A stretch of DNA of 11,597 bases from the UHGV virus genome UHGV-0331195; one strand, 5' to 3'. This document shows, piece after piece, positions 1 through 11,597 of this stretch (position 1 is the first letter of the stretch; the number at the start of each line of letters is the position of its first letter). The stretch is from a virus. The position numbers were made by a program, and so were the translations under genes. The notes under the pieces are model-generated. The model was not told the origin of the DNA and did no database searches. It worked only from the letters and a program-made list of their open reading frames with translations.

Positions 1-20
1 CAGTTAGCGAAATATCTTAC

Positions 21-48
21 TTGCAATCGGTGTGGAAAACGGTAGTAT
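21..48 (+). promoter_or_regulatory. Candidate sigma70 promoter for the tRNA gene: TTGCAA (21-26), 16-nt spacer, TAGTAT (43-48)
   Basis: Seen in sequence: -35/-10-like hexamers at correct spacing, ending about 14 nt before the tRNA 5' end. Not tested. Confidence 0.3.
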
Positions 49-62
49 TAGCAGCCACGAGT

Positions 63-139
63 CGGCACGTAGCGCAGCCTGGTAGCGCACCGTCATGGGG
101 TGTCGGGGGTCGGAGGTTCAAATCCTCTCGTGCCGACCA
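63..139 (+). tRNA. proL: tRNA-Pro, anticodon GGG
   Basis: 77-nt cloverleaf: acceptor stem CGGCACG/CGTGCCG, D-arm GCGC-AGCCTGGTA-GCGC, anticodon loop ATGGGGT (GGG), T-arm GGAGG-TTCAAAT-CCTCT, 3' CCA encoded. Matches my recollection of enterobacterial proL. Confidence 0.9.
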
Positions 140-177
140 AATCGCCCACCGGAAAGCACCGGATAAGACAGGGATAA

Positions 178-208
178 CCCGCTAATCACTTGATTGGCGG
201 GTTTTTTT
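178..208 (+). terminator. Rho-independent terminator after the tRNA (stem CCCGCTAATCA / TGATTGGCGGG, then T7)
   Basis: GC-rich hairpin followed by TTTTTTT at 202-208. Probably island-supplied sequence that restores tRNA 3' processing/termination at attL. Confidence 0.6.
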
Positions 209-220
209 ATGTTTTTTAGT

Positions 221-240
221 CACCGAACATCACCGGATTT
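221..240 (+). promoter_or_regulatory. Conserved element CACCG-N5-CACCGGATT, copy A, about 110 bp upstream of int
   Basis: CACCGAACATCACCGGATTT here and CACCGGAATACACCGGATTC at 2051-2070 share identical half-site spacing. Candidate activator (AlpA?) binding site. Confidence 0.35.
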
Positions 241-261
241 ATAAGCTATCAGCCGGATTTT

Positions 262-316
262 TTAGTTATACGTTTAGTTATACGGGCTGGCGTATAACTA
301 AAGCCGTATAACTAAA
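262..316. repeat. Integrase arm-type binding sites: TTAGTTATACG x2 direct (262-272, 274-284) and CGTATAACTAA x2 inverted (291-301, 306-316)
   Basis: Four copies of an 11-mer in a direct/inverted arrangement between the att core and int; the same 11-mer recurs twice at 11291-11313 near the other end. Confidence 0.6.
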
Positions 317-347
317 ACCCTGTTTTTTCGTGTGGAATCATAGACAT

Positions 348-1589
348 ATGGCGAGAAAAACACACCCATTAACCACAGTGCAGATCAAAGCAGCCAGACC
401 AGCGCAAAAGGAGTACACCCTGCAGGACGGCGGAGGGCTTTTTCTCCTGGTCAAACCGTCTGGATCAAAACTCTGGAGATTTTCCTACTACCGACCATCG
501 GACAAAAAAAGAATATTGCTGAGTTTTGGATCGCTTGAAGATGTTTCCCTGGCTGATGCCAGAAAACGCCGTAGCGAGTACAGGACGTTAATCAGTGCCG
601 GAACTGACCCGCAGGACCACGAGAGGCAAAAAAGAGAGACAGAGGCCCGAAGACAAGGGAACACGTTCGAAAATGTGGCGGCGGCATGGTACCAGGTGAA
701 AATCAGCCAGAATCTGGCCCCCAACACGATTAAAGACATCTGGCGTTCGCTGGATAAATATGTATTCCCGTTCATCGGCAACACGCCAATAGATACCCTC
801 ACCGCCCGAAGGTTCGTTGAAGTGCTTACCCCCATCAAGGAGCGCGGCAACCTGGAAACACTCAAGCGGGTTTTACAGCGCGTTAATGAGGTAATGGATT
901 ACGCCGCCAACAGTGGGCTGATTGATGCCAATCCGGCTATGAATGTGCGTAAGGCGTTTCCCTCACCTGTAAAAAAACATATGCCAACAATCCGCCCCGA
1001 ACAGCTGCCGGAGCTTATGCAGGCTTTATCAGTATCGGCAACAGAACGGCAGACCAGATTACTGATTGAATGGCAGTTACTGACCGTAACCCGTCCCGCC
1101 GAAGCGTCATCAACGCGGTGGGATGAAATCAACCTGGACGCGAAGCAATGGACGATACCTGCCGGACGCATGAAGATGCGCAGGGATCACGTTATCCCGC
1201 TTTCCGGTCAGGCTATGGCGGTGCTGGAGGCCATGAAACCAATCAGCCACCACCGCAATTACGTTTTCCCAAGTCTGAAAGACCCACAGCAGCCGATGAA
1301 CAGCCAGACAGCTAACGCAGCATTGCGGCGTATGGGATTCGCTGGCGTGCTGGTGTCTCATGGATTACGCGCCATATTCAGCACAGCAGCGAACGAGGAA
1401 GGATTCGAGCCGGACGTAATAGAGGCGGCACTTGCCCACGTCGACACCAACGAAGTTAGACGGGCATACAACCGGAGCAACTATATAGAAAAACGCATCG
1501 TGCTGATGCGCTGGTGGGGCGAATTTGTCGAGGCTGCGGCGACGGGCGTAACCCTCGCCAGTGGTAAAAGGGGTATCCGAGCCGTGTAG
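348..1589 (+). CDS. int: Tyrosine-type site-specific integrase, P4/CP4-57 family
   Basis: ORF 330-1589; start chosen at ATG 348 (MARKTHPLT...). N-terminus (PLTTVQIKAARP...YTLQDGGGLFLLVKPSGSKLWRFSYY) matches the arm-binding domain signature I recall for P4-type integrases; C-terminus has HGLR and RAYNRSNY catalytic-region motifs. Adjacent to a tRNA. Confidence 0.85.
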   Translation: MARKTHPLTTVQIKAARPAQKEYTLQDGGGLFLLVKPSGSKLWRFSYYRPSDKKRILLSFGSLEDVSLADARKRRSEYRTLISAGTDPQDHERQKRETEARRQGNTFENVAAAWYQVKISQNLAPNTIKDIWRSLDKYVFPFIGNTPIDTLTARRFVEVLTPIKERGNLETLKRVLQRVNEVMDYAANSGLIDANPAMNVRKAFPSPVKKHMPTIRPEQLPELMQALSVSATERQTRLLIEWQLLTVTRPAEASSTRWDEINLDAKQWTIPAGRMKMRRDHVIPLSGQAMAVLEAMKPISHHRNYVFPSLKDPQQPMNSQTANAALRRMGFAGVLVSHGLRAIFSTAANEEGFEPDVIEAALAHVDTNEVRRAYNRSNYIEKRIVLMRWWGEFVEAAATGVTLASGKRGIRAV

Positions 1590-1666
1590 CTGTACAGAAA
1601 ACCAGTAAAAACTACGAAAACCATGTAAAACCGTCGTATAATTGCATCAAATTTAACGACAAGGCC

Positions 1667-1918
1667 GTGAAACATGAAACCGTTAAGATGCAAAAAAATA
1701 TCAGATGCAATTGCGACGGGCTGCAACTGGCCCTGATGGTTCAGCATGAATTTTGGTCAACCTACGATCCGGAGGACAGAACGACGGCCCCATCAAAAAA
1801 ACAGGTAGTAGATTTTCTGGTATCCCGTGGCGCTTCCAGAAATCTGGCGGTAAGTATTGATAAGGTCGTACGTCCGGCATCTATGAAGATCGGAGGCAGG
1901 CCCAAAAAATGGCGGTAA
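1667..1918 (+). CDS. Small hypothetical protein, possible HTH DNA-binding protein or excisionase-like RDF
   Basis: 83-aa ORF (GTG 1667 or ATG 1688), C-terminal ...SIDKVVRPASMKIGGRPKKWR resembles the end of AlpA/Xis-type HTH proteins. Weak RBS; followed by a terminator. Position between int and alpA. Confidence 0.35.
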   Translation: MKHETVKMQKNIRCNCDGLQLALMVQHEFWSTYDPEDRTTAPSKKQVVDFLVSRGASRNLAVSIDKVVRPASMKIGGRPKKWR

Positions 1919-1924
1919 CAATCC

Positions 1925-1951
1925 TGGAAGCGGCAGAAATGCCGCTTTTTT
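1925..1951 (+). terminator. Rho-independent terminator (GCGGCAgaaaTGCCGC then T-run)
   Basis: Hairpin plus TTTTTTT immediately after the 83-aa ORF. Confidence 0.6.
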
Positions 1952-1981
1952 TATAATTCCATTTCAAATCATCAATATAAA

Positions 1982-2070
1982 AAACGGTGTATACCGTTTA
2001 AAAACGGTGGGAACTGTTTTTACCCATATCCGATGATTTACCGTATTTGTCACCGGAATACACCGGATTC
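1982..2070 (+). promoter_or_regulatory. alpA upstream control region: palindrome AAACGG-TGTATA-CCGTTT (1982-1999) and CACCG-N5-CACCGGATT copy B (2051-2070)
   Basis: Perfect 6-bp inverted arms with 6-bp spacer; the second element ends 15 bp before the alpA ATG and matches the copy upstream of int. Confidence 0.4.
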
Positions 2071-2085
2071 ACAAGGTAAATCACG

Positions 2086-2292
2086 ATGGAAGCAATCAGA
2101 AAAATTATCTTTCGCCAGGAAGTAAAAAAAATTATCCACATCAAGGCAGACAGCACGCTGCAAAGCATGATCAACGCCGGAGAATTTCCGCAGGGTTTTC
2201 GCGTTGGTTTACGCCGTCGCGGATGGTATGAGGATGATGTGTTGTCCTGGCAGAAAGAACGCGAAGAGGAAGCACGCGGAACGGCTGCTTAA
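2086..2292 (+). CDS. alpA: AlpA-family phage transcriptional regulator
   Basis: 68 aa; ...RQEVKKIIHIKADSTLQSMINAGEFPQGFRVGLRRRGWYEDDVLSW fits the AlpA pattern as I recall it (R..EV...ST.....G.FP...G.R..W.E..V..W). Same orientation as int, as in Gram-negative PICIs. Confidence 0.7.
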   Translation: MEAIRKIIFRQEVKKIIHIKADSTLQSMINAGEFPQGFRVGLRRRGWYEDDVLSWQKEREEEARGTAA

Positions 2293-2318
2293 CGGGTATC
2301 ACAGATATGACAAACACG

Positions 2319-2352
2319 AAAAAAGCGGCCCCGATATGGAGCCGCCTTTCTG
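2319..2352. terminator. Bidirectional hairpin GCGGC-ccccgatatgga-GCCGC; terminator for the minus-strand RHH transcript (T-run on minus strand)
   Basis: On the minus strand the hairpin is followed by TTTTTT; on the plus strand it follows alpA with only a weak T-tract. Confidence 0.5.
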
Positions 2353-2440
2353 AACAATTAACCCGCTGCGCCTTATGTGTATGTGATCCCAAACATAAGC
2401 ACGGGGATGATAGCCGCTATCAGGCTGGTGGGCAATGCAA

Positions 2441-2629
2441 TCAGTCTGGTTCAGTTCGTTGCCATACCTGCAATGAGCGCTTTTCCCTGTACTCTTTAAG
2501 GAATTGCTCAAGGGCAAAAGCACATGGTGCGAATCTTTCTGATTCATGCTCTATCTTTCTGCGCCGTCTTTTCCGTGCCGGTGATAATGTTTTGGTCAAT
2601 TCTTTATCGGTCATTGTGTTGTCCTGCAT
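2441..2629 (-). CDS. Small basic hypothetical protein, second gene of the RHH transcript
   Basis: 62-aa ORF (or 57 aa from ATG 2614) between the RHH gene and the minus-strand terminator; contains RKRRRRK. No clear RBS. Confidence 0.3.
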   Translation of the reverse strand: MQDNTMTDKELTKTLSPARKRRRRKIEHESERFAPCAFALEQFLKEYREKRSLQVWQRTEPD

Positions 2630-2671
2630 AGCAATGCGCCGTAATACCTCACACCACGGCGCTGATAGTGA

Positions 2672-2851
2672 TTATTCTGATTCTTTGGCCTTGCGGCGCT
2701 GGCGGCGTTTGATCTCGCCTTCAAGTGCCGAAACGATAAATTGCCCTGTACTTTCGCCATCTTCCTTTAAATTTTCTACAGCATCAGCTATTGCGTGTGG
2801 TACTCGAGCCTCAAGCTTTTTGGATTTTGCATTAACTGCTTTTGTTGCCAT
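2672..2851 (-). CDS. Ribbon-helix-helix (Arc/CopG/MetJ-type) DNA-binding protein, candidate island repressor
   Basis: 59 aa from ATG 2851 with RBS GAGGAAA 7 nt upstream on the minus strand. MATKAVNAKSKKLEARVPHAIADAVENLKEDGESTGQFIVSALEGEI matches the RHH beta-strand plus two-helix pattern. Divergent from the replication operon, with operator repeats between. Confidence 0.65.
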   Translation of the reverse strand: MATKAVNAKSKKLEARVPHAIADAVENLKEDGESTGQFIVSALEGEIKRRQRRKAKESE

Positions 2852-2872
2852 ATCTGATTTCCTCGTTATTAG

Positions 2873-2952
2873 GTGGCTGACAGTATACACACAAGAAAAC
2901 GGAAAAACACTATTGACGTGGCTGACACCCGTTACTAATATAGTGGCTGACA
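2873..2952. promoter_or_regulatory. Divergent promoter/operator: three direct GTGGCTGACA repeats (2873-2882, 2918-2927, 2943-2952) over a rightward promoter TTGACG (2913-2918), 17 nt, TAATAT (2936-2941)
   Basis: Three exact 10-mers within 80 bp; the middle copy lies in the spacer of a near-consensus sigma70 promoter facing the Icd-like/primase operon. A possible leftward promoter (TTGTGT...TAATAA on the minus strand) overlaps the first repeat. Confidence 0.55.
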
Positions 2953-3045
2953 CCTTTATTAAGGTAATCGATGAAAAGACAAAGCCCCGCAAGTGTCGTT
3001 ACCACTCGCAGGGCTTCTAACCAACAACGTAAACTAGGAGCCGTT

Positions 3046-3603
3046 ATGGTTGCTGTAAATCATATACCACACCTTGTACACACACAAACGGCCTTTGTGT
3101 GGCGTTTTCTGGCCCTGAATATCGGAGAAAAAAACCGCTTGATCGCCACCAGCAAAAATGGCTATGATTCCCGCGCACCTCATAAAACGGGTGTCGGGAT
3201 TAGCCTCCTGAAAACAACTGAAGCGCACAGCACGCGCCCCGCGTGTTTTTTTGTGCCGCATAGTCACACCTTATCAATGGTGGGCTGTACGGGGGCGGAG
3301 CAATCCGCGCCGGTTTCTTCAGTGTCCGGTAAGGCTAACCCTGTACAGTCCGCCACCAGCGAAATTAGCCTTTTGCGTGGCGGTTATCTTAACCACACTG
3401 AGGAGGCTGCCAACATGGCTACTATCCCTACCCTTGTACATTCTCAAACCGCATTTATCTGGCGCTTTATCATCTTTGGCGCGTCAGAATCTCAAATCAT
3501 CCACGTAACCGCCTGGACGGAACGCGAAGCGCGTAGCCGTTGCCCGTCCGGTTGTATTGCGGTATTCGCCGCCCGTATTCGTCAGGGGGTGTGCCATGCC
3601 TGA
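3046..3603 (+). CDS. Icd-like (host cell-division inhibitor family) ORF with in-frame tandem duplication; start uncertain (2971, 3046 or 3415)
   Basis: Single frame 2971-3603 with no stop. AGGAG RBS before ATG 3046. N-terminal motif LVHTQTAFVWRF recurs as LVHSQTAFIWRF at the second copy; degenerate TEAHSTRPAC versus TEREARSRCP. Confidence 0.4.
   Translation: MVAVNHIPHLVHTQTAFVWRFLALNIGEKNRLIATSKNGYDSRAPHKTGVGISLLKTTEAHSTRPACFFVPHSHTLSMVGCTGAEQSAPVSSVSGKANPVQSATSEISLLRGGYLNHTEEAANMATIPTLVHSQTAFIWRFIIFGASESQIIHVTAWTEREARSRCPSGCIAVFAARIRQGVCHA
3415..3603 (+). CDS. Icd-like protein, second and better conserved copy, 62 aa
   Basis: Strong SD GAGGAGG (3400-3406) before ATG 3415. MATIPTLVHSQTAFIWRFIIFGAS...TEREARSRCP...FAARIRQGVCHA fits my recollection of Icd-like small proteins in P4-like/PICI elements. 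Confidence 0.5.
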   Translation: MATIPTLVHSQTAFIWRFIIFGASESQIIHVTAWTEREARSRCPSGCIAVFAARIRQGVCHA

Positions 3604-3916
3604 TATGTCAAATTACCAGTACCTGATTAATCCGCATTTTAACTGTGAGCATGATATTGCTAAAAAAGTTTATTCCGCTGCGGATGGGGCTACTGACAAT
3701 ATATCAATGGGTGTTGCGTCAATTGGTAGCCTGATGTGGCATGCGTCAGAAAATAAGGAATATGACGAAAATACCATGCGCATTGATATGGGTAATATCG
3801 GTTTGTTACTGGCAATGCTTGGACATTTTGATATTTCGTTACGGTGCACCATTGAAAATGCCACAGATGCATTAAATGCTATAAAGAAAGCGAATACTGA
3901 TTCAAATCGGGGATAA
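3596..3916 (+). CDS. Hypothetical protein, 106 aa
   Basis: ATG 3596 overlaps the preceding stop (ATGCCTGA), RBS AGGGGG 6 nt upstream. No family recognised. Confidence 0.5.
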   Translation: MPDMSNYQYLINPHFNCEHDIAKKVYSAADGATDNISMGVASIGSLMWHASENKEYDENTMRIDMGNIGLLLAMLGHFDISLRCTIENATDALNAIKKANTDSNRG

Positions 3917-3922
3917 ATAATC

Positions 3923-4222
3923 ATGAGAACGTATTTATCTGGCTTTACTGCCAGCGGCCCCGCTCGGCCTGAAATCCGCCCCGGAGATATTTTCAGAGAT
4001 AACTACGGTGGCGTTGTTGAGATTAAAGGCGTGGCAGAACGGCGCATTACCTACCGCCGTGAAGGCTACGAATATGATTGCGTGATGCCTGTTTATCAGT
4101 TCCGGCGTGATTTTTCTCTGGTACAGGCAGCGCCCCGCAGTAAACCAACCAGCAGGGAGAAAGCACGCGCCAATATTCAGGAAATAAGAAAGATGTTGAA
4201 TGTATTCAGGGGTAAAAAATGA
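3923..4222 (+). CDS. Small protein, possible DUF4222 family
   Basis: 99 aa; PGDIFRDNYGGVVEIKGVAERRITYRREGYEYDC resembles the DUF4222 pattern I recall from P4-like prophages. Stop overlaps the primase start (ATGA). Confidence 0.45.
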   Translation: MRTYLSGFTASGPARPEIRPGDIFRDNYGGVVEIKGVAERRITYRREGYEYDCVMPVYQFRRDFSLVQAAPRSKPTSREKARANIQEIRKMLNVFRGKK

Positions 4223-5967
4223 AACTGGCACCGAACGTAAAAAAACAGCCACGCGGAATAAAACACAAAGACACAGAGGTAATTATCTTTGCGGGTAGTG
4301 ATGCCTGGTCACACGCGGAACAATGGCAGGAGCAGGATGGCCCCGCATCCGGCGATAATGTGCCGCCTGTGTGGCTTGGGCCAAATCAGCTTGCCGAACT
4401 TGATGCACTGAAAATTGTTCCGGATGGAAAAAAACGCGTAAGGCTGTACCAGGCCGGAGAACTGGATTTGGTGGAGACCAAAAAGATTGGTCAGAAGCTG
4501 GCGGCGGCAGATATTCAGGACGCAAATTTTTACCCCGAAGGAATGCACGTCCAGAAGTGTGAAAACTGGCGGCGCTATCTGAATGCTGAGCGTGAAAATA
4601 TTGCCGCAGGGCTTACCATGCCGGAGCAGAAAAATACGCAACTGGCACAAATGGCAGACAGTGAGCGCGCGCAGCTGCTTGCCGAGCGCTTTGATGGCGT
4701 TTGTGTACATCCGGAAAGTGAAATCGTTCACGTATGGCGCGGCGGGGTATGGTGTCCGATCAGCACAATGGAGCTGAGCCGCGAAATGGTGGCGATCTAT
4801 TCAGAGCACAGGGCCACTTTCAGCAAACGCGTGATCAATAACGCCGTTGAAGCGTTAAAAGTTATTGCCGAACCAATGGGGGAGCCGTCCGGCGATTTGC
4901 TGCCGTTCGCCAATGGTGCGCTTGACCTGAAAACGGGGGAATTTTCCCCGCACACGCCGGAGAACTGGATCACCACGCACAACGGCATTGAGTACACGCC
5001 ACCAGCACCTGGGGAGAACATCCGCGATAACGCGCCAAACTTTCATAAATGGCTTGATCACGCAGCCGGAAAAGACCAGCGCAAGATGATGCGTATATGT
5101 GCCGCGCTGTACATGATTATGGCGAACCGGTACGACTGGCAGATGTTTATTGAGGCCACCGGAGACGGCGGGAGCGGTAAAAGTACATTCACACACATCG
5201 CCAGCCTTCTGGCAGGGAAACAGAACACGGTAAGCGCTGAAATGACATCGCTTGATGATGCTGGTGGACGTGCGCAGGTTGTCGGGAGTCGTCTTATCGT
5301 CCTGGCTGACCAGACGAAATATACAGGCGAAGGAACGGGCATCAAGAAAATCACGGGCGGCGACCCCGTGGAAATTAACCCGAAATACGAAAAGCGTTTC
5401 ACGGCTGTAATCAGGGCGGTGGTGCTGGCGACCAACAATAACCCGATGATATTCACCGAACGGGCCGGAGGTGTGGCACGTCGTCGCGTGATTTTCCGCT
5501 TCGACAATATCGTCAGTGAGGCCGAAAAAGACAGGGAGCTACCGGAAAAGATTGCGGCTGAAATCCCTGTCATTATCCGCCGATTGCTGGCGAACTTTAC
5601 CGACCCTGAGAAGGCACGGGCTTTACTACTGGAACAGCGTGACGGTGATGAAGCACTGGCAATAAAGCAACAGACGGATCCGGTTATTGAGTTTTGCCAG
5701 TTCCTGAATTTTCTGGAGGAAGCGCGCGGCCTGATGATGGGTGGCGGTGGCGATTCAGTGAAGTACACGACCAGAAACAGCCTTTACCGCGTCTATCTGG
5801 CGTTTATGGCATACGCAGGCAGGAGCAAACCGCTAAACGTAAATGACTTTGGCAAGGCTATGAAGCCAGCCGCGAAAGTTTACGGACATGAATATATTAC
5901 GCGGAAAGTTAAGGGAGTAACGCAGACTAACGCAATAACAACAGACGATTGCGACGCGTTTTTATAA
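4219..5967 (+). CDS. Replication protein: P4-alpha-like primase / SF3 helicase
   Basis: 582 aa; Walker A GDGGSGKST (aa 315-323, nt 5161-5187) and Walker B-like RLIVLAD, consistent with the phage/plasmid primase P4-family C-terminal domain. Followed by an iteron origin. Confidence 0.75.
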   Translation: MKLAPNVKKQPRGIKHKDTEVIIFAGSDAWSHAEQWQEQDGPASGDNVPPVWLGPNQLAELDALKIVPDGKKRVRLYQAGELDLVETKKIGQKLAAADIQDANFYPEGMHVQKCENWRRYLNAERENIAAGLTMPEQKNTQLAQMADSERAQLLAERFDGVCVHPESEIVHVWRGGVWCPISTMELSREMVAIYSEHRATFSKRVINNAVEALKVIAEPMGEPSGDLLPFANGALDLKTGEFSPHTPENWITTHNGIEYTPPAPGENIRDNAPNFHKWLDHAAGKDQRKMMRICAALYMIMANRYDWQMFIEATGDGGSGKSTFTHIASLLAGKQNTVSAEMTSLDDAGGRAQVVGSRLIVLADQTKYTGEGTGIKKITGGDPVEINPKYEKRFTAVIRAVVLATNNNPMIFTERAGGVARRRVIFRFDNIVSEAEKDRELPEKIAAEIPVIIRRLLANFTDPEKARALLLEQRDGDEALAIKQQTDPVIEFCQFLNFLEEARGLMMGGGGDSVKYTTRNSLYRVYLAFMAYAGRSKPLNVNDFGKAMKPAAKVYGHEYITRKVKGVTQTNAITTDDCDAFL

Positions 5968-5982
5968 TTTTTTGCAATGGCT

Positions 5983-6207
5983 GTCTACCCTGTCTACCTG
6001 AGTAAAGAAAAATACATTTAATTCAGTATATTAACTTAGGTAGACAGCCTTTTTTCACTGTCTACCTACTATCTACCCTCTCTACCTGATTTTACCTGAA
6101 TCAGACAGGGAGGTAGATACGGGGTAGATAGTGGATAAAAGCACTCTACCCCGCTGAAAGCCGCGCCATTACTGGCATGAGAGCCAGTAAGGTAGATAAG
6201 GTAGACA
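5983..6207. repeat. Origin of replication: iteron cluster with at least 12 copies of (T)GTCTACC / GGTAGA(C/T)A in both orientations around an AT-rich spacer (6001-6038)
   Basis: Direct copies at 5983-5990, 5991-5998, 6059-6066, 6071-6077, 6082-6088, 6144-6150; inverted copies at 6039-6046, 6113-6120, 6123-6130, 6191-6198, 6200-6207. Resembles P4 ori/crr octamer iterons bound by alpha. Confidence 0.7.
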
Positions 6208-6255
6208 AGGGGAGGCACAACTCAAAACTTTTTAAACGAGGGGGTAAAAATAAAA

Positions 6256-6519
6256 ATGCGCACATCAGGAAAACTTAATAATCAGAAGAAGCAGCATAAC
6301 CGCGCCATTGACCTTACAGAGCACTGGCTGAGAGTGGCGATAAAAATCATCGACCGCAACACGGGGGAAGGATACGCGAAAGCACATCCCGAACTGATAA
6401 GCGCATTCATGACCACGGCGGCGGCAAACTTTGCCACGCTGACAGAACGGGAGATTGCCGAAGCGGAACAGGTAACAACCATCAACGTAAAAACCGGAGA
6501 GTCAGGCGATGATACATGA
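6256..6519 (+). CDS. Hypothetical protein, 87 aa
   Basis: ORF with GAGGGGG upstream; stop overlaps the next gene's start. Confidence 0.45.
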   Translation: MRTSGKLNNQKKQHNRAIDLTEHWLRVAIKIIDRNTGEGYAKAHPELISAFMTTAAANFATLTEREIAEAEQVTTINVKTGESGDDT

Positions 6520-6781
6520 CCGCATAGCGGAGGAACTCGAGGCGAAAGGATTTTACCGGAGGGCGGCGGCGCGATGGGGTGAAGTCATGCAGCTGGTGGA
6601 GACAGACAAGGAACGGCATCAGGTTACGATGCGACGGCTGGAATGTTCCAGGAAGGCACAGAGGCCACCGGAGCCGCCGGATAACTTCGGAGACCTGAGA
6701 AAGGCAGTCGATCGCACTTATGCTGAAATGGGTATAGATGGTGTAAGCGATGAAATATGGCGTAATTACCCAGGCAGCTAA
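6509..6781 (+). CDS. PerC-like transcriptional regulator (tentative)
   Basis: 90 aa; N-terminus IAEELEAKGFYRRAAARWGEVM resembles the PerC-family signature as I recall it. Translationally coupled to the upstream ORF. Confidence 0.45.
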   Translation: MIHDRIAEELEAKGFYRRAAARWGEVMQLVETDKERHQVTMRRLECSRKAQRPPEPPDNFGDLRKAVDRTYAEMGIDGVSDEIWRNYPGS

Positions 6782-6787
6782 TCAACA

Positions 6788-6809
6788 GCCGGAGTAATCC
6801 GGCTTTTTT
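6788..6809 (+). terminator. Rho-independent terminator GCCGGAGtaaTCCGGC then T6
   Basis: Hairpin plus TTTTTT. Nearly identical to the terminator at 9064-9086. Confidence 0.65.
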
Positions 6810-6821
6810 GTACCCAAAAAA

Positions 6822-6858
6822 AGCCCGATAAGTACAGGAGGCATCTTATCGGGCTTTT
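6822..6858. terminator. Second, bidirectional terminator (AGCCCGATAAG...CTTATCGGGCT flanked by A-run and T-run)
   Basis: 11-bp stem hairpin with A7 upstream and T4 downstream; insulates the early/replication region from the head operon. Confidence 0.6.
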
Positions 6859-6891
6859 GCATATGAGGTTTTTTTTGGTGCACTGACACAC

Positions 6892-6990
6892 ATGATCGGG
6901 ATCATCATTTCATAATTTGCAACACAACTCAACATCATTGCATAAAATGCAATCATGATTATAATCATAACTGGATGAACATCCAGTTAT
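6892..6990 (+). promoter_or_regulatory. Head-operon control region: consensus -10 TATAAT (6959-6964) with TTGCAT -35 candidate (6938-6943), plus four palindromes
   Basis: Palindromes ATGATC-GG-GATCAT (6892-6905), TTGCAT-AAA-ATGCAA (6938-6952), ATGATTATAATCAT (6955-6968), ATAACTGGATG-AA-CATCCAGTTAT (6967-6990); the last sits at the expected transcription start. Confidence 0.5.
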
Positions 6991-7021
6991 GATTTTTTAA
7001 GTCAAAGAGGAATTTCTTACT

Positions 7022-7228
7022 ATGGCTGAAGAGAAAAAAGGCGGTGTTTCGGTGTACATAAGCCCCGACATCGTGAAGGCGCTCAAGGAACGCCACCAGC
7101 AGAACGTAAAAGCAGGCATTGCGGCAGGACTTGATCCGCTGGCGATGGTTGAGCCGTCAACAGGCTGGCAGGTACGCGCCTATTTACGCGCGGCGCTGGG
7201 TATGAATCAGGTTCACGGGGGTGAATAA
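7022..7228 (+). CDS. Small hypothetical protein, first gene of head operon
   Basis: 68 aa, RBS AAGAGGAA, stop overlaps the capsid gene start (TAATG). No similarity to lambda gpW, which has the same length, that I can see. Confidence 0.5.
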   Translation: MAEEKKGGVSVYISPDIVKALKERHQQNVKAGIAAGLDPLAMVEPSTGWQVRAYLRAALGMNQVHGGE

Positions 7229-8283
7229 TGACAGTAAAAGCAATAGCACTTAACACTAACCAGCTTTTTGCGTACCTGAATCGCGAGGATATTGCGGAAT
7301 TTAAATTCAGTCCGCTGTTTACCGCGCTGTTTTTCCCGAACGTGGCGACATTCAACACACAGGACATCATGTTAGATAACCTGGATATTGAAGAAGTCAC
7401 TATGTCGGCGTTTTGTTCGCCTATGGTGGGTAGCCAGGTTCAGCGCGATAAAGGGTACGAAACAAGCATTATTCGCCCTGGCTACACGAAGCCAAAACAC
7501 GAAATCGATCCATTAAAAACAATAATGCGCATGGCTGGAGAAGATCCAGCACAGCTTAACGACCCTACCTACCGCCGTATGCGCCTGATTACTGGCAACA
7601 TGCGCCGCCAGATAAACGCCATTAAAGCGCGCGTGGAATGGCTGGCGGTAAATGCGGTAACGACCGGAAAAAACATCATTGAGGGCGAAGGCATAGAGCG
7701 CTATGAAATCGACTGGAAGATACCGGAAAAAAACATCATAGAGCAGGCCGACGGTAAAAAATGGTCAGAGCAGGACAAAGACATACACGACCCAATCTAT
7801 GACATTGAGCTATACGCAGATCAGGCAGGTTGCCCCGCAAACGTCATGATTATGGGCGTTGATGTATGGCGCATGTTACGCAGCTTTAAAAAATTCCGTG
7901 AACTGTACGATCTCTCCCGTGGTTCAGAATCCGCCGCAGAGCTGGCATGTAAAAACCTGGGCGAAGTGGTGAGCTTTAAAGGCTATCTTGGTGATCTGGC
8001 CCTTATCGTCTATTCCGGCAAATACACTGACAGCGACGGCACAGAAAAATATTTCCTTGAGCCTGATTTGCTGGTCCTGGGCAACACCAACAATAAAGGG
8101 CTGGTGGCCTATGGTGCGATTATGGAACAGGAAGCGGTAAGAACGGGCGCAACGCAAAACATGTTTTACCCGAAAAACTGGATTGAGGACGGCGATCCGG
8201 CGATTGAGTACGTGCAGACGCACAGCGCACCGCAGCCGGTTCCGGCAGATATTCGCAAATTTGTTACCGTCAAAATTGGTTAA
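7228..8283 (+). CDS. Major capsid protein, phage lambda gpE family (divergent)
   Basis: 351 aa. Shares with recalled lambda gpE: FKF(S/D)PLF...LFF, (T/R)PGY(V/T)KPKHE, EDP..L.DP.YRR.R.I..NMR, WS..DK...DP..DIE.YA, RSFK, RGS.S, LG..VS(F/Y)KG..GD.A.(I/V)VYSG.Y, LVLGNT...GL..YG, .YPKNW...GDPA.E, SAP. Estimated 35-45% identity. Confidence 0.85.
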   Translation: MTVKAIALNTNQLFAYLNREDIAEFKFSPLFTALFFPNVATFNTQDIMLDNLDIEEVTMSAFCSPMVGSQVQRDKGYETSIIRPGYTKPKHEIDPLKTIMRMAGEDPAQLNDPTYRRMRLITGNMRRQINAIKARVEWLAVNAVTTGKNIIEGEGIERYEIDWKIPEKNIIEQADGKKWSEQDKDIHDPIYDIELYADQAGCPANVMIMGVDVWRMLRSFKKFRELYDLSRGSESAAELACKNLGEVVSFKGYLGDLALIVYSGKYTDSDGTEKYFLEPDLLVLGNTNNKGLVAYGAIMEQEAVRTGATQNMFYPKNWIEDGDPAIEYVQTHSAPQPVPADIRKFVTVKIG

Positions 8284-8295
8284 CGGGGGGATTCT

Positions 8296-8631
8296 ATGGA
8301 CACTCCATACATTGAGTTATTTGCAGGCAGTCAGCAGGTATCCACGACGCTGGTACATTTTGCCGCTGATGCTGGCGTTATTCAGGAATTTACCCCGCTG
8401 ATGCTGGCGGACAATGGCGAGTTTAAGCCGTGGGATGGTCAGGAATCTGGCAAGGCTGTTTATCTGACTTCGTACCCCGTGGACACGTCAAAGCAGAAAT
8501 CAGCACAGTGTTACAAGACGGGGATATTTAATATCGCCGCCGTAAACTGGCCTGAGAGCGCCGACACTGACGCGAAAAAATGCGCCGCCTTTGCGGGTTC
8601 TGGCGTATCCGTTCAGCCGCTGGCGCGATAA
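8296..8631 (+). CDS. Head decoration protein, lambda gpD family (divergent)
   Basis: 111 aa; TPLMLADNGEFKPWDG...YKTGIFN...VNWPESADTDAKKCAAFAG...SV parallels recalled gpD (TPLMLD...WDG...YKSGTF...VLWPEA..DETKKRTAFAG...SI). Gene order E then D is the reverse of lambda. Confidence 0.7.
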   Translation: MDTPYIELFAGSQQVSTTLVHFAADAGVIQEFTPLMLADNGEFKPWDGQESGKAVYLTSYPVDTSKQKSAQCYKTGIFNIAAVNWPESADTDAKKCAAFAGSGVSVQPLAR

Positions 8632-8643
8632 GCAGGGGAAACG

Positions 8644-9057
8644 ATGGCAACGAATGAAAGCATCATGGCGCTACCGCTGGCGAGTAAATTTAAAGCAGAA
8701 GCGCGGGCAATGGCTGACAGAGGTTTATCAACCTACGAGGCCGTATATCAACTCAACAAACTGGAAGAACAGGACAAGCCGCGCGCTGATGCGATTATGG
8801 CGCTTCATGAACATAACGACTATCAGCCGCTGTTACGTGCAATGGCAAACGTGCCATGTATTAGCGTCGATAATGCTCGTGAAATCCTGAACATGACCAT
8901 AGAGCAGGAGCGCCCAAAGGTTGCACCAGAGCTTACCGCAGCCTTTGAAAACTTTATGGACATGCACAGCCCGCAAGCCGTATCAGCTGGCATGGCGTAC
9001 GATGGCAGAAACCAGGGCGATGACGGCGACATCGATCGCATACTGAAAACCATCTGA
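8644..9057 (+). CDS. Hypothetical head-module protein, 137 aa, acidic C-terminus
   Basis: RBS GGGGA 5 nt upstream. No convincing similarity to lambda FI/FII/W from memory. Confidence 0.5.
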   Translation: MATNESIMALPLASKFKAEARAMADRGLSTYEAVYQLNKLEEQDKPRADAIMALHEHNDYQPLLRAMANVPCISVDNAREILNMTIEQERPKVAPELTAAFENFMDMHSPQAVSAGMAYDGRNQGDDGDIDRILKTI

Positions 9058-9063
9058 GACAAG

Positions 9064-9086
9064 GCCGGAGAAATCCGGCTTTTTTT
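9064..9086 (+). terminator. Rho-independent terminator GCCGGAGaaaTCCGGC then T7, immediately before cosQ
   Basis: Hairpin plus TTTTTTT; 22 of 23 nt identical to the terminator at 6788-6809. Confidence 0.65.
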
Positions 9087-9088
9087 AC

Positions 9089-9262
9089 GGGTCCTTTCCG
9101 GCATATGGACCCGTTACGGGGCGGCGACCTCGCGGTTTTTCGCTATTTATGAGCCTTTTCAGGGGGGTGGTGGTGGTTTTGTTGTTTGATCTATCTTTAT
9201 GAATGAAAAGGGAAAGATGCAAGCAATACACCAACCTGAAGCAGTAATTAAGTTGGTGTATT
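9089..9262 (+). other. cos site 1 (lambda-type): cosQ-like GGGTCCTTTCCGG (9089-9101), cosN 12-nt cohesive-end sequence GGGCGGCGACCT (9119-9130), divergent cosB region with hairpin AATACACCAAC/GTTGGTGTATT (9225-9262)
   Basis: CGTTACG|GGGCGGCGACCTCGCGG-TTTTCGCTATTTATGA matches my memory of the lambda right-end/left-end junction for about 35 nt, then diverges with no CGTTTCC-type R elements. Sits directly upstream of the Nu1-like gene, as in lambda. Confidence 0.75.
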
Positions 9263-9263
9263 A

Positions 9264-9806
9264 ATGAAATCTCATCTGATGAACAAAAAAAACATGGCGA
9301 AAAGCTGCCGTGTAAGTGCGACAGCGTTCGACAAGTGGGGAGTAACTCCCGTTGAGCGTAAAGGCCGTGAGGCGTTTTATGATGTTGCCAGCGTGATAGA
9401 AAATAGGGTTAACAATGCAATTAGCCAGCTTATAAACGACAAAGGCGAGATTGACGATGATGAACTTTTACGAGTCAGGATCAGATTACTGACAGCACAG
9501 GCAGAGGCGCAGGAACTTAAAAACGATCGCGATCGCGGTGACGTGATTGATACTGAGTTTTGCCTGTACGCGCTTTCAAAGCTGGCGAGTCAGATTTCAT
9601 CAATCATGGACAGCCTCCCGCTTACTATGCAAAGGAGCTTCCCACAGATTACCCCCGCCATGCTGGATAGGCTTAAAAGGGAAGTGGTTAAAGCCTGTAA
9701 TGCCAGTGCCAGAGTTGCCGACAACCTCCCACAGATACTGGCTGATTACTTGAAAGAAACAACCGGAAACGTACCGGAAAAGTTGCTACAGAAGAAAGGC
9801 GAGTAA
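9264..9806 (+). CDS. Terminase small subunit, lambda gpNu1 family; start uncertain (9264, 9279 or 9294)
   Basis: C-terminal two-thirds LLTAQAEAQELKNDRDRGDVIDTEFCLYALSKLASQISSIMDSLPLTMQRSFPQI...LDRLKREVVKACN closely parallels recalled Nu1 (LTRAQADAQELKNARDSAEVVETAFCTFVLSRIAGEIASILDGLPLSVQRRFPEL...FLKRDIIKAMN). N-terminal DNA-binding region is much more divergent. Confidence 0.8.
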   Translation: MKSHLMNKKNMAKSCRVSATAFDKWGVTPVERKGREAFYDVASVIENRVNNAISQLINDKGEIDDDELLRVRIRLLTAQAEAQELKNDRDRGDVIDTEFCLYALSKLASQISSIMDSLPLTMQRSFPQITPAMLDRLKREVVKACNASARVADNLPQILADYLKETTGNVPEKLLQKKGE

Positions 9807-9824
9807 CAGACGCGCAATTATTGA

Positions 9825-10030
9825 ACAAAACTGAGAAACGACATGAAAGCGTCATAAATCGCCATTTTAGATGATTACCGTGTCGTTTCTTTTTATTGTG
9901 TATCTATTTAAAAACAAATAGTTATGTTCGAGAAGTACCGACATGCTTTTTCCAGAAAAATTTTCATAAACAGATAAAAACCGCGAGGTCGCCGCCCCGT
10001 AACGGGCCATAATTCCAGGAAGGACCCGAC
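9825..10030 (-). other. cos site 2, inverted: cosQ-like (9998-10030), cosN GGGCGGCGACCT on minus strand (9986-9997), lambda-like cosB with R-type elements GAAACGACA (9835-9843) / TGTCGTTTC (9882-9890)
   Basis: The reverse complement of 9825-10030 aligns with the recalled lambda left end over about 170 nt (cosN, TTTATGAAAATTTT, CTTCT.G.ACATAACT..TGTTTTTA..TA, AAAAAGAAACGACA, TGTCGTTTC). 31 nt around cosN are identical to cos site 1 in inverted orientation. cosB abuts the terS stop tail-to-tail. Confidence 0.7.
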
Positions 10031-10061
10031 GACACCAGACTATCAGAACGATGGGGGCACA

Positions 10062-10343
10062 ATGACAGAAGCCGAAATACTGGGATTAATCCGCCGCGTT
10101 GCCGGAATCAGCCAGCAGGTTGACGAACAGGCCACGCAGCCGGACAGCGTGACCGCTGAAAATTATGCGCGTGTTGTTGCGGAGGTGATGCGCCGTGATG
10201 GTATAGAACTTAATGGCGTGGATATGCGCAACATACGAACCAGAGTTCTTGAGTTGCTGGCCTACCGTCGCCGCGTGGAGATGTATCGGGAGAAGGAGAA
10301 AATAACGTACCACTGGAAGAAGCCGGAGCGGTTGCGGCGGTAA
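10062..10343 (+). CDS. Hypothetical protein, 93 aa
   Basis: ORF with GGGGG 5 nt upstream of ATG; Arg-rich C-terminus. No family recognised. Confidence 0.45.
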   Translation: MTEAEILGLIRRVAGISQQVDEQATQPDSVTAENYARVVAEVMRRDGIELNGVDMRNIRTRVLELLAYRRRVEMYREKEKITYHWKKPERLRR

Positions 10344-10903
10344 CTGGTTGATATTCCCGACGGACCAAAAATGGGTGGCTACATCCCTCGCTTCTGAGGA
10401 CTGTTAACAAGCTGCCTGAAAGACAGTCACAAACTACGAAATTTTCGCAGTTTAATTAATGATCAGCTTAATCGCTAACCCGCTGATATTTTCGGAAACC
10501 TCAATTTGAGGAAGTCGGCGCGGTAACTCGCTGAACTTTAAGCAAAGCGCAAAATTGCGCTTGCTGAATAATCATTATGATTACGCAGATGATTAAGGAA
10601 TGACCGAAGGCGGAAATTCGCCTGTGGTTAATGGGGGAGTTGCAGATCTGCAACTCGACCATGAAACTACGGAAACTACCCGTAGTTTGGGTAGTAAGAG
10701 TAACACCCAGATTTTGGGGCTTACTCGTGATACCCAAATTTGGGGTATCGGTGGCAACCATAACGACTTTCGTTACGGTTGATGCTTTTACCCCATTGGT
10801 GGAGGCTGGGCGGCCTGCTGTGGGCTTTTCCACCATTGGTGGAAAGGTGCAGATCTGGATCATCATTACGGTGATCAAGGGTATGTAAAACCCACCAGCC
10901 TGA

Positions 10904-11146
10904 TTAACAGTTAACCGGAAAAAAAATCCGGCATGGGGGGGAGTGGTTAGCCACGAACAACGAATAAGCTGGACACCGCGCCCCCTCTCACGCAGAGAAA
11001 AAATTACCGTTTCGTAGTAGTTAACATGTTAACTGCCTGATGAAGCGTTGTTGTTGATTTTTTCTTTATGATTCATCTGGTTGCGTGCAAAAAATGTTAA
11101 CTACCTTTTTGGTAAAAATGTTAACAGGGCAGCGGTTAACATTAAC
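10904..11146. repeat. Cluster of GTTAAC-containing palindromes and direct repeats: TTAACAGTTAAC (10904-10915), AGTTAACATGTTAACT (11019-11034), AAAATGTTAAC x2 (11091-11102, 11114-11125), GGTTAA-CA-TTAACC (11133-11146)
   Basis: Seen in sequence. No ORF of convincing quality in this region. Candidate protein-binding array, function unknown. Confidence 0.4.
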
Positions 11147-11290
11147 CAGGCGTAAATCCCGATATGGTGATCCCCATATCGGGGAACATCCACCAGCTTA
11201 AAAACGAATGAGCGAAAAAAATCCAGGTAGAATTATGGAAGTCGCTAGGGCAATCGCCGTTTAAATTGTGTATTTTTTCAGCAAATTATT

Positions 11291-11313
11291 TTAGTTATAC
11301 GTTTGGTTATACG
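11291..11313. repeat. Integrase arm-type sites near attR: TTAGTTATACG (11291-11301) and TTGGTTATACG (11303-11313)
   Basis: Same 11-mer as at 262-284, about 60 bp from the attR core. Confidence 0.55.
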
Positions 11314-11374
11314 GTTTAAAAGTTGAATCGATAATATTGATTAAAATCATACTGTTACACGCTCAATTAAACTA

Positions 11375-11395
11375 CTCTCGTGGACCAAAAATCCC
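11375..11395 (+). other. attR core: degenerate direct repeat of the tRNA-Pro 3' end
   Basis: CTCTCGTGGACCAAAAATCCC versus tRNA 3' CTCTCGTGCCGACCAAATCGCCC (125-147); 8 + 7 contiguous identical bases. Confidence 0.5.
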
Positions 11396-11402
11396 AAGAA
11401 AA

Positions 11403-11428
11403 AACCAACCCTTACGGTTGGTTTTTTT
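11403..11428 (+). terminator. Rho-independent terminator AACCAACC-cttac-GGTTGGTT then T7; probably the original chromosomal tRNA terminator
   Basis: Hairpin plus T-run immediately right of attR. Confidence 0.55.
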
Positions 11429-11597
11429 ATATCTGCAATTAATTCGATAAACAGAGCGTGACACATCACAGCCTGTTTATTTTCTGTTATCAGAACGTCC
11501 AGACCACACCCGCCTGAGTATTCCACGGCGATTCTACCCCTGCGCCATTGCCATAGCTGACTGACAAATGACCGCTTAACGTCGGGGTAAACGATGA

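Follow-up and report, generated by a model that had tools for sequence, protein, structure and literature searches.

A very probable PICI at the Escherichia coli proL locus, with a damaged attR and a Nu1-type small terminase between inverted lambda cosN sites

What kind of element interrupts the tRNA gene proL in the 11,597-nt stretch of DNA analysed here (the window), and why do the repeats at its two ends differ? The first-pass annotation had read it as an integrated island at tRNA-Pro(GGG), reaching from 125 to 11395, with PICI-like early genes and lambda-type late genes; it had proposed a comparison with an empty proL, and had attributed the imperfect attR to an old insertion or to a shorter core. 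That comparison and the gene content support the island and its PICI-like early genes: very probably, the window holds a phage satellite, a classical Gram-negative PICI (phage-inducible chromosomal island) of the EcCIATCC25922/EcCIED1a.1 group, put into the 3' end of proL by a P4-type tyrosine integrase. The two ends carry the following features:

63-139 (+): proL, tRNA-Pro(GGG), intact, its last bases inside the attL block (ARAGORN, Rfam tRNA, K-12 annotation)
125-141: attL identity block CTCTCGTGCCGACCAAA (K-12 comparison)
176-210 (+): terminator-like hairpin and T-run supplied by the island, behind the rebuilt tRNA gene
263-314: P' arm-type sites, four copies of TAGTTATACG (two direct, two inverted)
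11292-11313: P arm-type sites, two copies of T(A/G)GTTATACG
11375-11389: attR, CTCTCGTG then GACCAAA, with the acceptor-stem CC missing
11405-11428 (+): native terminator of proL (hairpin CCAACC-N5-GGTTGG-T7), identified by reading the sequence
11491-11597 (-): 3' end of chromosomal yejO

In K-12 MG1655 the locus consists of lapC/yejM, proL and yejO with nothing in between, and this empty site gave exactly the boundaries predicted: positions 1-141 are 100% identical to K-12, the island DNA diverges from 142 onwards, the right flank (11390-11597) differs by one base (99.5% identity), and the net insertion is 11,248 bp. The start at 125 was exact, whereas the end at 11395 lay 6 nt into the chromosomal flank. 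The attR repeat is indeed imperfect; its 15 matches form blocks of 8 and 7 that adjoin each other in attR, whereas in attL 2 nt lie between them. The native terminator hairpin has been displaced to the far side of the island. The attP would carry a substitute for the tRNA 3' end along with a terminator of its own, which would explain why proL is intact at attL; the circle junction expected in the excised island is ...AAACTACTCTCGTGCCGACCAAATCGCCC... Uninterrupted proL is found in 4956 of 5426 complete E. coli genomes and an attR junction of the island's type in 146 (at least 80% coverage of a 121-nt query); among the ~470 genomes lacking an uninterrupted junction, the other occupants sampled were an ST131 island and a second PICI-like element, neither of them a full prophage.

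Arm-type repeats at both ends, as first annotated, were recovered: TAGTTATACG occurs six times against 0.47 expected, a number reached in 0 of 200 shuffles, and the copies on both arms are likely binding sites for the arm-binding domain of the integrase. The same repeat was given in 2018 as the 'att core' of the group (PMC6092414 Table S1); this 'core' is really the integrase arm-site repeat, and the true junction is the proL 3' end.

The island belongs to this family because its int, orf76, alpA and terS are 97-100% identical to their EcCIATCC25922 counterparts (alpA 97%, terS 98%). The group was catalogued as PICIs by Fillol-Salom 2018, with EcCIATCC25922 entered at 'yejM-luxR' (that is, proL) together with EcCI11128, EcCI11368.1, SdCI1012 and SbCISb277 (PMC6092414 Table S1), and Tommasini 2023 moved its att site to tRNA-Pro, with the CTCTCGTG block (PMC10111431 supplementary files). 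The family is thus already published and the identification alone adds little. With EcCIATCC25922/EcCIED1a.1 the island shares the att site, the integrase accession in RefSeq (WP_000101718.1, common to NCTC9112 and ATCC 25922), the arm repeats, the cos1-terS-cos2 layout and a size of ~11.3 kb. Aligned at 94.4% identity, EcCIATCC25922 accounts for 78% of the window; it differs in the early region (2700-3900), where the island has isrK and C4 RNAs and another icd allele, in the accessory gene, perC in the island taking the place of ssb, and in ~700 bp at the right end that include the island's cos3-like segment. The traits that define PICIs recur: an integrase at one end, with att repeats bounding the element at a defined site in the chromosome; an AlpA-type activator, weak by profile, downstream of int; a Pri-Rep gene followed by an origin of two iteron sets around an AT-rich spacer; a size (11.25 kb) within the usual range of about 8-15 kb; and mostly rightward transcription, 15 of the 17 called ORFs and both RNA genes lying on the + strand. 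Portal, large-terminase (TerL), tail and lysis families were absent from the island in Pfam and PHROG profile searches. The early, replication and accessory genes are:

348-1589 (+): P4-type tyrosine integrase with Arm-DNA-bind_3, Phage_int_M and Phage_integrase domains (Pfam)
1688-1918 (+): 76-aa ORF, 100% identical to an EcCIATCC25922 ORF
2086-2292 (+): AlpA-like regulator/excisionase (Pfam, PHROG)
2441-2629 (-): 62-aa ORF, matching an EcCICFT073 hypothetical protein at 100% identity over 57 aa
2672-2851 (-): YlcI/YnfO family protein (NCBIfam 1.1e-16; PHROG 949)
3175-3251 (+): isrK-like leader RNA (P4 seqA-type), with a terminator at its end (Rfam)
3273-3360 (+): C4/CI-type antisense immunity RNA (Rfam)
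3415-3603 (+): Icd-like host cell division inhibitor (NCBIfam 5.7e-16)
3596-3916 (+): 106-aa ORF (PHROG 15327)
3923-4222 (+): DUF4222 protein (Pfam)
4219-5967 (+): Pri-Rep primase/helicase with D5_N, DUF5906 and Pox_D5 (Pfam, PHROG)
5981-6207: replication origin, 11 TCTACC-core iterons in two opposed sets
6256-6519 (+): 87-aa ORF, 98% identical to its EcCICFT073 homologue
6509-6781 (+): PerC-family transcriptional activator, an accessory gene (Pfam 7.8e-45)

The order first proposed (int, alpA, icd-like gene, primase/helicase, ori) stands, but the 'HTH' label at 1667-1918, over the 76-aa ORF, finds no profile match in Pfam, PHROGs or NCBIfam; the gene labelled 'RHH' is the YlcI/YnfO family protein. 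The AlpA-like gene scores 17.9 bits with Pfam AlpA, under the gathering score of 21, and 2.5e-6 with a PHROG excisionase. Both RNAs pass their Rfam gathering scores (isrK-like, 61.8 bits versus 50; C4/CI-type, 75.4 versus 45), while neither is present in ATCC25922 at the gathering threshold. A promoter-like site (3139-3168) precedes the leader RNA, and the C4 RNA loop appears, from pairing by eye, to be complementary to the region of the Icd-like ribosome-binding site, around 3393-3405. The Pri-Rep proteins of the island and EcCICFT073 are 90% identical; TCTACC matches 13 times window-wide where 2.8 would be expected (a number reached by none of 200 shuffles), with 11 of the matches within 5981-6207, a layout that agrees with PMC6092414 Fig. 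2.

Downstream lie the late genes and the cos sites:

7022-7228 (+): 68-aa ORF, conserved upstream of the capsid gene
7228-8283 (+): lambda gpE-family major capsid homologue
8296-8631 (+): lambda gpD-family head decoration homologue
8644-9057 (+): 137-aa ORF (PHROG 53, 7e-10)
9086-9263 (+): cos1, directly upstream of terS: cosQ-like segment, exact lambda cosN (9119-9130), non-lambda cosB
9264-9806 (+): full-length Nu1-type small terminase (TerS), 180 aa (Pfam Phage_Nu1 3.2e-23)
9830-10030 (-): cos2, inverted cosQ and cosN copy (cosN 9986-9997), with lambda-like R-site motifs in cosB
10062-10343 (+): 93-aa conserved ORF (PHROG 1561)
10936-11145 (+): cos3-like segment

The late genes had been called lambda-type, and rightly so: the capsid, decoration and Nu1-type TerS homologues are of the lambda family. 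The capsid homologue is 95% identical to EcCICFT073 c1499 and 43% to lambda E; PDB entry 3BQW, near-identical to it, is presumably c1499 itself. The 137-aa ORF is possibly scaffold-like because it weakly matches the C-terminal part of head-protease profiles; BLASTP gave no match to lambda C or Nu3. TerS aligns with lambda Nu1 at 36% identity over nearly its whole length, including the TerL-binding C-terminal region, and its gene is flanked by two exact, inverted lambda cosN sites, an arrangement also seen in EcCICFT073 and EcCIATCC25922.

EcCICFT073, an experimentally characterised E. coli PICI (Fillol-Salom 2018, 2019), has the identical gene order, and its decoration (97%), orf137 (93%) and PerC (83%) proteins are also close to those of the island; its capsid and decoration homologues showed no phenotype (PMC6092414). 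It differs in its integrase, its att site (ycfD-phoQ) and the cosB of cos1, and where the island has TerS it has RppA (144 aa). In Rpp-type PICIs an Rpp homologue retargets the helper's TerS (Fillol-Salom 2019). We reject this type for the island: no Rpp homologue was found and a full-length Nu1-type TerS sits in that position, with no detectable RppA similarity (BLASTP E = 3.4), and there is no RppC chain among the PDB matches. The literature searched yielded no experimental work on a Nu1-type TerS encoded by a PICI.

The segment at 10936-11145 shares ~80% identity with the region between HNH and terS in Stx-type lambdoid phages, with a 36-nt identical block and five copies of ATGTTAAC, and is a probable third cos region. 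A related island, in strain S19-651, has lost the whole lambda-type module and kept this segment, which suggests that it is a working packaging signal. We tentatively propose, as a possibility short of an even chance, that the island pairs a Nu1-type TerS and private cosB with lambda-type cosN and a Stx-type-phage cos, and hence can use two helper types. If true, a lambda-type large terminase would be captured directly without Rpp, and HNH-dependent Stx-type phages would serve as alternative packaging helpers.

How did attR come to be imperfect? CC (2 nt) is lost from the displaced bacterial tRNA fragment directly after CTCTCGTG. Across the family this 8-bp identity block is conserved, and the deletions behind it vary in length but share their starting base: 0, 1, 2 and 4 nt in relatives and, as we interpret the published alignment, also 5, 6 or more (PMC10111431). 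Tommasini et al. 2023 described such a 'damaged' attR tRNA fragment (PMC10111431), and the features by which this damage is recognised (Williams 2002; Tommasini 2023) are found here: the deletion lies at a fixed acceptor-stem position and attL is intact. The imperfect attR is the 2-nt case of a published anchored deletion series, not age-related decay. An old insertion finds no support, given flanks near-identical to K-12 and intact core ORFs; the shorter core proved partly right, the 8-bp block being conserved while the variable-length deletions after it are the published damage.

ATCC 25922 and Nissle 1917 share the 2-nt deletion, and an empty proL bearing precisely the 4-nt attR-type deletion occurs in three E. 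coli genomes. These sites look like excision scars; in one of the three, the proL flank matches that of an island-bearing strain. It is nevertheless conceivable, if rather unlikely, that the island is a PICI relic, fixed in the chromosome by the attR deletion and early-region decay and now only a carrier of perC or interference. The CC deletion adjoins or falls inside the probable strand-exchange region and could impair excision, and no empty-site scar of the 2-nt type occurs among the 5426 genomes. Yet the 2-nt junction is found with three island-arm and three host-flank haplotypes, which points to insertions that were recent and repeated, not to a single frozen event, and relatives with the 4-nt deletion did leave scars. 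As for decay, RefSeq marks three pseudogene fragments within 2307-3400 of the near-identical NCTC9112 copy, but these fragments overlap the genes for the isrK and C4 RNAs and could be artefacts of annotation. The island retains intact int, alpA, pri-rep, terS and capsid genes, both cosN sites and the iterons.

A defective lambdoid prophage, deleted down to int, part of the replication genes and a handful of head genes, would account for the lambda-family capsid, decoration and Nu1 homologues and the exact lambda cosN sites, but we consider it highly improbable: the late genes are just 36-43% identical to those of lambda and in a non-lambda order; the integrase is P4-type, AlpA is present, and an iteron origin with a D5/P4-type primase is found instead of replication genes of the lambda O/P type; several att sites harbour the same 11-kb architecture; and the boundaries against the empty site are clean. 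Equally improbable is a P4-like satellite dependent on a P2-type helper. The integrase targets a tRNA gene and has the domain architecture seen in P4, and the AlpA/Vis-type gene, the D5/P4-family primase and the C4/CI-type RNA with its seqA-like leader are likewise shared. But Psu, Sid, Delta and Epsilon homologues (in P4, sid, psu and delta serve capsid sizing and transactivation) are absent from every profile search, the cos sites are lambda-type rather than P2-type, the late genes are lambda-family, and Fillol-Salom 2018 sets PICIs apart from P4 (PMC6092414).

Within the PICIs and related islands, cf-PICI EcCIEDL933 has an int-alpA-rep backbone of the same type; cf-PICIs bring a full set of capsid and packaging genes of their own (portal, protease, connectors, HNH, TerS, TerL), and we rejected this class since the island has only capsid, decoration and TerS homologues, and lacks the portal, protease, connectors, HNH and TerL. 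SaPIbov5-type cos SaPIs are likewise satellites with helper cos sites and a capsid-protein homologue, and a precedent for helpers with two different packaging systems; they differ in being Gram-positive, unrelated in sequence and under Stl repressor control.

For the classical PICI that we favour, we infer the life cycle from its experimentally studied relative EcCICFT073, and with it helper dependence, the role of TerS and those of the RNAs. A lambdoid helper phage would switch on alpA, AlpA would turn on the rightward operon, Int would excise the island, and Pri-Rep would replicate it from the iteron origin. The Nu1-type TerS would then bind the island-specific cosB of cos1 and recruit the lambda-type large terminase of the helper, which would cut the lambda-identical cosN and package the island into helper-made particles.

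The natural empty proL sites with the 4-nt deletion provide genomic evidence for the published idea that departing satellites leave a crippled tRNA behind, which would amount to an addiction-like effect. The exchange of Rpp for TerS between inverted cos sites, together with a possible HNH-phage cos, leads to testable hypotheses on how E. coli PICIs choose their helpers, a choice that bears on the spread of perC-type regulators and on engineered PICI delivery vehicles.

The island that fills most of the window is very probably a PICI of the proL group, a mosaic and previously unlisted member of a published family at a published site. The single tRNA found in the window is tRNA-Pro(GGG) (63-139, + strand; ARAGORN), and the window is 99.7% identical over its whole length to E. 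coli NCTC9112, where the copy is flanked by yejM and tRNA-Pro on one side and by yejO and narP on the other. The comparison with an unoccupied proL that the first-pass annotation had called for was run with K-12 MG1655, in which lapC/yejM, proL and yejO follow one another with nothing intervening; window positions 1-141 are identical to K-12 and 11390-11597 differ from it by one base. The attB junction reads ...CTCTCGTGCCGACCAAAAATCCC..., attL (125-141) reads ...CTCTCGTGCCGACCAAA followed by TCGCCC..., and attR (11375-11389) reads ...AAACTACTCTCGTG--GACCAAA followed by AATCCC..., for a net insertion of 11,248 bp. This empty site and the near-identical flanks bear out an island at tRNA-Pro(GGG); of the boundaries first proposed, 125-11395, the left is exact and the right lies 6 nt too far. 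At attL, a new terminator hairpin brought by the island (176-210) stands behind the rebuilt proL, and the native proL terminator (11405-11428) is displaced 11 kb, behind attR. The NCTC9112 copy differs from the window by about 11 bp in total length, mostly in the tRNA-int interval (139-348), in or near the arm repeats.

Gene content was established by profile searches together with the RefSeq annotation of the near-identical NCTC9112 copy.

Features of the island, from left to right
348-1589: P4-type integrase (profile searches and RefSeq)
Right of the integrase: 76-aa ORF without a family match
Right of the 76-aa ORF: AlpA-like gene (weak Pfam match; 97% identical to a catalogued PICI gene)
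Right of the AlpA-like gene, minus strand: two small genes, one of them YlcI/YnfO
Then: Icd-like gene, ORF without an assigned function, DUF4222 protein (profile searches and RefSeq)
Then: primase-helicase, 582 aa (D5_N/DUF5906)
Then: origin whose 11 iterons, with a TCTACC core, form two opposed sets
Between origin and late block: PerC homologue
Then: lambda-family late block with gpE-like capsid, gpD-like decoration, 137-aa ORF, Nu1-like TerS and a conserved 93-aa ORF

Profile searches and comparisons with PICIs agree with the PICI-like early genes and lambda-type late genes seen at first pass; the HTH label given to the 76-aa ORF is unsupported, as profile searches returned no family match for it. 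The 137-aa late ORF is possibly scaffold-like, and profile searches found nothing in the window that would encode a portal, a protease, a large terminase, tail parts or lysis functions. Identity to the lambda counterparts is 43% for the capsid protein (E), 37% for decoration (D) and 36% for TerS (Nu1); the late genes belong to the lambda family but are not captures of recent date from lambda itself.

The closest known relatives are themselves PICIs. EcCICFT073, which has been studied experimentally, shares the gene order, with 90% identity in Pri-Rep, 97% in decoration, 93% in orf137 and 95% between the capsid homologue and c1499; in the PDB, this capsid matches entry 3BQW, described there as a putative prophage capsid protein, at ~95% identity. 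EcCIATCC25922, at the same locus, covers 78% of the window at 94.4% identity, with 97-100% in terS and in the left-end genes int, orf76 and alpA. At least 80% of the window is covered in only 5 of 5426 complete E. coli genomes. The PICI catalogue lists EcCIATCC25922, EcCIED1a.1, EcCI11128, EcCI11368.1, SdCI1012 and SbCISb277 as 'yejM-luxR' or 'yejM-aidA' islands (Fillol-Salom 2018, PMC6092414 Table S1). Reference PICIs were later remapped to tRNA genes, the proL group to tRNA-Pro with the identity block CTCTCGTG in the att alignments, and a layout in four zones was described (integration, Bro/immunity RNA, replication, late), which the window also has (Tommasini, Mageeney and Williams 2023, PMC10111431). 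The empty site, the gene content and this published family together uphold both the observation and the interpretation of the first-pass annotation.

Arm-type repeats do lie at both ends, as had been noticed: TAGTTATACG occurs in four copies at 263-314 and two at 11292-11313 (six matches against 0.47 expected, a number reached in none of 200 shuffles). The 'att site core' published for the proL group, TTTGTAGTTATACGTTTGTAGTTATACGG (Fillol-Salom 2018, PMC6092414 Table S1), also given as TTTGTAGTTATACG..., is this integrase arm-type repeat and not the recombination junction; it is placed ~120 bp inside attL and ~60 bp inside attR.

The imperfect attR repeat is a phenomenon already in print: tRNA fragments at attR carry small deletions with one fixed start position in the acceptor stem (PMC10111431). 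In eleven E. coli loci we compared the attR sequences that follow the constant ...AAACTACTCTCGTG. JSMCR1 has an intact CCGACCA and a complete 17-bp repeat; S19-651 has CGACCA; the window, NCTC9112, ATCC 25922, S1-CAM-02-A and AST198 have GACCA; STEC2018-607 has CCA, as does TW11681 with a different island arm; and Z1323CEC0002, a different element, has GCCA, which does not fit a simple deletion. In our interpretation of the published alignment, Sb227 keeps CA and ED1a keeps A, while in SdCI1012 the deletion is larger (PMC10111431). One island-arm haplotype was seen with four different junctions, and GACCA in turn accompanies three haplotypes of the arm and three of the flank, so that the deletion is tied to neither island nor host. 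It appears instead to be made anew, from a fixed base, whenever an island integrates. This independence from arm and flank haplotypes rejects an old insertion as the cause of the imperfect repeat; the other suggestion made at first pass, a shorter crossover core, is supported by the attR variants, which point to the short conserved core CTCTCGTG.

Among the 5426 complete genomes, 4956 have an uninterrupted proL junction; 146 have a window-type attR (at least 80% of a 121-nt query) and 66 the exact 2-nt junction at 99% identity or more. Three genomes (STEC384, O111:H11 strain 8D and NADC1036) have an empty proL with a 4-nt deletion: between yejM and yejO they carry no island, just a tRNA-Pro that ends in ...CTCTCGTGCCAAAAATCCC (locus positions 1479-1552). 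No empty proL with a 2-nt or 6-nt attR-type deletion was found among complete E. coli genomes, the searches covering deletions of 2, 4 and 6 nt. The NADC1036 flank is that of STEC2018-607, which carries an island with the same 4-nt deletion. These empty sites are probably excision scars of the proL PICI family: on the simplest reading, attL and attR recombined at a point left of the deletion, the island was lost, and a damaged tRNA stayed behind. The order may also have been the reverse, the island integrating into a proL site damaged beforehand. That the island copy has become immobilised seems unlikely to us. A crossover in the 7-bp GACCAAA, with an attP natively lacking CC, is rejected: relatives with the same arm keep GACCA, CCA, CGACCA or A, JSMCR1 has its intact 17-bp repeat, and the scars need a crossover left of the deletion. 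If the empty sites are scars, the tRNA damage left at island loss is of the kind for which an addiction-like effect has been proposed (Tommasini et al., PMC10111431). Other occupants of proL differ: the tRNA fragment at the far end of the ST131 strain 4224 island is long and intact, running from the anticodon region, and so implies that the crossover took place elsewhere; the Z1323CEC0002 element, a different PICI-like one, encodes a DUF1441 protein and a ClpP-capsid fusion.

Rfam identifies two RNAs a short distance upstream of the Icd-like gene: one isrK-like (3175-3251, 61.8 bits), the other a C4 antisense RNA (3273-3360, 75.4 bits). The isrK-like RNA ends in a terminator, and a promoter-like site (3139-3168) precedes it. 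Compared by eye, the loop of C4 and the ribosome-binding region of Icd can pair over ~12 bp, G-U pairs included. As predicted from these matches, the row of promoter, isrK, C4 and Icd ribosome-binding site (3139-3420) is a P1/P4-type RNA immunity layout. Both profiles match several PICIs (PMC10111431); neither gave a hit in EcCICFT073 or EcCIATCC25922 at the Rfam gathering threshold. The RefSeq 'ash family' and 'icd-like' pseudogenes overlie the isrK/C4 RNA genes.

The packaging module has two exact copies of the lambda cosN, GGGCGGCGACCT, at 9119-9130 (+) and 9986-9997 (-). In cos1, lambda-like cosQ and cosN precede a non-lambda cosB immediately 5' of terS; cos2 is inverted, with lambda-like R-site motifs. 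The cosQ/cosN copies (9088-9152 and 9964-10028) form a ~65-bp inverted repeat of 88% identity around the cosB1-terS cassette. This cos1-X-cos2 layout is shared with EcCICFT073, where X is rppA, and with EcCIATCC25922, where X is terS. Homology to EcCICFT073 is lost exactly between the cos sites (~9160-9950), where that island has rppA instead, so that cosB and the specificity protein behave together as a cassette that can be exchanged. Almost the whole of the 180-aa TerS aligns to lambda Nu1, and the alignment takes in the gpA-binding C-terminal region. TerS is no long Rpp, since it has no similarity to RppA and none to the RppC chains in the PDB. In the terS-bearing subgroup, the island's own TerS would recruit the large terminase of the helper directly, leaving the helper's TerS without retargeting; the literature searched contained no experimental work on such recruitment by a PICI TerS.

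Near the right end, segment 10936-11145 resembles, at ~80% identity, the DNA that separates terS from the HNH endonuclease gene in Stx-type phages and lambdoid prophages (E. coli H105, phage BP-4795, many O157 prophages; 93 phage records in all); within it, one block of 36 nt is identical, and ATGTTAAC is repeated five times. It is probably a third cos site, because HK97-like phages have their cos in the HNH-terS spacer. When the segment was aligned to the cos junction of HK97, no convincing homology emerged and no cleavage site was located; what the two share is limited to a similar G-run with a C-rich motif behind it, similarly spaced. EcCICFT073 and EcCIATCC25922 lack this segment. The related island of S19-651 keeps it but lacks the lambda cosN and the whole lambda-type late block (window 6810-10049). 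The S19-651 island (locus positions 91-6517) has the same island arm with a 1-nt attR deletion and adjoins a tRNA-Pro-like flank of different sequence, beside e14-like tail genes. We tentatively suggest, as a possibility we rate below even, that islands of this kind could be packaged by two sorts of helper, one through their own TerS and the other through the cos of HNH phages.

Follow-up and report, generated by a model that had tools for sequence, protein, structure and literature searches.

Three clusters of short direct repeats, here called B1, B2 and B3, are present in a capsid-encoding satellite of E. coli, two of them in a single attachment arm and the third upstream of alpA. These dyads are real and non-random, they are conserved in position as well as in phase, and they are distinct from the arm-type sites of the integrase. 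The best explanation, to which a probability of about 0.6 is given, is that they are phased direct-repeat sites of AlpA, a protein that would act as recombination directionality factor (RDF) on attL and as autoregulator at its own gene. We infer AlpA as the binder by elimination and by analogy, as well as what its binding would do at the dyads.

The Satellite and Its Integration Site

The window, i.e., the whole stretch of 11,597 nucleotides that was analyzed, holds a PICI-type satellite island of approximately 11.3 kb, integrated at the tRNA-Pro gene proL. Within these 11.3 kb, int, alpA and the genes for a D5-type primase, PerC, capsid protein E, decoration protein D and a Nu1-like TerS are found, and the gene order from the capsid gene to the end is that of EcCICFT073. 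The island displays the unidirectional int-alpA-pri module, the size of about 10–15 kb, the own att site and the low number of morphogenesis genes by which Gram-negative PICIs are recognized, so that it qualifies as a PICI on the basis of its sequence.

Window positions 1–141 are matched by all 5426 E. coli genomes, of which only 312 run on into the island. As 2 nt on the left side of GACCAAA are missing from attR, the exchange would have to fall to the right of that point, which makes GACCAAA at 135–141 the probable crossover segment. An Rfam scan of the region 140–2085 did not reveal any match besides tRNA. The features of the island are listed in Table 1.

Table 1. Features of the attachment arms and of the int-alpA region (positions in the window).
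Feature	Position	Strand	Sequence and description	Basis or remark
tRNA-Pro (GGG), proL	63..139	+	Integration target; 3′ end restored by the island	ARAGORN; Rfam tRNA
attL core	125..141	+	Identity block CTCTCGTGCCGACCAAA, common to attB; probable crossover GACCAAA at 135–141	attL compared with empty site L001 and with attR
B1	147..177	+	Phased direct repeats CACCGGAAAG / CACCGGATAA and degenerate third repeat GACAGGGATAA	Predicted AlpA (RDF) sites adjoining the core
Intrinsic terminator for the tRNA	176..210	+	12-pair stem and T run, island-supplied	Between B1 and B2
B2	221..240	+	Dyad CACCGAACAT / CACCGGATTT	Predicted AlpA (RDF) sites, 127 nt ahead of the int ATG
A1, A2	263–272, 275–284	+	Doubled integrase arm-type repeat TAGTTATACG
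A3, A4	291–300, 305–314	-	Arm-type repeat TAGTTATACG, inverted	Just 5′ of int
int	348..1589	+	P4-type tyrosine integrase with N-terminal arm-binding domain	PF13356, PF22022, PF00589 (Arm-DNA-bind_3, Phage_int_M, Phage_integrase)
orf76	1688..1918	+	Small E. coli-restricted protein	Followed by a terminator, 1926–1949
Two adjacent imperfect palindromes	1980–1999, 2000–2021		AAAAACGGTGTATACCGTTT, AAAAACGGTGGGAACTGTTTTT	Half-sites hold (C)ACCGT
B3	2051..2070	+	Dyad CACCGGAATA / CACCGGATTC, just 5′ of the ribosome-binding site	Predicted AlpA autoregulatory operator
alpA	2086..2292	+	68-aa winged-helix protein	Predicted binder of B1, B2 and B3
Doubled arm-type repeat, attR (P) arm	11292..11313	+	TAGTTATACG and TGGTTATACG	Family D10
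attR core	11373..11389	+	CTCTCGTG-GACCAAA; tRNA-Pro 3′ fragment minus 2 nt, then the original chromosomal terminator

Three Clusters of Head-to-Tail Repeats

A sequence-only reading of the window had drawn attention to a 20-bp element with two copies, CACCGAACATCACCGGATTT at 221–240 and CACCGGAATACACCGGATTC at 2051–2070, situated upstream of the same-strand genes int and alpA. Sequences and coordinates are exact and both genes are located on the plus strand, but the int-side copies lie inside attL, and a third copy exists. Searching the whole window with the pattern CACCGNNNNNCACCGGAT, with up to two mismatches allowed, returns exactly three perfect matches, a number that was reached in none of 200 shuffles. 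The overlooked copy, CACCGGAAAGCACCGGAT at 147–164, begins 8 nt past the 3′ end of tRNA-Pro. In the form CACCG-N5-CACCGGAT, the element is present at 147–164, 221–238 and 2051–2068, against an expectation of 0.17 copies. CACCGGA alone occurs seven times (1.25 expected), and five of these occurrences fall within the three dyads. Over a stretch of 33 nt, the copies at 221 and 2051 are 76% identical (family D14).

In all three clusters the half-sites are arranged head-to-tail, 10 bp apart. The half-site word is YCGG(A/T) throughout the family and CACCGGA in the window island. A weight matrix trained solely on the alpA-upstream dyads of other island types (leave-type-out) places B3, B1 and B2 at ranks one to three of 23,156 window positions, with scores of 23.4, 15.4 and 14.3, respectively. 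The order in the attL arm is core, B1, B2 and then the four integrase arm-type repeats. With only 6 nt between its first half-site and the presumed crossover, B1 may overlap an Int core-type site. The attR arm is devoid of B-type dyads, its best matrix scores being 1.6 and 3.1 compared to the 15.4 reached in the attL arm.

These are the properties by which RDF sites are known, i.e., short direct half-sites about one helical turn apart, a location on a single arm between core and arm-type sites, a fixed helical phasing to the other sites of the intasome and a small winged-helix candidate RDF encoded beside int, in this case by alpA. Since the int-side copies are part of attL, with one of them 6 nt from the crossover, and are phased to the arm repeats, they point to an architectural, excision-directing role rather than to promoter activation. 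A MerR-type operator, being a palindromic dimer site in a promoter spacer of 19–20 bp, was rejected because the dyads are direct repeats.

The Integrase Arm-Type Repeats

The integrase has its own repeat family. TAGTTATACG has six matches in the window, all of them in the att arms (two direct and two inverted in attL, two in attR), whereas 0.47 are expected. It thus occurs on both att arms, as arm-type sites do and the dyads do not. A natural exchange of the Int N-terminal domain separates the two families further. The integrases of L080 and L087/88 are 97–98% identical over residues 101–413 but only 61–63% over residues 1–70, and together with this swap GGGACTACAT takes the place of TAGTTATACG as arm repeat, while B1, B2 and AlpA stay essentially constant. 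The arm repeats, and not the dyads, follow the N-terminal domain of Int, so the dyads are not arm-type sites.

AlpA and the Region Upstream of Its Gene

AlpA matches PF05930 weakly (E = 0.0028, below the cut-off) and the PHROG 'excisionase and transcriptional regulator' at 2.5e-6. Its structure model (pLDDT 78) is a MerR-like winged helix with fold matches to the GIsul2 excisionase 8c3t (TM 0.74), BldC, Pukovnik Xis and MerR DNA-binding domains. The GIsul2 protein is the best match among small proteins, with a sequence E-value of 0.07. The model ends in one C-terminal helix and is devoid of a coiled-coil dimerization helix. Just 19 close homologues of this AlpA subtype are found, all from E. 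coli or Shigella, and a search of genome contigs with the single AlpA protein gave zero matches. A second scan, of viral contigs with an AlpA profile, added one dyad-bearing variant (L151); a homologue from the same scan, in L155, is accompanied by neither this integrase nor the dyad.

Directly upstream of alpA, a conserved site runs through the family, as is expected of an operator: of 35 distinct sequences upstream of alpA, 28 contain CGG-N7-CGG, compared to 3.1% in the background, and its position, 33–37 nt from the start codon, is fixed in most island types. The end of B3 is 15–18 nt from the start codon. A consensus scan did not find a plus-strand sigma-70 promoter before int or alpA, and the promoters proposed manually, TAGTCA-17-TATAAG (around B2) and TTTACC...TATTTG (before B3), were rejected as they are unconserved across types. 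Because B3 is so close to the start codon and a sigma-70 promoter was not found, a simple activator geometry cannot be drawn, and repression is equally possible.

The perfect palindrome AAACGG-N6-CCGTTT, reported earlier at 1982–1999, is exactly as described and forms part of the first of two adjacent palindromes, in which a 7-pair hairpin was flagged. The palindromes obtain weak matrix scores of 11.8–12.1, each from a single half-site. They are kept in all relatives of the window type, where they drift on a single side with zero compensatory changes. This one-sided drift, together with the lack of an Rfam match, led to the rejection of an RNA role for the palindromes or the region 140–2085. 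Orf76 and the palindromes occur together in 62 of 65 loci, a co-occurrence that is fully confounded with AlpA type.

Conservation in Related Islands

The proposed conservation of the element in related islands is borne out. The same architecture is kept in 13 islands of approximately seven types, from Escherichia and Rosenbergiella, that are integrated at tRNA-Pro proL, tRNA-Pro proM or ssrA. Three phased repeats make up B1 in most relatives, in an unchanged position; the distance to the core is invariably 6 nt, or 8 nt in ssrA islands. The distance between B1 and B2 is 73/74 or 83/84 nt, B2 is separated from the first arm repeat by 42 or 32 nt, and 84–86, 64 or 54 nt lie between the arm repeat and the int ATG. 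The spacing thus shifts in steps of about 10 bp, which is one helical turn. The cross-type matrix identifies the attL B2 site as the best match other than B3 in L080, L081, L083 and L088, but it fails to recover the attL sites in the L015–L017 islands.

Comparison of the window with L002 illustrates how the sites diverge. The AlpA proteins are 65% identical, with the recognition-helix changes Q26T, S27E and A31K, and the half-site changes from CACCGGA to CATCGTT. B1 and B2 are only 43–45% identical between these islands, in contrast to 84% for the intervening terminator and 88% for the arm repeats. In L003 and L010, which share the AlpA type of the window, the half-sites are constant and the 3-nt spacers are variable. 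When 19-mers from the region ahead of alpA were compared without bias against the attL arm of the same island, the window type reached 16 of 19 positions (0/200 shuffles), while significance was not obtained in L004, L007, L002, L016 and L080, with some of the arm windows being mis-registered. As significance is thus confined to the window type and arm windows were mis-registered, a strong covariation claim was dropped in favor of the leave-type-out matrix, and strict site-by-site covariation of AlpA and dyads is weak. Moreover, recognition-helix differences do not map cleanly onto half-site differences, L015 and L081 having identical recognition helices and different second half-sites. With regard to gene content, the proteins shared by all fully annotated islands (the window, L002, L003, L004, L007 and L010) are limited to Int, AlpA and a DUF4222 protein; orf76, Ash and PerC are each absent from some of them. 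The EcCICFT073 record holds another AlpA allele and other repeat words, and the experiments performed on that island therefore transfer only by analogy.

Alternative Explanations

The likeliest of the alternatives, although unlikely in itself, is that the dyads are bound by another island protein (orf76, the DUF4222 protein or other) or by a helper-encoded inducer of alpA and excision. Such a binder would suit the dependence of EcCICFT073 alpA on a helper-phage factor (PMC6092414) and the alpA promoter without recognizable sigma-70 hexamers, and orf76, lying between int and alpA, occupies the classical position of xis. However, orf76 is missing from L002, L014, L080–L088 and other islands that retain the dyad architecture, and its model, a three-helix bundle, has no fold match, DNA-binding or other. 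Orf76 was also rejected as an Xis-like binder because, besides its unmatched fold, its 'AlpA family' homologue P0037 is an orf76-AlpA fusion chimera. Furthermore, a hallmark of RDFs is that their sites adjoin the crossover, are limited to a single arm and keep a helical phase to the arm repeats. The helper-encoded inducer suggested by the sequence-only reading is made unlikely by the half-site words, which vary between islands that share host species and integration site and diverge along with their own AlpA type, a pattern that fits island-encoded specificity. A bolder version, in which a helper-phage or unknown protein recognizes the dyads, unlocks alpA and remodels attL, the dyads being the cis target of the helper 'inducer', is improbable, including its milder form in which AlpA at B3 acts non-classically within approximately 35 nt of the start codon. 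Equally improbable is that the integrase itself uses the dyads, either as extra arm-type sites or with B1 as core-type C′, and that Int upstream of alpA keeps the island silent. B1 starts where core binding by Int is expected, and Int autoregulation via att-overlapping promoters is known (PMC2951348). Yet it is the separate TAGTTATACG family that has the arm-type signature and tracks the Int N-terminal domain, the dyads remain constant through the L080/L087 domain swap and are lacking in the attR arm, and their half-sites are unlike the attB flanks, which the core-binding domain must recognize as well.

The att arms of tyrosine recombinases usually hold sites for host factors. The IHF consensus is WATCAANNNNTTR, and CACCGGA or YCGG is unlike this sequence as well as unlike the Fis consensus. 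That the dyads serve a nucleoid or architectural protein of the host (IHF, Fis or similar) in the intasome would agree with the usual content of such arms (PMC2951348), but it is the least probable of the readings, as the words differ at the same E. coli locus (window versus L002) and the same dyad stands ahead of alpA in 28 of 35 variants. Only slightly more credit is given to the possibility that no one protein binds all the copies, which would then be homologous remnants or stretches of a promoter-like sequence that they share. The 33 nt shared by the copies at 221 and 2051 include the flanking sequences TTnGTCA and AnAAG, similar to -35 and -10 hexamers (family D14), and the window-type B2 would exactly fill the 17-nt gap from TAGTCA to TATAAG. 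Conservation across island types is, however, seen for the phased half-sites and not for these flanks; B1 lies between the tRNA 3′ end and a terminator, where a promoter is not expected, and the spacing is quantized by 10 bp.

Comparison With Known Systems

The sites X1, X1.5 and X2 of lambda Xis are three head-to-tail monomer sites, spaced by about one helical turn, on which a bent micro-filament directs excision. The window island similarly has three phased head-to-tail sites on a single att arm. The lambda sites are, however, on the P arm, distal to int, about 60–90 bp from the core and aided by Fis, whereas the sites in the window begin 6 nt from the crossover on the P′ arm, with a second cluster 74–84 bp further on. 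Vis and Hef are RDFs and regulators of the AlpA family. P4 Vis, CP4-57 AlpA, HPI Hef and GIsul2 AlpA share with the window protein the family name and a gene directly 3′ of a P4-type int, and members of this family combine roles in excision and in transcription control (PMC6092414; PMC9376610). They are nevertheless remote in sequence, as the PF05930 and 8c3t E-values illustrate.

In site arrangement, the TorI/KplE1 system is comparable. Its int gene lies beside a tRNA-borne attL, its half-sites GTTCG, GATCG and GTCCG (YCG core) occur in blocks of two and three from the core to the Int arm-type sites, the RDF sites overlap the int regulatory region and the RDF is a small winged-helix protein (PMC2951348). 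On the other hand, the block of three is int-proximal in KplE1 and core-proximal in the window, TorI represses intS, and a matching operator at its own gene is not reported (PMC2951348). Sequence similarity between AlpA and TorI was not detected. RdfS, the winged-helix RDF of ICEMlSymR7A, binds at its own promoter as well as in the att region 5′ of int, but its sites are without a consensus motif and it uses an extra N-terminal helix for oligomerization (PMC11963761), in contrast to the crisp 10-bp-phased repeats described here. BldC from Streptomyces, a 68-residue MerR-like monomer lacking a dimerization helix, binds direct repeats, in variable number, head-to-tail, although it is a developmental regulator without a role in recombination (PMC5859096).

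In helper-embedded PICIs, each att arm carries a 'doubled motif' TGTATTGC-N-TGTATTGC, the distances from the attP center being -81 and +132 bp (PMC10111431). The doubled TAGTTATACG of the window island is found at -83.5 and +135.5, so that the 'doubled motif' corresponds to the arm-type (A) repeats and not to the CACCG dyad. Its binder was left open between the Int arm domain and AlpA (PMC10111431). The N-domain swap argues for Int in this clade, where the motif looks like an integrase arm-type site. AlpA of P. aeruginosa and its ABE resemble the system of the window only by name and by the presence of a short DNA element near a promoter. That protein is 21Q-like, contacts DNA through R128–H142, recognizes one GGGACG between -35 and -10 and loads onto RNA polymerase (PMC9371919). 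The antiterminator analogy was rejected, since fold and size differ, and a loading site of the Q/AlpA(Pseudomonas) type, with a 21Q-like protein, a ring in the RNA exit channel and a single element between -35 and -10, was not found.

A Proposed Model for AlpA Action

The preferred reading, i.e., AlpA as RDF and autoregulator in the manner described for TorI, Vis and RdfS, suggests the following course of events. The helper phage would turn on alpA, whose transcription in EcCICFT073 needs a helper-phage factor (PMC6092414). AlpA monomers would then load side by side at B1 and B2 in the attL (P′) arm and bend the DNA between the crossover and the four TAGTTATACG repeats. On the bent attL, Int could build the excisive complex with attR, which is the activity of a recombination directionality factor. 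AlpA would additionally bind B3, which belongs to the leader or promoter of alpA, resulting in autoregulation, which is positive in EcCICFT073 (PMC6092414). In the latter island, overexpression of AlpA alone causes int-dependent excision and activates its own promoter, but does not activate Pint (PMC6092414). The earlier suggestion of a site bound by AlpA as activator of int is thereby retained in part: AlpA is the best candidate binder, whereas activation of int is disfavored by the unaffected Pint of EcCICFT073.

Implications

The dyads are an ordinary kind of element, yet one that has not so far been mapped for these satellites. In the literature that could be searched, a description of the DNA targets of PICI AlpA was not found. 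The present work extends the TorI/Xis/RdfS paradigm to PICIs, which will not surprise specialists in site-specific recombination. Induction of Gram-negative PICIs is poorly understood, and AlpA is the master switch of EcCICFT073. The site map, with two phased clusters in attL, one alpA operator and, distinct from these, Int arm repeats in each arm, leads to testable mutations, which could split the role of AlpA in excision from its role in transcription. It also offers a rule for cross-talk between co-resident satellites, in which the same half-site word would mean the same AlpA.

The island and its integration site

The first 141 nt of the window (yejM-proL) are matched by 5426 of 5426 complete E. 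coli genomes. Because the island continues in only 312 of them, and because the chromosome picks up again at ~11390 in comparison with the empty site L001, the element can be classified from its sequence as an ~11.3 kb capsid-encoding PICI-type (phage-inducible) satellite at proL. All genes in the window point rightward. Beyond alpA, they encode Ash, DUF4222 and a D5-type primase, then PerC, major capsid E, decoration protein D and a Nu1-like small terminase; the gene order in the back half is the same as in EcCICFT073. The attL core (125-141) is CTCTCGTGCCGACCAAA and the attR core (11373-11389) is CTCTCGTG-GACCAAA. As the fragment at attR is 2 nt shorter than that at attL, strand exchange would take place in GACCAAA (135-141) or to the right of it. 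The shortened tRNA-Pro fragment corresponds to the 'damaged tRNA fragment' described as a peculiarity of PICIs (PMC10111431).

Two Rfam matches, isrK (3175-3251, +, 61.8 bits) and C4 antisense RNA (3273-3360, +, 75.4 bits), are located inside the Ash-family ORF 2971-3603; the pair (3175-3360) is predicted to be a P1/P7-type immunity RNA module in the 'Bro zone' of the satellite. Iteron-like repeats CTGTCTACC (5981-6001 and 6049-6089), with an inverted pair in the same region (5990-6006 and 6031-6047), are found directly 3′ of the primase gene, and the repeat region 5981-6089 is probably the replication origin. A 72-nt inverted repeat with 82% complementarity (9088-9159, 9957-10028) flanks the Nu1-like small terminase gene (9264-9806).

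Genes and repeats at the ends of the island (window positions)
Feature	Position	Strand	Remark
tRNA-Pro(GGG)	63-139		
Dyad cluster B1	147-177		attL arm
Dyad cluster B2	221-240		attL arm
A repeats, direct	263-272, 275-284		just before int
A repeats, inverted	291-300, 305-314		just before int
P4-type integrase with arm-binding domain (int)	348-1589	+	
orf76, 76-aa ORF	1688-1918	+	
Dyad cluster B3	2051-2070		just before alpA
AlpA-like protein, 68 aa (alpA)	2086-2292	+	
A repeat, doubled	11292-11313		beside attR

Dyads in the attL arm and upstream of alpA

Searching the window for CACCGNNNNNCACCGGAT, with up to 2 mismatches tolerated, returned three perfect matches (147-164, 221-238 and 2051-2068), where 0.17 are expected by chance and 0 of 200 shuffles reach three. 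The sequence-only reading had placed two 20-mers exactly, at 221-240 and 2051-2070, and overlooked the third copy at 147, which starts 8 nt past the tRNA-Pro(GGG) end. In the window, B1 consists of CACCGGAAAG and CACCGGATAA followed by a degenerate GACAGGGATAA; in most islands it comprises three 10-bp repeats, e.g., ATTCGGTTAG TATCGTTTAC TACCGGAAAC in the relative L080. A conserved TTTACCGTATTT block (2038-2048) abuts B3 on its upstream side, ~12 bp out of register, and looks like a further half-site. This block is the sole part of the B3 cluster kept in the L002 and L014 islands.

A 20-column weight matrix was trained solely on alpA-upstream dyads, with the island type under scan left out. 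Over 23,156 positions in the window, B3 ranks first (23.4), B1 second (15.4) and B2 third (14.3). The top four matches in L010 are all B sites, the attL B2 is the top match besides B3 in L080, L081, L083 and L088, and B1 ranks third and fourth in L004 and L007. The cross-type matrix fails in L015-L017 and is weak in L002 and L014, where the half-sites have diverged (TTCGGTA, CATCGTT). In the attR arm, the scan gave no B site (best scores 1.6 and 3.1). In a stricter comparison, unbiased 19-mers from the alpA upstream region of each island were matched against its own attL arm; only the window type gave a significant result (16/19 matches). For this reason the claim is restricted to the family level: B1, B2 and B3 appear to share the motif YCGG(A/T) with 10-bp phasing, and strict island-by-island covariation is not claimed.

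Conservation across relatives

Relatives were gathered via AlpA homologues, an integrase profile in species genomes, viral contigs and E. coli genomes. The comparison set comprises 13 islands with complete left ends, of ~7 types from Escherichia and Rosenbergiella, at three integration sites (tRNA-Pro proL, tRNA-Pro proM and ssrA). Conservation in related islands, the check proposed along with the dyads, is borne out, as all 13 keep the helical phasing and one order: core, B1, an island-supplied terminator, B2, four A repeats and int. The distances are quantised: 6 nt from core to B1 (8 in ssrA islands), 73/74 or 83/84 nt from B1 to B2, 42 or 32 nt from B2 to the first A repeat, and 84-86, 64 or 54 nt from there to the int ATG. 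A nucleoprotein complex with fixed phasing would be expected to show just such changes by full helical turns.

Of 35 distinct regions upstream of alpA, 28 contain a dyad of two CGG cores at a 10-bp repeat distance, versus 3.1% of equal-length random windows. Its family consensus is nnCCGGAAT(A/C) CnCCGG(A/T)TT, and in most types it begins 33-37 nt before the start codon, even where the remaining upstream region is unalignable. An AlpA homologue with 63% identity is encoded on an 85-kb viral contig (L155, 3001-3162), with no integrase of the island's family nearby and no CCGG dyad upstream; the AlpA family is thus not always coupled to the dyad architecture.

The palindrome reported at 1982-1999 is real and is followed directly by a second; both are imperfect, together span 1980-2021 and are kept in all window-type relatives. 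Substitutions affect one half-site at a time and are not compensated in the partner, so that the palindromes resemble protein sites more than RNA structure. The half-site (C)ACCGT is similar to the B half-site and to L002-type words (CATCGTT, TACCGTT), and gives weak single-half matrix matches. They are always accompanied by orf76, a co-occurrence confounded with AlpA type. AlpA in a different geometry, orf76 and the helper signal are candidate binders.

Arm-type repeats

A second repeat family, A (TAGTTATACG), has six matches in the window, all within the att arms, versus 0.47 expected. A natural swap separates the two families. Between L080 and L087/88, Int residues 101-413 are 97-98% identical and residues 1-70 only 61-63%; TAGTTATACG is replaced by GGGACTACAT as the A repeat, and B1, B2 and AlpA are essentially unchanged. 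Family A can therefore be read as the arm-type site, and family B as something else. In EcCICFT073, the PICI that has been studied by experiment (L096 15838-15908, 17195-17250, 27063-27131), the words differ but the logic is the same: both arms carry a doubled GGTGTAGTTAAT, and phased G(A/G)AACAAC repeats lie in the int-alpA interval, with inverted copies in each att arm.

Candidate binders of the dyads

The dyad binder is probably AlpA. The arm-binding domain of Int is ruled out by the N-terminal swap, and the dyads were likewise rejected as arm-type sites, a role filled by the A repeats. A host factor is unlikely: the window and L002, both from E. coli and at one locus, diverge most at B1 (43% identity) and B2 (45%), yet conserve the intervening terminator (84%) as well as the A repeats (88%) and core (96%). 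AlpA identity between the two islands is 65%, and the predicted recognition helix is among the parts that differ; within the window AlpA type, spacers vary and half-sites are retained. The only constant proteins in fully annotated islands are Int, AlpA and DUF4222, and orf76, Ash and PerC are each absent from some dyad-bearing islands. A helper-encoded inducer, the other binder suggested by the sequence-only reading, is unlikely as well.

The AlpA model (pLDDT 78) has a strand-helix-helix-wing-helix topology and matches MerR-type DNA-binding domains in Foldseek. Matches among small proteins include the GIsul2 excisionase 8c3t (TM 0.74), BldC and mycobacteriophage Pukovnik Xis, with weak E-values (≥0.05) because the domain is tiny. 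BldC binds direct repeats as head-to-tail multimers (PMC5859096). The dyads were rejected as a MerR operator, and kinship with the unrelated Pseudomonas 'AlpA' antiterminator (PMC9371919) was rejected too. The orf76 product, found only in E. coli, gave a confident model (pLDDT 80) in which three helices form a bundle and the tail is basic, and it had no fold or family match. A 90-aa database protein labeled 'AlpA family' from the nematode Cooperia oncophora (P0037) fuses the orf76 N-terminus to the AlpA C-terminus, and is a deletion chimera of the window's island type, evidently from bacterial contamination.

Proposed mechanism and comparison with known systems

All three clusters consist of phased direct repeats, two of them on the P′ arm and one at alpA; their placement and helical phasing are retained among relatives, and they differ from the arm-type sites. 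AlpA monomers would occupy these repeats in head-to-tail fashion. In attL, AlpA would bend the segment from the core to the arm repeats and steer Int toward excision, and at B3 it would autoregulate alpA. This role is consistent with EcCICFT073, in which AlpA alone sets off int-dependent excision and replication and activates its own promoter, not Pint (PMC6092414). It also agrees with two precedents: the TorI sites in attL number 2+3 and have a YCG core (PMC2951348), and RdfS binds its own promoter in addition to attP (PMC11963761). Thus, of the proposal that AlpA activates int from these sites, AlpA as the binder probably stands and activation of int does not, an excision architecture being more likely.

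B3 ends 15-18 nt before the alpA ATG, with the ribosome-binding site directly downstream, and no recognisable sigma-70 promoter precedes the window alpA; binding at B3 could have either regulatory sign. As L002 and L014 have a good promoter (TTGACT-N18-TATGCT) upstream of the B3-equivalent position, that site would fall in the leader. Only in the window type does B2 fit precisely into the 17 nt that separate TAGTCA from TATAAG. Were this Pint, AlpA would, speculatively, repress int as TorI does.

The dyads would work like the site sets of recombination directionality factors (RDFs, excisionases) in KplE1/TorI, lambda Xis, P4 Vis and ICE RdfS, and show all the defining features of RDF sites that can be tested on sequence; they are thus predicted RDF sites. 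The doubled A repeat, at −83.5 and +135.5 from the crossover centre of the reconstructed attP, nearly equals in geometry the unexplained 'doubled motif' at −81 and +132 in helper-embedded PICIs (PMC10111431). Because the A repeats covary with the N-terminal 70 residues of Int, this suggests that the 'doubled motif' is likewise an arm-type site. No description of an AlpA operator or of RDF sites for PICIs was found in the searchable literature.

Follow-up and report, generated by a model that had tools for sequence, protein, structure and literature searches.

A putative ribbon-helix-helix repressor with three candidate operators at the replication-operon promoter of an EcCICFT073-type phage-inducible chromosomal island

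The window (that is, the whole 11,597-nucleotide stretch of UHGV virus genome UHGV-0331195 analyzed here) is, as judged from its gene content and order, a phage-inducible chromosomal island (PICI) of the EcCICFT073 type. Its genes lie between yejM and yejO in the order int, HTH, primase, PerC, capsid, decoration and terS, which agrees with the organization of Gram-negative PICIs of this type (int, alpA, primase with an iteron origin downstream, packaging/capsid genes, a size of ∼10–12 kb and a specific attachment site). EcCICFT073 itself has the same gene order, and its late genes are homologous to those of the window. It should be noted that the helper-phage dependence of induction, replication and packaging has been published for EcCICFT073 only (PMC6092414). 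The features discussed below are listed in Table 1. An alpA-like gene lies upstream of the replication operon in the same orientation, and its product is annotated by PGAP as 'helix-turn-helix transcriptional regulator' in a 99.9% identical record; in EcCICFT073, AlpA is a helper-dependent activator whose overexpression sets off replication (PMC6092414). Between them, a gene for a 59-aa putative ribbon-helix-helix (RHH) protein is read leftward and is followed by a 62-aa ORF, for which other E. coli islands have a 75-aa counterpart with a FALE.F motif in common; the conservation of this ORF stops at E. coli.

Table 1 Features of the control region and replication operon in the window
Feature	Position	Strand	Basis or remark
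tRNA-Pro	63-136		
alpA-like HTH gene, 68 aa	2086..2292	+	Weak Pfam Phage_AlpA/HTH_17 matches
Long ORF, 237 aa	2307..3020	+	ORF list; starts 14 nt past alpA stop
Intrinsic terminator of leftward RHH transcription unit	2351-2319	-	Terminator scan (hairpin and T6); RNA fold z = -3.3
62-aa ORF 3' of RHH gene	2441..2629	-	Without family match; common to EcCICFT073
RHH gene (putative repressor), 59 aa and stop, YlcI/YnfO family	2851..2672	-	Divergent from replication promoter
Shine-Dalgarno GAGGAA of RHH gene, 7 nt 5' of ATG	2864-2859	-	Read from sequence; GGAG/GAGGA comparable in relatives
Candidate operator O1, GTGGCTGACAG	2873..2883		Exact repeat; site at offset 24 from RHH ATG in most of ∼70 loci
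Putative RHH-gene -10, TATACT	2882..2887	-	Conservation only
Predicted replication-operon promoter, TTGACG-17-TAATAT	2913..2941 (-35 2913-2918, -10 2936-2941)	+	Promoter scan and conservation
Candidate operator O2, GTGGCTGACAC	2918..2928		Exact repeat; conserved offset
Candidate operator O3, GTGGCTGACAC	2943..2953		Exact repeat; conserved offset
Conserved leader hairpin GCCCCGCAAGTG...CACTCGCAGGGC, then invariant TCTAACC	2984..3021	+	
185-aa ORF, open across both RNA genes	3046..3603	+	icd-like N-terminal remnant (3046-3130), 'Ash' region, icd-like C-terminus
Internal promoter-like site, TTGATC-18-TATGAT	3139..3168	+	Promoter scan; ends 7 nt 5' of isrK-like RNA
isrK/P4 seqA-like RNA	3175..3251	+	Rfam RF01394, 61.8 bits (gathering score 50)
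C4/P4 CI-like antisense RNA	3273..3360	+	Rfam RF01695, 75.4 bits (gathering score 45)
C4-loop target CACACUGAGGAGGCUGC, covering GAGGAGG Shine-Dalgarno of icd	3394..3410	+	Complementarity
icd-like gene, 62 aa, first gene proper of replication operon	3415..3603	+	NCBIfam NF033153, E = 6e-16
Remainder of operon: 106-aa ORF (3596-3916), DUF4222 protein (3923-4222), D5_N/DUF5906/Pox_D5 primase-helicase (4219-5967)	3596..5967	+	
Replication-origin iterons (C/T)TGTCTACC	5976..6210	both	Sequence differs from operators

Three copies of GTGGCTGACA (0 mismatches; 2873-2882, 2918-2927 and 2943-2952) lie within 80 bp in front of the RHH gene, and no further copy is present in the window. A first-pass annotation had reported these repeats, the position of the middle one in the spacer of a promoter facing the icd-like/primase operon, and the divergent RHH gene with its start 22 nt from the first repeat, all of which were recovered here. 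GTGGCTGACA is the sole 10-mer with three copies within 100 bp, and when the window was simulated 400 times with a first-order Markov model, no such triple appeared. A longer repeat of 21 nt, ACTA-N5-GTGGCTGACACC, is shared by copies 2 and 3. Each candidate operator forms an 11-bp pseudo-palindrome, GTG-N5-CAC, and the spacing is 22–45 bp. The first-pass idea that direct repeats reflect tandem RHH dimers does not fit such sites, the third of which is often inverted in relatives.

The second and third sites are closely tied to the predicted replication-operon promoter: O2 begins at the final base of the -35 element and occupies the spacer, and O3 begins 2 nt 3' of the -10 element and spans the expected transcription start. 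The promoter was found by the scan, but its earlier description as near-consensus was generous, with 9 of 12 consensus positions matched and five such matches in the scan versus 2.9 expected from shuffles. The support for this predicted promoter comes from conservation and not from its match to the consensus. A TTGAnn at a fixed offset, followed 17–18 bp on by TAnnnT, was identified in 67 of 68 unique regions, and in related loci O2 lies directly 3' of TTGAnn and O3 directly 3' of TAnnnT. GTATAC follows O1 immediately in ∼45 of the 68 unique regions and would provide, on the minus strand, the -10 element of the RHH gene; no convincing -35 was seen for this promoter. O1 overlaps the start site and the downstream end of this putative -10 and is thus a candidate autoregulation site. 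Farther downstream on the plus strand, the leader hairpin shows compensatory changes at 9 of 10 predicted pairs (26 loci). The same hairpin was reported as a terminator-like site on the minus strand by the terminator scan.

The ORF at 2971-3603, previously described as icd-like, has a richer content than this label suggests, since an internal promoter-like site and an isrK/seqA and C4/CI cassette lie inside it. The isrK-like RNA belongs to the isrK family and has an intrinsic terminator at 3229-3251 (a hairpin at 3229-3247, then a T run); the second of its hairpins and the C4 segment 3332-3341 are complementary. The C4 match covers model positions 1-87 of 87 and places this RNA in the C4 family. 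As expected for C4, its loop is complementary to both an upstream and a downstream target, the latter being the icd ribosome-binding site. Pairing with this site was predicted to comprise 15 contiguous pairs (-21.7 kcal/mol; the two segments are also an inverted repeat), and pairing of the a' segment with isrK 3195-3209 was predicted at -16.6 kcal/mol; these energies were calculated from loop segments, as full-length duplex energies ignore intramolecular structure and proved uninformative. The promoter spacer (2924-2933) can also be paired with isrK (3186-3195) over 10 nt, which is at chance level for a region of this size. The internal promoter may be an analogue of the constitutive immunity promoter of P4; its hexamers are kept in one related locus (L002), in which the spacer differs. 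Homology to Stx and P1-like phage cassettes starts at ∼3160. With regard to the 185-aa ORF, Pfam Phage_ASH matches residues 40–133, the pieces of the ORF are pseudogenes in the PGAP annotation, and the two icd 5' ends (the 3046 remnant and icd) are 74% identical. This ORF appears to be the counterpart of P4 eta, with kil as the short form. C4 and isrK have been reported from Gram-negative PICIs (PMC10111431), and the roles of CI, seqA and seqC in P4 have been described (PMC4825925). However, the RNA cassette was detected in only 1–2 of 20 related loci scanned and could be rejected as a part of the general module, as nearly all of these loci lack it.

The 59-aa protein has the structural hallmarks of the RHH (Arc/MetJ/CopG) superfamily: a confident model with an N-terminal strand and two helices could be superposed on solved RHH domains, with the β-strand predicted at about residues 10–17 and the helices at residues 19–28 and 35–58. 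Residues 13, 15 and 17 are hydrophobic, fitting an RHH strand, whereas residues 12 and 14 are hypervariable. NCBIfam model NF041551 (YlcI/YnfO) matches residues 9–50 at E = 1.1e-16 with a score of 60.6 bits (cut-off 30), which makes the protein a member of this family. Among curated sequence models, no Pfam family matched at E ≤ 0.1, a profile search against PDB sequences gave no match at E ≤ 10, and a Foldseek search with the model returned nothing significant (none below E = 4.8). A tblastn search of the 59-aa protein against 50,697 phage records also gave no match, and its link to the lambdoid YlcI/YnfO proteins is therefore remote.

To what extent this arrangement is shared was assessed in 82 related loci from E. 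coli, Salmonella relatives, Pectobacterium, Xenorhabdus, Yersinia, Serratia, Klebsiella and others. In 71 of them, one 11-mer is present three times. The layout is fixed in ∼70 islands of many Enterobacterales genera, with sites ∼24, ∼69 and 91–104 nt from the RHH start, and O3 is inverted in many other operator classes. The operator copies vary as a set and form more than 15 classes, whereas the flanking promoter elements are unchanged. The module is also present in the prototype EcCICFT073, where the 59-aa gene appears only in a newer re-annotation, and in many other genera of Enterobacterales; parts of the control region match ∼1,700 of 5,426 complete E. coli genomes. These data bear on one alternative, namely that the RHH protein is a fine-tuning or copy-number regulator such as CopG of pMV158-type plasmids, silence and induction being controlled by AlpA and, in this island, by C4/isrK RNA immunity. 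AlpA overexpression alone induces EcCICFT073 (PMC6092414), so that the RHH protein would not be an absolute block; and because the published inducer route is AlpA, the RHH protein alone cannot be credited with keeping the operon off until a helper induces it, as had been suggested earlier. A mere tuner is unlikely, given that two operators sit squarely on core promoter elements in ∼70 islands, most of which are devoid of the RNA cassette, that no other repressor candidate is encoded, and that more than 15 specificity classes resemble immunity groups rather than copy control.

The relationship between the protein and the sites became apparent when loci were compared in pairs. Pairs identical at RHH residues 11–14 shared the operator (≤1 mismatch) in 93% of cases, compared with 1.2% of pairs that differed at these residues. 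The columns most tightly linked to operator identity were residues 12 and 14, which are candidate specificity determinants. The operator class of EcCICFT073 is GTGGGCCACAC, as opposed to GTGGCTGACAC in the window. A natural chimera (L088), in which RHH residues 1–32 are window-like and residues 33–59 CFT073-like, has operators of the window class, yet its leader and icd are of the CFT073 type. In the reverse direction, a search with the operator pair retrieved 20 IMG/VR contigs (all 8–27 kb), and 19 of them carried an RHH gene of the KKLEARV class at the same 66-nt distance. One locus (L005), with residues 11–17 of the QQLNARF class and sites GTGAATACCAC, looked like a counter-example, but this was resolved, as its opposite strand reads GTGGTATTCAC, which is 1–2 nt from other Q12/N14 classes.

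Such co-variation could also arise if the repeats were bound by another factor (AlpA, the Icd-like protein, the replicase or a host protein) and the RHH gene were a passenger. We infer the binding of the RHH protein to the repeats from position and co-variation, and since the RHH N-terminus adjoins the operators, linkage alone would produce this pattern; the sole argument beyond linkage for a shared binding factor is the concerted change of three separate sites. However, the other candidates encoded by the island are uncoupled from operator class: an identical AlpA (WP_000953271) occurs with two operator classes, an identical icd 5' end occurs with three, and one operator class occurs with different replicase architectures. 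The repeats could likewise be rejected as iterons of the replicase, because the origin iterons lie elsewhere (5976-6210) and differ in sequence, and operator class does not follow the type of replicase. For a host factor, more than 15 variants of the site would be unnecessary, and the RHH columns that track the sites, 12 and 14, are DNA-facing positions of the strand. Little probability is thus left for another binder. That the operator classes follow RHH residues 12 and 14, rather than AlpA, Icd or the replicase, supports a role of the RHH protein as an autoregulated repressor of the replication operon. This core idea of the first-pass annotation is strongly backed by the comparison (the fold, the layout in ∼70 islands, the co-variation, the chimera and the 19 of 20 contigs of the reverse search), from which binding and repression are inferred.

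The earlier picture of the switch was incomplete in another respect. Directly after alpA and coupled to it, a conserved long ORF passes in antisense orientation through the 62-aa ORF and the RHH gene and then over O1, both promoters, O2, O3 and the leader hairpin, and its stop is the TAA inside the invariant TCTAACC. Of 70 unique RHH genes, 65 are crossed by this frame without a stop, compared with a mean of 27 (maximum 38) when synonymous codons were resampled. Across the 180-nt 'intergenic' segment, the frame is open in 61 of 78 cases, the values for the other plus-strand frames being 0 and 2. In ∼52 of 77 loci, as well as in EcCICFT073 (433 codons), the long ORF runs in frame into icd, which corresponds to the eta/kil arrangement of P4, where one ORF extends from the alpA/vis homolog into the Kil/Icd part. 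In the window, by contrast, the long ORF has its stop codon at 3018-3020, and icd belongs to an ORF (2971/3046-3603) in a different frame; because of this interruption, a read-through model needs re-initiation at 3046. Probably, the long ORF is kept open to sustain translation-coupled transcription from P_alpA, in a way similar to P4 eta. The hairpin of the RHH-unit terminator also folds on the plus strand, just past the start of the long ORF. Inversion of O3 as a means of avoiding a stop in the long ORF was considered and rejected, since flipping creates a stop in only 4 of 25 inverted sites.

The existence of this ORF raises the question of whether the 59-aa gene is real or simply an antisense shadow of the long plus-strand ORF (Bro/Eta-like, 237–433 codons). 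In most loci, no stop interrupts the plus frame anywhere in the region, PGAP places plus-strand products there, and codon periodicity cannot separate the two frames because they share third codon positions. However, it is the minus-strand product that has a confident RHH model, invariant polar residues, an alternating hydrophobic strand, a start and a Shine-Dalgarno sequence that are both conserved, and a separate terminator, whereas the plus-strand translation is rich in Cys, Arg and Ser and matches no family. Both frames can function at once, and a shadow gene is very improbable. An antitoxin role of the RHH protein, with the small downstream ORF as toxin and the repeats as an autoregulatory operator, has hardly any probability left, as no conserved partner ORF follows the RHH gene, the ORF in the window has no toxin-family match and is conserved in E. 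coli only, and the opposite, replication-operon promoter carries two of the three sites.

Taken together, we consider an RHH switch combined with a C4/isrK RNA layer and an override through AlpA and the long ORF to be the most reasonable reading of this region, with a probability of roughly 0.7. Position and co-variation suggest the following course of events. An RHH dimer would recognize the 11-bp pseudo-palindrome GTG-N5-CAC, the outer triplets probably being read by the invariant N7, K9, S10 and R16 and the variable center by residues 12 and 14. Occupancy of O2 and O3 would block RNA polymerase at the promoter of the icd-primase operon, whereas O1, at the start site of the leftward promoter of the RHH gene itself, would mediate negative autoregulation. 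As a second and optional layer, the internal promoter may produce a P4-type immunity cassette, that is, isrK/seqA with its terminator and then C4/CI. The C4/CI loop would pair with the icd ribosome-binding site and the seqA-like hairpin, and through this pairing stray transcription would be terminated and icd left untranslated. The override may begin when a helper phage switches on alpA, a step published for EcCICFT073. Transcripts from alpA would then be translated through the long ORF, antisense over the repressor gene and the operators, and such read-through could silence the repressor and allow transcription to proceed into the replication operon.

A bolder and, on balance, doubtful generalization is that the RHH gene and the alpA-coupled long ORF constitute a convergent, dual-coded toggle common to EcCICFT073-type satellites across Enterobacterales. 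While the island is quiet, the RHH protein would shut the replication promoter and limit its own synthesis; on helper infection, transcription from alpA, kept alive by translation of an ORF selected only for openness, would silence the repressor and deliver the replication operon. The matched strand and operator variants might then represent more than 15 'immunity groups', which would allow several satellites to coexist within a single cell without cross-repression.

In the openly accessible literature, no publication describing the RHH module was found, and searches on PICI ribbon-helix-helix proteins, AlpA antitermination in satellites and the master repressor of Gram-negative PICIs returned no description of it. 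The RHH protein, small and so far overlooked, has together with its three sites the appearance of the 'off switch' that was missing from a common family of E. coli phage satellites. If the protein is indeed a repressor, it would offer a direct handle on the silence of these satellites and their waking by helpers, and operator classes would predict which satellites cross-regulate. The family would also supply small repressor/operator pairs that are orthogonal to one another and follow a readable code of two residues, which would matter for the engineering of PICIs as delivery vehicles. In addition, the overlap of the RHH gene with an open antisense ORF is a clean natural case of dual coding that is amenable to single synonymous changes.

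Several known systems resemble parts of this region. The proteins after which NF041551 is named, YlcI (DLP12) and YnfO (Qin) of E. coli K-12, are distant relatives, as indicated by the match to residues 9–50. Their genes are presumably located near terminase genes, and a search of the openly accessible literature found no function for YlcI/YnfO/DUF3950. Arc/Mnt (P22 immI), CopG (pMV158) and omega (pSM19035) are similar in that they are strand-helix-helix proteins of ∼50–60 aa, that their sites overlap the -35, -10 or +1 of the controlled promoter with an autoregulatory site on their own promoter, and that bases are read by alternate residues of the N-terminal strand (which is presumed for the island protein). 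However, they have no detectable sequence relation to the 59-aa protein. The sites differ as well, being single 11-bp pseudo-palindromes 22–45 bp apart in the island, adjacent half-sites for Arc and CopG and tandem heptads for omega, and only the 59-aa family is split into many matched protein/operator specificity classes.

Stl, of the Stl/Rpr master repressors of Gram-positive PICIs (SaPIs), has an HTH fold, is larger and is inactivated by binding a helper-phage protein, whereas the island protein is a 59-aa RHH protein and the published inducer is the AlpA activator. The likeness to Stl/Rpr is one of position only: in both cases the gene is divergent from the (excision/)replication operon, in the window with the candidate sites in the shared control region, and a satellite repressor so placed would keep the island quiet (PMC6092414).

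In both the window and the immunity region of P4 (P_LE/P_LL, vis, eta/kil, seqA-CI-seqC), C4 (CI-like) and isrK (seqA-like) RNAs precede the replication genes (PMC10111431, PMC4825925), the loop of the CI-like RNA is complementary to a target on either side, the RNA genes are spanned by an ORF that has a short C-terminal form resembling Icd/Kil, and a long ORF begins directly after the alpA/vis homolog. Unlike the island, P4 has neither a protein repressor gene antisense to eta nor a three-operator promoter; the island, for its part, is a PICI without sid, psu and delta, and most islands with the RHH module lack the P4-type RNA cassette. Finally, the immI region of P1/P7 (c4 RNA, icd, ant) likewise has a C4-family RNA whose loop is complementary to the ribosome-binding site of the icd-like gene after it, and a P1-like phage matches the RNA cassette with 71% identity. 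In the island, however, the downstream cargo is a replication operon instead of an antirepressor, and the upstream promoter would be under RHH-type control.

The 11.6-kb window matches, at 99.9% identity, a chromosomal island in E. coli NCTC9112 that lies between yejM/tRNA-Pro and yejO. It carries, in order, an integrase, an 83-aa ORF, an AlpA-like HTH protein and two small leftward genes; these are followed by a rightward operon (icd-like, a 106-aa ORF, DUF4222 and a D5_N/DUF5906 primase) and then by PerC, major capsid, head decoration and small terminase genes. Because EcCICFT073, the prototype Gram-negative PICI, has the same gene order and homologous late genes, the window can be classified by its gene content as an EcCICFT073-type PICI. 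A 62-aa ORF downstream of the RHH gene (2441-2629, minus strand) is identical in EcCICFT073, has no PGAP annotation in the near-identical record and gave no family match; other E. coli islands have a 75-aa counterpart with a FALE.F motif in common. The Rfam int-alpA RNA (RF02996), for which the window gave no hit at E <= 1, lies near four related loci (L026, L033, L055 and L075). In L055, both this RNA and the integrase lie on the same side of the RHH gene as the replication operon, an arrangement that points to a tandem or rearranged element. Toward its right end, the island has three copies of ATGTTAAC inside ~100 bp (11026, 11094 and 11118), which may be arm sites for the integrase or have a part in packaging.

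The first-pass annotation had described three exact repeats over a near-consensus promoter, divergent from a gene for a 59-aa ribbon-helix-helix (RHH) protein, and this observation was confirmed. In the whole window, GTGGCTGACA has exactly three copies (2873, 2918 and 2943); no other 10-mer has three copies inside 100 bp of the window, and such a triple arose in none of 400 Markov simulations. Repeat 2 starts at the final base of the -35 hexamer and occupies the spacer, and repeat 3 starts 2 nt past the -10. The promoter-like site is indeed present, but it matches only 9 of 12 positions and is no rarer than in shuffles, so that 'near-consensus' was too strong.

Features of the control region and the probable origin in the window
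Feature	Position	Strand	Details
Long ORF	2307-3020	+	begins 14 nt past alpA; stop 3018-3020
RHH gene	2851..2672	-	59 aa; GAGGAA Shine-Dalgarno; ATG 22 nt from repeat 1
Candidate operator O1 (repeat 1)	2873-2883
Candidate operator O2 (repeat 2)	2918-2928
Candidate operator O3 (repeat 3)	2943-2953
Promoter-like site	2913-2941	+	TTGACG-17-TAATAT
Promoter-like site	3' end 7 nt before isrK	+	TTGATC-18-TATGAT; promoter scan
isrK RNA	3175-3251	+	Rfam, 61.8 bits; own terminator
C4 antisense RNA	3273-3360	+	Rfam, 75.4 bits
Origin iterons (C/T)TGTCTACC	5976-6210	both	dense array just past primase stop

The RHH protein belongs to the YlcI/YnfO family (NCBIfam, E = 1e-16). It had no match in Pfam, and its AlphaFold model (32 homologues; pLDDT 89), in which the N-terminus is extended and helices span residues 19-28 and 35-58, had no significant match in Foldseek; the RHH assignment is supported by the predicted structure, not by sequence models. 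A profile search run exhaustively over 1.84 billion representatives found only 98 relatives. Of the 88 close homologues, all those with a named organism came from Enterobacterales. Residues 13, 15 and 17 are hydrophobic in the alignment, and N7, K9, S10 and R16 are invariant.

Three-copy sets of sites were also found in related islands. The comparison covered five E. coli relatives and 80 loci taken from contigs at one genome per species. In 71 of the 82 loci that were usable, the control region had three copies of one 11-mer, located ~24, 69 and 91-104 nt from the start codon of the RHH gene. Across 68 unique regions, TTGAnn (TTGACG in 32) stands directly 5' of O2, and a TAnnnT hexamer follows 17-18 bp further on in 67, before O3. 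The distance from O1 to O2 is 45 bp in 51 of these regions, and that from O2 to O3 is 22-26 bp or 34-35 bp. GTATAC lies directly 3' of O1 and reads TATACT on the RHH strand, likely the -10 of the RHH gene. Five loci (L010, L013, L020, L037 and L040) keep the RHH gene and have lost O3 or the entire promoter/operator block, with O2 of L010 joined to sequence normally 3' of O3; such islands have probably decayed or been rearranged.

The operators have the general form GTG-N5-CAC, and the three copies switch jointly from island to island. More than 10 classes were found besides the six listed below.

Operator classes and the corresponding RHH residues
RHH residues 11-17	Operator
KKLEARV	GTGGCTGACAC
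QT(V/L/I)AARV	GTGTTCAACAC
QALKARV / QSLKSRV	GTGG(G/A)CCACAC
QMTTVRI	GTGTAT(G/T)TCAC
KRFDVRV	GTGTCCGACAC
QS(I/V)T.R.	GTGTAAGACAC

Locus pairs with the same residues 11-14 had the operator in common in 93% of cases, versus 1.2% of differing pairs, and RHH positions 12 and 14 were the alignment columns tied most closely to operator identity. Together with the hydrophobic and invariant positions, this linkage is the pattern that would be expected of an RHH strand whose alternate residues face the DNA. A natural recombinant (L088) has an RHH protein that is window-like in residues 1-32 and CFT073-like in residues 33-59; its operators are of the window class, and its leader and icd are CFT073-type. 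When 2.9 million viral contigs were scanned for the operator pair, 20 contigs (8-27 kb) matched, 19 of which had, at the same distance, an RHH gene of the KKLEARV class. It should be noted that linkage contributes to this co-inheritance, since the N-terminal half of the RHH gene adjoins the operators. It is the joint change of three separated sites amid otherwise conserved promoter elements that needs a locus-specific binding factor.

Other binding factors and roles were also considered. The icd product is argued against as the binder by the same icd 5' end occurring with three operator classes, and AlpA by an identical AlpA protein occurring with two. At least four replicase architectures lie behind the same three-site layout, two of them with the KKLE class. 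The three sites were also rejected as origin iterons, real iterons being present elsewhere, in an array where replication of the island probably originates. Finally, a toxin-antitoxin pair is argued against because the RHH gene has no downstream partner that is kept from genus to genus. The interpretation in the first-pass annotation was supported in part: its core, an autoregulated RHH repressor of the replication operon, has strong comparative evidence. Its argument that direct repeats reflect tandem dimers did not stand, as each site is a pseudo-palindrome, many classes have O3 in inverted orientation and the sites lie 22-45 bp apart; most simply, one RHH dimer would bind each site. Two control layers had also been missed.

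The icd-like ORF (2971-3603), previously taken as a simple gene, contains isrK and C4 RNAs. They are relatives of P4 seqA and CI (PMC4825925) and have already been reported for some Gram-negative PICIs (PMC10111431). The C4 loop is complementary to 3394-3410 over 15 nt, covering the GAGGAGG of the true icd (ATG 3415), and the second isrK hairpin pairs with another C4 segment. A Pfam Phage_ASH ('Ash protein family') match, at residues 40-133 (window 3046-3600), consists of the translated isrK and C4 genes, and PGAP labels pieces of this stretch as 'ash family' and 'Icd-like' pseudogenes; conserved RNA genes may largely account for the Ash protein family. Among 20 related loci scanned, only L002 carries the cassette (2 of 21 with the window), with the hexamers of the promoter-like site before isrK kept and a different spacer. 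The cassette is an add-on outside the general module. The promoter spacer/O2 edge at 2924-2933 (GACACCCGTT) is perfectly complementary over 10 nt to the first isrK hairpin (3186-3195), which is about the chance level in 1.1 kb.

The long ORF runs antisense to both leftward genes and then over O1, both promoters, O2, O3 and the leader. Its frame stays open across 65 of 70 unique RHH genes, compared with a mean of 27 and a maximum of 38 when synonymous codons were resampled with the protein fixed. In the 180-nt control region, it is open in 61 of 78 unique regions, and the other plus frames in 0 and 2. It continues in frame to the icd end in ~52 of 77 loci; in EcCICFT073 it has 433 codons and runs in frame into icd. 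A counterpart in L087 lies at 5752-7053. Because the product is mainly Cys/Arg/Ser-rich and has no family match, selection appears to act on the open frame, not on the protein. A hairpin at 2319-2351, where the alpA and RHH units converge, was scored as an intrinsic terminator of the leftward unit; the conserved 'KTKAA' with which the long ORF begins is encoded by the A-tract and stem of this hairpin, so that translation of the ORF would melt it. In the leader (2984-3021), a conserved hairpin in which 9 of 10 pairs show compensatory changes across 26 loci had no match in Rfam and reads as a terminator on the minus strand. It is followed by an invariant TCTAACC, in fuller form TCT.ACC(A/C)..AAC, which may loosely resemble a boxA.

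On the basis of these results, we infer RHH binding, repression, autoregulation and override as follows. While the island is quiet, RHH dimers bound at O2 and O3 would occlude the replication-operon promoter, and O1, which overlies the start site used by the RHH gene itself, would mediate negative autoregulation; the leftward unit would end at the terminator 2351-2319. In this island, the internal promoter would make isrK and C4 RNAs, by which stray transcripts would be terminated and icd translation blocked. Helper phages switch on alpA, and AlpA overexpression alone triggers EcCICFT073 replication (PMC6092414). The long ORF suggests a route by which AlpA induction could override RHH: translated transcripts from alpA would run antisense through the repressor gene, past the operators and on into the replication operon. 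For the window, this would require re-initiation at 3046 (AGGAG before ATG), then translation through the isrK terminator and C4.

Small RHH repressors over promoter operators are a classical device, and the RNA cassette is also known. In the searchable literature, subscription-only papers aside, four points appear to be new: an RHH repressor as a conserved part of EcCICFT073-type PICIs, whose repressor had explicitly been called unclear; its split into many classes of matched protein and operator, apparently following a two-residue code; a repressor gene and operators embedded antisense in an ORF kept open; and a leader with a conserved hairpin followed by the invariant TCTAACC. In P4, eta sits after the alpA homologue and its translation prevents termination, with Kil as a short C-terminal form (PMC10111431); the long ORF after alpA mirrors this arrangement.

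Follow-up and report, generated by a model that had tools for sequence, protein, structure and literature searches.

The window, by which we mean the whole stretch of 11,597 nucleotides from virus genome UHGV-0331195, was 99.9% identical to an island of E. coli NCTC9112 that adjoins tRNA-Pro. Within it, the ORF at positions 2971–3603 was open for 210 codons (Table 1 lists the features of the region). Since ATG 2971 overlaps the 3' end of an upstream gene, whose last part (2971–3020) is read in another frame, and since PGAP places the start at 3046 too, the long frame is likely to begin at ATG 3046. From there it crosses a match to an internal promoter, two RNA genes and the targets of the second of these, C4, before it enters a complete icd gene in the icd frame. 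Upstream, between ylcI (minus strand) and the long ORF, three GTGGCTGACA repeats flank a further promoter match. These repeats look like putative operators, and the match is a candidate for the regulated promoter from which transcripts with the start of the first copy, described below, would arise. Downstream of icd, whose stop codon overlaps the start of the next ORF (ATG 3596), a 106-aa ORF, DUF4222 and a D5-type primase were found. In this region, PGAP annotates an Icd-like fragment (3046–3130), an 'ash family' pseudogene (3139–3384) and a 62-aa Icd-like gene (3415–3603).

Table 1. Features of the icd control region, in positions of the window; IsrK and C4 are RNA genes, and promoters and terminator are predictions.
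Feature	Positions	Strand	Evidence
GTGGCTGACA exact repeats (n = 3)	2873–2882, 2918–2927, 2943–2952 (span 2873–2952)		Repeat search
Upstream sigma-70-like promoter (TTGACG, 17 nt, TAATAT)	2913–2941	+	Consensus match only
Shine-Dalgarno AGGAG (3036–3040) and ATG 3046, probable start of the long (eta-like) ORF	3036–3048	+	PGAP start
Long 185-codon ORF, counterpart of P4 eta	3046–3603	+	phrog_29966 match; P4 layout
First copy, 28-codon icd 5' fragment	3046–3129	+	DNA homology to single icd genes
Internal sigma-70-like promoter (TTGATC, 18 nt, TATGAT)	3139–3168	+	Consensus match only
IsrK / P4 SeqA-like leader RNA	3175–3251	+	Rfam RF01394, 61.8 bits (gathering score 50), model positions 1–77
IsrK target sites	a1 3200–3206, b1 3216–3223	+	Alignment mapping
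Predicted intrinsic terminator	Hairpin 3229–3247, T7 run 3246–3252	+	Terminator scan
C4 / P4 CI-type antisense RNA	3273–3360	+	Rfam RF01695, 75.4 bits (gathering score 45)
C4 exposed segments	b' 3317–3325 (hairpin loop), a' 3331–3338 (linker)	+	Alignment mapping
Downstream C4 targets	a2 3365–3372, b2 3395–3403 (3365–3406)	+	Covariation, duplex energy
Intact icd (P1 Icd / P4 Kil homologue, 62 aa)	3415–3603	+	NCBIfam NF033153; PGAP WP_244420467

An earlier, sequence-only reading of this DNA had described an Icd-like gene present twice in one frame, with a degenerate first copy. Its account of the frame was borne out. The 12-residue motifs LVHTQTAFVWRF (3073–3108) and LVHSQTAFIWRF (3433–3468) lie 360 nt apart in the same frame with no stop codon between the two copies, and each copy is preceded by its own Shine-Dalgarno sequence, that of the second being GAGGAGG at 3400–3406 before ATG 3415. 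The motifs sit on a 46-nt direct DNA repeat that is 74% identical, and this repeat reflects homology rather than chance, because window positions 2601–3129 are 99% identical to another island with a single complete icd, that of ESDR8 (L008), and positions 3432–3598 match this same icd at 86%.

Icd-derived sequence is thus present twice in frame, but the first copy is Icd-like for 28 codons only. The profile check that had been proposed for both halves gave a divided answer. The second copy scored 58–61 bits against the Icd-like model NF033153 (cut-off of 25), covering profile positions 1–48 of 48 at 58.3 bits, and on this profile it is a member of the Icd-like cell-division inhibitor family. 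The first copy, searched as 3046–3399, gave no Icd match at E values up to 1 with the NCBIfam model NF033153, nor any in Pfam. A profile search of the genome contigs with Icd returned only two loci.

The origin of the 28-codon fragment could be traced through islands that carry a single icd. Positions 3046–3129 were 95–99% identical to the 5' end of the complete single icd of ESDR8, of O157:H7 ECP19-198 (L009) and of approximately 45 IMG/VR loci, the latter having a single icd and no RNA cassette. The single-icd islands, which also include that of strain 104 (L010), encode a complete Icd of 65–66 aa and share with the window the same backbone (integrase, AlpA-like regulator, icd, DUF4222 and primase) as well as 95–99% identity up to icd codon 28. 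In contrast with the window, they contain neither an RNA cassette nor a second icd start, and their icd is uninterrupted. Homology between the window and the ESDR8 island ends at 3129/3130. By these DNA comparisons, the first copy derives from one icd lineage, of which it retains codons 1–28 behind the original Shine-Dalgarno sequence and upstream region; the cassette fused to it brought a diverged icd of its own. As the two copies are 99% and 86% identical, respectively, to a single icd lineage, and a foreign cassette of 285 nt lies between them, their arrangement is a recombinational juxtaposition and not a recent duplication in place, contrary to the tandem duplication that had been proposed.

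Heads of four types were observed in relatives, with approximately 44 Icd-like residues, 28 (the window), approximately 24, or an 18-residue head devoid of the Icd motif. The junction with the cassette is the same in all of them, KN(Q/R/L)LIA, and coincides with the −35 hexamer of the internal promoter match. Among 32 unique IMG/VR cassette loci, 13 had an Icd-like head, 17 had a head without Icd-like residues, and the long frame was missing from two.

The 285 nt between the copies (3130–3414) do not represent a decayed remainder of icd, as had been assumed, but hold the internal promoter match and two RNA genes recognized by Rfam, in which substitutions follow base-pairing. The promoter match ends 7 nt before the start of the IsrK model; its hexamers are conserved across relatives, where the ORF translates them as 'LIA' and 'GYD'. 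The IsrK-like RNA scored above the gathering threshold and finishes at a predicted intrinsic terminator, whose hairpin and T-run were called terminator-like by a consensus pattern scan. The C4 assignment is based on its score, on a structure backed by covariation and on targets within the same transcript that include the ribosome-binding site of the next gene. Two sites within IsrK (a1 and b1) and two that immediately precede the intact icd (a2 and b2) are complementary to the two exposed segments of C4; the last of these sites, b2, overlaps the icd Shine-Dalgarno sequence. The a/b naming of these target sites reportedly goes back to Citron and Schuster in 1990.

The pairing between these segments was analyzed in an alignment of 18 sequences comprising E. 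coli islands and IMG/VR loci, a Stx2 phage and a P1-like phage, in which at least six specificity types were distinguished. For the IsrK sites with C4, 98.4% of the alignment cells were paired and 11 of 15 pairs had changed on both sides, with a covariation value of 0.779 vs. at most 0.17 when the partners were slid. Similar figures were obtained for C4 with its downstream sites (93.4% paired, 12 of 17 pairs double-changed, covariation of 0.762 vs. at most 0.154 slid). The Rfam structures of both RNAs were 95.8% paired, with both-side changes in 10 of 45 pairs and a covariation of 0.265 vs. 0.077 slid; slid partners paired at most 50%. Individual C4 helices were 98.8–100% paired, and in one of them all five pairs (5/5) were compensated.

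Among six E. coli islands, the only clustered differences fell in three places that change together. The IsrK loop reads TTAGCCT in the window type and TTGGCGT in the type of L011 and L013; the C4 linker reads AAGGCTAA and TACGCCAA, and the site just after C4 reads TTAGCCTT and TTGGCGTT, respectively. A second covarying trio is formed by the C4 hairpin loop, an IsrK site and the site that overlaps the icd Shine-Dalgarno sequence. Substitutions in these RNAs follow base-pairing, not codons, and the RNAs are selected as RNAs. With at least six specificity types and covarying sites in three places, this natural series lends itself to studies of the way in which cross-immunity is avoided among satellites and phages.

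Predicted duplex energies were in line with this pattern for the downstream target, where exposed C4 gave −34.1 kcal/mol and none of 300 shuffles was as good; for IsrK, the value was −29.1 kcal/mol, with 13 of 300 shuffles as good. We also considered control of the first-copy start by C4. The duplex of exposed C4 with the ribosome-binding site of the first copy (−17.7 kcal/mol) was not significant, being equalled by 64 of 300 shuffles, and this site is identical in islands without C4; such control was rejected.

The arrangement described above is shared in several respects with the immunity region of phage P4, which consists of PLE, seqA, the cI RNA and seqC and has the genes eta and kil nested in it. 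Both regions present the same order of promoter, IsrK/SeqA-like RNA with a T7 terminator, C4/CI RNA, Shine-Dalgarno sequence, Icd-like gene and replication genes, and the Shine-Dalgarno sequence has the same form, AGGAGGCTGCCAxCATGGCTAC. In P4, Rfam places isrK at 8692–8615 and C4 at 8507–8420, both on the minus strand; just one promoter-like site is present there, ending 7 nt upstream of the isrK match as in the window, and the same hairpin-plus-T7 terminator follows isrK. In both cases, a long ORF in the kil/icd frame begins upstream of the internal promoter. P4 ORF 8168–8812(−) is an open frame of 214 codons that runs over isrK and C4 and ends in the 65-aa Kil, which scored 76 bits on the Icd-like profile, just as the ORF at 3046–3603 spans the promoter match and both RNAs of the window.

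Some differences were also evident. IsrK and C4 are 21 nt apart in the window and 107 nt apart in P4; in the window, the long ORF is headed by an icd 5' fragment that has a Shine-Dalgarno sequence of its own, whereas its start in P4 overlaps the orf88 stop codon (ATGA); the ylcI cassette and the GTGGCTGACA repeats accompany the upstream promoter of the window, unlike in P4; and the protein encoded by the long ORF is only 28% identical to P4 Eta. According to a previous study, the transcript of a constitutive promoter inside P4 eta is terminated via a CI–seqA interaction and gives CI on processing; Kil is a shortened Eta, and translation of Eta in its full length occurs only from the late promoter located upstream (PMC10111431). 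The Rfam C4 and isrK models also detect CI and seqA relatives in PICIs (PMC10111431).

The same two RNA families occur in the same order before P4 kil and in a Stx2 phage, as annotated with Rfam. With immI of phages P1 and P7, the window shares a C4-family RNA located directly upstream of icd, two short complementary segments upstream and downstream of this RNA, the last of which covers the icd ribosome-binding site, and a specificity that depends on a small number of covarying bases. The alignment with a P1-like phage (L005) extends through the whole cassette, and the P1 operon c4-icd-ant is repressed by c4 (PMC8198154). The genes after icd differ, with replication genes in the window and an antirepressor in P1/P7. 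The P1-like locus had no IsrK match at the Rfam gathering score, and its open stretch in the icd frame begins inside the C4 gene, so that it does not contain the long upstream-initiated ORF of the window.

A third system with the same opening is isrK-orf45-anrP of Gifsy-1 in Salmonella, in which an IsrK RNA is followed by a C4-like RNA overlapping a small ORF. IsrK is a structural homologue of P4 SeqA, and in Gifsy-1 it has a leaky terminator followed by the processed C4-like RNA STnc1160, which overlaps orf45 (PMC4825925). There, the downstream antirepressor is coupled to orf45 and IsrK activates in trans, whereas the downstream gene of the window is icd, known from its sequence. Antisense-RNA immunity of the P4/P1 type occurs within capsid-bearing PICI satellites as well as in Stx phages and P1-like phages.

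From this body of evidence, we consider it highly probable that the interval controls the early operon of a phage satellite (PICI) inserted at tRNA-Pro, and that its construction, with an icd 5' fragment, an IsrK/C4 cassette, an intact icd and an eta-like long frame, parallels the P4 immunity region and immI of P1. As part of the same reading, the first copy would be a recombination remnant that supplies the start of the eta-like frame, rather than a second Icd protein. No new mechanism is involved, as the P4 and P1 paradigms already explain the locus. The locus is a regulatory locus of a known kind, and the long ORF already has a PHROG family of its own, phrog_29966, which it matched over its full length with 380 bits. 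The modest points of interest are the covarying specificity series and the icd remnant at the head of an eta-like frame.

Because of the homology with P4 and P1, we infer the following series of steps. The internal promoter would fire at approximately position 3175 and produce the short IsrK-like RNA. Most transcripts would stop at the T7 terminator, with C4 arising from those that read through. C4 would then pair with a2 and b2 and block icd translation, which would shut off the genes that follow (the 106-aa ORF, DUF4222 and D5-type primase). The upstream promoter would instead give transcripts with the Shine-Dalgarno sequence and ATG of the first copy, which C4 does not match, and translation would start at 3046. 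By analogy with P4 eta, ribosomes starting there might continue into icd across the terminator, C4 and the C4 targets, and this read-through translation would make upstream-promoter transcripts insensitive to immunity. This bypass through the long frame is less secure than the C4 steps.

An extension of this scheme concerns the reason why the icd 5' fragment persists. It may have been kept because it provides a start site with no match in C4, and an N-terminally extended Icd would be made only when the island is induced; we put this forward as a tentative proposal that is possible rather than probable. If it holds, DNA encoding two regulatory RNAs would double as a translated anti-termination leader, and the series of first copies with approximately 44, 28, 24 and 0 Icd-like codons at the same join would record the evolution of a bypass leader.

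Alternatively, the first copy may be just a scar. In that case the RNA cassette would work, the fragment would have no function, the long ORF would never be translated and only the 62-aa Icd would be made, the openness of the frame being a by-product of a conserved RNA sequence that is poor in stop codons. We regard this as possible but less likely, although several features of the long frame agree with it. Over the GC-rich RNA cassette, another frame is almost devoid of stop codons as well, and for this reason openness is weak evidence for translation. A mononucleotide shuffle gave P of approximately 0.024 for chance openness of the frame of the long ORF, although its relatives do not count as independent samples. 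Furthermore, length changes of 1–2 nt break the long frame in L015 and L017, and many relatives have a shorter first copy or none. Amino acids over the RNA genes change non-conservatively among relatives (ISLLKT to IGVLGK, for example), and Gifsy-1 orf45, which overlaps a C4 homologue, offers a precedent, as its nucleotides are conserved and its amino acids vary (PMC4825925). Owing to this lack of amino-acid conservation, only the act of translation and the Icd end could matter if the long ORF were translated.

Other observations argue against a mere scar. Every head variant, including those without Icd-like residues, retains a good Shine-Dalgarno sequence and an ATG with which the frame begins. 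The icd frame crosses the cassette (239 or 242 nt) without stop codons in 29 of 31 loci, and in the same proportion of loci (29/31) the length differences between cassette types are multiples of three; this applies also to the type with a T6 run described below, which is offset elsewhere. In P4, moreover, translation of the homologous eta frame is described as preventing termination (PMC10111431).

A very different account is that of an in-frame tandem duplication of Icd, in which the entire stretch 3046–3414 would be a decayed first copy and the T7 run a switch between a fused and a truncated protein. It draws on the frame shared by both copies, each with its own Shine-Dalgarno sequence, on the head of approximately 44 residues that in some relatives is recognized by the Icd profile as a second matched stretch, and on the effect of a +1 shift at the T run, which does lead to a stop codon, TAG at 3261, as the sequence-only reading had noted. 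We consider it largely refuted and very improbable. In the window, only the 28 codons are Icd-like, without a profile match; the stretch 3175–3360 consists of two Rfam RNA genes whose variation compensates base-pairing; and the copies derive from different icd lineages, as judged by their 99% and 86% identities to the ESDR8 gene.

The T run itself, which had been placed at 3247–3253 and in fact occupies 3246–3252, follows a GC hairpin, and on these sequence features it is the U-tract of the IsrK terminator and not a slippage or phase-variation point. The comparison of homopolymer length across islands that had been suggested for this run yielded T7 in the window and six related E. coli islands (7/7) and in 30 of 32 unique IMG/VR loci. 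The remaining two loci (L018 and L046) have T6; they belong to a diverged cassette type, and the frame is still kept in them. P4 also has T7, as did all 15 matches (15/15) of a pattern scan for T5 plus 0–5 extra bases. A 67-nt query with T7 found 22 exact matches in 5,426 E. coli genomes, and its T6 and T8 versions found no exact match in the same genomes. Tract length thus did not vary among close relatives in the manner of a contingency locus, and with an invariant T7 in the seven E. coli islands, P4 and the 15 pattern matches, phase variation at this run was rejected. The accompanying suggestion of two overlapping products is a reasonable idea, and nested products would correspond to the known eta/kil arrangement of P4.

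Finally, it is hardly credible that 3139–3384 encodes a genuine 'Ash family' protein with incidental RNA matches, as annotation would suggest (Pfam Phage_ASH matches ORF residues 65–158 with 42.8 bits, and PGAP calls an 'ash family protein' pseudogene here), since the Phage_ASH match falls exactly on the isrK and C4 DNA (3163–3444), the differences sit in pairing sites, compensated on the partner strand and non-conservative in amino acids, and PGAP marks the 'ash' call as incomplete in every genome inspected. Reading the locus as an RNA cassette corrects a recurring annotation error: in hundreds of E. coli genomes, what is called an 'Ash family protein' or an 'Icd-like pseudogene' is a translated RNA immunity cassette plus an icd remnant. 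Roughly 1,700 E. coli genomes matched the cassette. Predicted long ORFs of the same kind make up 231 protein clusters, annotated as Ash or Icd-like.

The whole stretch (1-11597) is a PICI-type satellite lying at tRNA-Pro, whose gene content is listed in the table together with the features found around the two icd copies. In this element, the icd 5' fragment (first copy, 3046-3129) and the intact icd (3415-3603) are separated by a cassette encoding an IsrK-like RNA and a C4 antisense RNA.

Features of the element (window positions)
Feature	Position	Strand	Remarks
tRNA-Pro	63-136
Integrase	330-1589
YlcI/YnfO-family gene	2672-2851	minus
ylcI cassette	2679-2973		~295 nt; YlcI/YnfO-family gene and predicted divergent promoter
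GTGGCTGACA repeat	2873-2882, 2918-2927, 2943-2952		three exact copies, around the predicted promoter that separates minus-strand ylcI from the long ORF
Inverted repeat	2981-3017		15-bp stem; terminator-like score on minus strand
Hairpin, CACACAAACGGCCTTTGTGTG then GCGTTTTCTG	3081-3101		within first-copy coding sequence; terminator-like score
ORF 3' of icd	start ATG 3596		106 aa; phrog_15327
D5-type primase	4219-5967
PerC	6509-6781
Major capsid protein E, lambda-type	7228-8283
Head decoration protein D	8296-8631
Small terminase, Nu1-like	9264-9806

The long, eta-like frame that spans both icd copies (3046-3603) is interrupted in two cassette loci from IMG/VR, L015 and L017. In both, length changes of 1-2 nt, giving cassettes of 241 and 238 nt, respectively, have broken this frame, while both RNAs and icd are retained. 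Some loci can thus do without the long frame.

The RNA cassette itself occurs in at least six immunity specificity types, which are defined by three-way covariation of the a and b sites, i.e., the exposed segments of C4 and their complementary targets in IsrK and upstream of icd (A3 alignment; loci L011, L015, L017, L018, L030, L034, L035, L037, L006 and L005). One cassette family is common to PICIs, Stx-converting phages (L006, a Stx2 phage) and P1-like phages (L005), a sequence distribution which implies that the cassette has been exchanged among these classes of element. With regard to annotation, both the match to Phage_ASH in Pfam and PGAP's 'ash family protein' fall, here (3139-3444) and in homologues, on the same DNA as isrK and C4, so that these annotations are translations of RNA genes. 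PGAP marks the 'ash family protein' as an incomplete pseudogene in all genomes inspected.

Upstream of the first copy, the ylcI cassette replaces 248 nt from the 3' part of a hypothetical gene (221-247 aa); DETEC-S792 (L003) and O157:H7 (L009) carry this gene in intact form. A plus-strand ORF (2307-3020) stays open through this cassette, antisense to ylcI. The GTGGCTGACA copies flank both hexamers (-35 and -10) of the predicted ylcI/long-ORF promoter as well as its likely start site, and they resemble repressor operators. The inverted repeat is located 3' of the upstream promoter and 5' of the first-copy Shine-Dalgarno, and the first-copy segment that holds the hairpin is 95-99% identical in single-icd islands.

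At the other end, the icd stop codon (TGA, 3601-3603) overlaps with the beginning of the next ORF (ATG 3596; overlap 3596-3603), which suggests that icd and this ORF are translationally coupled. A parallel is found in the Gifsy-1 locus, where translational coupling of orf45 and anrP has been reported (PMC4825925). In a relative, E. coli S19-651 (L004, 1807-2455), the 62-aa Icd-like gene is directly followed by one for a 155-aa protein, likewise annotated as Icd-like.

Follow-up and report, generated by a model that had tools for sequence, protein, structure and literature searches.

A TCTACC iteron array directly downstream of rep in an Escherichia coli phage-inducible chromosomal island: a near-identical copy of the EcCICFT073 origin with a layout resembling P4 ori

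A cluster of short repeats lying directly behind an initiator gene raises the question of whether it is the origin on which that initiator acts and, if so, whether such an origin is already known. The locus considered here lies in the virus genome UHGV-0331195, of which the whole stretch analysed, 11,597 bp in length, is referred to as the window. A sequence-only reading had placed an iteron origin in it, immediately downstream of a primase/helicase gene. The genes and domains that frame the locus are as follows.

63-139, tRNA-Pro
330-1589, plus strand, tyrosine integrase
2971-3603, plus strand, Ash-like gene
3923-4222, plus strand, DUF4222 gene (Pfam DUF4222); its stop overlaps the rep start
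4219-5967, plus strand, rep, replication initiator of 582 aa (Pfam D5_N, DUF5906, Pox_D5; TIGR01613)
5674-5940, plus strand, coding region of the C-terminal origin-binding domain (residues 486-574), the putative reader of TCTACC iterons
6256-6519, plus strand, first gene 3' of the putative origin, 87 aa, phrog_1231, unknown function; right-hand boundary of the intergenic region
6509-6781, plus strand, PerC
7228-8283, plus strand, lambda-type capsid E homologue
8296-8631, plus strand, decoration-protein homologue
9264-9806, plus strand, Nu1-like small terminase subunit

The plus strand carries all the main genes of the window, and two copies of a 16-bp direct repeat (candidate att repeats), at 260 and 11289, enclose ~11 kb. 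The whole window is 99.7% identical to the island of E. coli NCTC9112 located between yejM/tRNA-Pro and yejO, in the annotation of which a helix-turn-helix regulator and a decoration protein are present. Judged by its gene set, the window is a Gram-negative phage-inducible chromosomal island (PICI), that is, an E. coli phage satellite of ~11 kb beside tRNA-Pro.

The gene next to the repeats follows a DUF4222 gene, and this DUF4222-rep pair was present in every related island examined (CFT073, IAI39, BH100, APEC, RM10466, iso30821, ATCC 25922 and NCTC9112). In Rep, an N-terminal part with no assigned function (residues 1-140) precedes D5_N and the superfamily-3 helicase core (141-485) and the C-terminal origin-binding domain (486-574). 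Over 432 aa, residues 141-571 share 41% identity with residues 326-756 of P4 alpha (E=3e-113); the SaPI5 PriRep5 helicase (PDB 7OLA, E=1e-14) is matched by residues 186-430 and the solved P4 origin-binding domain (1KA8, residues 2-89, E=1e-6) by residues 486-574. Of the designation 'primase/helicase', the helicase part is thus borne out by the identity to P4 alpha and the 7OLA match, whereas the primase part is not: no primase domain was detected in Rep with Pfam or NCBIfam, or with PDB for residues 1-149, and the alignment with alpha begins at its residue 326. Residues 1-149 gave no Pfam match at E-values up to 10 and none in the PDB sequence search, and the only matches of residues 1-140 were to a PHROG family without assigned function and to the first part of the 'DNA primase' PHROG profile. 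A single-sequence AlphaFold2 model of the N-terminus, unreliable at a pLDDT of 52, displayed alternating strand and helix. RefSeq names Rep a 'DNA primase family protein' on the basis of TIGR01613, a model covering the helicase region.

Another important question is what the repeated unit is and how often it occurs. Thirteen copies of TCTACC/GGTAGA were found in the 11,597-bp window, where 2.8 are expected from shuffles, and this number was reached in none of 200 shuffles. Eleven of them lie within 5984-6205 in both orientations; the other two, at 11226 and 11533, are isolated, and no second cluster was found anywhere in the window. The first position of the array is 15 bp past the rep stop codon (5967), so that the array does stand immediately 3' of the 4219-5967 gene, as had been read from the sequence. 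The core positions are as follows.

5984, 5993, 6061, 6072, 6081 and 6145, plus strand, TCTACC cores
6039, 6112, 6123, 6191 and 6200, minus strand, TCTACC cores

The same reading had counted at least twelve copies of an octamer. The presence of both orientations stands, but the count is lower, with 11 solid copies and one or two decayed ones, and the unit is shorter. The octamer of the window is TGTCTACC or TATCTACC, and TRTCTACC is exact in nine of the 11 copies, the exceptions being TCTCTACC (6079-6086) and ACTCTACC (6143-6150). A twelfth iteron position at ~6100-6108 is decayed in the window and is occupied by a true copy in two relatives (L081 and L087), and GTGGATAA at 6131-6138 may be another decayed iteron copy. 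Since the two bases preceding the hexamer vary freely among relatives (TG, TA, TC, AC, CC, CA, CT and CG), the conserved and selected unit is the hexamer TCTACC rather than the octamer. Neither TGTTCA nor TGAACA occurs in the intergenic array of the window, which thus lacks the P4 type-1 iteron TGTTCACC. The only candidate DnaA box, TTATCCACT (the reverse complement of 6130-6138, with eight of nine consensus positions matching), was rejected; it does not extend beyond the window/CFT073 lineage and may itself be a decayed iteron.

The arrangement of the cores and of the elements between and beside them is given below.

5982-6207, whole iteron array, the probable origin: 11 TCTACC cores as two inverted units about dyad centre 6094/6095
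5982-6086, plus strand, left unit with the P4-ori layout: cores 5984(+), 5993(+), spacer, 6039(-), 6061(+), 6072(+), 6081(+)
5999-6038, AT-rich 40-bp spacer (17% GC), putative DNA-unwinding element
6112-6207, minus strand, right unit, mirror image of the left one by inverted repeats I1 and I2 and the mirror map: cores 6112(-), 6123(-), 6145(+), spacer, 6191(-), 6200(-)
6151-6190, GC-rich 40-bp spacer of the right unit (57% GC), mirror partner of 5999-6038, containing block A
6157-6175, block A, AAAGCCGCGCCATTACTGG, inside the GC-rich spacer of the right unit
6224-6237, block B, AAAACTTTTTAAAC, an AAAA[C/G]TTTT tract after the outer inverted iteron pair

The dyad is near-perfect, since 10 of the 11 cores have a mirror partner across 6094/6095 that is exact to the base, and the array occupies the entire gap of 288 bp between rep and the next gene. 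Core-to-core intervals in the left unit are 9, 46, 22, 11 and 9 bp. The right unit is collinear among the E. coli variants, Serratia, L085 and L087. The two spacers differ in duplex stability: the least stable 40-mer of the whole window is 6003-6042 (nearest-neighbour dG of -40.3 vs. a window mean of -55.0, sd 4.3), and spacer 6151-6190 is above the window average. An AT-rich segment reported at 6001-6038 is therefore real (5999-6038, 17% GC), but it does not divide the array centrally, since two cores lie to its left and nine to its right and the centre of symmetry is at 6094/6095. Relatives differ in the sequence of 5999-6038 but keep it AT-rich, with 11-22% GC in P4, Serratia and Morganella.

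To what extent does this layout repeat that of P4? In the P4 record (NC_001609), 'ori type 1 repeats' and crr ('cis required region for replication') are annotated, and we read ori on the alpha-coding strand. P4 ori consists of two copies of TGTTCACC, a 37-bp spacer (22% GC), one inverted copy and three direct copies, at intervals of 10, 44, 21, 11 and 10. The resemblance to P4 ori with a different repeat, noted in the sequence-only reading, is thus upheld: the left half of the window array fits the order + + [AT spacer] - + + + within ~2 bp per interval, and the right mirror unit is extra. Moreover, alpha is homologous to Rep over the helicase and origin-binding domains, the iterons of both systems are short and in both orientations, and an iteron region (crr, with the same type-1 repeats) lies immediately 3' of alpha, the position that the array holds relative to rep. 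The differences are also clear. In P4, ori and crr are separate, ~4.5 kb apart, whereas the window has one compact locus of two inverted units; alpha has an N-terminal primase domain (~325 aa), in place of which Rep has an unrelated 140-aa domain; the iteron core is another one (TGTTCACC vs. TGTCTACC), the binding domains being only ~31% identical; and the type-2 repeats of P4 are absent from the window. The right half was also considered as a literal copy of P4 crr and rejected as such; the iteron orientations after the spacer differ, and the analogy is functional only.

The closest known system is, however, not P4. Although P4 was a correct parallel as far as layout is concerned, region 5900-6300 is 97.8% identical over 401 bp to E. 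coli CFT073, with all 11 cores in the same position and orientation. As in EcCICFT073, the array lies directly 3' of the same rep gene, with the DUF4222 gene before rep, and the few point differences are outside the cores. The roxA-phoQ island of CFT073 carries capsid and decoration genes, consistent with EcCICFT073, of which c1499 and c1500 are those genes. The host islands are different: that of the window lies between yejM and yejO (tRNA-Pro) and EcCICFT073 between roxA and phoQ, and the window island has another integrase, no SSB gene and a Nu1-like small terminase gene.

For EcCICFT073, the origin has been placed in the stretch that directly follows the initiator gene (Fillol-Salom et al. 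2018, ISME J 12:2114, PMC6092414). Its iterons are mapped in Fig. 2a of that work, and the window cores flanking the AT spacer match the description in the legend (PMC6092414). A temperature-sensitive plasmid with EcCICFT073 rep-ori was maintained at the restrictive temperature, whereas plasmids with rep or ori mutants were not, or much less so (PMC6092414, Fig. 2b); ori deletion 'significantly reduced' colony numbers, and abolition is not stated (PMC6092414). The array of the window is therefore a near-identical copy of a published and functionally tested origin, which makes the origin already known. With function tested on the 97.8% identical CFT073 copy, we regard the array as very probably the vegetative replication origin of an EcCICFT073-type PICI. 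The central proposal of the sequence-only reading, an iteron origin beside its initiator gene, is thus supported by the P4 alpha homology, the P4-ori layout and the conservation in homologues described below.

A search of 5,426 complete E. coli genomes found matches to region 5900-6300 in 523, without exception on the chromosome. Islands of three kinds share the rep-ori module, namely, a classical PICI (CFT073), the IAI39 island, in which a full capsid, portal and terminase set is accompanied by a 100% identical origin, and the tRNA-Pro island of the window. Identity of the intergenic DNA to the window ranges from 73 to 100% across nine islands of E. coli and Shigella, in which cores shift by at most 1-3 bp and spacers change. 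A broader survey covered 89 loci encoding a Rep homologue, from IMG/VR, E. coli, Shigella, Serratia and Morganella; the breadth was given by the IMG/VR scan, the scan of species-representative genomes having yielded only three loci, and a phage database search returned no match to the origin. Absence of iterons from homologues had been named in advance as the outcome that would speak against an origin, and this outcome did not occur: at least nine TCTACC cores were present within 290 bp after the rep stop in 79 of the 89 loci. Across 56 distinct arrays, identity to the window was 88.5% in core columns and 62% in the other array columns (Mann-Whitney p=2e-16, a value inflated by sequence relatedness), and the stronger conservation of cores than of spacers is also visible by eye in the alignment. 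An iteron cluster was absent within 300-600 bp of rep in five of the 89 loci; in the four of these inspected individually (L084, L088, L089 and L091), a terminator lies near rep in place of the iterons. In L079, the left unit alone directly follows rep. By this comparison, the adjacency of rep and array is common, not universal.

These data raise a further question: is the iteron sequence matched to the protein that would read it? The loci that bear on it are listed below, with the identity of their Rep to that of the window.

Serratia aquatilis (L010), Rep 53% identity, core TGTTCAC, same 11-iteron two-unit layout with one AT-rich and one GC-rich spacer
Morganella morganii (L011), Rep 52% identity, core TGTTCAT, same general layout with both spacers AT-rich
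L085 and L086, Rep 58% identity, core TGTTCA, two units in swapped order
L090, Rep 57% identity, core TGTATACC, unit in opposite orientation relative to rep
L079, L081 and L087, Rep 59-64% identity, core TCTACC, C-terminal domain of the window's type

The C-terminal domains of the E. coli TCTACC islands are 85-99% identical to one another and ~31% identical to those of P4, Serratia and Morganella, the iterons of which are TGTTCA(C/T). Core-to-core intervals are 10, 44, 20, 11 and 10 in Serratia and 9, 43, 20, 11 and 10 in Morganella. The layout recurs around a different core in P4 ori, Serratia, Morganella, L085 and L090. The differences among the three octamers TGTCTACC, TGTTCACC and TGTATACC are confined to the central two bases. 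That the iteron core tracks the class of the binding domain supports, at the level of sequence, a cognate initiator-iteron pairing. Of the earlier suggestion of an island-specific initiator-origin pair, the pairing is consequently retained, iteron class matching binding-domain class, but the island specificity is not, the same module being found in islands that do not share their integrase, insertion site or packaging genes.

Conservation is not restricted to the iterons. Block A was found with at most four mismatches in 71 of the 82 TCTACC-type loci (600 bp after rep searched), and it also occurs in the TGTTCA-type loci L085 and L086 with two mismatches. Such retention across iteron classes suggests that block A is constrained by something besides iteron reading. 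The AAAA[C/G]TTTT tract of block B is invariant in all seven sequences of alignment A4, which spans iteron classes, and in P4 crr, A8CT6 and A8T6 stand at the relative place of block B. In L085, block B precedes another iteron unit and no gene, and it is therefore not simply a translation-start signal. Both blocks are thus, in the alignments, conserved beyond what the iterons explain. A hairpin at 6168-6189 (TTACTGGC/GCCAGTAA) is unlikely to have a structural role because its right arm is not conserved among relatives, only the left part (block A) being kept. A 10-bp repeat, CCGCGCCATT, at 6161 and 6300 was judged to be due to chance.

How might such an origin work? In SaPI origins, which lie immediately 3' of rep, an AT-rich region is flanked by penta- or hexanucleotide iterons, 6-12 in number, with two or more on either side and the two groups opposing each other; in SaPI Rep, a winged-helix C-terminal domain reads the hexamer iterons, the AT-rich centre is melted independently of ATP, and the hexameric helicase loads itself (PMC9371898). 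An arrangement of this type is seen in the window, where two plus cores lie to the left of the spacer, a minus core immediately to its right, and the outer pairs 5984/5993(+) and 6191/6200(-) oppose each other. Both systems have a superfamily-3 helicase initiator with a C-terminal winged-helix domain, and the helicase cores are homologous (7OLA, E=1e-14), but the host phylum and the iteron sequences are different, with no detectable sequence similarity outside the helicase core; furthermore, SaPIs have a recognisable separate or fused primase, whereas none is recognisable in Rep of the window. In classical iteron plasmids (pPS10, RK2, R6K, F and P1 types), direct repeats of typically 17-22 bp are bound by RepA-type proteins, which recruit host DnaA and DnaB. 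Repeated initiator sites beside an AT-rich unwinding element and cognate initiator-iteron pairing are common to these origins and the window, but the repeats of the window are 6-8 bp long and in both orientations, and a helicase serves as its initiator.

By analogy with P4 alpha and the SaPI Reps, the C-terminal domains of Rep would bind the TCTACC iterons after induction by a helper phage and excision of the island; sites 9-11 bp apart have helical-repeat spacing and lie on one face of the helix. Rep would then melt the AT-rich spacer 5999-6038 and load itself as one or two hexameric helicases with no separate loader, and theta-type replication would proceed. The dyad would suit the loading of two opposed hexamers; since only one spacer is easily melted, initiation may be asymmetric. 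Because the primase domain of P4 alpha is missing, priming probably comes from the host primase or the N-terminal domain of Rep, which is a guess.

A refinement of this explanation divides the locus in two. The left unit (5982-6086, with the AT spacer) would be the origin proper, and the right unit (6112-6237, with the GC-rich spacer and blocks A and B) a crr-like cis helper that binds Rep, and perhaps another factor, and stimulates or orients initiation without itself being melted. P4 crr is immediately 3' of alpha, shares its type-1 repeats with ori and closes with an A8CT6 tract comparable to block B; however, the outer iteron pair is bordered by A/T tracts in every unit, P4 ori included, which makes block B weak evidence for a crr identity, and the right unit mirrors the iteron layout of the left one exactly, unlike the layout of crr. 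The solitary left unit directly after rep in L079 and the opposite order of the units in L085 would make the two units separable modules, and the conservation of block A across iteron classes agrees with a separate task for the right unit. In the window, as in Serratia, only one spacer melts easily, but both are AT-rich in Morganella, and the SaPI iterons on both sides of the melting region are consistent with two-hexamer loading (PMC9371898). On balance, we consider this division of the locus possible but rather unlikely.

Could the array instead control transcription? Rep or another island protein would then regulate read-through from rep into the genes from 6256 onwards, with replication secondary or absent. 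The space from rep to the next gene is taken up entirely by the array, and our scan found neither an intrinsic terminator after rep nor a sigma-70-like plus-strand promoter, so that transcription probably reads through and bound Rep could be a roadblock; on the minus strand, the same scan returned a single weak promoter-like site and a single terminator-like site inside the next gene, a yield not exceeding that of shuffles. This reading is nevertheless improbable: the EcCICFT073 copy supports replication (PMC6092414), the layout equals that of the annotated P4 ori, the units of L085 are not beside a gene start, the least stable duplex of the window is inside the array, and the protein encoded beside the array, a helicase that has an origin-binding domain, is no classical repressor. 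A search for an RNA element with Rfam at permissive E-values on both strands returned only miRNA-precursor models at 18-29 bits (gathering scores, 76-150), an artefact of the dyad symmetry. Finally, the readings of the array as a cluster due to chance or without function, as a site of packaging (cos/pac) or as one of recombination, for which nothing specific speaks beyond the fact that satellites carry helper cos sites somewhere (PMC6092414), are effectively refuted by the conservation and the published functional test, as well as by the copy number never reached in 200 shuffles, cores conserved position by position across 73-100% identical DNA and an integrase and candidate att repeats that lie at the island ends, not at the array.

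The reading of the array as the origin of an EcCICFT073-type PICI leads back to its relation with P4. In 2018, it was stated that no other known replicon has the EcCICFT073 origin organisation (PMC6092414); by the comparison of iteron order and intervals, contrary to this statement, the layout is one common to P4 ori. Tentatively, and with less confidence than doubt, we suggest that the PICI origin and P4 ori/crr go back to a single ancestral unit, composed of an A/T tract, a pair of iterons and a spacer of 35-40 bp followed by inverted and direct iterons, which PICIs would have as two adjacent inverted units and P4 in split form as ori and a distant crr. In the same proposal, specificity would be set by the central dinucleotide (CT, TC or AT) of the octamer TGTNNACC together with the binding-domain class, and AAAGCCGCGCCATTACTGG and AAAA[C/G]TTTT would bind a further factor that makes initiation asymmetric. 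If true, a common ancestral unit would weaken the use of the origin layout in PMC6092414 as evidence for a shared ancestry of Gram-positive and Gram-negative PICIs.

As a discovery, the locus is of little value, the origin of this satellite family having already been drawn and functionally tested and the window copy being a near-duplicate. Its value for annotation is greater in practice: in 523 complete E. coli genomes, RefSeq has no annotation in the 288-bp gap, and it calls the initiator 'DNA primase family protein' although it has no detectable primase domain. The residual novelty is, from the sequences compared, comparative and consists of the P4-ori layout and an iteron core that tracks the binding-domain class. 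Together with the separable units, these features are of modest evolutionary interest, since they tie the Gram-negative PICI replicon closer to the P4 alpha lineage than PMC6092414 allowed. Moreover, they offer a natural initiator-iteron set (TCTACC, TGTTCAC and TGTATACC) for studying the change of specificity in winged-helix origin binders.

The right unit of the iteron array has a GC-rich spacer, which contains a block that is not an iteron itself; further elements of the rep-ori module and the island ends are listed with it by window position.

63-139: tRNA-Pro (GGG), at the left end
260-275 and 11289-11304: exact direct repeat of 16 bp, TTTTAGTTATACGTTT, whose two copies are candidate cores of the island's attL and attR
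4219-4638: Rep N-terminal domain, residues 1-140
6130-6138: AGTGGATAA, whose reverse complement TTATCCACT matches 8/9 of the DnaA-box consensus
6157-6175: non-iteron block AAAGCCGCGCCATTACTGG, within the right unit's GC-rich spacer
6224-6237: AAAA[C/G]TTTT tract, 3' of the outer inverted iteron pair

The AAAGCCGCGCCATTACTGG block is retained in 71 of the 82 loci with TCTACC-type iterons (up to 4 mismatches allowed); L085 and L086, whose arrays are TGTTCA-type, also retain it, differing at 2 positions. Since it is common to both iteron classes, it must be constrained by something other than iteron recognition. The succession of an outer inverted iteron pair and an AAAA[C/G]TTTT tract was likewise found in all iteron classes examined (the window, Serratia aquatilis L010, Morganella morganii L011, L085 and L087), and in L085 the tract is located away from any gene start. 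The cis required region for replication (crr) of satellite phage P4 carries A8CT6 or A8T6 in the matching relative position (L008, about 4340-4300 and 4480-4460). The tract may bend the DNA, bind a host factor or serve in priming.

Another question is whether AGTGGATAA represents a DnaA site. It is confined to the window/CFT073/ATCC 25922 lineage, and in relatives its position is occupied by a third inverted iteron; it is probably the remnant of an iteron and not a DnaA site. The P4 crr ends in a perfect TGTGGATAA.

The origin layout itself varies among relatives: L079 possesses the left, P4-ori-like unit alone, the order of the two units is swapped in L085, and L090 carries the iteron TGTATACC in the opposite orientation. 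In L005 (RM10466) and L006 (iso30821), 82-99 bp past the rep stop, a minus-strand iteron at offset 82 replaces the plus-strand iteron at offset 94, and the octamer prefix is always CC, CA or CT, never TG or TA; despite these differing prefixes, the Rep C-terminal domains of both are 96-97% identical to that of the window. Four loci encoding Rep homologues of 57-59% identity (L084, L088, L089 and L091) have a terminator downstream and no iterons within 300 bp of rep, so their origin must be elsewhere.

At the other end of Rep, residues 1-140 take the place of the primase domain of P4 alpha. Searches of this region against Pfam, NCBIfam and PDB gave no match; its sole hit is the PHROG family phrog_2850 (unknown function), and a low-confidence structure model predicts strand/helix alternation. 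RefSeq calls Rep a "DNA primase family protein", a name with no recognisable primase domain behind it.

The two TTTTAGTTATACGTTT copies enclose ~11 kb, including the integrase; the chance expectation for such matches is about 1e-4. The rep-ori module is 98-100% identical across the islands of IAI39 (L001), CFT073 (L002) and NCTC9112 (L092), while their integrases and insertion sites (roxA-phoQ versus tRNA-Pro/yejM-yejO) and their packaging modules differ. The IAI39 island resembles capsid-forming PICIs (capsid, protease, portal, connectors, HNH and both terminase subunits), whereas the packaging genes of the CFT073 and window islands comprise capsid and decoration homologues only. A single-stranded-DNA-binding protein gene lies between the small post-origin gene and perC in CFT073 (within the region L002 7357-8280), IAI39 and most relatives; the corresponding window region, 6256-6781, lacks it, and there the small gene, the 87-aa ORF, directly overlaps perC. 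A near-identical rep-ori module accompanied by differing integrases, sites and packaging genes indicates that these satellites evidently exchange modules.

Follow-up and report, generated by a model that had tools for sequence, protein, structure and literature searches.

How are capsid and packaging genes switched on in a satellite island? The question is raised here by a short region (6892-6990) which is rich in palindromes and precedes such genes. The window, i.e. the whole stretch of 11,597 nt that was analysed, is an EcCICFT073-type Gram-negative phage-inducible chromosomal island (PICI) of E. coli. This assignment is based on the gene layout, on the match to CFT073 (93% identity across the promoter region), and on the fact that the region 6780-7030 is always chromosomal in the complete E. 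coli genomes that carry it (234 in a near search, 619 in a distant search). The genes int and alpA lie beside a tRNA at the left end, the primase-ori module is unidirectional, and the late zone contains few phage head genes together with cos. Tail and lysis genes are absent, and the size is in the range of ~10-15 kb. The succession of int-alpA, immunity, replication and late zones is as described (PMC6092414, PMC10111431), and the four-zone PICI layout of PMC10111431 agrees with the window. The features are compiled in Table 1.

Table 1. Features of the 11,597-nt window, with a focus on the region upstream of the late operon. Positions given as -n are relative to the predicted transcription start.
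Feature	Position	Strand	Basis or remark
tRNA-Pro	63-139		
Tyrosine integrase gene	330-1589		
alpA-like gene	2086-2292		
C4 and isrK immunity-type RNAs	3175-3360		
DUF4222 and D5-type primase	3923-5967		
phrog_1231 gene and perC	6256-6781		
perC-family gene	6509-6781	+	Closes the upstream (replication-zone) transcription unit; Pfam PF06069, E=7.8e-45
Terminator 1, intrinsic, AGCCGGAGTAATCCGGCT and T6	6787-6810 (hairpin 6787-6804, then T-run)	+	Terminator scan, inverted repeat
Terminator 2, hairpin with 14-bp arms AAAAGCCCGATAAG / CTTATCGGGCTTTT	6819-6858 (6819-6832 / 6845-6858)		Inverted repeat, 100% complementary, TTTT at end
Palindrome ATGATCGGGATCAT	6892-6905		
Dyad O1 TTTCATAATTTGCAA	6908-6922		~-64 to -50 (centre ~-57); operator-like, conserved
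Dyad O2 TTGCATAAAATGCAA	6938-6952		~-34 to -20 (centre ~-27); imperfect 11-bp arms span 6933-6957
Palindrome ATGATTATAATCAT around -10 TATAAT (6960-6965)	6955-6968		
Perfect inverted repeat with 15-bp arms, embedding the predicted LexA box	6963-6994	+	Followed by T-run 6993-6998; terminator-like
LexA SOS box (predicted) AACTGGATGAACATCCAGTT	6969-6988		PWM score, conservation
Conserved leader and ribosome-binding site (AAGTCAAAGAGGAAT...)	6999-7021	+	Kept in all five lineages, with or without hairpin/box
Late operon, start codon 7022	7022-10343	+	Pfam and PHROG matches, exact cosN matches
68-aa protein gene, first of late operon	7022-7228	+	
Lambda E-like capsid (capsid E-like) gene	7228-8283	+	
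gpD-like decoration gene	8296-8631	+	
137-aa protein gene	8644-9057	+	
cosN, exact lambda-type	9119-9130	+	
TerS-like gene, 180 aa	9264-9806	+	
cosN, inverted, exact lambda-type	9986-9997	-	
93-aa protein gene	10062-10343	+	
Palindrome TAATCATTATGATTA	10569-10583		In right-end spacer cassette 10517-10612

The first-pass annotation had read 6892-6990 as the promoter region of the head operon, located behind two terminators. The analysis supports this assignment to the head/packaging operon of a satellite island, which encodes capsid E-like, gpD-like and TerS-like proteins, and both terminators were found. The second one is preceded by an A-run and followed by a T-run and thus looks bidirectional. 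Its place is taken in an island from Pluralibacter by a different, G+C-rich hairpin (GCCCGCT...AGCGGGC) with a T-run.

All four palindromes that had been listed are present, and a consensus TATAAT is indeed embedded in one of them (ATGATTATAATCAT). Shuffles of the 121 bp contain on average 0.25 perfect palindromes (arm of at least 6, spacer of at most 4), as compared to 6 calls (4 distinct) that were observed (P~0.0005). The palindrome for which 11-bp arms had been reported (6967-6990) exists but is really a perfect inverted repeat with 15-bp arms (6963-6977 / 6980-6994), an arm length which was reached by no shuffle of the same 121 bp.

The candidate core promoter, of the sigma-70 type, combines TATAAT as -10 with a -35 TTGCAT (6938-6943) across a spacer of 16 bp, and the predicted transcription start is at ~6972. 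A promoter scan of the window did not call any promoter at 6892-6990 because the -35 hexamer agrees with TTGACA at only three of six positions. We infer the promoter from its sequence and its conservation across lineages. A TAWAAT hexamer is found 16 bp after the TTGCAy of dyad O2 (see below) in five lineages, and a leader of the form T-run-GTCAAAGAGGAAT is common to five lineages. No homologue of the promoter was detected among the 50,697 records of a phage database.

Conservation within the main lineage was analysed with 80 IMG/VR loci which have a close capsid relative and which resulted in 49 distinct promoter variants, the window included. More distant islands (Salmonella, Pluralibacter, metagenomes) were reached via homologues of the 68-aa first gene of the late operon. 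Searches of genome contigs with the capsid protein or a capsid alignment were discarded, as they returned nothing or only relatives at 43-45% which lack this promoter. In an island with a relative of the Pluralibacter capsid (L093), the upstream region is unrelated.

The elements of the region differ strongly in their conservation. The -10 TATAAT is changed in 1 of 49 variants, and the outer pairs of the surrounding ATGATTATAATCAT are palindromic in 31 of them; in Salmonella, this palindrome is lost (GTGGTTTATAATCAGG). An apparent covariation of its outer pair (Fisher P=0.027, no phylogeny correction) was too weak to be used. The upstream palindrome ATGATCGGGATCAT is broken in 39/49 variants, where C6903 is replaced by A (GATAAT), and the whole block is replaced in divergent relatives. 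It is probably lineage-specific and non-functional. A motif search across related islands, as had been suggested in the first-pass annotation, gave a divided picture: two dyads (O1 and O2) and, though not in all lineages, a LexA-type box are kept, while the ATGATCGGGATCAT and -10 palindromes are often broken.

The largest palindrome matches a LexA SOS box. Its 16-mer core CTGGATGAACATCCAG (6971-6986) has the structure CTG-N10-CAG with flanks AA/TT. The Gammaproteobacteria-type consensus is a 16-bp dyad CTG-N10-CAG, usually inside TACTG(TA)5CAGTA (PMC3009722). A position weight matrix (PWM) was built from the 18 E. coli SOS boxes in Table 4 of that paper. The box at 6969-6988 scores 20.2 bits, which is close to the leave-one-out median of the published boxes (20.1 bits, range 6.6-27.6). 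It is the top-scoring site in the window, and not one of 300 random 11.6-kb windows with the same composition reached 20 bits. The box begins 4 bp past TATAAT and covers the predicted start. The transcription start is the usual location of LexA operators. The arms CTGGAT...ATCCAG and their spacing are shared with the ruvA (CGCTGGATATCTATCCAGCA) and cho (CACTGGATAGATAACCAGCA) boxes, which are likewise 20-bp dyads with PWM scores in the same range (PMC3009722, Table 4). Unlike such chromosomal CTGG...CCAG boxes, that of the window is on a mobile satellite, has a less A/T-rich centre (GAAC), and is inside the longer 15-bp-arm palindrome.

Within the main lineage, none of the 49 variants departs from CTGGAT (6971-6976) or from the CAG triplet (6984-6986), and variation in the ATCCAG half is restricted to 6983. 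Inside the box, two changes recur, 6977 G>A and 6983 C>A, both towards the consensus; besides these, there are single variants at 6978/6979. The box is retained by 79 of the 80 IMG/VR loci (16.8-22.5 bits), and in the remaining one a 1-bp insertion destroys the spacing. In CFT073, box and hairpin are identical to those of the window. The pattern used for a metagenome scan stopped at TATAATCA and was thus blind to the box; all 34 PICI-type promoters obtained in this way have the box (16.1-21.6 bits), with no new box variants among them. The other 18 matches of that scan lack box and leader and are chance-like (one was inspected). Conservation in the main lineage carries limited weight because of its low diversity (81-99% identity).

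Evidence across genera comes from two further lineages. The Salmonella box GACTGGATAAATATCCAGAT has 18.1 bits and an unchanged position, and the Pluralibacter box AACTGGATGTTTGTCCAGTT has 17.7 bits and lies ~12 bp further downstream. In both, the arms and spacing of CTG-N10-CAG are kept while centre and flanks differ. In each island having the box, it is the sole high-scoring LexA site in that locus. The box has no counterpart in two lineages, namely L094 and an E. coli lineage (L081-L083 and others; best score 1.9 bits) whose upstream gene is ssb instead of perC. Because these lineages are without the box and yet keep the promoter and O1/O2, LexA control is not essential to the late operon. 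Predicted LexA control is thus widespread in this PICI family but not universal. A second LexA-like box of the same island (1588-1607) is conserved in relatives, which hints that LexA may touch the island twice, there and at the late promoter.

The dyads O1 and O2, conserved across genera, had not been singled out by the first-pass annotation. They have the common form TTkCAy-N3-rTGmAA (15 bp with a free 3-bp centre), which is kept in five lineages; within the window, this pattern occurs only at these two places (0.15 expected). The left half of O2 is the -35 hexamer itself, so that O2 overlaps both the -35 and the spacer, and O1 is three helical turns upstream of it. The distance between O1 and O2 is constant across five lineages (30-32 bp). 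O1 is the most conserved block of the main lineage, with 1 of 15 columns varying among the 49 variants, and its core is kept in Salmonella (TTTCATATTATGAAA), Pluralibacter (TTTCATTAAATGCAA) and L094 (TTGCACTTTATGCAA). The Salmonella O1 and the Pluralibacter O2 (TTGCATTAAATGCAA) are perfect palindromes. O1 and O2 are probably sites for a dimeric DNA-binding protein, which may repress or activate.

Several attempts were made to find the protein that reads these dyads. NsrR was dismissed, as its half-sites (ATGCAT) are differently spaced and no site in the island is among the listed CFT073 ChIP-seq sites. Viral contigs were scanned for ATTGCATNNNATGCAAT and for pairs of TTGCA-N5-TGCAA sites separated by 5-30 bp, but the matches were mostly due to chance or were 9-bp coding tandem repeats. 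In an unrelated prophage (L327), dyads of the TTGCATGAGATGCAA type flank an Xre-type repressor gene. This gives no link to enterobacterial helpers because that repressor is without match in the phage database.

A candidate from the island itself is the 68-aa product of the first late gene, which might be a ribbon-helix-helix-type autoregulator acting on O1/O2; this would not conflict with the LexA box. No other small protein is encoded in all five lineages; this one always adjoins O1/O2, and its N-terminus (GGVSVYISPDI, then a helix) resembles a strand-helix-helix layout. However, tests for the ribbon-helix-helix family and fold were negative or without clear match, and general family and fold searches with the 68-aa product also returned no match. 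We consider this assignment unlikely. If the 68-aa product does read O1/O2, it could represent a new DNA-binding family.

Instead of, or besides, being a LexA operator, the 15-bp-arm repeat with its T-run may be viewed at the RNA level, either as a third terminator against upstream read-through or, where it is fully transcribed, as a leader attenuator that depends on AlpA or a helper Q protein for antitermination. A terminator scan does call the hairpin (14-bp stem and T-run), its predicted fold is stable (-24.5 kcal/mol, z=-5.7), its outer AATCA/TGATT pairs hardly vary, and the pairing of 6968/6989 is restored by a few double changes. In Pluralibacter, whose box lies entirely past the -10 with T6 right behind it, the hairpin would be fully transcribed. 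In the window, however, the left arm shares positions with the -10 and the predicted start, so that transcripts from the late promoter would be without this arm. Also, the stem CTGGA...TCCAG is conserved across genera as a sequence and not via compensatory change, the spacing is exactly that of CTG-N10-CAG, and only 4 of the 14 stem pairs are G-C. Many relatives have lost pairing in the middle of the stem (6968-6970 / 6987-6989); among the 49 variants, 6968/6989 can pair in only 25 and 6970/6987 in 35. Since the outer arms are inconsistently kept and since T-run and leader persist in lineages without the hairpin, a protein site is favoured over an RNA structure, and we regard an RNA-level role as the main function of the repeat as rather improbable. 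The hairpin could stop read-through from upstream.

Still less probable is the model originally proposed for this locus, in which one island or helper regulator reads ATGAT(T/C) palindromes at the head promoter and at 10569-10583. The motif is certainly frequent. ATGATTA occurs 9 times in the window (1.75 expected), a count reached by none of 200 shuffles, and the pentamer ATGAT/ATCAT occurs 8 times in 6880-7000, where the rate of the window itself predicts 0.47 (17-fold enrichment). In the E. coli lineages, ATSAT pentamers flank O1, O2 and the -10, each time at the same positions. Of these, only the ATSATGAT that immediately precedes the -10 is also shared by Pluralibacter and L094. At the right end, the copies of the cassette have diverged from each other, but the palindrome inside them has not changed. 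Against a common reader, the Salmonella promoter has not a single ATSAT but keeps O1/O2, the -10 and the LexA box, and the upstream palindrome (6892-6905) is broken in most relatives, as described above. The four palindromes do not form one class, as the largest of them matches the LexA box, and its ATGAT-bearing outer arms are not palindromic in many relatives. Because of this match, the expected regulator is that of the host. The two sites assigned to one regulator differ in half-site order and spacing (TAATCAT-T-ATGATTA versus ATGATTA-TAATCAT), and the full-length right-end cassette is present in a minority of islands (10/83 loci), while nearly all have the head promoter. The region upstream of alpA has different repeats, which are also distinct from O1/O2, and the phage records contained no counterpart of the promoter. 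A PerC-like protein had been named among the potential partners. It is unlikely to be required, since islands without perC keep the same promoter with its O1/O2 sites, so that perC is not needed in cis. A common regulator of the head promoter and 10569-10583 is thus unsupported, and the ATGAT-type palindromes are best read as mostly lineage-specific extensions of conserved elements, not as a separate operator class. Least of all do we favour Fur boxes at the ATGAT-rich palindromes (6951-6969, 10567-10585), a reading under which both the head operon and a right-end gene would respond to iron: both sites agree with the 19-bp Fur consensus (GATAATGATAATCATTATC) at 14/19 positions, tied best in the window, and that at the right end holds ATAATCATTAT exactly, but matches of at least 14/19 occur in 24 of 100 random windows and are thus not above chance, the -10 palindrome is not conserved in Salmonella, and a biological rationale is absent.

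We thus consider it likely that 6892-6990 serves as promoter and operator for the late operon (capsid, decoration, packaging), which would be repressed by LexA and would receive a second input through O1/O2. The core of this proposal is a weak -35, a perfect -10, two terminators which insulate the late promoter from the replication/perC unit before it, and an SOS box of median quality on the predicted start. The scheme that we infer from the sequence (LexA binding, SOS inducibility, start site, and a protein on O1/O2) would operate as follows. As long as the DNA is undamaged, a LexA dimer on the box would block initiation and keep the capsid and packaging genes silent. Upon DNA damage, activated RecA would cause self-cleavage of LexA, and the late promoter would open. 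The same SOS signal would induce a lambdoid helper prophage, so that the promoter would open as helper virion parts appear. A dimeric protein on O1/O2 would modulate the promoter as a second input. For EcCICFT073, the induction of alpA was reported to be helper-dependent and not SOS-dependent (PMC6092414). LexA would for this reason be only one layer of control, and a helper that infects without triggering SOS would not derepress the operon, save through read-through or some other factor.

A more far-reaching version of this proposal can be offered only tentatively. It holds that the late promoter has two inputs, with host LexA at the start and a conserved dimeric protein on O1/O2 (the 68-aa product, or a helper or host factor), and that LexA control arose independently in Gram-negative and Gram-positive satellites, being gained or lost between sister lineages.

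The closest published relative is EcCICFT073 (PMC6092414, PMC6739421). It shares with the window the gene order, the promoter, an identical box, two cosN, perC upstream, and the homologues of capsid E/D. It differs in its fifth late-operon gene, which is rpp in CFT073 while the window has the TerS-like 180-aa gene at that place. CFT073 Rpp matches the solved RppC; the two window proteins that were tested against it (TerS-like and 93-aa) gave no match. The induction of EcCICFT073 has been described as AlpA-dependent and helper-dependent, and a LexA site at the late operon is unmentioned (PMC6092414, PMC6739421).

The operon I of SaPIs, which constitutes the packaging module in these Gram-positive prototype satellites, is under LexA control according to the account given in PMC5052747 (citing Ubeda 2007). 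Both are satellite operons for capsid remodelling, packaging and interference, with their own promoter downstream of the replication module and a site for the host SOS repressor (predicted here for the PICI). The PICI operon has capsid E, gpD and TerS-like genes (rpp in CFT073) and its own promoter behind two terminators. The differences are that the PICI box is of the Gammaproteobacteria type (CTG-N10-CAG), as expected from a Gram-negative host, while that of SaPI operon I is of the Firmicutes type, and that the gene content of the PICI operon (lambda E/D-like capsid, TerS-like or Rpp) is unrelated to that of SaPI operon I. Also, the LexA control of the PICI is predicted from sequence, and two sister lineages are without the box.

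The late promoters Psid and PLL of satellite P4 have TGT-N12-ACA sites at ~-55, which are read by the zinc-finger activators Ogr and Delta, and are devoid of a LexA box. They resemble the PICI late promoter in being satellite late morphogenetic promoters with a poor -35 and upstream dyads. Neither the TGT-N12-ACA motif of P4 nor an Ogr/Delta-type protein is present in the window.

Published work on Gram-negative PICIs explains induction by AlpA and a helper signal; the control of the capsid/packaging/Rpp operon is not addressed in the literature searched. LexA control of a satellite packaging operon is already known from SaPIs. A report of a LexA site in Gram-negative PICIs was not found in the full-text literature searched, in which subscription journals are scarcely covered. 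If the proposal is correct, PICI late genes would be coupled to the SOS response in the manner of staphylococcal SaPIs, and unrelated satellites would have arrived at a convergent logic. Helper interference by Rpp and satellite transfer would then differ between DNA-damage prophage induction and plain infection. SOS-inducing antibiotics would boost the spread of the islands, which often carry virulence regulators of the perC type and defence genes. The conservation of O1/O2 would mark a second regulator of the late promoter.

The right-end palindrome has a setting of its own. It is not a cos site, an option that was rejected because the cosN sites are at 9119 and 9986, and Rfam, searched at a permissive threshold, gave no credible match in the right end. 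In the cassette which contains it (10517-10612), a 75-bp spacer lies between two fragments copied from the 93-aa gene, first its 3' end (GCGGTAACTCGCTGA vs. GCGGTAACTGGTTGA) and, after the spacer, its 5' start (ATGACCGAAGGCG vs. ATGACAGAAGCCG). Because of this arrangement, the cassette looks like an intergenic spacer of tandem paralogues that has survived in a right end which is mosaic and unannotated. Conservation of the spacer is good, with 1-3 copies per island, but it is full-length only in the loci mentioned above. A third ATGATTA is found at 10589-10595. The spacer may contain a weak promoter (TTGCGC-16-TATGAT, 10555-10582), followed by an RBS-like TAAGGA. If so, its resemblance to the head site would be that of two -10 regions which share AATCAT...TATRAT.

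The dyads O1 and O2 upstream of the late-operon promoter, its -10 element and the leader are retained in related islands of the sister lineages L081-L083 (E. coli ssb-type) and L094, where unrelated sequence is found at the position at which the LexA box would stand. Gain or loss of the LexA box has therefore taken place among the members of this family. Dyads of the TTGCATGAGATGCAA type are also found in an unrelated IMG/VR prophage (L327), where they are located at 8571-8619 and 9292-9306, on either side of an Xre-type repressor gene. This shows that, in other phages, dyads of this kind act as operators for a repressor. The L327 repressor itself has no match in the phage database.

A second, predicted LexA-like box (AGCTGTACAGAAAACCAGTA, 16.9 bits with the LexA matrix) is located at 1588-1607 and begins within the int stop codon. 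Downstream of it are a TATAAT (1637-1642, at a distance of 30 bp) and an 83-aa ORF (1667-1918) with a terminator at its end. Relatives of just 70-76% identity retain AACTGTACAAAAAACCAGTA (19.4 bits) at the position of this box. A perfect palindrome, ACTGGCATGAGAGCCAGT, occurs at 6171-6188 in the intergenic stretch that follows the primase gene, a region presumed to hold the origin. It has the form CTG-N10-CAG, yet scores just 8.1 bits as a LexA box.

The packaging and immunity features are listed in the table below. The two cosN sites, which are oppositely oriented and bracket the TerS-like gene, have their counterparts in cos1 and cos2 of EcCICFT073. The TerS-like protein has no PDB match. 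The position of its gene is occupied in CFT073 by rpp (L295 5932-6366; 144 aa), which matches RppC (6HLK, E = 5e-31), so that a module appears to have been exchanged at the site that sets packaging specificity. The isrK and C4 RNAs are P1/P4-type immunity RNAs in the regulatory zone of the island. Because both fall within the mechanically called ORF 2971-3603, this ORF is probably not a gene.

Packaging and immunity features of the window
Feature	Coordinates	Strand	Evidence
isrK	3175-3251		Rfam match
C4 antisense RNA	3273-3360		Rfam match
cosN	9119-9130	+	exact lambda-type (GGGCGGCGACCT)
TerS-like gene (180 aa)	9264-9806		phrog_57
cosN	9986-9997	-	exact lambda-type (GGGCGGCGACCT)

The right end of the island (10344-11300, about 1 kb) carries no annotated gene in any relative and consists of short modules which are shuffled, duplicated or absent between islands. 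The spacer cassette at 10517-10612 occurs at 706 sites distributed over 518 E. coli genomes. Region 10628-10860 contains three long imperfect hairpins (arms of 19-33 nt) and recurring GCAGATCTG and CCATTGGTGGA motifs; this hairpin region has no match in Rfam. Near the island end (11017-11140) the motif (A)TGTTAAC / GTTAAC is present four to five times, in both orientations; these copies may be arm-type sites for the integrase or sites for an excision factor.

Follow-up and report, generated by a model that had tools for sequence, protein, structure and literature searches.

With a probability of about 80%, positions 7022 to 10343 are the late module, serving to exploit a helper, of a complete Gram-negative PICI that measures 11.25 kb and is a mosaic sibling of EcCICFT073, the E. 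coli CFT073 island used as the model for PICIs of Gram-negative bacteria (Fillol-Salom et al. 2018, 2019). The window, i.e. the whole stretch of 11,597 nt that was analysed, holds this island in a canonical Type A PICI layout, in the SatelliteFinder sense. Its set of own capsid, decoration and mini-scaffold genes is an already-known hallmark of the EcCICFT073 family and no new strategy. An earlier note on this DNA had proposed a strategy different from that of known PICIs, against which stand the canonical layout, a head cassette whose proteins share 93-98% identity with those of EcCICFT073 c1498-c1501, and the presence of a capsid gene in 21 of the 29 reference Gram-negative PICIs (PMC10111431). 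SatelliteFinder moreover defines PICIs by five core components, of which 'capsid morphogenesis' is one (PMC10085698).

Island boundaries and gene content

Features described below lie on the plus strand unless stated otherwise. The island is integrated at proL, encoding tRNA-Pro(GGG) (63..141; ARAGORN, Rfam), and is flanked by proL and yejO. Alignment of the island ends to the island-free proL locus of E. coli K-12, an empty site, diverges directly after ...GACCAAA of the attL core CTCTCGTGCCGACCAAA (125-141, the 3' end of proL), and K-12 identity resumes at the attR core ...CTCTCGTGGACCAAA, whose last position is 11389. Within 262..315, TTAGTTATACG occurs four times, twice direct and twice inverted, as probable arm-type integrase sites of attL, and attR (11291..11389) carries two more arm-type repeats (11291-11313) besides its core; these six copies in the window, compared to 0.17 expected by chance, all adjoin the two island ends. 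Genes for portal, protease, TerL, connectors, tail and lysis are absent from the complete island between proL and yejO. The absence of portal, protease and TerL, as noted earlier, thus holds inside the window as well as beyond it, where nothing further of the island follows. The accompanying statement that no ORF is large enough for a portal or TerL fails on size, as a 582-aa ORF exists (4219-5967), but stands in substance, this ORF encoding a P4/D5-type primase and no portal. With a complete satellite backbone and both att sites intact, the element is indeed a satellite rather than a prophage remnant. The Pfam and PHROG assignments of its genes are in agreement.

The left half encodes a tyrosine integrase with an arm-binding domain (330..1589; Pfam Phage_integrase, Phage_int_M and Arm-DNA-bind_3) and an AlpA-like HTH regulator (2086..2292), whose match to Pfam Phage_AlpA is weak (E=0.0028, under the curated cut-off), whose RefSeq name is HTH regulator and which shares 39% identity over 31 aa with its EcCICFT073 counterpart. 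The isrK and C4 antisense RNA genes (3175..3360; Rfam RF01394, 61.8 bits, and RF01695, 75.4 bits) fall in a region of Icd/ash gene remnants, annotated as pseudogenes in RefSeq. The replication module (3923..5967) consists of a DUF4222 protein and the primase-helicase (Pfam D5_N, DUF5906, Pox_D5 and DUF4222; TIGR01613), the latter being 90.4% identical in protein to EcCICFT073 Pri. Directly 3' of the primase gene, CTGTCTACC-type iterons (5981..6087; repeat family D4) form a probable ori, in agreement with the PICI ori position described in PMC6092414. An 87-aa ORF and a PerC-family regulator (6256..6781; Pfam PerC, 7.8e-45) share 98% and 83% identity, respectively, with the corresponding EcCICFT073 proteins, and a terminator-like hairpin (6787..6810) lies 3' of perC.

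The head cassette

The head cassette is a tight operon of orf68 and the gpE-like, gpD-like and Nu3-like genes. It is preceded by a palindrome ATTGCATAAAATGCAAT (6937-6953), a perfect TATAAT (6958-6963) and a 14-bp hairpin with T-run (6963-6994), which together (6937..6994) are kept across eight islands, the most divergent one included, and probably control the cassette; a search for phage DNA matching this region found none. A terminator-like hairpin of repeat family D1 (9064..9085) closes the operon.

Both shell proteins are what the earlier note took them for. The 351-aa product of 7228..8283 (c1499 family, 94.9% identical to c1499) is a full-length homolog of the lambda gpE-type, HK97-fold major capsid protein, as it matches Pfam Phage_cap_E over residues 26-349 of 351 (E=2.7e-48), shares 43% identity over 328 aa with lambda gpE and has matches in two solved structures, 3BQW (E=1.8e-228), which a near-identical protein matches too, and 7VI9 of lambda gpE (5.9e-81). 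Its best match among 50,697 phage records reaches 48% identity only, a distance that points to an old, satellite-specific capsid lineage. The adjacent gene (8296..8631; c1500 family, 97.3% identical to c1500) encodes a head decoration protein homolog of the gpD/SHP type, with a match to Pfam HDPD (1e-17), 37% identity to lambda gpD and matches to the decoration-protein structures 1TD0, 1C5E and 7VII.

A scaffold had been listed among the missing genes, which is wrong because 8644..9057 encodes a 137-aa truncated Nu3/gpC scaffolding-domain homolog (c1501 family; 92.7% identical to c1501). This ORF matches positions 494-567 of 583 of phrog_53 (7.3e-10) and shares 37% identity over 83 aa with a stretch (residues 416-493) of the S49 head protease, 501 aa long, of a CFT073 lambdoid prophage, an alignment that scores 44.7 bits, whereas 1000 shuffles gave no more than 23.1 bits. 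Searched against 1.84 billion proteins, the family profile retrieved a stand-alone 195-aa protein (E=3.3e-8), which itself matches the PHROG families 'head scaffolding protein' and 'capsid assembly protein'. Judged by these profile and pairwise matches, the ORF is homologous to the C-terminal scaffolding domain common to the gpC protease and Nu3.

The three small ORFs reported earlier (7022-7228, 8644-9057 and 10062-10343) are present and annotated as genes in RefSeq. The first of them, encoding a 68-aa protein of the c1498 family (7022..7228; phrog_3255; 98.5% identical to c1498), has a stop that overlaps the capsid gene start and a dN/dS of 0.25; an AF2 model of its product (beta-hairpin and two helices, pLDDT 74) gave no match in a fold search. 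The 93-aa protein of the c1504 family (10062..10343; phrog_1561; 84.9% identical to c1504; dN/dS 0.19) has more than 1000 relatives, almost all from E. coli among the 120 listed, and a search for a phage match found none. Its AF2 model is poor.

The shell genes are under strong purifying selection, with dN/dS values of about 0.1 (0.11 and 0.09 for the capsid and decoration genes, respectively, in seven islands, in which every ORF is intact and of equal length). Of 5426 complete E. coli genomes, 592 have an intact head cassette, and the islands that carry it differ in replication module and att site. From their sequences, the capsid, decoration and Nu3-like proteins are judged to be functional.

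cos sites and small terminase

The TerS gene sits between two inverted lambda-type cos sites. cos1 (9088..9263) comprises a cosQ-like stretch, an exact lambda cosN GGGCGGCGACCT (9119-9130) and then an island-specific cosB region, while cos2 (9957..10028, minus strand) has its exact cosN at 9986-9997; the inverted arms of 72 nt are 82% complementary. In EcCICFT073 both cos sites, including the cos1 equivalent, are functional and transfer requires the helper terminase (PMC6092414). As proposed earlier, 9264..9806 encodes a full-length Nu1-type small terminase of 180 aa (Pfam Phage_Nu1, 3.2e-23), residues 6-166 of which align with residues 3-180 of 181 of lambda Nu1 at 36% identity. Its nearest phage relative is N15 gp1 (44%), and a comparison with RppA detected no similarity. 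Among island TerS proteins the C-terminal half is conserved and the N-terminal, DNA-binding half is swapped in one island (L010). The terS cassette is present at a coverage of at least 80% in 479 complete genomes.

A lambdoid cos helper would, by analogy, induce the island, which would then excise and replicate from its own origin. TerS may bind the island-specific cosB via its diverged N-terminal domain and, since its C-terminal half aligns with the gpA-binding part of lambda Nu1 (residues 100-181), would recruit the helper TerL directly. The helper TerL would cut the lambda-identical cosN, and island DNA would be packaged as a concatemer, most likely into full-size heads built by the helper, by analogy with EcCICFT073. 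Four island copies amount to 45 kb, about 93% of the lambda genome.

What the shell genes may do

The most likely role of the capsid, decoration and Nu3-like proteins is to take part in, or to modulate, the assembly of lambda-type procapsids on the helper portal and protease. Whether in doing so they form an island-specific and possibly smaller capsid for the 11-kb genome is another matter, and we consider this unlikely. Such an exchange of the shell would agree with the coherence of the set (shell, cement and scaffold domain are encoded side by side in a closely packed operon that has a conserved control region of its own), with the strong purifying selection and the distance of the capsid lineage from phage capsid proteins, and it has precedents in the capsid homolog Ccm of SaPIbov5 and in the capsid homolog and small heads of PmCI172. 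The small capsid matched to an 11-kb genome, as suggested in the earlier note, runs counter, however, to what was found for EcCICFT073: its DNA packaged with lambda was phage-sized and a monomer band was not seen, deletion of c1499 or c1500 left transfer and interference unchanged (PMC6092414), replacement of c1499 did not lower transfer either, and a size-neutral marker raised transfer, as expected for cos-to-cos multimer packaging in full-size heads. Four island copies also fit a lambda head well, whereas a T=4 head of about 17-21 kb (our own estimate by simple volume scaling) would fit one or two copies poorly. The marked islands in those tests had c1499 replaced by cat, or tetA at c1501 (PMC6092414), so that the intact cassette was perhaps never assayed, which counts in favour of an own shell; the statement on full-size heads is carried over to the present island from constructs with a disrupted head cassette.

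Somewhat less probable still is a defence of host and island at the level of assembly, in which the capsid assembly proteins of certain phages would be titrated by the island's shell, cement and mini-scaffold proteins or would co-assemble with them. A Nu3-like protein retaining only the C-terminal domain common to gpC and Nu3 would suit a competitor, interference functions are common in this region of PICIs, and SaPIbov5 Ccm strongly lowers helper titres. Among the cloned EcCICFT073 genes after the ori, however, only c1503 (rppA) cut lambda plaques, interference persisted when c1499 or c1500 was deleted, and PADLOC gave no defence-family match among the ORFs tested, which included orf68 and orf93 and excluded the capsid, decoration and Nu3-like ORFs. 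A degraded lambdoid prophage remnant with a few head genes kept by chance would account for the homology to lambda head genes E, D, Nu3 and Nu1 and for the lambda-identical cosN. We rejected it as very improbable given the satellite backbone and att sites, a gene order of E-D-Nu3' instead of the Nu3-D-E of lambda, less than 50% identity to any phage capsid protein, dN/dS of about 0.1 and the recurrence of the same intact cassette, at several att sites, in 592 genomes.

Comparison with known systems

Lambda resembles the island in Nu1 (36%), the domain motif shared by Nu3 and C, D (37%), E (43%) and an identical cosN with conserved surroundings. The island differs in the order of these head genes, a diverged cosB, the presence of a Nu3 fragment only, and the absence of A, W, B, C, FI and FII. 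The cf-PICI EcCIEDL933 has a similar left half (integrase, alpA and replication genes) and likewise a satellite-encoded capsid protein, but cf-PICIs go further, with genes for protease, portal, head-tail connectors, HNH, TerS and TerL as well, and form small heads of their own; of these extra head genes, protease, portal, connectors, HNH and TerL are absent here. Like the satellites SaPIbov5 (Ccm) and PmCI172, the island encodes an HK97-fold capsid homolog but no portal or TerL. Ccm shares 23% identity with the helper capsid protein and redirects capsid size, compared to 43-48% identity to lambda-type capsid proteins here; moreover, this island adds a decoration protein and a scaffold fragment, and its sibling EcCICFT073 showed no size redirection.

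TerS-encoding E. coli PICIs (IHE3034 and 18098 in PMC6092414; Nissle 1917, O103:H2 12009 and many O157:H7) carry, as here, a 180-aa TerS between cos sites downstream of the head cassette; the TerS is 98-99% identical in the Nissle 1917 and O103:H2 12009 islands. Integrase and att site differ, the Nissle and O103 islands adjoining phoQ instead of proL. Two TerS-encoding islands tested in 2018 showed poor or no transfer after mitomycin C (PMC6092414). EcCICFT073 itself shares the module order, the head cassette, the pair of inverted lambda-type cos sites and a similar size of about 11 kb, whereas its integrase is only 24% identical, its att site lies between roxA and phoQ, and it has an SSB gene that is missing here. 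Where EcCICFT073 encodes the TerS-binding adaptor RppA, this island encodes a full-length Nu1-type TerS at the same position, and recruitment of TerL by this TerS would resemble the TerS-swap logic of SaPIs rather than the Rpp adaptor logic.

Integration site and gene content of the island

The window extends from the 3' flank of yejM/lapC, across proL (tRNA-Pro GGG, 63-139), as far as the start of yejO, and is matched over its entire length, at 99.7%, by E. coli NCTC9112. The earlier note had allowed for a true island extending beyond these limits. In E. coli K-12, proL lies directly beside yejO, and alignment of the window to this empty site showed agreement up to the 3' end of the tRNA (...CTCTCGTGCCGACCAAA, 125-141), then divergence, with identity regained at ...CTCTCGTGGACCAAA, ending at 11389. 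From the divergence at the 3' end of proL and the rejoining at 11389 it follows that the insert is a complete island of 11.25 kb with a duplicated att core, which confirms both island ends; nothing phage-like was seen in the flanks beyond them.

A tyrosine integrase gene (330-1589; Pfam Phage_integrase, Phage_int_M and Arm-DNA-bind_3) occupies one end of the island and is co-oriented with the rest. The 11-nt motif TTAGTTATACG, with a chance expectation of 0.17 copies, has four copies on the inner side of attL (262-315) and two on the inner side of attR (11291-11313), all six lying at most about 180 bp from the att cores. Since the integrase carries an arm-binding domain, these repeats are likely to be its arm-type binding sites.

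Downstream of the integrase, the left half of the island holds an AlpA-like HTH regulator, a region with isrK/C4-RNA and Icd/ash remnants, DUF4222, a P4-type primase and iterons, and the right half an 87-aa ORF, PerC, the head cassette, cos1, terS, the inverted cos2 and a 93-aa ORF (orf93), an order that agrees with the published layout of Gram-negative PICIs (PMC6092414). The regulator (2086-2292) is an HTH regulator in RefSeq and matches Phage_AlpA weakly (E=0.0028, 17.9 bits, under the 21-bit cut-off); it shares 39% identity across 31 aa with the regulator of EcCICFT073, the model Gram-negative PICI of E. coli CFT073. The primase-replicase, with matches to D5_N, DUF5906, Pox_D5 and TIGR01613, is 90.4% identical to EcCICFT073 Pri and is followed by iterons (5981-6087), a putative origin. 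At 3175-3360, Rfam places isrK (61.8 bits) beside a C4 antisense RNA (75.4 bits) among Icd-like and ash-family pseudogene fragments, an arrangement that can be likened to a P1/P4-style antisense immunity region within a PICI. The right end of the island (10400-11280) is without a recognisable gene: overlapping ORFs on both strands have no family matches, a 20-nt direct repeat lies at 10784-10843, and the tail is AT-rich (36% GC over 11001-11500). This end may be an emptied accessory-gene slot.

Capsid, decoration and scaffold-domain genes

Profile and structure-sequence searches upheld the HK97-type capsid and gpD-like identities proposed in the earlier note. The gpE homolog (7228-8283) is full length; Pfam Phage_cap_E covers nearly the whole protein (E=2.7e-48), which shares 43% identity with lambda gpE over 328 residues and, among solved structures, matches the lambda capsid protein 7VI9 (5.9e-81) and is almost identical to PDB 3BQW, a "putative capsid protein of prophage" (1.8e-228). 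The gpD homolog (8296-8631), likewise full length, matches Pfam HDPD (1e-17) and the decoration-protein structures 1TD0, 1C5E and 7VII, and is 37% identical to lambda gpD.

Across seven islands all cassette ORFs are intact and equal in length, except that orf137 has 115 instead of 137 aa in the island that diverges most. The median of the pairwise dN/dS values, in a comparison in which dS reaches about 1, is 0.11 for the capsid gene, 0.09 for the decoration gene, 0.31 for orf137, 0.25 for orf68 and 0.19 for orf93, and the closest capsid protein among 50,697 phage genomes is at most 48% identical. By these sequence comparisons the shell genes are functional and come from long-standing satellite lineages, being neither recent captures nor decaying remnants.

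The small ORFs had been counted as three unknowns, and a scaffold as missing. While orf68 (7022-7228) and orf93 (10062-10343) indeed have no assigned function, orf137 (8644-9057) is homologous to the C-terminal domain common to gpC and Nu3, which contradicts the claim that no scaffold gene is present. It is a member of phrog_1999 and also matches phrog_53 ("head maturation protease"; 7.3e-10) at the C-terminal end, positions 494-567 of 583, and by BLASTP its residues 49-131 align with residues 416-493 of a 501-aa S49 protease (gpC-type) from the lambdoid prophage of CFT073 at 37% identity (44.7 bits, compared to a maximum of 23.1 bits in 1000 shuffles of the C-terminus). The common motif ..IMAL.E......L...A.VP...V..A..IL is repeated and can be seen in the Nu3 region of lambda as well. 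A profile built from the island orf137 family was run against 1.84 billion representative proteins and found a stand-alone 195-aa protein (E=3.3e-8), which in turn matches the PHROG annotations "head scaffolding protein" (1.2e-34) and "capsid assembly protein" (1.9e-30) as well as phrog_53. Although the gpC match detected by BLASTP escaped tblastn when orf137 was searched against the CFT073 prophage, we accept the homology as real because of the shuffle control and the profile search. Nu3, the scaffolding protein of lambda, corresponds to the C-terminal 201 residues of gpC, and orf137 is therefore a truncated Nu3/gpC scaffold-domain protein encoded by the island, with only about 85 residues covered, and a putative scaffold. 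Some NCBI records label the orf137 family "head-tail connector protein"; we found no support for this label, which looks like a propagated misannotation because the homology is to the Nu3/gpC scaffolding domain.

By eye orf68 resembled a ribbon-helix-helix protein, and its AF2 model (pLDDT 74) consists of a beta-hairpin and two helices, but Foldseek against the PDB returned nothing below E=2 and this assignment was dropped. For orf93 the AF2 model is poor (pLDDT 62) and tblastn found no phage homolog. The small ORFs gave nothing in Pfam (E up to 10), NCBIfam or PADLOC.

About 130 nt upstream of orf68 are conserved in all eight islands compared, the most divergent included. This stretch contains the palindrome ATTGCATAAAATGCAAT (6937-6953), which is perfect, an exact TATAAT (6958-6963) whose -35 counterpart is weak, and, from 6963 to 6994, a T-run hairpin of 14 bp, the left arm of which begins at the -10 element. 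We infer a putative promoter dedicated to the cassette and controlled by an activator or operator, which the hairpin would insulate from upstream read-through; orf68, modelled as a beta-strand with helices, is one candidate regulator. An origin from a Q-antitermination (pR'-like) region is unsupported, because the upstream region matched no phage DNA and the palindrome recurs neither elsewhere in the island nor in the CFT073 helper prophage.

cos sites and small terminase

Two copies of the exact lambda cosN (GGGCGGCGACCT) are present, at 9119-9130 (+) and 9986-9997 (-), within 72-nt inverted arms (9088-9159 and 9957-10028) that flank terS. The first site, cos1, is lambda-like on both sides of cosN and then diverges at what we take to be the position of the lambda R sites. 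EcCICFT073 likewise has two inverted cos sites, placed around rppA (2559-2570 and 3298-3309 of its locus, L002); both are functional, and its cosB is not lambda-like (PMC6092414). The terS/rppA segment bracketed by inverted cos sites behaves like an exchangeable cassette, and the inverted sites could allow inversion of the segment or packaging in either direction.

As had been proposed, the terS product (9264-9806) is a Nu1 homolog (Pfam Phage_Nu1, 3.2e-23); it is full length, aligning nearly end-to-end with lambda Nu1 at 36% identity. This alignment includes residues 100-181, which bind gpA according to literature quoted in PMC6739421. Membership in the family of RppA, RppB and RppC (144-153 aa; wHTH domain, coiled-coil dimerisation helix, without TerL-binding tail) was rejected, BLASTP against RppA giving E=3.4 and the alignment being with full-length Nu1 instead; a phmmer search of the PDB recovered neither Nu1 nor RppC. 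Its closest phage TerS among the 50,697 phage genomes is that of N15 (44% identical). The island TerS proteins share a conserved C-terminal half, and their N-terminal, DNA-binding half is exchangeable: the TerS of E. coli RM10466 (L010, 4782-5366) is a chimera that joins an N-terminal half similar to that of the CFT073 lambdoid prophage TerS to a C-terminal half of the island type. This chimera suggests that cos specificity is changed by domain shuffling while the C-terminal half, presumably the TerL-binding one, stays fixed. Given the Nu1 alignment including the gpA-binding region, the lack of similarity to RppA and the conserved and swappable halves, the cognate island TerS would bring helper TerL to the island's own cosB. 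Such a mechanism would follow SaPI logic, unlike the Rpp adaptor logic. Two TerS-encoding islands tested previously showed poor or no transfer (PMC6092414).

Classification

SatelliteFinder defines the PICI core as integrase, regulator, primase-replicase, capsid morphogenesis and small terminase, with portal, connector, tail and holin as forbidden components (PMC10085698). The window has all five core components if the weakly matched AlpA-like protein is taken as the regulator, capsid morphogenesis being represented by the gpE-type homolog and packaging by the Nu1-type TerS with two exact lambda cosN, and it has none of the forbidden ones; the ORF list and the Pfam and PHROG family scans of the window gave no portal, protease, TerL, connector, tail or holin/lysis genes. 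The island is therefore a Type A PICI, and its size (11.25 kb, within about 10-20 kb) and own att site are as expected for this class. The earlier statement that no ORF has the size of a portal or TerL needs amending, one ORF exceeding 500 aa, but that ORF is the P4/D5-type primase and neither a portal nor TerL.

A capsid-forming PICI was rejected, as portal, protease, head-tail adaptor/connector, HNH and TerL genes of its own are absent from ORFs and flanks alike. With P4 the island has in common only a P4-family primase and a C4-type RNA. The hallmarks of P4-like satellites are a P2-type cos site, Sid, Psu and Delta; here the cos is lambda-type and none of the scanned proteins matched the Sid, Psu or Delta families, so this class was rejected as well. 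The low dN/dS, the intact cassette ORFs and the long-standing lineage likewise led us to reject a degraded lambdoid prophage remnant.

Role of the head cassette

The suggestion that the satellite swaps only its shell and decoration proteins, perhaps to build a smaller capsid for its 11-kb genome, can be weighed against published work on EcCICFT073, in which c1499 and c1500 are the capsid and decoration genes. DNA of this island packaged with lambda is phage-sized, and c1499 and c1500 deletion mutants have transfer titres equal to the parent (PMC6092414). Deletion of c1499 or c1500 did not restore lambda plaques either (PMC6092414), and of the post-ori genes cloned singly only c1503 (rppA) inhibited lambda. 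These results argue against a small capsid. Four copies of the proL island amount to 45.0 kb, about 93% of the lambda genome, as would suit full heads filled from cos to cos; by our own volume-scaling estimate, the capacity of a T=4 lambda-type head would be roughly 17-21 kb, an awkward fit for a single copy (11.25 kb) and for two copies (22.5 kb) alike. Packaging would most likely be helper-dependent at cos and directed by the island TerS, and the shell, cement and mini-scaffold genes are functional but most likely auxiliary. The shell swap in its small-capsid form is a minority possibility, and quite an unlikely one.

It is also rather doubtful that, with the natural helper present, the intact cassette of orf68 and the gpE-like, gpD-like and Nu3-like genes builds or joins an island-specific shell on the helper portal and protease. 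Such a shell may nevertheless have been overlooked, because the marked EcCICFT073 islands in the available part of the published description had c1499 replaced or carried the marker at c1501, both markers (cat and tetA) thus sitting in the head cassette. For this reason the transfer data come from constructs without an intact cassette, and, as far as that part of the description goes, the packaged-DNA data probably do so too. Transfer of the cat-marked island (c1499 replaced) from CFT073 was 25-100 times above that of the tetA-marked one (marker at c1501), and a size-neutral marker gave better transfer of this sibling than one that increased its size (PMC6092414). If an island-specific shell were made, Type A PICIs would represent a halfway house between classical and capsid-forming PICIs. 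At stake is whether head theft is all that classical Gram-negative PICIs practise, or whether they remodel or supply the shell as well, which bears on the evolution of capsid-forming PICIs and on the design of PICI-based delivery vehicles. The loose end is a strongly conserved capsid, decoration and mini-scaffold set in about one ninth of complete E. coli genomes, for which no phenotype has been reported.

Relation to EcCICFT073 and spread of the family

Of 5426 complete E. coli genomes, 592 have the four-gene head cassette in intact, annotated form (nucleotide identity about 91-100%), and 479 have the terS cassette at a coverage of at least 80%. The head cassette accompanies primase-type or RepA-type replication modules and is located beside phoQ, beside mdtJ/ydgV, at proL, or inside a prophage between head and tail genes; a scan of genome contigs with the capsid protein yielded no confirmed locus. 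In E. coli CFIAFB20180511 (L005, 1819-12034), a divergent island copy is embedded in a prophage, with lambda-type head genes (FI, head-tail joining) on one side and P2-type baseplate/tail genes on the other; its Nu3-like gene is a 115-aa version, and the rppA/terS position is taken by a 146-aa ORF. This copy is a helper-embedded PICI.

The earlier note had suggested, as a hypothesis, a strategy different from that of known PICIs. As a discovery the island is minor, however: its architecture has been described since 2018 and is part of the formal PICI definition, EcCICFT073 has a near-identical cassette, and the near-identical capsid homolog matches a PDB entry. The 2018 description named c1499 a putative capsid protein and c1500 a head decoration protein (PMC6092414), and 21 of the 29 reference Gram-negative PICIs have a capsid gene (PMC10111431). 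Induction, packaging, high-frequency transfer and interference, all dependent on a helper phage, have been demonstrated for EcCICFT073 only. Compared to this sibling, protein identity is 98.5% for orf68/c1498, 94.9% for capsid/c1499, 97.3% for decoration/c1500, 92.7% for orf137/c1501 and 84.9% for orf93/c1504, whereas the integrase is only 24% and the regulator 39% identical, the window is without an SSB gene, the gene in the terS position (rppA in CFT073) is unrelated, and integration is at proL instead of roxA/phoQ. With highly identical cassette and primase and differing integration and packaging-specificity genes, the island is therefore a mosaic sibling of EcCICFT073, and as such a new representative of a satellite family that is known, common and partly characterised.

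Follow-up and report, generated by a model that had tools for sequence, protein, structure and literature searches.

Three small conserved genes in the late region of an EcCICFT073-family PICI, one of which encodes a putative scaffolding protein homologue

What are the small unassigned genes that lie among the capsid and terminase genes of a phage satellite? The stretch analyzed here, referred to in the following as the window, is an 11,597-nucleotide sequence (UHGV virus genome UHGV-0331195) with three such genes, for proteins of 68, 137 and 93 amino acids. The original prediction placed all three at exactly the positions found by us, all of which are on the plus strand (Table 1), and was right in recognizing a packaging module of a satellite that contains small unassigned genes. 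A RefSeq genome 99.9% identical to the window annotates the three ORFs as hypothetical-protein CDSs.

The window is an ≈11 kb E. coli PICI satellite of the EcCICFT073 family at tRNA-Pro, inserted between yejM and narP, and represents the variant of this family with a Nu1-like TerS in place of Rpp. Its gene content comprises an integrase, an HTH regulator, a DUF4222 protein, a D5-type primase, PerC, gpE, gpD and Nu1. DUF4222 is the Pfam family annotated on RgdR-type proteins of such islands (PMC3378721). The sequence features by which Gram-negative PICIs are recognized were all found: the integrase gene lies at the left end, there is a specific att site, and the size (11 kb) is within the range of ≈10–20 kb; the element has an AlpA-type HTH regulator (positions 2086–2292, from the annotation of the matching genome), a primase/replication gene (D5_N/DUF5906 by Pfam, 4219–5967) and co-oriented genes, all on the plus strand; and cos1 and cos2 have phage-like cosN sequences and are accompanied by TerS. 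Parts of the module were matched in 2217 of 5426 complete genomes. Overall, the system is an ordinary one that is largely known already, to which our analysis adds a single useful new annotation.

Table 1. Positions of features in the 11,597-nucleotide window.
Feature	Position	Strand	Details
tRNA-Pro	63–139		attL-side repeat downstream
attL-side direct repeat	249–285	+	37 nt, 84% identity to 11278–11314
Integrase gene	330–1589		Left end, beside tRNA-Pro, after attL-side repeat
Two terminator-like hairpins after perC	6787–6858	+	Hairpin 6787–6804 with T-run; perfect inverted repeat 6819–6832/6845–6858
Putative sigma-70-like promoter	6938–6965	+	TTGCAT–16 nt–TATAAT, upstream of 68-aa gene; predicted from the sequence
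Palindrome/hairpin	6963–6994	+	14–15 bp, perfect, followed by T-run; overlaps –10 element; 27 nt before 68-aa start
68-aa orphan	7022–7228	+	PHROG 3255; first cistron of capsid operon
gpE-like major capsid protein	7228–8283	+	Pfam Phage_cap_E, E = 2.7e-48
gpD-like head decoration protein	8296–8631	+	Pfam HDPD, E = 1e-17; 37% identity to lambda D
137-aa putative Nu3/gp6-type scaffolding protein homologue	8644–9057	+	Stand-alone gene; PHROG 1999; c1501 orthologue
Intrinsic terminator	9064–9085	+	GCCGGAGAAATCCGGCTTTTTT; ends capsid operon; 95% copy of perC terminator
cos1	9088–9159	+	cosN GGGCGGCGACCT (lambda orientation); precedes terS; inverted repeat I1
Nu1-like small terminase (TerS)	9264–9806	+	Pfam Phage_Nu1, E = 3e-23; slot held by Rpp in EcCICFT073
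cos2	9957–10028	–	Inverted cos1 copy; 72-nt inverted repeat, 82% complementary; also carries GGGCGGCGACCT
93-aa orphan helical protein	10062–10343	+	PHROG 1561; basic C-terminal tail; c1505 orthologue
attR-side direct repeat	11278–11314	+	Repeat family D2; element ≈11.0 kb

The three small ORFs are real, conserved core genes of this well-studied E. coli PICI family. Their EcCICFT073 orthologues share the gene order and are 99% (68-aa), 93% (137-aa) and 85% (93-aa) identical in sequence, and the order 68-E-D-137-[Rpp or TerS]-93 was constant in all eight E. coli contexts (8/8). Among 80 IMG/VR loci, intact copies were present in 77 (68-aa gene), 79 (137-aa gene) and 60 (93-aa gene). All three are under purifying selection. 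In the module, pN/pS ratios ranged from 0.10 to 0.35, with 0.26 for the 137-aa gene and 0.27–0.35 for the 93-aa gene; the frame antisense to the latter (c1506 in the original CFT073 annotation) gave 1.5–1.8. For the 68-aa gene, comparison with Pluralibacter yielded a pN of 0.26 and a pS of 0.78, about equal to the decoration gene. A sequence search of the PDB with the 68- and 93-aa proteins returned only unrelated proteins (best E 0.61–0.85), and the 137-aa query had no match there. None of the three matched any PADLOC model, and the PDB search showed no similarity to Rpp structures, so that an identity as Rpp or anti-phage defence proteins was not supported.

The 68-aa gene, the gpE-like capsid gene, the gpD-like decoration gene and the 137-aa gene form a four-gene operon, in that order. 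The capsid protein is 43% identical to lambda E and 45% identical to E of the CFT073 helper prophage, and the operon would amount to a coherent shell-building set, ≈37–45% identical to its phage counterparts. The element has no portal, protease or large terminase gene.

Primers from the published EcCICFT073 work, mapped onto the ORFs, identified c1501 as the 137-aa gene and c1505 as the 93-aa gene. For EcCICFT073, induction by helper phage, packaging and transfer have been demonstrated (PMC6092414), and phi80 still transduces islands lacking c1498–c1501 and c1504–c1507 (PMC10530653, PMC10460865); none of the three genes is needed for phi80 transfer of the orthologous island in the laboratory. 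Deletion of c1499 or c1500 caused no phenotype (PMC6092414), and islands with cas9 or melA in place of c1498–c1501 were still transduced (PMC10530653, PMC10460865). Together with a capsid gene that is split in one Pluralibacter island and partial or stop-containing in four of the 80 IMG/VR loci, these observations could mean that the whole operon, the 68- and 137-aa genes included, is a functionless remnant of captured head genes, a space-filling "adaptable module". We consider this very improbable, since the four operon genes are intact in 75–79 of the 80 loci (gpE in 75, gpD in 79), have pN/pS ratios of 0.10–0.26, and since 68-E-D is retained over three genera at 57–66% protein identity, with the identical 1-nt overlap in Salmonella and Pluralibacter. 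The published EcCICFT073 markers (c1501::tetA, c1499::cat and c1498–c1501::cargo) all disrupt the capsid operon. With every published marker located in the module or removing part of it, it may be that capsid size has never been measured with the operon intact.

According to the original prediction, the small proteins matched none of the lambda head accessory proteins. This held for the 68- and 93-aa proteins, as far as testable, but not for the 137-aa protein, whose sequence is homologous to the scaffolding protein of lambdoid phages (lambda Nu3, phage 21 gp6). The prediction had named clear homology to ordinary lambdoid head-completion proteins as evidence against it, and for this protein a clear match of that sort, to a regular lambdoid head protein, was found. 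Phages encode the scaffolding protein within the prohead protease gene C, as its C-terminal part nested in frame; the lambda record has nu3 nested in C, with the annotation "capsid assembly protein". The 137-aa protein matched PHROG 53, "head maturation protease", at profile positions 494–567 of 583 (E = 7e-10), and its tblastn hits lay at the very C-terminal end of the gpC homologue of Gifsy-1, the record of which refers to phage 21 GP5 as a protein that "contains scaffold protein GP6". Its best similarity was to the last repeat and tail of gpC from the natural helper of CFT073 (family HMM E = 1e-9; 37% identity over 83 aa by blastp), whereas the match to lambda gpC itself was not significant by BLAST. 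Like Nu3/gp6, the protein has the repeat motif xIMAL..E......LA..P.(M/I)(S/T)V..AR.IL and a C-terminal AF..FM..HSP tail, and its gene adjoins D and E homologues. The homology is thus to the C-terminal scaffold domain of gpC.

Several features set the 137-aa protein apart from Nu3/gp6. It is encoded by a stand-alone ORF of 414 nt that has its own start, 12 nt downstream of the gpD-like gene, and not from an in-frame start inside a protease gene; a terminator, cos1 and 206 nt separate this ORF from terS. The protein has a unique N-terminus of 44 aa, which showed no significant similarity to anything, and only one significant repeat, whereas gpC has three both in Gifsy-1 and in the helper prophage of CFT073. 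The scaffold gene comes after E and D in the PICI (E-D-scaffold), but before them in the phage (scaffold-D-E). At the same position, Salmonella and Pluralibacter PICIs encode products of 68 and 77 aa, and the Pluralibacter gene had no demonstrable relationship to the 137-aa gene (E = 37). Some copies of the 137-aa protein are labeled "phage head-tail connector protein" in RefSeq; this label is explained by gpC of phage 21, which was historically named head-tail preconnector.

Within the procapsid, the C-terminal domain of the 137-aa protein would bind the capsid protein that the island itself encodes, and the 137-aa protein would help to assemble island-encoded shells on the portal and protease of the helper, to be removed afterwards as Nu3 is. 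An alternative is that it acts as a decoy that mimics the capsid-binding C-terminus of the helper gpC/Nu3 and competes for capsid protein with the scaffold and protease of the helper, redirecting or poisoning helper capsid assembly, as SaPI CpmB mimics the C-terminus of the 80alpha scaffold. The closeness to the end of the natural helper's gpC fits such a role, a smaller shell would suit an element of just 11 kb, and the deep allelic dimorphism of the neighboring 68-aa protein hints at helper-specific interactions. However, when genes were expressed singly from pBAD18, c1501 and c1505 had no effect on lambda plaques, which were reduced only by c1503 (rppA) (PMC6739421), and EcCICFT073 DNA packaged by lambda was phage-sized (PMC6092414). 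As the island has its own capsid protein, a cognate scaffold is the simpler reading, and we regard the decoy as unlikely. Helper interference, which the original prediction considered for the small proteins, is thus disfavored by the lambda plaque results with c1501 and c1505; given the Nu3/gp6-type homology, a role of the 137-aa protein in capsid assembly stays plausible, and one in capsid size is possible.

The original prediction also had the small genes translationally coupled to, or immediately flanking, the capsid and terS genes. The stop codon of the 68-aa gene and the start codon of the capsid gene share one base (TAATG), an arrangement kept in Salmonella and Pluralibacter, suggesting that the two genes are translationally coupled. 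The 93-aa gene, on the other hand, starts 255 nt after terS, beyond the inverted cos2, and is therefore not coupled to it.

Upstream of the 68-aa gene, the two hairpins after perC are both kept in CFT073, Pluralibacter and Salmonella. In the putative promoter, TATAAT and TTGC are invariant among four PICIs from three genera, although a consensus promoter scanner made no call at this position. The palindrome that follows has, as RNA, a fold-energy z-score of –4.7. Among 25 variants, three pairs were changed on both sides and G-U wobbles were tolerated; the covariation score exceeded that of all 500 shuffles. The CTGGAT half-site cores were invariant. The palindrome may be an operator or a terminator.

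The 68-aa protein is predicted to form a β-hairpin and two helices (pLDDT 74), and occurs as two deeply diverged alleles with identical first 15 residues. A match to lambda gpW was rejected on profile similarity (hhalign probability 0.3%). Most likely, the protein is a small partner in the capsid module, which would act as an assembly cofactor or an operon regulator. In a more specific version of the latter, it would be a ribbon-helix-helix (RHH)-type autoregulator acting on the promoter palindrome, like a CopG-type protein or antitoxin heading its own operon. Its gene is the first cistron, directly after a perfect palindrome that overlaps the –10 element; the protein has an N-terminal strand motif, GVSVYISPDIVKALKE, followed by the two predicted helices; the N-terminus is shared by both alleles; and the half-site cores are invariant. 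Nevertheless, Pfam, NCBIfam and PDB sequence searches yielded no RHH family, nor was there a β-α-α match to Arc, MetJ or CopG, and the confidence of the structural model is only moderate. The half-site spacing differs by genus (3, 4 and 6 nt), and the tolerated G-U-type changes fit an RNA hairpin better than an operator. We therefore doubt that the 68-aa protein is such an autoregulator, and favor the broader assignment as a capsid-module partner.

The region between the capsid operon and the 93-aa gene has the two cos sites on either side of terS. The cos1 sequence, described for EcCICFT073 (PMC6739421), matched a phage record at 95.8%, and cos2 matched the phage 21 cos region at 90%. TerS, which shares 36% identity with lambda Nu1 and is best conserved in the C-terminal half, alternates with Rpp in the same slot among related loci. 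The 93-aa protein is very widespread (1027 clusters at 90% identity), and in a capsid-forming PICI (cf-PICI) from Shigella an 87% identical homologue is encoded 13 nt downstream of TerL. Its place after cos2 here and directly after TerL in the cf-PICI suggests a satellite backbone or late accessory gene, outside the capsid operon, and not a lambda-type head gene; profile comparison gave no support for lambda gpFI (hhalign probability 0.5%), which was rejected. The right end of PICIs is often home to immune systems. Since the 93-aa gene lies at this end, where accessory genes sit in PICIs (PMC6092414), it could encode a helper-interference or anti-phage factor. This appears highly unlikely, considering that c1505 alone did not reduce lambda plaques (PMC6739421), that PADLOC gave no match, and that the position is fixed in two PICI lineages and not variable like that of cargo. 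A backbone or late accessory gene is the more probable assignment.

Compared to known satellites, the window is closest to EcCICFT073 (Fillol-Salom et al. 2018, 2019), which has c1501, c1505 and an unannotated 68-aa ORF between c1498 and c1499 at the same positions, and shares with it the genes for the capsid and decoration proteins, both of the inverted cos sites, and the promoter region. The two differ in that EcCICFT073 has RppA where the window has Nu1-like TerS, and in that the right end of EcCICFT073 abuts phoQ. The cf-PICIs of the EcCIEDL933 family likewise encode their own capsid genes, and one such element has the 93-aa homologue at the end of its packaging module. They carry a full HK97-type set of capsid, S78 protease, portal, connectors, HNH, TerS and TerL, whereas the set in the window is limited to a lambda-type capsid, a decoration protein, the putative scaffold and TerS. 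Among the SaPIs, CpmB of SaPI1/SaPIbov1 is a satellite scaffold mimic and Ccm of SaPIbov5 a satellite capsid homologue. As in the window, a packaging operon of the satellite encodes, beside terS, small proteins or capsid homologues with relatives among the head proteins of the helper (reviewed in PMC6893505); in sequence, the two groups are unrelated. CpmB and Ccm have been shown to redirect capsid size, while no size redirection was seen with the E. coli islands (PMC6092414).

Overall, the window is probably best described as an EcCICFT073-family PICI in which the three ORFs are conserved late-region core genes that do not belong to one functional class. A bolder suggestion, which we put forward with considerable doubt, is that the 68 aa–gpE'–gpD'–Nu3' operon is a working minimal shell module, placing the "classical" E. 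coli PICIs between capsid-stealing and capsid-forming satellites. If so, the portal and protease of a suitable helper would carry island-built shells, which might be smaller than T=7, suiting an 11-kb genome, and the dimorphic 68-aa protein would be a helper-specific or size-determining cofactor. The published negative results would then be explained by the marked islands having a disrupted operon and by only lambda and phi80 having been tested in detail.

These results give three "hypothetical" genes a better annotation, in a module carried by thousands of E. coli genomes. The capsid genes of this module have usually been dismissed as phenotype-less, and the standard marked EcCICFT073 derivatives interrupt the capsid operon. 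With the putative scaffold homologue recognized, the module would be a nearly self-sufficient shell-building set that is kept intact by selection, which sharpens the question of whether the classical PICIs of Gram-negative bacteria ever make capsids of their own.

The genes of the window are co-oriented, and the ORF map shows an integrase beside tRNA-Pro, a small HTH regulator, a DUF4222 protein, a D5-type primase, an 87-aa ORF and PerC. The late block runs in the order 68-aa ORF, gpE-like capsid, gpD-like decoration protein, 137-aa ORF, Nu1-like TerS and 93-aa ORF. Fillol-Salom et al. (PMC6092414, PMC6739421) described the same organization for Gram-negative PICIs, and the late block of the prototype, EcCICFT073, matches that of the window except that RppA stands in for TerS. 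In E. coli DETEC-S792, the stretch between yejM/tRNA-Pro and narP is 99.9% identical to the window region, and the three small ORFs are labeled by RefSeq as hypothetical proteins. Of 5426 complete E. coli genomes, 2217 carry parts of the late block. The element, its genes and their dispensability have already been published, and the evidence best supports a reading in which the three ORFs are core genes conserved in a known satellite family and fall into two different units.

Main features of the element and their positions in the window
Feature	Position	Length	Remarks
att direct repeat	249-285 and 11278-11314	37 nt	bounds the ~11-kb element
DUF4222 protein	3923-4222	99 aa	upstream of the primase, overlapping the primase start
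perC to 68-aa gene	6787-6994		three terminator-like hairpins
68-aa ORF	7022-7228	68 aa	+ strand
137-aa ORF	8644-9057	137 aa	+ strand
Inverted cos sites	9088-9159 and 9957-10028	72 nt	82% complementary; flank terS
93-aa ORF	10062-10343	93 aa	+ strand
Direct repeats	10784-10843		ORF-poor ~0.9 kb from the 93-aa gene to attR

The direct repeats downstream of the 93-aa gene (GCTTTTNCCNCATTGGTGGA) are also present in CFT073. When species-representative genomes were searched with highly specific peptide patterns, 106 and 161 stretches were matched, of which 0 and 1, respectively, were confirmed by tblastn; many copies of the element may be masked or unreadable in that collection. DUF4222 is the Pfam family to which the RgdR-type proteins of these islands are assigned; RgdR, a small regulator known from the islands, is a type III secretion regulator first described from O-island 51 (PMC3378721). 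RgdR has an RGD motif, whereas the DUF4222 protein of the window has RPGD there. An RgdR/DUF4222 identity for the three small proteins was rejected, as none of them matches DUF4222 in Pfam.

All three ORFs were present at the predicted positions, and selection and conservation mark them as real genes. The 68-, 137- and 93-aa proteins are 99%, 93% and 85% identical, respectively, to their EcCICFT073 orthologues. Between the window and EcCICFT073, pN/pS was 0.26 for the 137-aa gene and 0.35 for the 93-aa gene, and the latter gave 0.27 against its Shigella copy. The antisense ORF c1506, placed across the 93-aa gene in the original CFT073 annotation, had a pN/pS of 1.5–1.8. For the 68-aa gene, comparison with the Pluralibacter copy yielded a pN of 0.26 and a pS of 0.78, resembling the decoration gene. 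Among 80 IMG/VR loci, chosen as those holding the 137-aa gene, this gene and the decoration gene were each intact in 79, the 68-aa gene in 77, the capsid gene in 75 and the 93-aa gene in 60, several of the losses of the 93-aa gene falling at contig ends. That the capsid operon is a decaying remnant is the less likely reading.

The original prediction had the three genes translationally coupled to, or immediately flanking, the capsid and terS genes. This holds for the 68-aa gene, whose stop codon overlaps the capsid ATG (TAATG), with an equal overlap in the Salmonella and Pluralibacter islands; its conserved C-terminal HGGE codons are the site of the ribosome-binding site of the capsid gene. 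Only 12 nt separate the decoration gene from the 137-aa gene, which is parted from terS by an intrinsic terminator, cos1 and then a 206-nt gap. The 93-aa gene is not coupled to terS: it lies 255 nt past it, on the far side of the inverted second cos site (cos2). Between the cos sites of otherwise near-identical islands, a 180-aa Nu1-like TerS alternates with a 144–146-aa Rpp, and judging from the sequences, TerS/Rpp looks like a cassette that is swapped between the inverted cos repeats.

The identity of the island capsid protein is 43% with lambda E and 45% with the E protein of the natural helper; that of the decoration protein is 37% with lambda D, and that of TerS is 36% with Nu1, conservation being strongest in the C-terminal half. 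The capsid, decoration, scaffold and small terminase proteins of the island therefore form a coherent set with similar degrees of divergence, whereas a portal, a protease and a large terminase are absent. In a Shigella capsid-forming PICI and a Pluralibacter classical PICI (loci L006, 80-901, and L008, 6207-7260), the capsid gene is in two ORFs and the adjoining small genes are intact.

Upstream of the operon, the first two of the three successive hairpins come after perC, and a conserved TTGCAT-16-TATAAT motif precedes the 68-aa gene. The third hairpin, a perfect palindrome of 14–15 bp with a T-run, overlaps the −10 element (the conserved TATAAT). In 25 sequence variants of its stem, three pairs were altered on both sides and changes of the G-U type were tolerated; covariation exceeded that in all 500 shuffles, and one pair was broken in 10 of the 25. 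The spacing of the CTGGAT/ATCCAG cores varies among genera. The palindrome is a candidate RNA terminator or a candidate operator. Compared with phage late-promoter regions, the promoter region showed no similarity.

None of the three proteins matched Pfam, NCBIfam or PADLOC, and no significant PDB hit came from sequence searches with either single sequences or family profiles. The 137-aa protein belongs to PHROG family 1999 (unknown function) and has a second match (E = 7e-10) to positions 494-567 of the 583-position profile of PHROG 53, "head maturation protease". In tblastn searches of phage records, it matched the C-terminal 70 residues of the Gifsy-1 "prohead protease; Lambda gpC homolog", whose record note cites phage 21 GP5, which "contains scaffold protein GP6". 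The gpC homologues of Gifsy-1 and the CFT073 helper prophage have three C-terminal repeats (xIMAL..EA.G.E.LA..LA..PGM(S/T)V..AR.IL) and then a tail (...AF..FM..HSP...GG). An HMM built from the 137-aa family matched these two proteins with E-values of 7e-10 and 1e-9, respectively, computed with Z set to one million, in an alignment covering the three repeats and the tail; by blastp, the identity was 37% over 83 residues. The lambda counterpart of this region is the nested nu3 gene, annotated as "capsid assembly protein". When the 137-aa protein was compared directly with lambda gpC by BLAST, the match was not significant; the homology emerges only with profiles and with gpC proteins of the phage 21 and Gifsy types. 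For this protein, the earlier view that it matches no lambda head accessory protein is thus not upheld, and c1501-type proteins, named for the EcCICFT073 orthologue, can on sequence grounds be newly assigned to the Nu3/gp6 scaffold family.

The demonstrable homology is limited to residues ≈45–137, the N-terminal 44 residues being without it. A second scaffold repeat in the N-terminal half had no statistical support, and a 77-aa Pluralibacter protein encoded at the position of the 137-aa gene was not supported as a homologue; the Salmonella protein from that position has 68 aa. Natural 93-aa variants of the protein (P0027, P0029 and P0031) lack residues 21–64, with breakpoints at a repeated RAMA motif; these residues were apparently lost by recombination between the two motifs. 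Some members of the cluster are named "phage head-tail connector protein". No NCBIfam model backs this name, which probably goes back to "head-tail preconnector", as phage 21 gp5 was formerly called.

With this homology, anatomy and conservation, we infer an assembly role: the 137-aa protein would be the scaffold of an island-encoded lambda-type shell module, of which the 68-aa protein would be the translationally coupled first cistron. That the 137-aa protein instead serves as a scaffold decoy is less likely.

The 68-aa protein had no family, structural or phage homologue in Pfam, NCBIfam, PADLOC, PDB or tblastn searches; tblastn with the 68- and 93-aa proteins against 50,697 phage records gave no convincing phage homologue. 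Lambda gpW, also 68 aa long, was rejected as its ancestor by hhalign, as was gpFI for the 93-aa protein. An AlphaFold2 model of moderate confidence has a β-hairpin and two helices. The sequence and the operon anatomy make an RHH autoregulator attractive, but fold searches give this reading no support, and it is less likely. The IMG/VR loci (L019–L098) hold two alleles of the gene, with 69% protein identity, a dimorphism that is new. Both share the first 15 residues and a common upstream region, and they assort independently of TerS/Rpp type and capsid allele. Allele B had a pN of 0.17 and a pS of 0.38 against the window, compared with a pS of 0.13–0.20 for flanking genes in the same loci, or about twice their synonymous divergence.

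The 93-aa protein is very common (1027 clusters at 90% identity) but narrow taxonomically: when 1.8 billion representatives were searched with HMMER, no more than 36 clusters were recovered. Two giant matches, to ankyrin and SEA repeat proteins, were dismissed as artefacts. The model has three helices and a conserved basic tail (Y.WKKPERLRR), and a fold search with it gave no match. The protein sequence is identical behind TerS-type and Rpp-type cassettes. In a Shigella element with an HK97-type capsid, S78 protease, portal, connectors, HNH, TerS and TerL, a homologue starts 13 nt after TerL. The 93-aa gene is thus a backbone gene common to classical and capsid-forming PICIs rather than a lambda-type head accessory; its presence in the latter is a new observation. 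In the window, the 93-aa protein would be a separate late or backbone gene.

The original prediction also pointed out that, in other satellites, small proteins so placed are factors for helper interference or capsid size. We mapped published primers onto the CFT073 sequence. pBAD18-c1501 carries the 137-aa gene and pBAD18-c1505 the 93-aa gene in sense orientation, c1506 being the antisense ORF. Among the published clones, c1503 (rppA) alone reduced lambda plaques, and the c1501 and c1505 clones left them unreduced (PMC6739421). Interference by the 137- and 93-aa proteins is thus disfavored for lambda by direct experiment and is the less likely reading. The 68-aa protein has never been expressed alone, because the c1499 clone begins within its ORF, which is unannotated in the original CFT073 record.

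The c1504-07::cat replacement takes out cos2 and the 93-aa gene, and the island still transfers well. A check primer for c1497 falls in the 87-aa ORF, so the most probable identity of c1498 is perC, and islands with c1498-c1501::cas9 or ::melA, also combined with c1504-07::cat, therefore lack all three genes. The c1498-c1501::cas9 and ::melA islands remain transduced by φ80 ΔcosN (PMC10530653, PMC10460865). The first marked island was c1501::tetA and the second c1499::cat, and the packaged DNA was reported to be phage-sized (PMC6092414). In the EcCICFT073 derivatives of the papers cited here (L005, the CFT073 locus, 463-3655), the markers c1501::tetA, c1499::cat and c1498-c1501::cargo lie within the capsid operon, and c1504-07::cat eliminates cos2 together with the 93-aa gene. 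With markers inside the operon, capsid size was therefore, according to the published text, assessed with the capsid operon interrupted, a caveat of marker position that is new. The advance is modest, with one clearly testable question.

Follow-up and report, generated by a model that had tools for sequence, protein, structure and literature searches.

A phage carries a single cos site, and cos sites are hotspots of double-strand breaks and recombination. The phage-inducible chromosomal island (PICI) EcCICFT073 carries two, cos1 and cos2, which were named, cloned and deleted in earlier work (Fillol-Salom 2018 ISME J, PMC6092414; 2019 Mol Cell, PMC6739421). In these studies, cos1 was required for efficient Rpp-dependent transfer and its deletion lowered transfer, the cos1 cos2 double deletion abolished transfer, either site cloned on a plasmid permitted transfer by lambda and phi80, and only the cosB of cos1 responded to RppA. 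Deletion of cos2 raised transfer by lambda and phi80 (PMC6092414). No phage cosB was reported in either site, and the reason for two different cos sites in some PICIs was left open (PMC6092414, PMC6739421). The second site goes unmentioned in the 2022 analysis by Murialdo and Feiss (PMC9026076), and the paper on helper-embedded PICIs mentions shared cos DNA and not two sites. SaPI1 and SaPIbov1 encode their own TerS, SaPIbov5 carries the helper cos, and SaPIbov4, with two putative cos sites, was compared to EcCICFT073 (PMC6092414). TerS-encoding PICIs of the E. coli strains IHE3034 and 18098 were catalogued only (PMC6092414); likened by description, they are probably of the same type as the island analyzed here.

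An EcCICFT073-family island and its packaging cassette

The window, the whole 11,597-nucleotide stretch of virus genome UHGV-0331195, is an 11-kb PICI of the EcCICFT073 family adjoining tRNA-Pro (Table 1). It contains an integrase with an att site, an AlpA-type regulator, a primase-replicase, a conserved late block and, between the cos sites, a specificity gene. The att candidates are direct repeats of 37 nt with 84% identity, at a spacing of 11029. In gene order and annotation the island agrees with three loci (L001, L004 and L006, the last being EcCICFT073), and the relatives in Nissle and CFT073 are 93-96% identical across the late block. The order shared with EcCICFT073 is PerC, 68-aa ORF, E-like capsid, D-like decoration, 137-aa ORF, cos1, specificity gene, cos2 and 93-aa ORF, and both islands have a convergent cosN pair, conserved cosQ-cosN flanks and a private cos1 cosB adjoining the specificity gene. 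Region 9084-10061 of the window is a packaging-specificity cassette, composed of cos1 (+), the specificity gene and cos2 (-).

The sequence-only reading knew of no description of this architecture. However, EcCICFT073 has the identical cos1(+)-gene-cos2(-) layout, with cosN (+) at 2559, rppA at 2660-3094 and cosN (-) at 3298 of its locus, and since that layout was already published (PMC6092414, PMC6739421), the headline claim is no discovery. What is new here is a full terS between the cos sites and the recognition, from sequence comparison, of cos2 as phage-type in both the window and EcCICFT073.

Table 1 Coordinates of the island features in the window (bp 1 is the first cosN base)
Feature	Position	Strand	Remarks
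tRNA-Pro	63-139		
Candidate attL core	249-285	+	Partner 11278-11314; island unit ~11.03 kb
Integrase	330-1589		
Island head-gene block	7228-9057	+	Upstream of cos1; also matches phrog_29, phrog_49, phrog_1999
Lambda E-like major capsid protein	7228-8283	+	Phage_cap_E 2.7e-48
Lambda D-like decoration protein	8296-8631	+	Pfam HDPD 1e-17
137-aa protein	8644-9057	+	Similar to the Nu3-like C-terminal portion of head-maturation protease ORFs; phrog_53 positions 494-567, 7e-10
GC hairpin then T-run, terminator-like	9064-9085	+	Directly before cosQ of cos1; read from sequence
cosQ of cos1	9084-9099	+	TTTACGGGTCCTTTCC, 16/16 identical to lambda cosQ (lambda record)
Invertible/exchangeable cassette	9088-10028		Bounded by 72-nt cosQ-cosN repeat arms
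cosN of cos1	9119-9130	+	Exact GGGCGGCGACCT, lambda bp 1-12
cosB of cos1	9131-9263	+	Island-private 'T' type; GKTGGTGK elements
Island terS	9264-9806	+	Full-length Nu1 homologue, 180 aa; start could be M6 or M11
Whole cos2 module	9808-10061	-	Present/absent unit, from terS stop to start of 93-aa ORF (10062-10343)
cosB of cos2	9808-9985	-	Phage type; R3, inverted R2, R1
R1 of cos2	9834-9843	-	TGTCGTTTCT, bp 155-164
R2 of cos2	9881-9890	+	TGTCGTTTCT, bp 108-117; inverted relative to R3 and R1
R3 of cos2	9934-9943	-	TGTCGGTACT, bp 55-64
cosN of cos2	9986-9997	-	Exact minus-strand match
cosQ-like element of cos2	about 10016-10033	-	TCGTCGGGTCCTTCCTGG; diverged, CGGGTCCTT kept; aligned with lambda, phage 4 and PhiR5_1

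Two opposed cos sites around a full-length terS

The lambda cosN sequence GGGCGGCGACCT occurs exactly on both strands of the window, 867 bp apart from start to start, and the chance expectation for this 12-mer is ~0.001 in 2 x 11.6 kb (arithmetic). The two copies lie within an inverted repeat with 72-nt arms (9088-9159 and 9957-10028, 82% complementary), whose 31-nt core CCCGTTACG-GGGCGGCGACCT-CGCGGTTTTT is identical at 9110-9140 and 9976-10006. The opposed lambda-type pair with 31 identical nucleotides proposed in the sequence-only reading was therefore borne out, and so was a cosQ-like flank at each cosN, equal to lambda cosQ at cos1 and diverged at cos2. An assembly artefact, which that reading had named as a possible source of the inverted copy, is excluded for the two-cos region, since at least 80% of 8600-10400 is carried by 490 of 5426 complete E. 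coli genomes. On both strands, cosN together with the T-run was called as terminator-like, which was taken for consensus noise.

At cos1, the match of the cosN flanks to lambda extends over about -35 to +33, and the TTTACGGGTCCTTTCC element is labelled cosQ in the supplements of the published work (PMC6092414, PMC6739421). The hairpin in front of it was absent from the output of a simple terminator scan, and a second copy of this hairpin is located at 6788-6809 (direct-repeat family D1). A search of the cos1 cosB for phage-type R sequences yielded identity at background (0.58-0.63 against four phage cosBs, bp 38-162). GKTGGTGK elements were found at 9166-9176 (+), 9228-9235 (-) and 9252-9259 (+), the first of them in the R3 position (bp 48-58), in an arrangement like that of R3, inverted R2 and R1; four of the seven matches in the window fall inside this cosB, with 1.28 expected for the whole window. 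Although cos1 followed by terS mimics the cos-Nu1 layout of lambda-family phages, the core of its R elements is unrelated to theirs. The cos1 cosB is also of another type than that of EcCICFT073; its GGTGGTGGT corresponds to the R3-PICI proposed there, ACCACCACC, in reverse complement, and is placed similarly far from cosN (bp 50-58 versus 55-63).

In contrast, cos2 can be aligned with lambda, phage 4 of CFT073 and PhiR5_1 from cosQ as far as the site at which Nu1 starts in the phages. Its cosB is 0.71-0.75 identical to these three phages (bp 38-162), above a shuffle null of 0.578 +/- 0.024 that never exceeded 0.656, and the two cosB regions do differ, as had been read at first. The R elements of cos2 lie at about bp 55, 110 and 155, with the geometry of phage 4 and PhiR5_1; R3, inverted R2 and R1 fit bp 50-65, 108-123 and 150-165, and the established nomenclature places R3 at bp 50-65 (Feiss; PMC9026076). 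The motif TGTCGKTWCT, derived from these sites, has exactly three matches in the window, all in the cos2 cosB (0.06 expected). The lambda-like R elements reported in the sequence-only reading hold for GAAACGACA and TGTCGTTTC, which correspond to lambda R2 and R1, but not for the whole cosB, where the third element is an R3 of the phage-4/21 kind. This mixture points to no single cognate TerS. The closest match found to the cos2 cosB in sequenced phages was that of PhiR5_1, at only 83% over 150 nt, and a scan for the IHF site I1, which lambda-family phages have between R3 and R2, gave with the strict consensus WATCAANNNNTTR no match in cos2, nor in lambda itself.

As judged from these alignments, cos2 reproduces a helper-phage type of cos site in full and in inverted orientation; cosQ, cosN and the three R subsites keep the phage order and spacing, and cosN is that of lambda. 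Unlike the lambda-family arrangement, the window has two opposed sites, and the phage-type one points away from any terS gene. The cosQ-like element of cos2 has the same sequence as in the published cos2 of EcCICFT073, whereas the cosBs of these two cos2 sites differ, being lambda/21-like in the window and PhiR12-like in EcCICFT073. The EcCICFT073 cos2 is 93% identical over 179 nt to the cos that immediately precedes the Nu1 and A genes in PhiR12 phages, a match on which the idea of this cos2, with its CCGGACAT repeats, as another island-private type was rejected. That cos2 would in every case match the resident helper was unsupported in CFT073, where the phage 4 cosB and the EcCICFT073 cos2 showed 0.62 identity.

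The gene between the sites was confirmed as an Nu1-like terS, with matches to Pfam PF07471 Phage_Nu1 (3.2e-23, 82.6 bits, cutoff 30) and to the phrog_57 terminase small subunit (8e-53 over residues 1-174). Its stop codon occupies 9804-9806, and cos2 ends exactly there, as first read; islands without cos2 lack precisely 9808-10061. Overall identity to three phage Nu1 proteins is 36-45%, distributed unevenly: the N-terminal 66 aa are 24-26% identical, the putative winged helix-turn-helix DNA-binding domain aligning to Nu1 residues 1-50 at 24-26% with shortened wing and linker, while residues 67-174 reach 37-53% (53% with PhiR5_1). A PDB sequence search with the island TerS returned only noise, with neither an Nu1 DNA-binding domain nor an RppC chain among the hits. 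In lambda TerS, the TerL-binding domain lies in the C-terminal half, and the last 40 residues are implicated (PMC9026076). The counterpart of these ~40 residues is present and conserved in the island protein, as a putative TerL-binding region. An identity as Rpp (139-154 aa, lacking the TerS C-terminal region) was rejected, the protein having 180 aa, 18% identity to RppA and a full Nu1-like C-terminus. In EcCICFT073 the corresponding gene product is a 144-aa Rpp that has to pair with helper TerS. A full-length TerS in its place predicts direct TerL recruitment rather than an Rpp-TerS heterodimer.

Variation of the cassette among related islands

The distribution of the cassette was surveyed in 80 IMG/VR loci, three genome loci and the window. 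The two cosN were convergent (+ then -) in all 56 two-cos cassettes, 52 of them from IMG/VR, and direct in none, so the inverted pair does recur in related islands. In each of the 56, the cosN of cos2 was within one mismatch of the lambda sequence, and it was exact in all but four. The TerS cassette was the commoner type among the IMG/VR loci. T-type cosB was conserved in 60 copies, with half-sites co-varying by subtype (GGTGGTGG/ACACCAACC versus GGTTGTTG/ACAACAACC), and among loci with a callable cassette protein it was linked in cis only to TerS of 180-184 aa. The cosB type of cos1 followed the cassette protein without exception, T with TerS and R with Rpp.

The cos2 slot was more variable. 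An intact cos2 was missing from about eight TerS-type islands; 9808-10061 was precisely absent in L007, L012, L020 and L068, and a partial deletion in L028 left cosQ2 and half of cosN. Other phage-like cosBs occupied the slot elsewhere, namely a phage-4-like one (L030), a GGATCTGAT/CAGATCC type and the PhiR12 type of EcCICFT073, each internally consistent, and eight Rpp146 islands had an island-type (T2) cosB at cos2 instead of a phage-type one. Types of cos2 were swapped between islands, at least five cosB types occurred in many combinations, and one locus (L089) encoded a chimeric phage/island TerS. Furthermore, the whole cassette was inverted between collinear flanks in E. coli PM4-5 (L088), and the inverted TerS-cassette junction was also matched in LZHX12. 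The inverted TerS cassette was found in only two complete genomes versus 490 in the standard orientation, and protein-less cassettes of 524-530 nt occurred four times in one orientation and five times in the other.

Possible roles of the paired sites

According to published descriptions, a SaPI either encodes a TerS that redirects helper TerL to its own site or copies the helper cos. The window island appears to combine both strategies, own TerS and helper cos, although the proteins and hosts are unrelated and SaPI TerS acts on pac (headful) packaging. We consider it rather likely that the cassette provides two packaging routes, cos1 being a private site served by island TerS with helper TerL and cos2 a captured helper site used in the opposite direction. 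The assignment of island TerS to cos1 and of helper Nu1 to cos2 had been one of several readings offered from the sequence, and it is the best supported of them, given the strict co-variation of cosB and protein and the phage-type R set in cos2. At its N-terminus the island TerS has a diverged, putative winged-helix domain that would recognize the GKTGGTGK elements of cos1, its phage-Nu1-like C-terminal two-thirds would recruit helper TerL, and packaging from cos1 would run rightward. Unmodified helper TerS-TerL would use cos2 and package the island leftward.

Lambda genetics established that a travelling motor terminates only where it reaches cosQ before cosN, so a motor that started at one site should ignore the opposed one; it would halt only when it met its own site again further along the concatemer. 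Opposed routes would neither truncate each other nor delete terS, unlike two direct sites, and the island would hold two independent ways into helper capsids. Against two routes stand the raised transfer of EcCICFT073 by lambda and phi80 upon cos2 deletion (PMC6092414), which means that cos2 is not beneficial with these two helpers, the lack of a close phage match for the window cos2, the TerS islands without intact cos2 and the T2 cosB in the Rpp146 islands. Moreover, the TerS-encoding PICIs of IHE3034 and 18098 showed no transfer in the 2018 work when induced with mitomycin C (PMC6092414).

As a side effect, the opposed repeats turn the cassette into a hotspot of inversion and module exchange. 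A tentative and less probable reading goes further and takes the opposed cosQ-cosN repeats as a 'socket' for specificity exchange, in which the cassette can be flipped by terminase itself. Helper phages or other islands could supply any cosB, with or without a cognate gene, and an island could own one private and one borrowed address, including those of other satellites, as in the T2-type cos2 of the Rpp146 islands. Cutting both cosN would leave the same cohesive end on both fragment ends and so allow re-annealing either way without homologous recombination. If true, this reading would describe terminase-driven DNA inversion.

It is unlikely that cos2 is mainly a decoy which attracts and consumes native helper terminase on highly replicated island DNA, lowers helper packaging and supports transfer only incidentally. 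Such a role would suit a complete phage-type site, and the gain in EcCICFT073 transfer without cos2 (PMC6092414) implies that its use costs the island something; Rpp-mediated interference with helper packaging is known in the family (PMC6739421). However, interference is already supplied by island TerS competing for TerL or by Rpp sequestering TerS, and about eight islands dispense with cos2. The decoy is also hardly separable from the two-route reading, because a terminase acting at cos2 would package island DNA anyway.

We also regard as improbable that cos2 is left over from exchanges with helper phages, among them the arrival of terS or rpp, and was kept only for doing no harm in inverted orientation, where a direct copy would be lost. 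The extreme mosaicism of cosB types, the presence, absence and partial deletion of cos2, the inversion isomers and the chimeric TerS are in line with such an origin. Nevertheless, the near-invariant cosN of cos2 and the full, consistent set of R3, inverted R2 and R1 in each cos2 type argue against it, and the fixation of several different phage cosBs in one slot suggests repeated selection. The cos2 of EcCICFT073 was moreover functional when cloned and supported the transfer that remained after deletion of cos1 (PMC6092414). That the repeats exist for flipping the cassette, toggling terS expression and cosB direction as a phase-variable packaging specificity, is very doubtful, for although both orientations occur naturally, in the TerS cassettes of PM4-5 and LZHX12 as well as in the protein-less ones, the inverted TerS form is rare, no invertase gene lies nearby in the window, and inversion is common only in gene-less cassettes, which fits a neutral by-product that is selected against when terS is antisense.

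The cassette is a hotspot that is both modular and invertible, and the cosB of its cos1 is strictly tied to the encoded protein. These findings matter for the range of helpers open to islands that carry virulence and defence genes between hosts, and for the design of PICI-based delivery vehicles.

Two opposed cos sites around terS in an EcCICFT073-like island

A region beside tRNA-Pro and yejM in E. coli DETEC-S792 shares 99.9% identity with the window, whose genes include those for integrase, HTH regulator, primase, PerC, lambda E-like major capsid protein, lambda D-like decoration protein and TerS, and for two further proteins of 137 and 93 aa. A pair of direct repeats suggests candidate att sites and an 11.03-kb unit. 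Four such units amount to 44.1 kb, near the 48.5-kb lambda genome, which fits the published idea that one helper head is filled by several island units. The late-gene block also adjoins phoQ in Nissle 1917 and CFT073; the CFT073 element, EcCICFT073, is the model Gram-negative PICI and carries the 144-aa rppA (c1503) at the position of terS. The capsid, decoration and 137-aa proteins are likewise encoded in EcCICFT073 (669-2497 of its locus, L006), and the 137-aa protein resembles head-maturation protease ORFs in their C-terminal, Nu3-like part (phrog_53, 7e-10). Some of the shell may be made by the island itself; capsid morphogenesis genes were said to be missing from EcCICFT073 (PMC6092414).

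The sequence-only reading had described two inverted cos sites around a Nu1-like terS, and this was borne out. The cosN sequence GGGCGGCGACCT occurs in exactly two copies in the window, one on each strand, within a 72-nt inverted repeat whose arms are 82% complementary and share a perfect 31-nt core, CCCGTTACG-GGGCGGCGACCT-CGCGGTTTTT. The cosQ-like element at cos2 is diverged. By its profile matches (Pfam PF07471, 3e-23; phrog_57, 8e-53), the 180-aa ORF between both cosN is a Nu1-family small terminase.

Positions of features in the window (R elements in bp from the first base of cosN)
Feature	Position	Strand	Remark
Direct repeats	249-285 / 11278-11314
Hairpin + T-run	6788-6809; 9064-9085; 1930-1951		third copy weaker
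cosN-like 12-mer	5355-5366		GGGCGGCGACCC, one mismatch; inside primase gene
Capsid, decoration and 137-aa protein genes	7228-9057
cosQ of cos1	9084-9099	+	perfect lambda cosQ, preceding cosN
Inverted repeat arms	9088-9159 / 9957-10028
cosN + T-run	9117-9142; 9999-9974	+; -
cosN of cos1	9119-9130	+
GKTGGTGK elements of cos1	9166-9176; 9228-9235; 9252-9259	+; -; +	first contains GGTGGTGGT
terS	9264-9806
cos2 module	9808-10061
cosN of cos2	9986-9997	-
R3 of cos2	bp 55-64		TGTCGGTACT
R2 of cos2	bp 108-117	inverted	TGTCGTTTCT
R1 of cos2	bp 155-164		TGTCGTTTCT

One-mismatch plus-strand cosN matches were also present in the primase genes of two relatives (L001, 7256; L004, 6866). The 12-mer in the primase gene of the window is probably a chance match, because cosQ and cosB context is absent. 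For either strand, a simple scan flagged cosN and the T-run after it as a terminator-like hairpin, which was treated as a consensus coincidence. A repeated hairpin with a T-run, GCCGGAG(T/A)AATCCGGCTTTTTT, located 3' of PerC and immediately upstream of cosQ1, looks like a reused intrinsic terminator.

The published cassette and its distribution

The sequence-only reading knew of no description of this architecture, but the two-cos cassette of EcCICFT073 was published in 2018 (PMC6092414) and 2019 (PMC6739421). In CFT073, rppA is preceded by a plus-strand cosN and followed by a minus-strand one. Fillol-Salom et al. 2018 reported 'two cosN sequences', cloned each site, likened the situation to SaPIbov4, and found less transfer upon deletion of cos1, more upon deletion of cos2 and none upon deletion of both. 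The 2019 study limited the RppA response to the cosB of cos1. Both papers reported that a phage cosB was not found in either site; the orientation of the sites is absent from their main texts, although cos2 is shown reverse-complemented, relative to the genome strand, in a supplementary figure. The detailed cos-PICI analysis of Murialdo and Feiss 2022 (PMC9026076) leaves the second cos site unmentioned. TerS-encoding E. coli PICIs of IHE3034 and 18098 were listed in PMC6092414, with no transfer after mitomycin C induction. The window shares the cos1(+)-gene-cos2(-) layout of EcCICFT073 but carries terS in place of rppA, and is a TerS-type variant of the published cassette.

To survey relatives, the 137-aa protein was used as an anchor, and 80 IMG/VR loci were fetched and combined with three genome loci and the window. 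As a result, 56 two-cosN cassettes were identified, all 56 in plus-then-minus orientation and none direct (0/56), with cosN-cosN spacings of 524-530, 625, 739, 759-760 or 864-868 bp. When the 150 nt that follow each cosN were clustered, the cosBs fell into five types: T (core GGTGGTGG, e.g. window cos1), R (core CACCACCAC, e.g. EcCICFT073 cos1), phage-like (core GAAACGACA, e.g. window cos2, clustering with lambda, phage 4 and PhiR5_1), CCGGACAT (core of the same sequence, e.g. EcCICFT073 cos2) and GGATCTGAT (likewise, e.g. cos2 in other TerS islands). The cosB type of cos1 tracked the encoded protein without exception, T occurring with TerS of 180-184 aa and R with Rpp, and cos2 was variable. 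Nine more two-cos cassettes had no intact specificity gene, and a further one, the 625-bp cassette of relative L073, contains only a truncated 3' part of rpp.

Cassette classes among the surveyed loci
cos1 cosB	Protein	cos2 cosB	Loci
T	TerS	lambda-like	about 14
T	TerS	GGATCTGAT	about 12
T	TerS	none or disrupted	about 8
R	Rpp144	CCGGACAT	12
R	Rpp146	T (subtype T2)	8

In the surveyed sample, the T2 subtype (GGTTGTTG / ACAACAACC) never adjoined a TerS gene; it was seen as cos2 of Rpp146 islands (L015, L022, L048, L055, L058, L061, L071, L078) or in gene-less cassettes (L008-L026 class).

An island-specific cos1 and a phage-type cos2

The cosB of cos1 resembled phage cosBs only at background level. 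Four of the seven GKTGGTGK matches in the window fall within it (1.28 expected), in a layout paralleling R3, inverted R2 and R1. The first two elements of the T subtypes switch jointly, GGTGGTGG with ACACCAACC and GGTTGTTG with ACAACAACC, a change that fits one protein reading two sites. Murialdo and Feiss (PMC9026076) proposed ACCACCACC as R3-PICI of Rpp islands. The first cos1 element of TerS-type islands, GGTGGTGGT, is the reverse complement of this 9-mer (2613-2621 in L006), and the spacing from cosN is comparable for both (bp 50-58 and bp 55-63, respectively). Identity between island TerS and phage Nu1 proteins was 24-26% over the first 66 residues and 37-53% over residues 67-174. Island TerS would bind cos1 through a re-targeted DNA-binding domain and recruit helper TerL directly, whereas Rpp is without this C-terminal part of TerS and needs helper TerS.

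On the minus strand, cos2 of the window could be aligned with lambda, CFT073 phage 4 and PhiR5_1 from cosQ through to the phage Nu1 start position. Its cosB identity to these phages was 0.71-0.75 against a shuffle null of 0.578 +/- 0.024, and the phages themselves shared 0.68-0.72. In the Feiss nomenclature (PMC9026076), cosB comprises in order R3 (bp 50-65), I1, inverted R2 and R1. The R elements of window cos2 occupy the positions of those in phage 4 and PhiR5_1; R3 is close to that of phage 4 (14/16), and the core of R2 and R1 is that of lambda. They account for all three window matches to TGTCGKTWCT (0.06 expected), a motif derived from these same sites. In relatives L030 and L036, R2 and R1 of cos2 are of the phage-4 kind, and in cos2 sites of the GGATCTGAT type, three CAGATCC elements that agree with one another follow this R arrangement, as read from sequence. 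Furthermore, over 179 nt, EcCICFT073 cos2 shared 93% identity with the cos that phages PhiR12_1 to PhiR12_5 carry immediately upstream of Nu1 and A, indicating that the published description of PICI cosBs as 'completely divergent' is true only for the phages then compared. The match with PhiR12_1 (L006 3100-3345; L087 2501-2679) includes three CCGGACAT elements. Judged by these alignments, cos2 is a complete phage cos.

Proposed packaging routes and cassette plasticity

Genetic studies of lambda established that cosB sets initiation polarity and that cosQ functions in termination. Among the interpretations first offered, island TerS at cos1 and helper Nu1 at cos2 is the best supported, since the cos1 cosB tracks the protein and cos2 is phage-type. 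Island TerS would act at cos1 with packaging going rightward, and the native helper terminase would act at cos2 with packaging going leftward. Because of the distinct roles of cosB and cosQ (lambda genetics; PMC6739421, PMC9026076), neither of these opposed routes would terminate at the other's site, and terS would not be deleted. In the homologous EcCICFT073, both sites are usable according to the literature, and cos1 is the specificity-factor-dependent one.

Three observations sit awkwardly with packaging by both routes: the better transfer of the EcCICFT073 cos2 deletion, the roughly eight TerS-type islands without intact cos2, and a T2-type instead of a phage-type cos2 in Rpp146 islands. 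Alternatively, cos2 could be a decoy or a neutral recombination scar. It is a discrete module, exactly missing from four relatives (L007, L012, L020, L068), and in L028 only cosQ2 and half of cosN remain.

A third alternative is that the cassette is a purposeful invertible switch. Inversion isomers are common among protein-less cassettes, which were found in both orientations (4 versus 5 loci), and between L008 and L009/L016 (3446-4043) the flanks are collinear (96-97%) and the middle 600 nt are 98% identical but inverted. A synthetic 'inverted junction' query matched at full length in two complete E. coli genomes, PM4-5 and LZHX12; in PM4-5 (L088 2608-3547), the entire 9088-10028 segment is inverted between collinear flanks, with terS on the other strand. 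This form of the TerS cassette is rare, compared with 490 genomes in the standard arrangement.

Other relatives have a single cos. The related island of E. coli GF60 (L089 2480-3402) has a plus-strand cos with a one-mismatch cosN (GGGCGTCGACCT), a PhiR5_1-like cosB, a mostly deleted 137-aa gene and a chimeric 194-aa TerS, phage-type in its N-terminal half and island-type in its C-terminal half. L049, L080 and L083 (around 3470-3800) have one cos with a different cohesive end (GGGCGGGAGCGG...) and a PhiR12-type cosB, followed by ~25 first codons of a PhiR12-type Nu1 (VATQTEVARHLSLTDRQLRRLQKL) and then unrelated sequence. The analysis offers a plausible explanation of why some PICIs carry two different cos sites but reveals no new kind of system.

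Follow-up and report, generated by a model that had tools for sequence, protein, structure and literature searches.

Known packaging systems of satellites and lambdoid phages

Satellites are known to redirect helper packaging by a TerS of their own in the pac-type SaPIs (SaPI1, SaPIbov1). Their orphan small terminase pairs with the helper TerL and, as described in PMC6739421 with reference to Ubeda 2007, recognises only satellite DNA. It serves headful (pac) packaging, and a companion protein, Ppi, blocks the TerS of the helper. The cos-type Gram-negative PICIs are known to use Rpp (RppA/B/C, EcCICFT073-type islands), a tail-less protein of 135-153 aa that still needs the helper TerS (Fillol-Salom 2019, PMC6739421; Murialdo & Feiss 2022, PMC9026076). 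The rpp gene lies 3' of cos1 and 5' of an inverted cos2 and starts at bp 102 from cosN; cos1 of this island family combines lambda-like cosQ and cosN with a non-phage cosB, in which the motif (ACC)4 is found at bp 54-65.

Among phages, the nearest systems are those of lambda (Nu1, with gpA encoded downstream; 190 bp from cosN to the start codon) and N15, whose cosB reaches the start codon after only 88 bp. The tail of N15 gp1 is of the lambda type (80% identity to Nu1), and the gene for the N15 TerL comes next (Feiss 2015, PMC4669245). Literature searches found no study characterising a Nu1-like TerS from Gram-negative PICIs, and two TerS-encoding E. coli PICIs, IHE3034 and 18098, showed no transfer under the conditions tested in 2018 (PMC6092414).

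The locus described here indicates a third arrangement, in which a full-length cos-type TerS of the Nu1 family and a private cosB occupy the slot of rpp. Like the SaPI gene, terS is an orphan in a satellite and its presumed target region, cosB1, is absent from the phage records searched; the protein differs from SaPI TerS in being cos-type and of an unrelated family, and a Ppi equivalent was not identified in the island. We propose, with a probability of roughly 0.6, that the island carries its own cos-type packaging-specificity cassette, with TerS binding cosB1 and recruiting the helper TerL.

The island and its two cos sites

The window, a stretch of 11,597 nt from the virus genome UHGV-0331195, is a Gram-negative PICI of about 11 kb inserted at tRNA-Pro between yejM and yejO (Table 1). 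Such islands are recognised by int, an alpA-like regulator, a primase-replicase, a lambda-like cos, a length of about 10-15 kb and a dedicated att site; phage structural genes are few or absent in them, and lysis genes are missing. The window agrees with this description in the EcCICFT073-like form, having gpE-like and gpD-like genes as its only phage structural genes, plus two cos sites. No TerL ORF is present anywhere in the window, as expected for a satellite, and the position of the overlapping large-terminase gene that follows terS in phages is taken by the inverted cos2 instead. A terminator-like hairpin closes the operon of capsid, decoration and 137-aa genes just before cos1; it is missing from the list of the consensus scan, and a 95% identical copy of it lies upstream in the island.

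Table 1. Positions of island features in the window (bp are counted from base 1 of cosN of cos1)
Feature	Position	Strand	Remarks
tRNA-Pro	63-139		island insertion
int	330-1589		island gene
HTH/AlpA-like gene	2086-2292		island regulator
D5/P4-type primase	4219-5967		island gene
Copy of terminator-like hairpin	6788-6809		95% identical
Intrinsic terminator-like hairpin	9064..9086	+	GCCGGAGAAATCCGGC then T7; folds at -14.6 kcal/mol
cosQ of cos1	9089..9101	+	GGGTCCTTTCCGG, identical to lambda cosQ (lambda right-end alignment)
cosN of cos1	9119..9130	+	12-nt cohesive end GGGCGGCGACCT, identical to lambda; base 1 = 9119
cosB1 block A	9166..9186	+	GGTGGTGGTGGTTTTGTTGTT; bp 48-68 from cosN
cosB1 block B, hairpin left arm	9225..9235	+	AATACACCAAC; bp 107-117, at lambda R2 position (bp 109-124)
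Hairpin right arm	9252..9262	+	GTTGGTGTATT; bp 134-144
terS	9264..9806	+	orphan Nu1-family small terminase, 180 aa (Pfam, BLASTP, RefSeq)
cosB of cos2, phage type	9825..9948	-	R1 9825-9843, R2 9881-9899, R3 about 9931-9946
IHF-consensus-like site of cos2	9912-9924	-	one mismatch; at I1 position
cosN of cos2	9986..9997	-	GGGCGGCGACCT on minus strand; base 1 = 9997
cosQ2	10015-10027	-	cos2, next to cosN2

The cos2 site lies 3' of terS, inverted relative to cos1. Its R2 and R1 form an inverted repeat (I4), its R3-I1 part is identical to an O157-type prophage cosB, and the best phage match of its cosB is PhiR5_1 (82.9% over 150 bp). The two cos sites contribute to a further inverted repeat, numbered I1 (9088-9159 / 9957-10028; 72 nt, 82% complementary), which includes cosQ of cos1.

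At least 487 of the 5,426 complete E. coli genomes (about 9%) carry the cosB1-terS cassette, O157:H7, O145 and Nissle 1917 among them. Many island variants retain cos1 and terS and are missing cos2. One variant of the cassette is embedded in a helper prophage whose Nu1, gpA and cos are identical to those of lambda; in this pair, cosB1 and the prophage cosB are different.

A cosB private to satellites

Similarity of cos1 to lambda extends past cosN to about bp 34 (…GCTATTTATGA). Because the cosQ and cosN of the helper would be retained, its cosB being replaced by the satellite-private cosB1, a lambda-like large terminase should be able to nick and terminate at cos1. The sequence-only reading had described cosB1 as a divergent sequence that lacks the lambda R elements and carries GGTGGTGGTGG. 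This description holds: cosB1 (9150-9270) gave zero blastn matches in 50,697 phage records, contains no lambda R sequence, and has GGTGGTGGTGG at 9166-9176. An orphan TerS and a phage-absent cosB beside lambda-identical cosQ and cosN make up what appears to be the layout expected for a swap of packaging specificity, as that reading had suggested.

The gene for TerS lies immediately downstream of cosN-cosB. The distance of 145 bp from cosN to the ATG (start at bp 146, as against bp 102 for rpp) is the same in 6/6 distinct E. coli-type upstream sequences from 11 sampled loci, despite 10-25% local divergence, and is 148-150 bp in distant satellites. Two blocks of cosB1 are conserved across the distant satellites, GGTGGTGGTKTTGTTGTT at the position of R3 and AATACACC[A/C]AC at that of R2. 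Lambda likewise has conserved blocks at these positions and an inverted repeat just 5' of the TerS start, but its R sequences are different.

Ten satellites with TerS identities as low as 56% and differing cohesive ends share a near-invariant block A at a constant distance from cosN. The block lies where lambda (bp 50-65) and N15 or Monarch-type cosB (bp 48-59) have R3, a place at which the spacing is known to matter critically (PMC9026076, PMC4669245). The element is G/T-rich in both N15 (GAGGTTGTTGTT) and the island (GGTGGTGGTGGT, containing (GGT)4 at bp 48-59), with 7/12 identical positions in register. In place of the hexamer GTTGTT (bp 54-59), which is critical in N15, the island has GGTGGT, with differences at bp 55 and 58. 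The island site is related to N15 R3 but not the same, and the specificity of N15 is not indicated. The string TTGTTGTTT(A/G)ATC is also common to both, offset by 9 bp. Block A is proposed as the primary binding site of TerS.

Block B, which adds to the N15 plan a conserved element at the R2 position, is kept as AATACACC[A/C]AC in the majority of these 10 satellites whatever their hairpin potential, within otherwise variable surroundings (76-80% identity). The exceptions are L024, with the variant AAATATACCAAC, and L019, in which the block is unconserved. An accessory role is proposed for block B, as an R2-like site in inverted orientation. No IHF consensus was found between blocks A and B (the scan gave 116 matches vs 117 expected), which leaves a lambda-like I1 site in cosB1 unsupported.

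A shared R-element was also considered and rejected. The pattern GKTGGTGKWTT is found only at 9169, 9225(-) and 9252, a circular count because the pattern was derived from those very sites. Inverted block B matches block A at 8/12 positions in a single locus (L024), a value equalled by 54% of composition-preserving shuffles; the case for the two blocks accordingly rests on their position and conservation and not on their similarity to each other.

The inverted repeat and the start of terS

The 11-bp-stem hairpin noted earlier beside the first ATG (9225-9262) is a perfect inverted repeat, its right arm ending one base before 9264. From it, the sequence-only reading had derived translational control of terS or a true start downstream at 9279 or 9294; a structure of this kind, in RNA or DNA, would occlude the ribosome-binding site or start codon. 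In the window lineage, the stem is perfect (-14.5 to -16.5 kcal/mol as RNA) and buries a weak Shine-Dalgarno-like GGTG five nt 5' of the ATG, and a promoter scan detected no sigma-70-like promoter near terS. The gain in stability over shuffles is modest, however, with a z of -1.85 and 11/200 shuffles as stable. Perfect complementarity of the right arm is confined to the window lineage: the remaining E. coli variants read GTGGGGATATT or GTTGGGATATT there, and Enterobacter and Citrobacter satellites lack the arm. The stem weakens to -7.4, -2.9, -7.6 and -1.5 kcal/mol in relatives, and no covariation was seen in them, the three right-arm changes being uncompensated and the left arm fixed as sequence. 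The right-arm variants even gain better Shine-Dalgarno motifs (GGGGA, GAGGA). Lambda has a far stronger repeat in the same place (R2/R1, -37.6 kcal/mol), which is a protein-binding pair (PMC9026076).

Since the stem decays in relatives without compensatory changes, translational control by the hairpin is unsupported and is considered improbable. The downstream start fares no better: codon 1 at 9264 and residues 4-5 are conserved in all relatives, RefSeq uses 9264, and 9279 is ruled out in the 169-aa relatives because residue 6 is Leu there. The right arm may be either an R1-like copy or a lineage-specific feature.

A mosaic small terminase

The membership of TerS in the Nu1 family, already recognised from the sequence, is borne out by Pfam Phage_Nu1 (PF07471), which matches residues 33-148 with 82.6 bits (cut-off 30; E 3.2e-23), and by BLASTP to lambda Nu1 (residues 6-166, 36% identity, E 1e-33). 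The RefSeq entry for this CDS, WP_000835281.1, is named 'terminase small subunit'. The protein shares with Nu1 the order of three parts: an N15-type wHTH DNA-binding domain assigned by sequence (residues 1-66), a lambda-like helical self-assembly core (about 67-126), and a putative TerL-docking tail (about 127-180), which is exchangeable and carries a 13-aa island-specific extension.

Identity to Nu1 is 29-35% in the DNA-binding domain (with indels), 43% in the linker, 51% in the self-assembly region and 29% in the gpA-binding tail, differences which, at ~40-50 residues per domain, are individually not strong statistically. Divergence from Nu1 is thus not uniform, the middle being the conserved part and both ends divergent. 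The earlier view of a divergent N-terminus before a lambda-like C-terminal region is right for the N-terminus and for the core, and wrong for the tail, which at 29-36% identity is as distant from lambda as the N-terminus.

The closest phage relative of the DNA-binding domain is N15 gp1 (52% identity, ungapped, E 2e-22), which agrees with it in length and in the pattern of indels and has almost the same recognition helix (island SATAFDKWGV, N15 SVQAFDKWGV). The domain is therefore of a known phage type and not idiosyncratic, which qualifies the proposed specificity swap. Because the N15 terminase packages lambda DNA (PMC4669245), divergence from Nu1 alone is no proof of a new specificity, and an N15-type domain need not exclude the helper cosB.

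The predicted order of secondary structures fits a wHTH at the N-terminus. An AlphaFold2 model from a 27-sequence alignment (pLDDT 58) is too weak to assign a fold, and Foldseek against PDB with this low-confidence model gave no significant match (best E 0.2); its top hits, the wHTH proteins MerR, SoxR, BldC, RacA and Xis, are suggestive only. A PDB sequence search with TerS retrieved no chain at E below 0.03, and its six weak chance matches included neither Rpp nor any terminase. Nor did it retrieve 1J9I, the Nu1 DNA-binding domain; this miss reflects only the divergence of that domain from lambda.

All TerS homologues with inspected context (56% to 99% identity) are in satellites, after capsid-decoration genes, and no phage TerS exceeds 44% identity overall; the lineage is satellite-specific. 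The gene is under purifying selection, with dN/dS of 0.17-0.22 in every domain, tail included. Both observations speak against terS being a captured phage gene without a packaging role, in an island where the helper terminase recognises the phage-type cos2 or cosN alone. Such a gene would sit well with the complete R3-I1-R2-R1 cosB of cos2 (83% identical to PhiR5_1) and with the low-level transfer of PICI-cos plasmids by lambda alone (PMC6092414). The loss of cos2 from variants that keep cos1 and terS is again contrary to it, as is the requirement of EcCICFT073 transfer for cos1 and not cos2 (PMC6092414, PMC6739421), and we find this explanation very hard to accept.

Exchange of the putative TerL-docking tail

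Residues 117-180 of TerS align without gaps to Nu1 131-180 (36% identity, 74% similarity), and the tail is homologous to that of lambda but not close to it. P156 and Y162, aligned with lambda P170 and Y176, are invariant across 27 homologues. By its sequence, the protein has a predicted TerL-binding tail in its C-terminal ~40 residues.

A recombination breakpoint lies at codons ~122-127, the start of the lambda gpA-binding domain (Nu1 141-181). Island variants are 94-97% identical upstream of it and 71-78% in the tail, and dS rises from 0.26 upstream to about 1.0 in the tail. Recombination has swapped the tail among island variants, with the exchange falling exactly on its boundary. Mosaicism of this kind is also found among the phages sampled, as in the lambda-21 chimeric and mosaic lambdoid TerS; the phage genes are linked to their own TerL, whereas the island mosaic evolves inside satellites.

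Contrary to the earlier claim that the gpA-interaction region is conserved with lambda, the tail is the least lambda-like part of TerS. It is closest to PhiR5_1 and exchanged among island variants, and for these reasons the recruitment of lambda gpA itself is unproven; the helper type probably differs between islands. The tail is only 29-49% identical to any sampled phage tail, and in one natural helper-satellite pair the island and helper tails are 39% identical, a low similarity for which direct docking of TerL is not guaranteed. Among the sampled phages, the type of TerS tail and the N-terminal 48 residues of TerL vary together. A clean match of tail type to helper type was looked for in the islands and is only suggestive: every island tail is nearer to PhiR5_1 (44-51%) than to lambda (29-39%), the variant embedded in a lambda-type helper included.

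Possible direct recruitment of TerL or retargeting of the helper TerS

Under the proposed mechanism, TerS would bind the adjacent cosB1 through its N15-lineage winged-helix domain, with block A as the main contact and block B as an R2-like accessory site, and would oligomerise through the lambda-like core. The tail would dock the helper TerL, and concatemers of the island would then be cut and packaged in place of helper DNA or together with it. As a separately exchangeable module, it may fit the cassette to different helper TerL types.

TerS could instead work in the manner of Rpp, mixing with the helper TerS via the central core, poisoning recognition of the helper cosB and retargeting the complex to cosB1, while the helper tails bring TerL. 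The two proteins share a wHTH N-terminus and presumably the same outcome, packaging redirected to the island cosB, and heteromerisation with the helper TerS is a known mechanism of Gram-negative PICIs (PMC6739421). The slot is also the same: in a sister island with the same flanks as the window (L003), a gene for an Rpp-like protein of 144 aa stands between these two cos sites, its start at bp 102 agreeing with the published position. Moreover, the region most like phage TerS is the core (51% identity to lambda, 66% to PhiR5_1), not the tail, and the tails of the natural pair are divergent. Rpp, however, contacts the DNA-binding region of TerS (residues 1-98) and not the core (PMC6739421), and island TerS has no detectable similarity to the Rpp-like protein of the sister island (BLASTP E 3.4). 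A full tail with an invariant P-x5-Y, under selection and swapped as a module, would be hard to explain if it were idle. The Rpp-like mode is accordingly judged unlikely, and direct recruitment of TerL is favoured because a selected tail has been retained, unlike in Rpp, which is tail-less and needs the helper TerS. Descent of Rpp from island TerS was rejected for the DNA-binding domain, which in Rpp resembles the lambda type (E 4e-6 to Nu1) and not the N15 type.

A wider reading is tentative and rather less probable than the mechanism itself. The cosB1-terS pair may be a portable, satellite-private cassette that frees the island from the helper small terminase. Its fixed N15-lineage DNA-binding domain and blocks A and B would travel together across Enterobacteriaceae satellites, with cosN re-matched to each helper and the tail swapped at the domain boundary, and the TerS-type (TerL-direct) and Rpp-type (TerS-dependent) solutions would be interchangeable in the same slot.

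Implications for satellite packaging

Murialdo and Feiss proposed that the helper TerS is required only as the source of a TerL-binding tail (PMC9026076). If this is true, islands of the TerS type should transfer from a terS-deleted helper. The locus also bears on which bases and spacings of cosB anchor TerL at cosN, as the coordinates of R3 and R2 are kept and the sequence is different. Because tails are exchangeable and cohesive ends vary between satellites, it further bears on the limits of their host and helper range. If the portable-cassette reading is true, these islands would be a natural experiment on the coupling of DNA recognition to TerL anchoring in lambda-like terminases.

Island setting and gene content

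A segment of E. coli NCTC9112 between yejM/tRNA-Pro and yejO is 99.7% identical to the window over its full length, and the gene order of the window is that of Gram-negative PICIs such as EcCICFT073 (PMC6092414). Large terminase (TerL), portal, tail and lysis genes were not found in the window. The island has its own capsid and decoration genes (PF03864, E 3e-48, and PF02924, respectively), which no portal, protease or scaffold gene accompanies in the window; PICI capsid genes are reportedly dispensable for transfer. No Pfam family matches the 137-aa protein encoded upstream of cos1, and other variants carry a 127-aa AlpA-family or HTH regulator (PF05930) at this position. Between the AlpA-like gene and DUF4222 (2300-3600) only overlapping spurious ORFs occur, and this part looks decayed since RefSeq places icd-like and ash-family pseudogene fragments there. 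The direct repeat near both island ends may represent integrase arm-type or att-associated sites at the island boundaries. Terminator-like hairpins follow PerC and the 137-aa gene, the latter hairpin lying directly before cosQ. The 93-aa ORF just past cos2 has no family match and is conserved in TerS-type islands and in those with Rpp, a PICI protein redirecting helper packaging.

Features of the island and of its cos1-terS-cos2 segment (bp, counted from cosN base 1 at 9119)
Feature	Position	Strand	Description
Island genes, first half			integrase; AlpA-like HTH protein; icd/ash remnants; DUF4222 protein; D5/P4-type primase; PerC
Island genes, second half			lambda gpE-like major capsid; gpD-like decoration; 137-aa protein; TerS ORF; 93-aa protein
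Direct repeat	249-285 / 11278-11314		37 nt, 84% identical, TTAGTTATACG twice within
Terminator-like hairpins	1930-1951; 6788-6809; 9064-9085		near-identical, GCCGGAG[T/A]AATCCGGCTTTTTT
Capsid and decoration genes	7228-8631
137-aa protein	8644-9057
Cohesive end of cos1	start 9119		GGGCGGCGACCT; preceded by cosQ identical to lambda
cosB1 element	9166-9176		GGTGGTGGTGG
Block A	bp 50-68		GGTGGTGGTKTTGTTGTT; conserved across 10 aligned loci
Block B	bp 107-118		AATACACC[A/C]AC; conserved in most of 10 aligned loci
Inverted repeat	9225-9235 / 9252-9262		perfect, 11 bp
terS	9264-9806		180 aa
C-terminal extension of TerS	9762-9803		residues 167-180, TGNVPEKLLQKKGE
cos2	9825-10028	minus	cosN base 1 at 9997; inverted, after terS
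93-aa ORF	10062-10343

Domain anatomy and lineage of the island TerS

The terS product is a Nu1-family small terminase, with a PF07471 score of 82.6 bits (cut-off 30) and 36% identity to lambda Nu1 (BLASTP, E 1e-33); RefSeq carries the same CDS. When Nu1 is divided into DNA-binding domain (DBD, 1-68), linker (69-99), self-assembly (100-140) and gpA-binding (141-181) regions (PMC9026076), the identities are 29-35%, 43%, 51% and 29%, respectively. The sequence-only reading had a Nu1-like C-terminus and a divergent N-terminus; it is the centre that is conserved, and the N-terminus and the gpA-binding tail are both divergent. Nor is the N-terminus an idiosyncratic domain, as it is of the phage N15 gp1 type (52% over 61 residues, ungapped, E 2e-22, versus 38% with five gaps, E 1e-4, for lambda), with a recognition helix, SATAFDKWGV, nearly the same as that of N15 (SVQAFDKWGV). 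The tail (residues 117-180) is nearest to the Nu1 homologue of phage PhiR5_1 (55%); with lambda it shares 36% identity and 74% similarity. Since no phage TerS in a 50,697-record collection exceeds 44% overall identity, and N-terminus, centre and tail have separate affinities, the island TerS is a mosaic of three parts and represents a separate lineage. All 180-aa island TerS share a conserved 13-aa C-terminal extension, which neither phage Nu1 homologues nor the 169-aa TerS of Enterobacter/Citrobacter satellites have.

Homologues fall into E. coli and Shigella proteins (76-99% identity) and 169-170-aa Enterobacter/Citrobacter proteins (56-59%). Judged from these comparisons, the lineage is specific to satellites and is maintained by selection: each domain has a dN/dS of 0.17-0.22 between variants, and all inspected contexts extending upstream have the order capsid-E, decoration, AlpA-like, cos, TerS, with no TerL beside the satellite TerS. 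Lambdoid prophages harbour several of these satellites within their capsid or portal genes; such satellites are the helper-embedded PICIs of PMC10111431. Of 5,426 complete genomes of E. coli, 487 have the cos1-terS-cos2 kilobase at ≥80% coverage, O157:H7, O145 and Nissle 1917 among them. In E. coli Jnd12 (L016, 1766000-1790000), a TerS-type island lies inside a prophage portal gene, splitting gene B; the Nu1, gpA and cos of this prophage are essentially identical to those of lambda, and the two form a natural helper-satellite pair.

cos1 and the private cosB1

Lambda similarity at cos1 runs to about bp 34 and then ends, and segment 9150-9270 has no blastn match among phage records of the same collection. 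The GGTGGTGGTGG element and the 11-bp inverted repeat of the sequence-only reading are both real. Sampling of 11 loci gave six distinct upstream sequences of the E. coli type, and in each of them cosN lies exactly 145 bp from the ATG; in distant satellites the spacing is 148-150 bp. Block A occupies the position of the TerS-binding site R3 in lambda (bp 50-65) and N15 (bp 48-59), whose spacing to cosN is critical (PMC9026076, PMC4669245), and block B that of lambda R2 (bp 109-124). In register, N15 R3 matches block A at 7/12 positions, and two bases of the critical hexamer (bp 55 and 58) differ. As an inverted block A, block B reaches at best 8/12 at L024, the one satellite locus tested, a score equalled by 54% of shuffles, and no IHF consensus was found between the blocks. 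Cohesive ends vary within the TerS lineage (at least five 12-nt versions, e.g. GGGCGGCAGACG and GGGCGTCAGCGT, seen upstream of TerS in satellites L023, L024, L025 and L026) while both blocks are constant. This pattern hints at a re-matching of cosN to different helpers in which the cosB blocks are kept.

The inverted repeat abutting terS (-14.5 kcal/mol, z = -1.85 versus shuffles) had been proposed to act in translational control. Its left arm is block B, which is kept although no part of the cassette varies more than bp 76-145 (76-80% identity), whereas the right arm is fully complementary only in the sub-lineage of the window. Other E. coli variants have three uncompensated changes there (dG -7.4, -2.9 and -7.6), and the stem is absent from Enterobacter/Citrobacter satellites (-1.5). 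In lambda this place is taken by the far stronger R2/R1 inverted repeat (-37.6 kcal/mol), both arms of which are protein-binding sites. Stem decay without compensation, retention of block B and this precedent argue against a translational switch, and the hairpin is read as a conserved R2-position element with a lineage-specific R1-like copy. A downstream start is likewise disfavoured, since the ATG at 9264 and residues H4-L5 are kept in all relatives, and distant ones have Leu at residue 6 and a strong GAGGA Shine-Dalgarno upstream. No sigma-70-like promoter was detected for terS.

An exchangeable tail and an Rpp alternative

Nucleotide identity between the window and the variant island L011 is 94-97% from cosN to codon 126 and 73% thereafter. 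Synonymous divergence rises from 0.08-0.26 before codon 127 to about 1.0 in the tail at equal dN/dS, a signature of recombination rather than of relaxed selection; the tail is thus a module that can be exchanged. The breakpoint (codons ~122-127, Nu1 ~136-141) falls where the gpA-binding segment, as defined by biochemistry, begins, and tail type covaries with TerL residues 1-48 among the phages sampled. P156 and Y162, aligned to lambda P170 and Y176, are invariant in 27/27 island homologues.

In E. coli 2014C-3307 (L003, 3058-3800) a 144-aa Rpp-like gene, with the R21/T22 motif and a start at bp 102 that match published rpp, replaces terS between the same cos1/cos2 flanks (cf. window 9119-9997), so that TerS and Rpp are alternative cassettes of one slot. 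The Rpp-like protein resembles the lambda-type DBD (E 4e-6); its similarity to the island TerS is undetectable (E 3.4). The cosB of L003 has (ACC)4 at bp 54-65, the inverse of (GGT)4 at bp 48-59 in the window, yet the recognition helices of the two proteins are unrelated.

Unlike cos1, cos2 has a complete phage-type cosB with R3, an IHF-like site and an R2/R1 inverted pair, extending to 19 bp past the terS stop. PhiR5_1 (82.9% over 150 bp) is the nearest phage for cos2, as it is for the TerS tail. Several variants that retain cos1 and terS lack cos2; in EcCICFT073, which carries two cos sites as well, it is cos1 that transfer requires (PMC6092414, PMC6739421). The retention of an inverted cos2 has been raised as a question for EcCICFT073 too.

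A proposed satellite-private packaging cassette

The evidence best fits a packaging-specificity cassette of the cos type that is private to the satellite, in which helper-type cosQ and cosN would be retained for TerL, the private cosB1 would be read by the N15-lineage TerS, and the selected, swappable tail would dock helper TerL. Pac-type SaPI TerS offers a parallel, and Rpp, which is tail-less and dependent on helper TerS (PMC6739421, PMC9026076), a contrast. Its chief competitor is a hetero-oligomer with helper TerS, formed in the manner of Rpp but through the conserved core. The weak similarity of the tail to the lambda-identical Nu1 of the sole natural helper seen (39%) speaks for this rival, and the retention and modular exchange of the tail speak against it. 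The presence of a TerS gene in some Gram-negative PICIs had been pointed out in 2018 (PMC6092414), and no paper analysing or testing this TerS was found in the literature. As far as we can tell, the mosaic anatomy of TerS, the cosB blocks at R3/R2 coordinates, the tail breakpoint and the TerS/Rpp allelic slot are new, and are variations on known themes.
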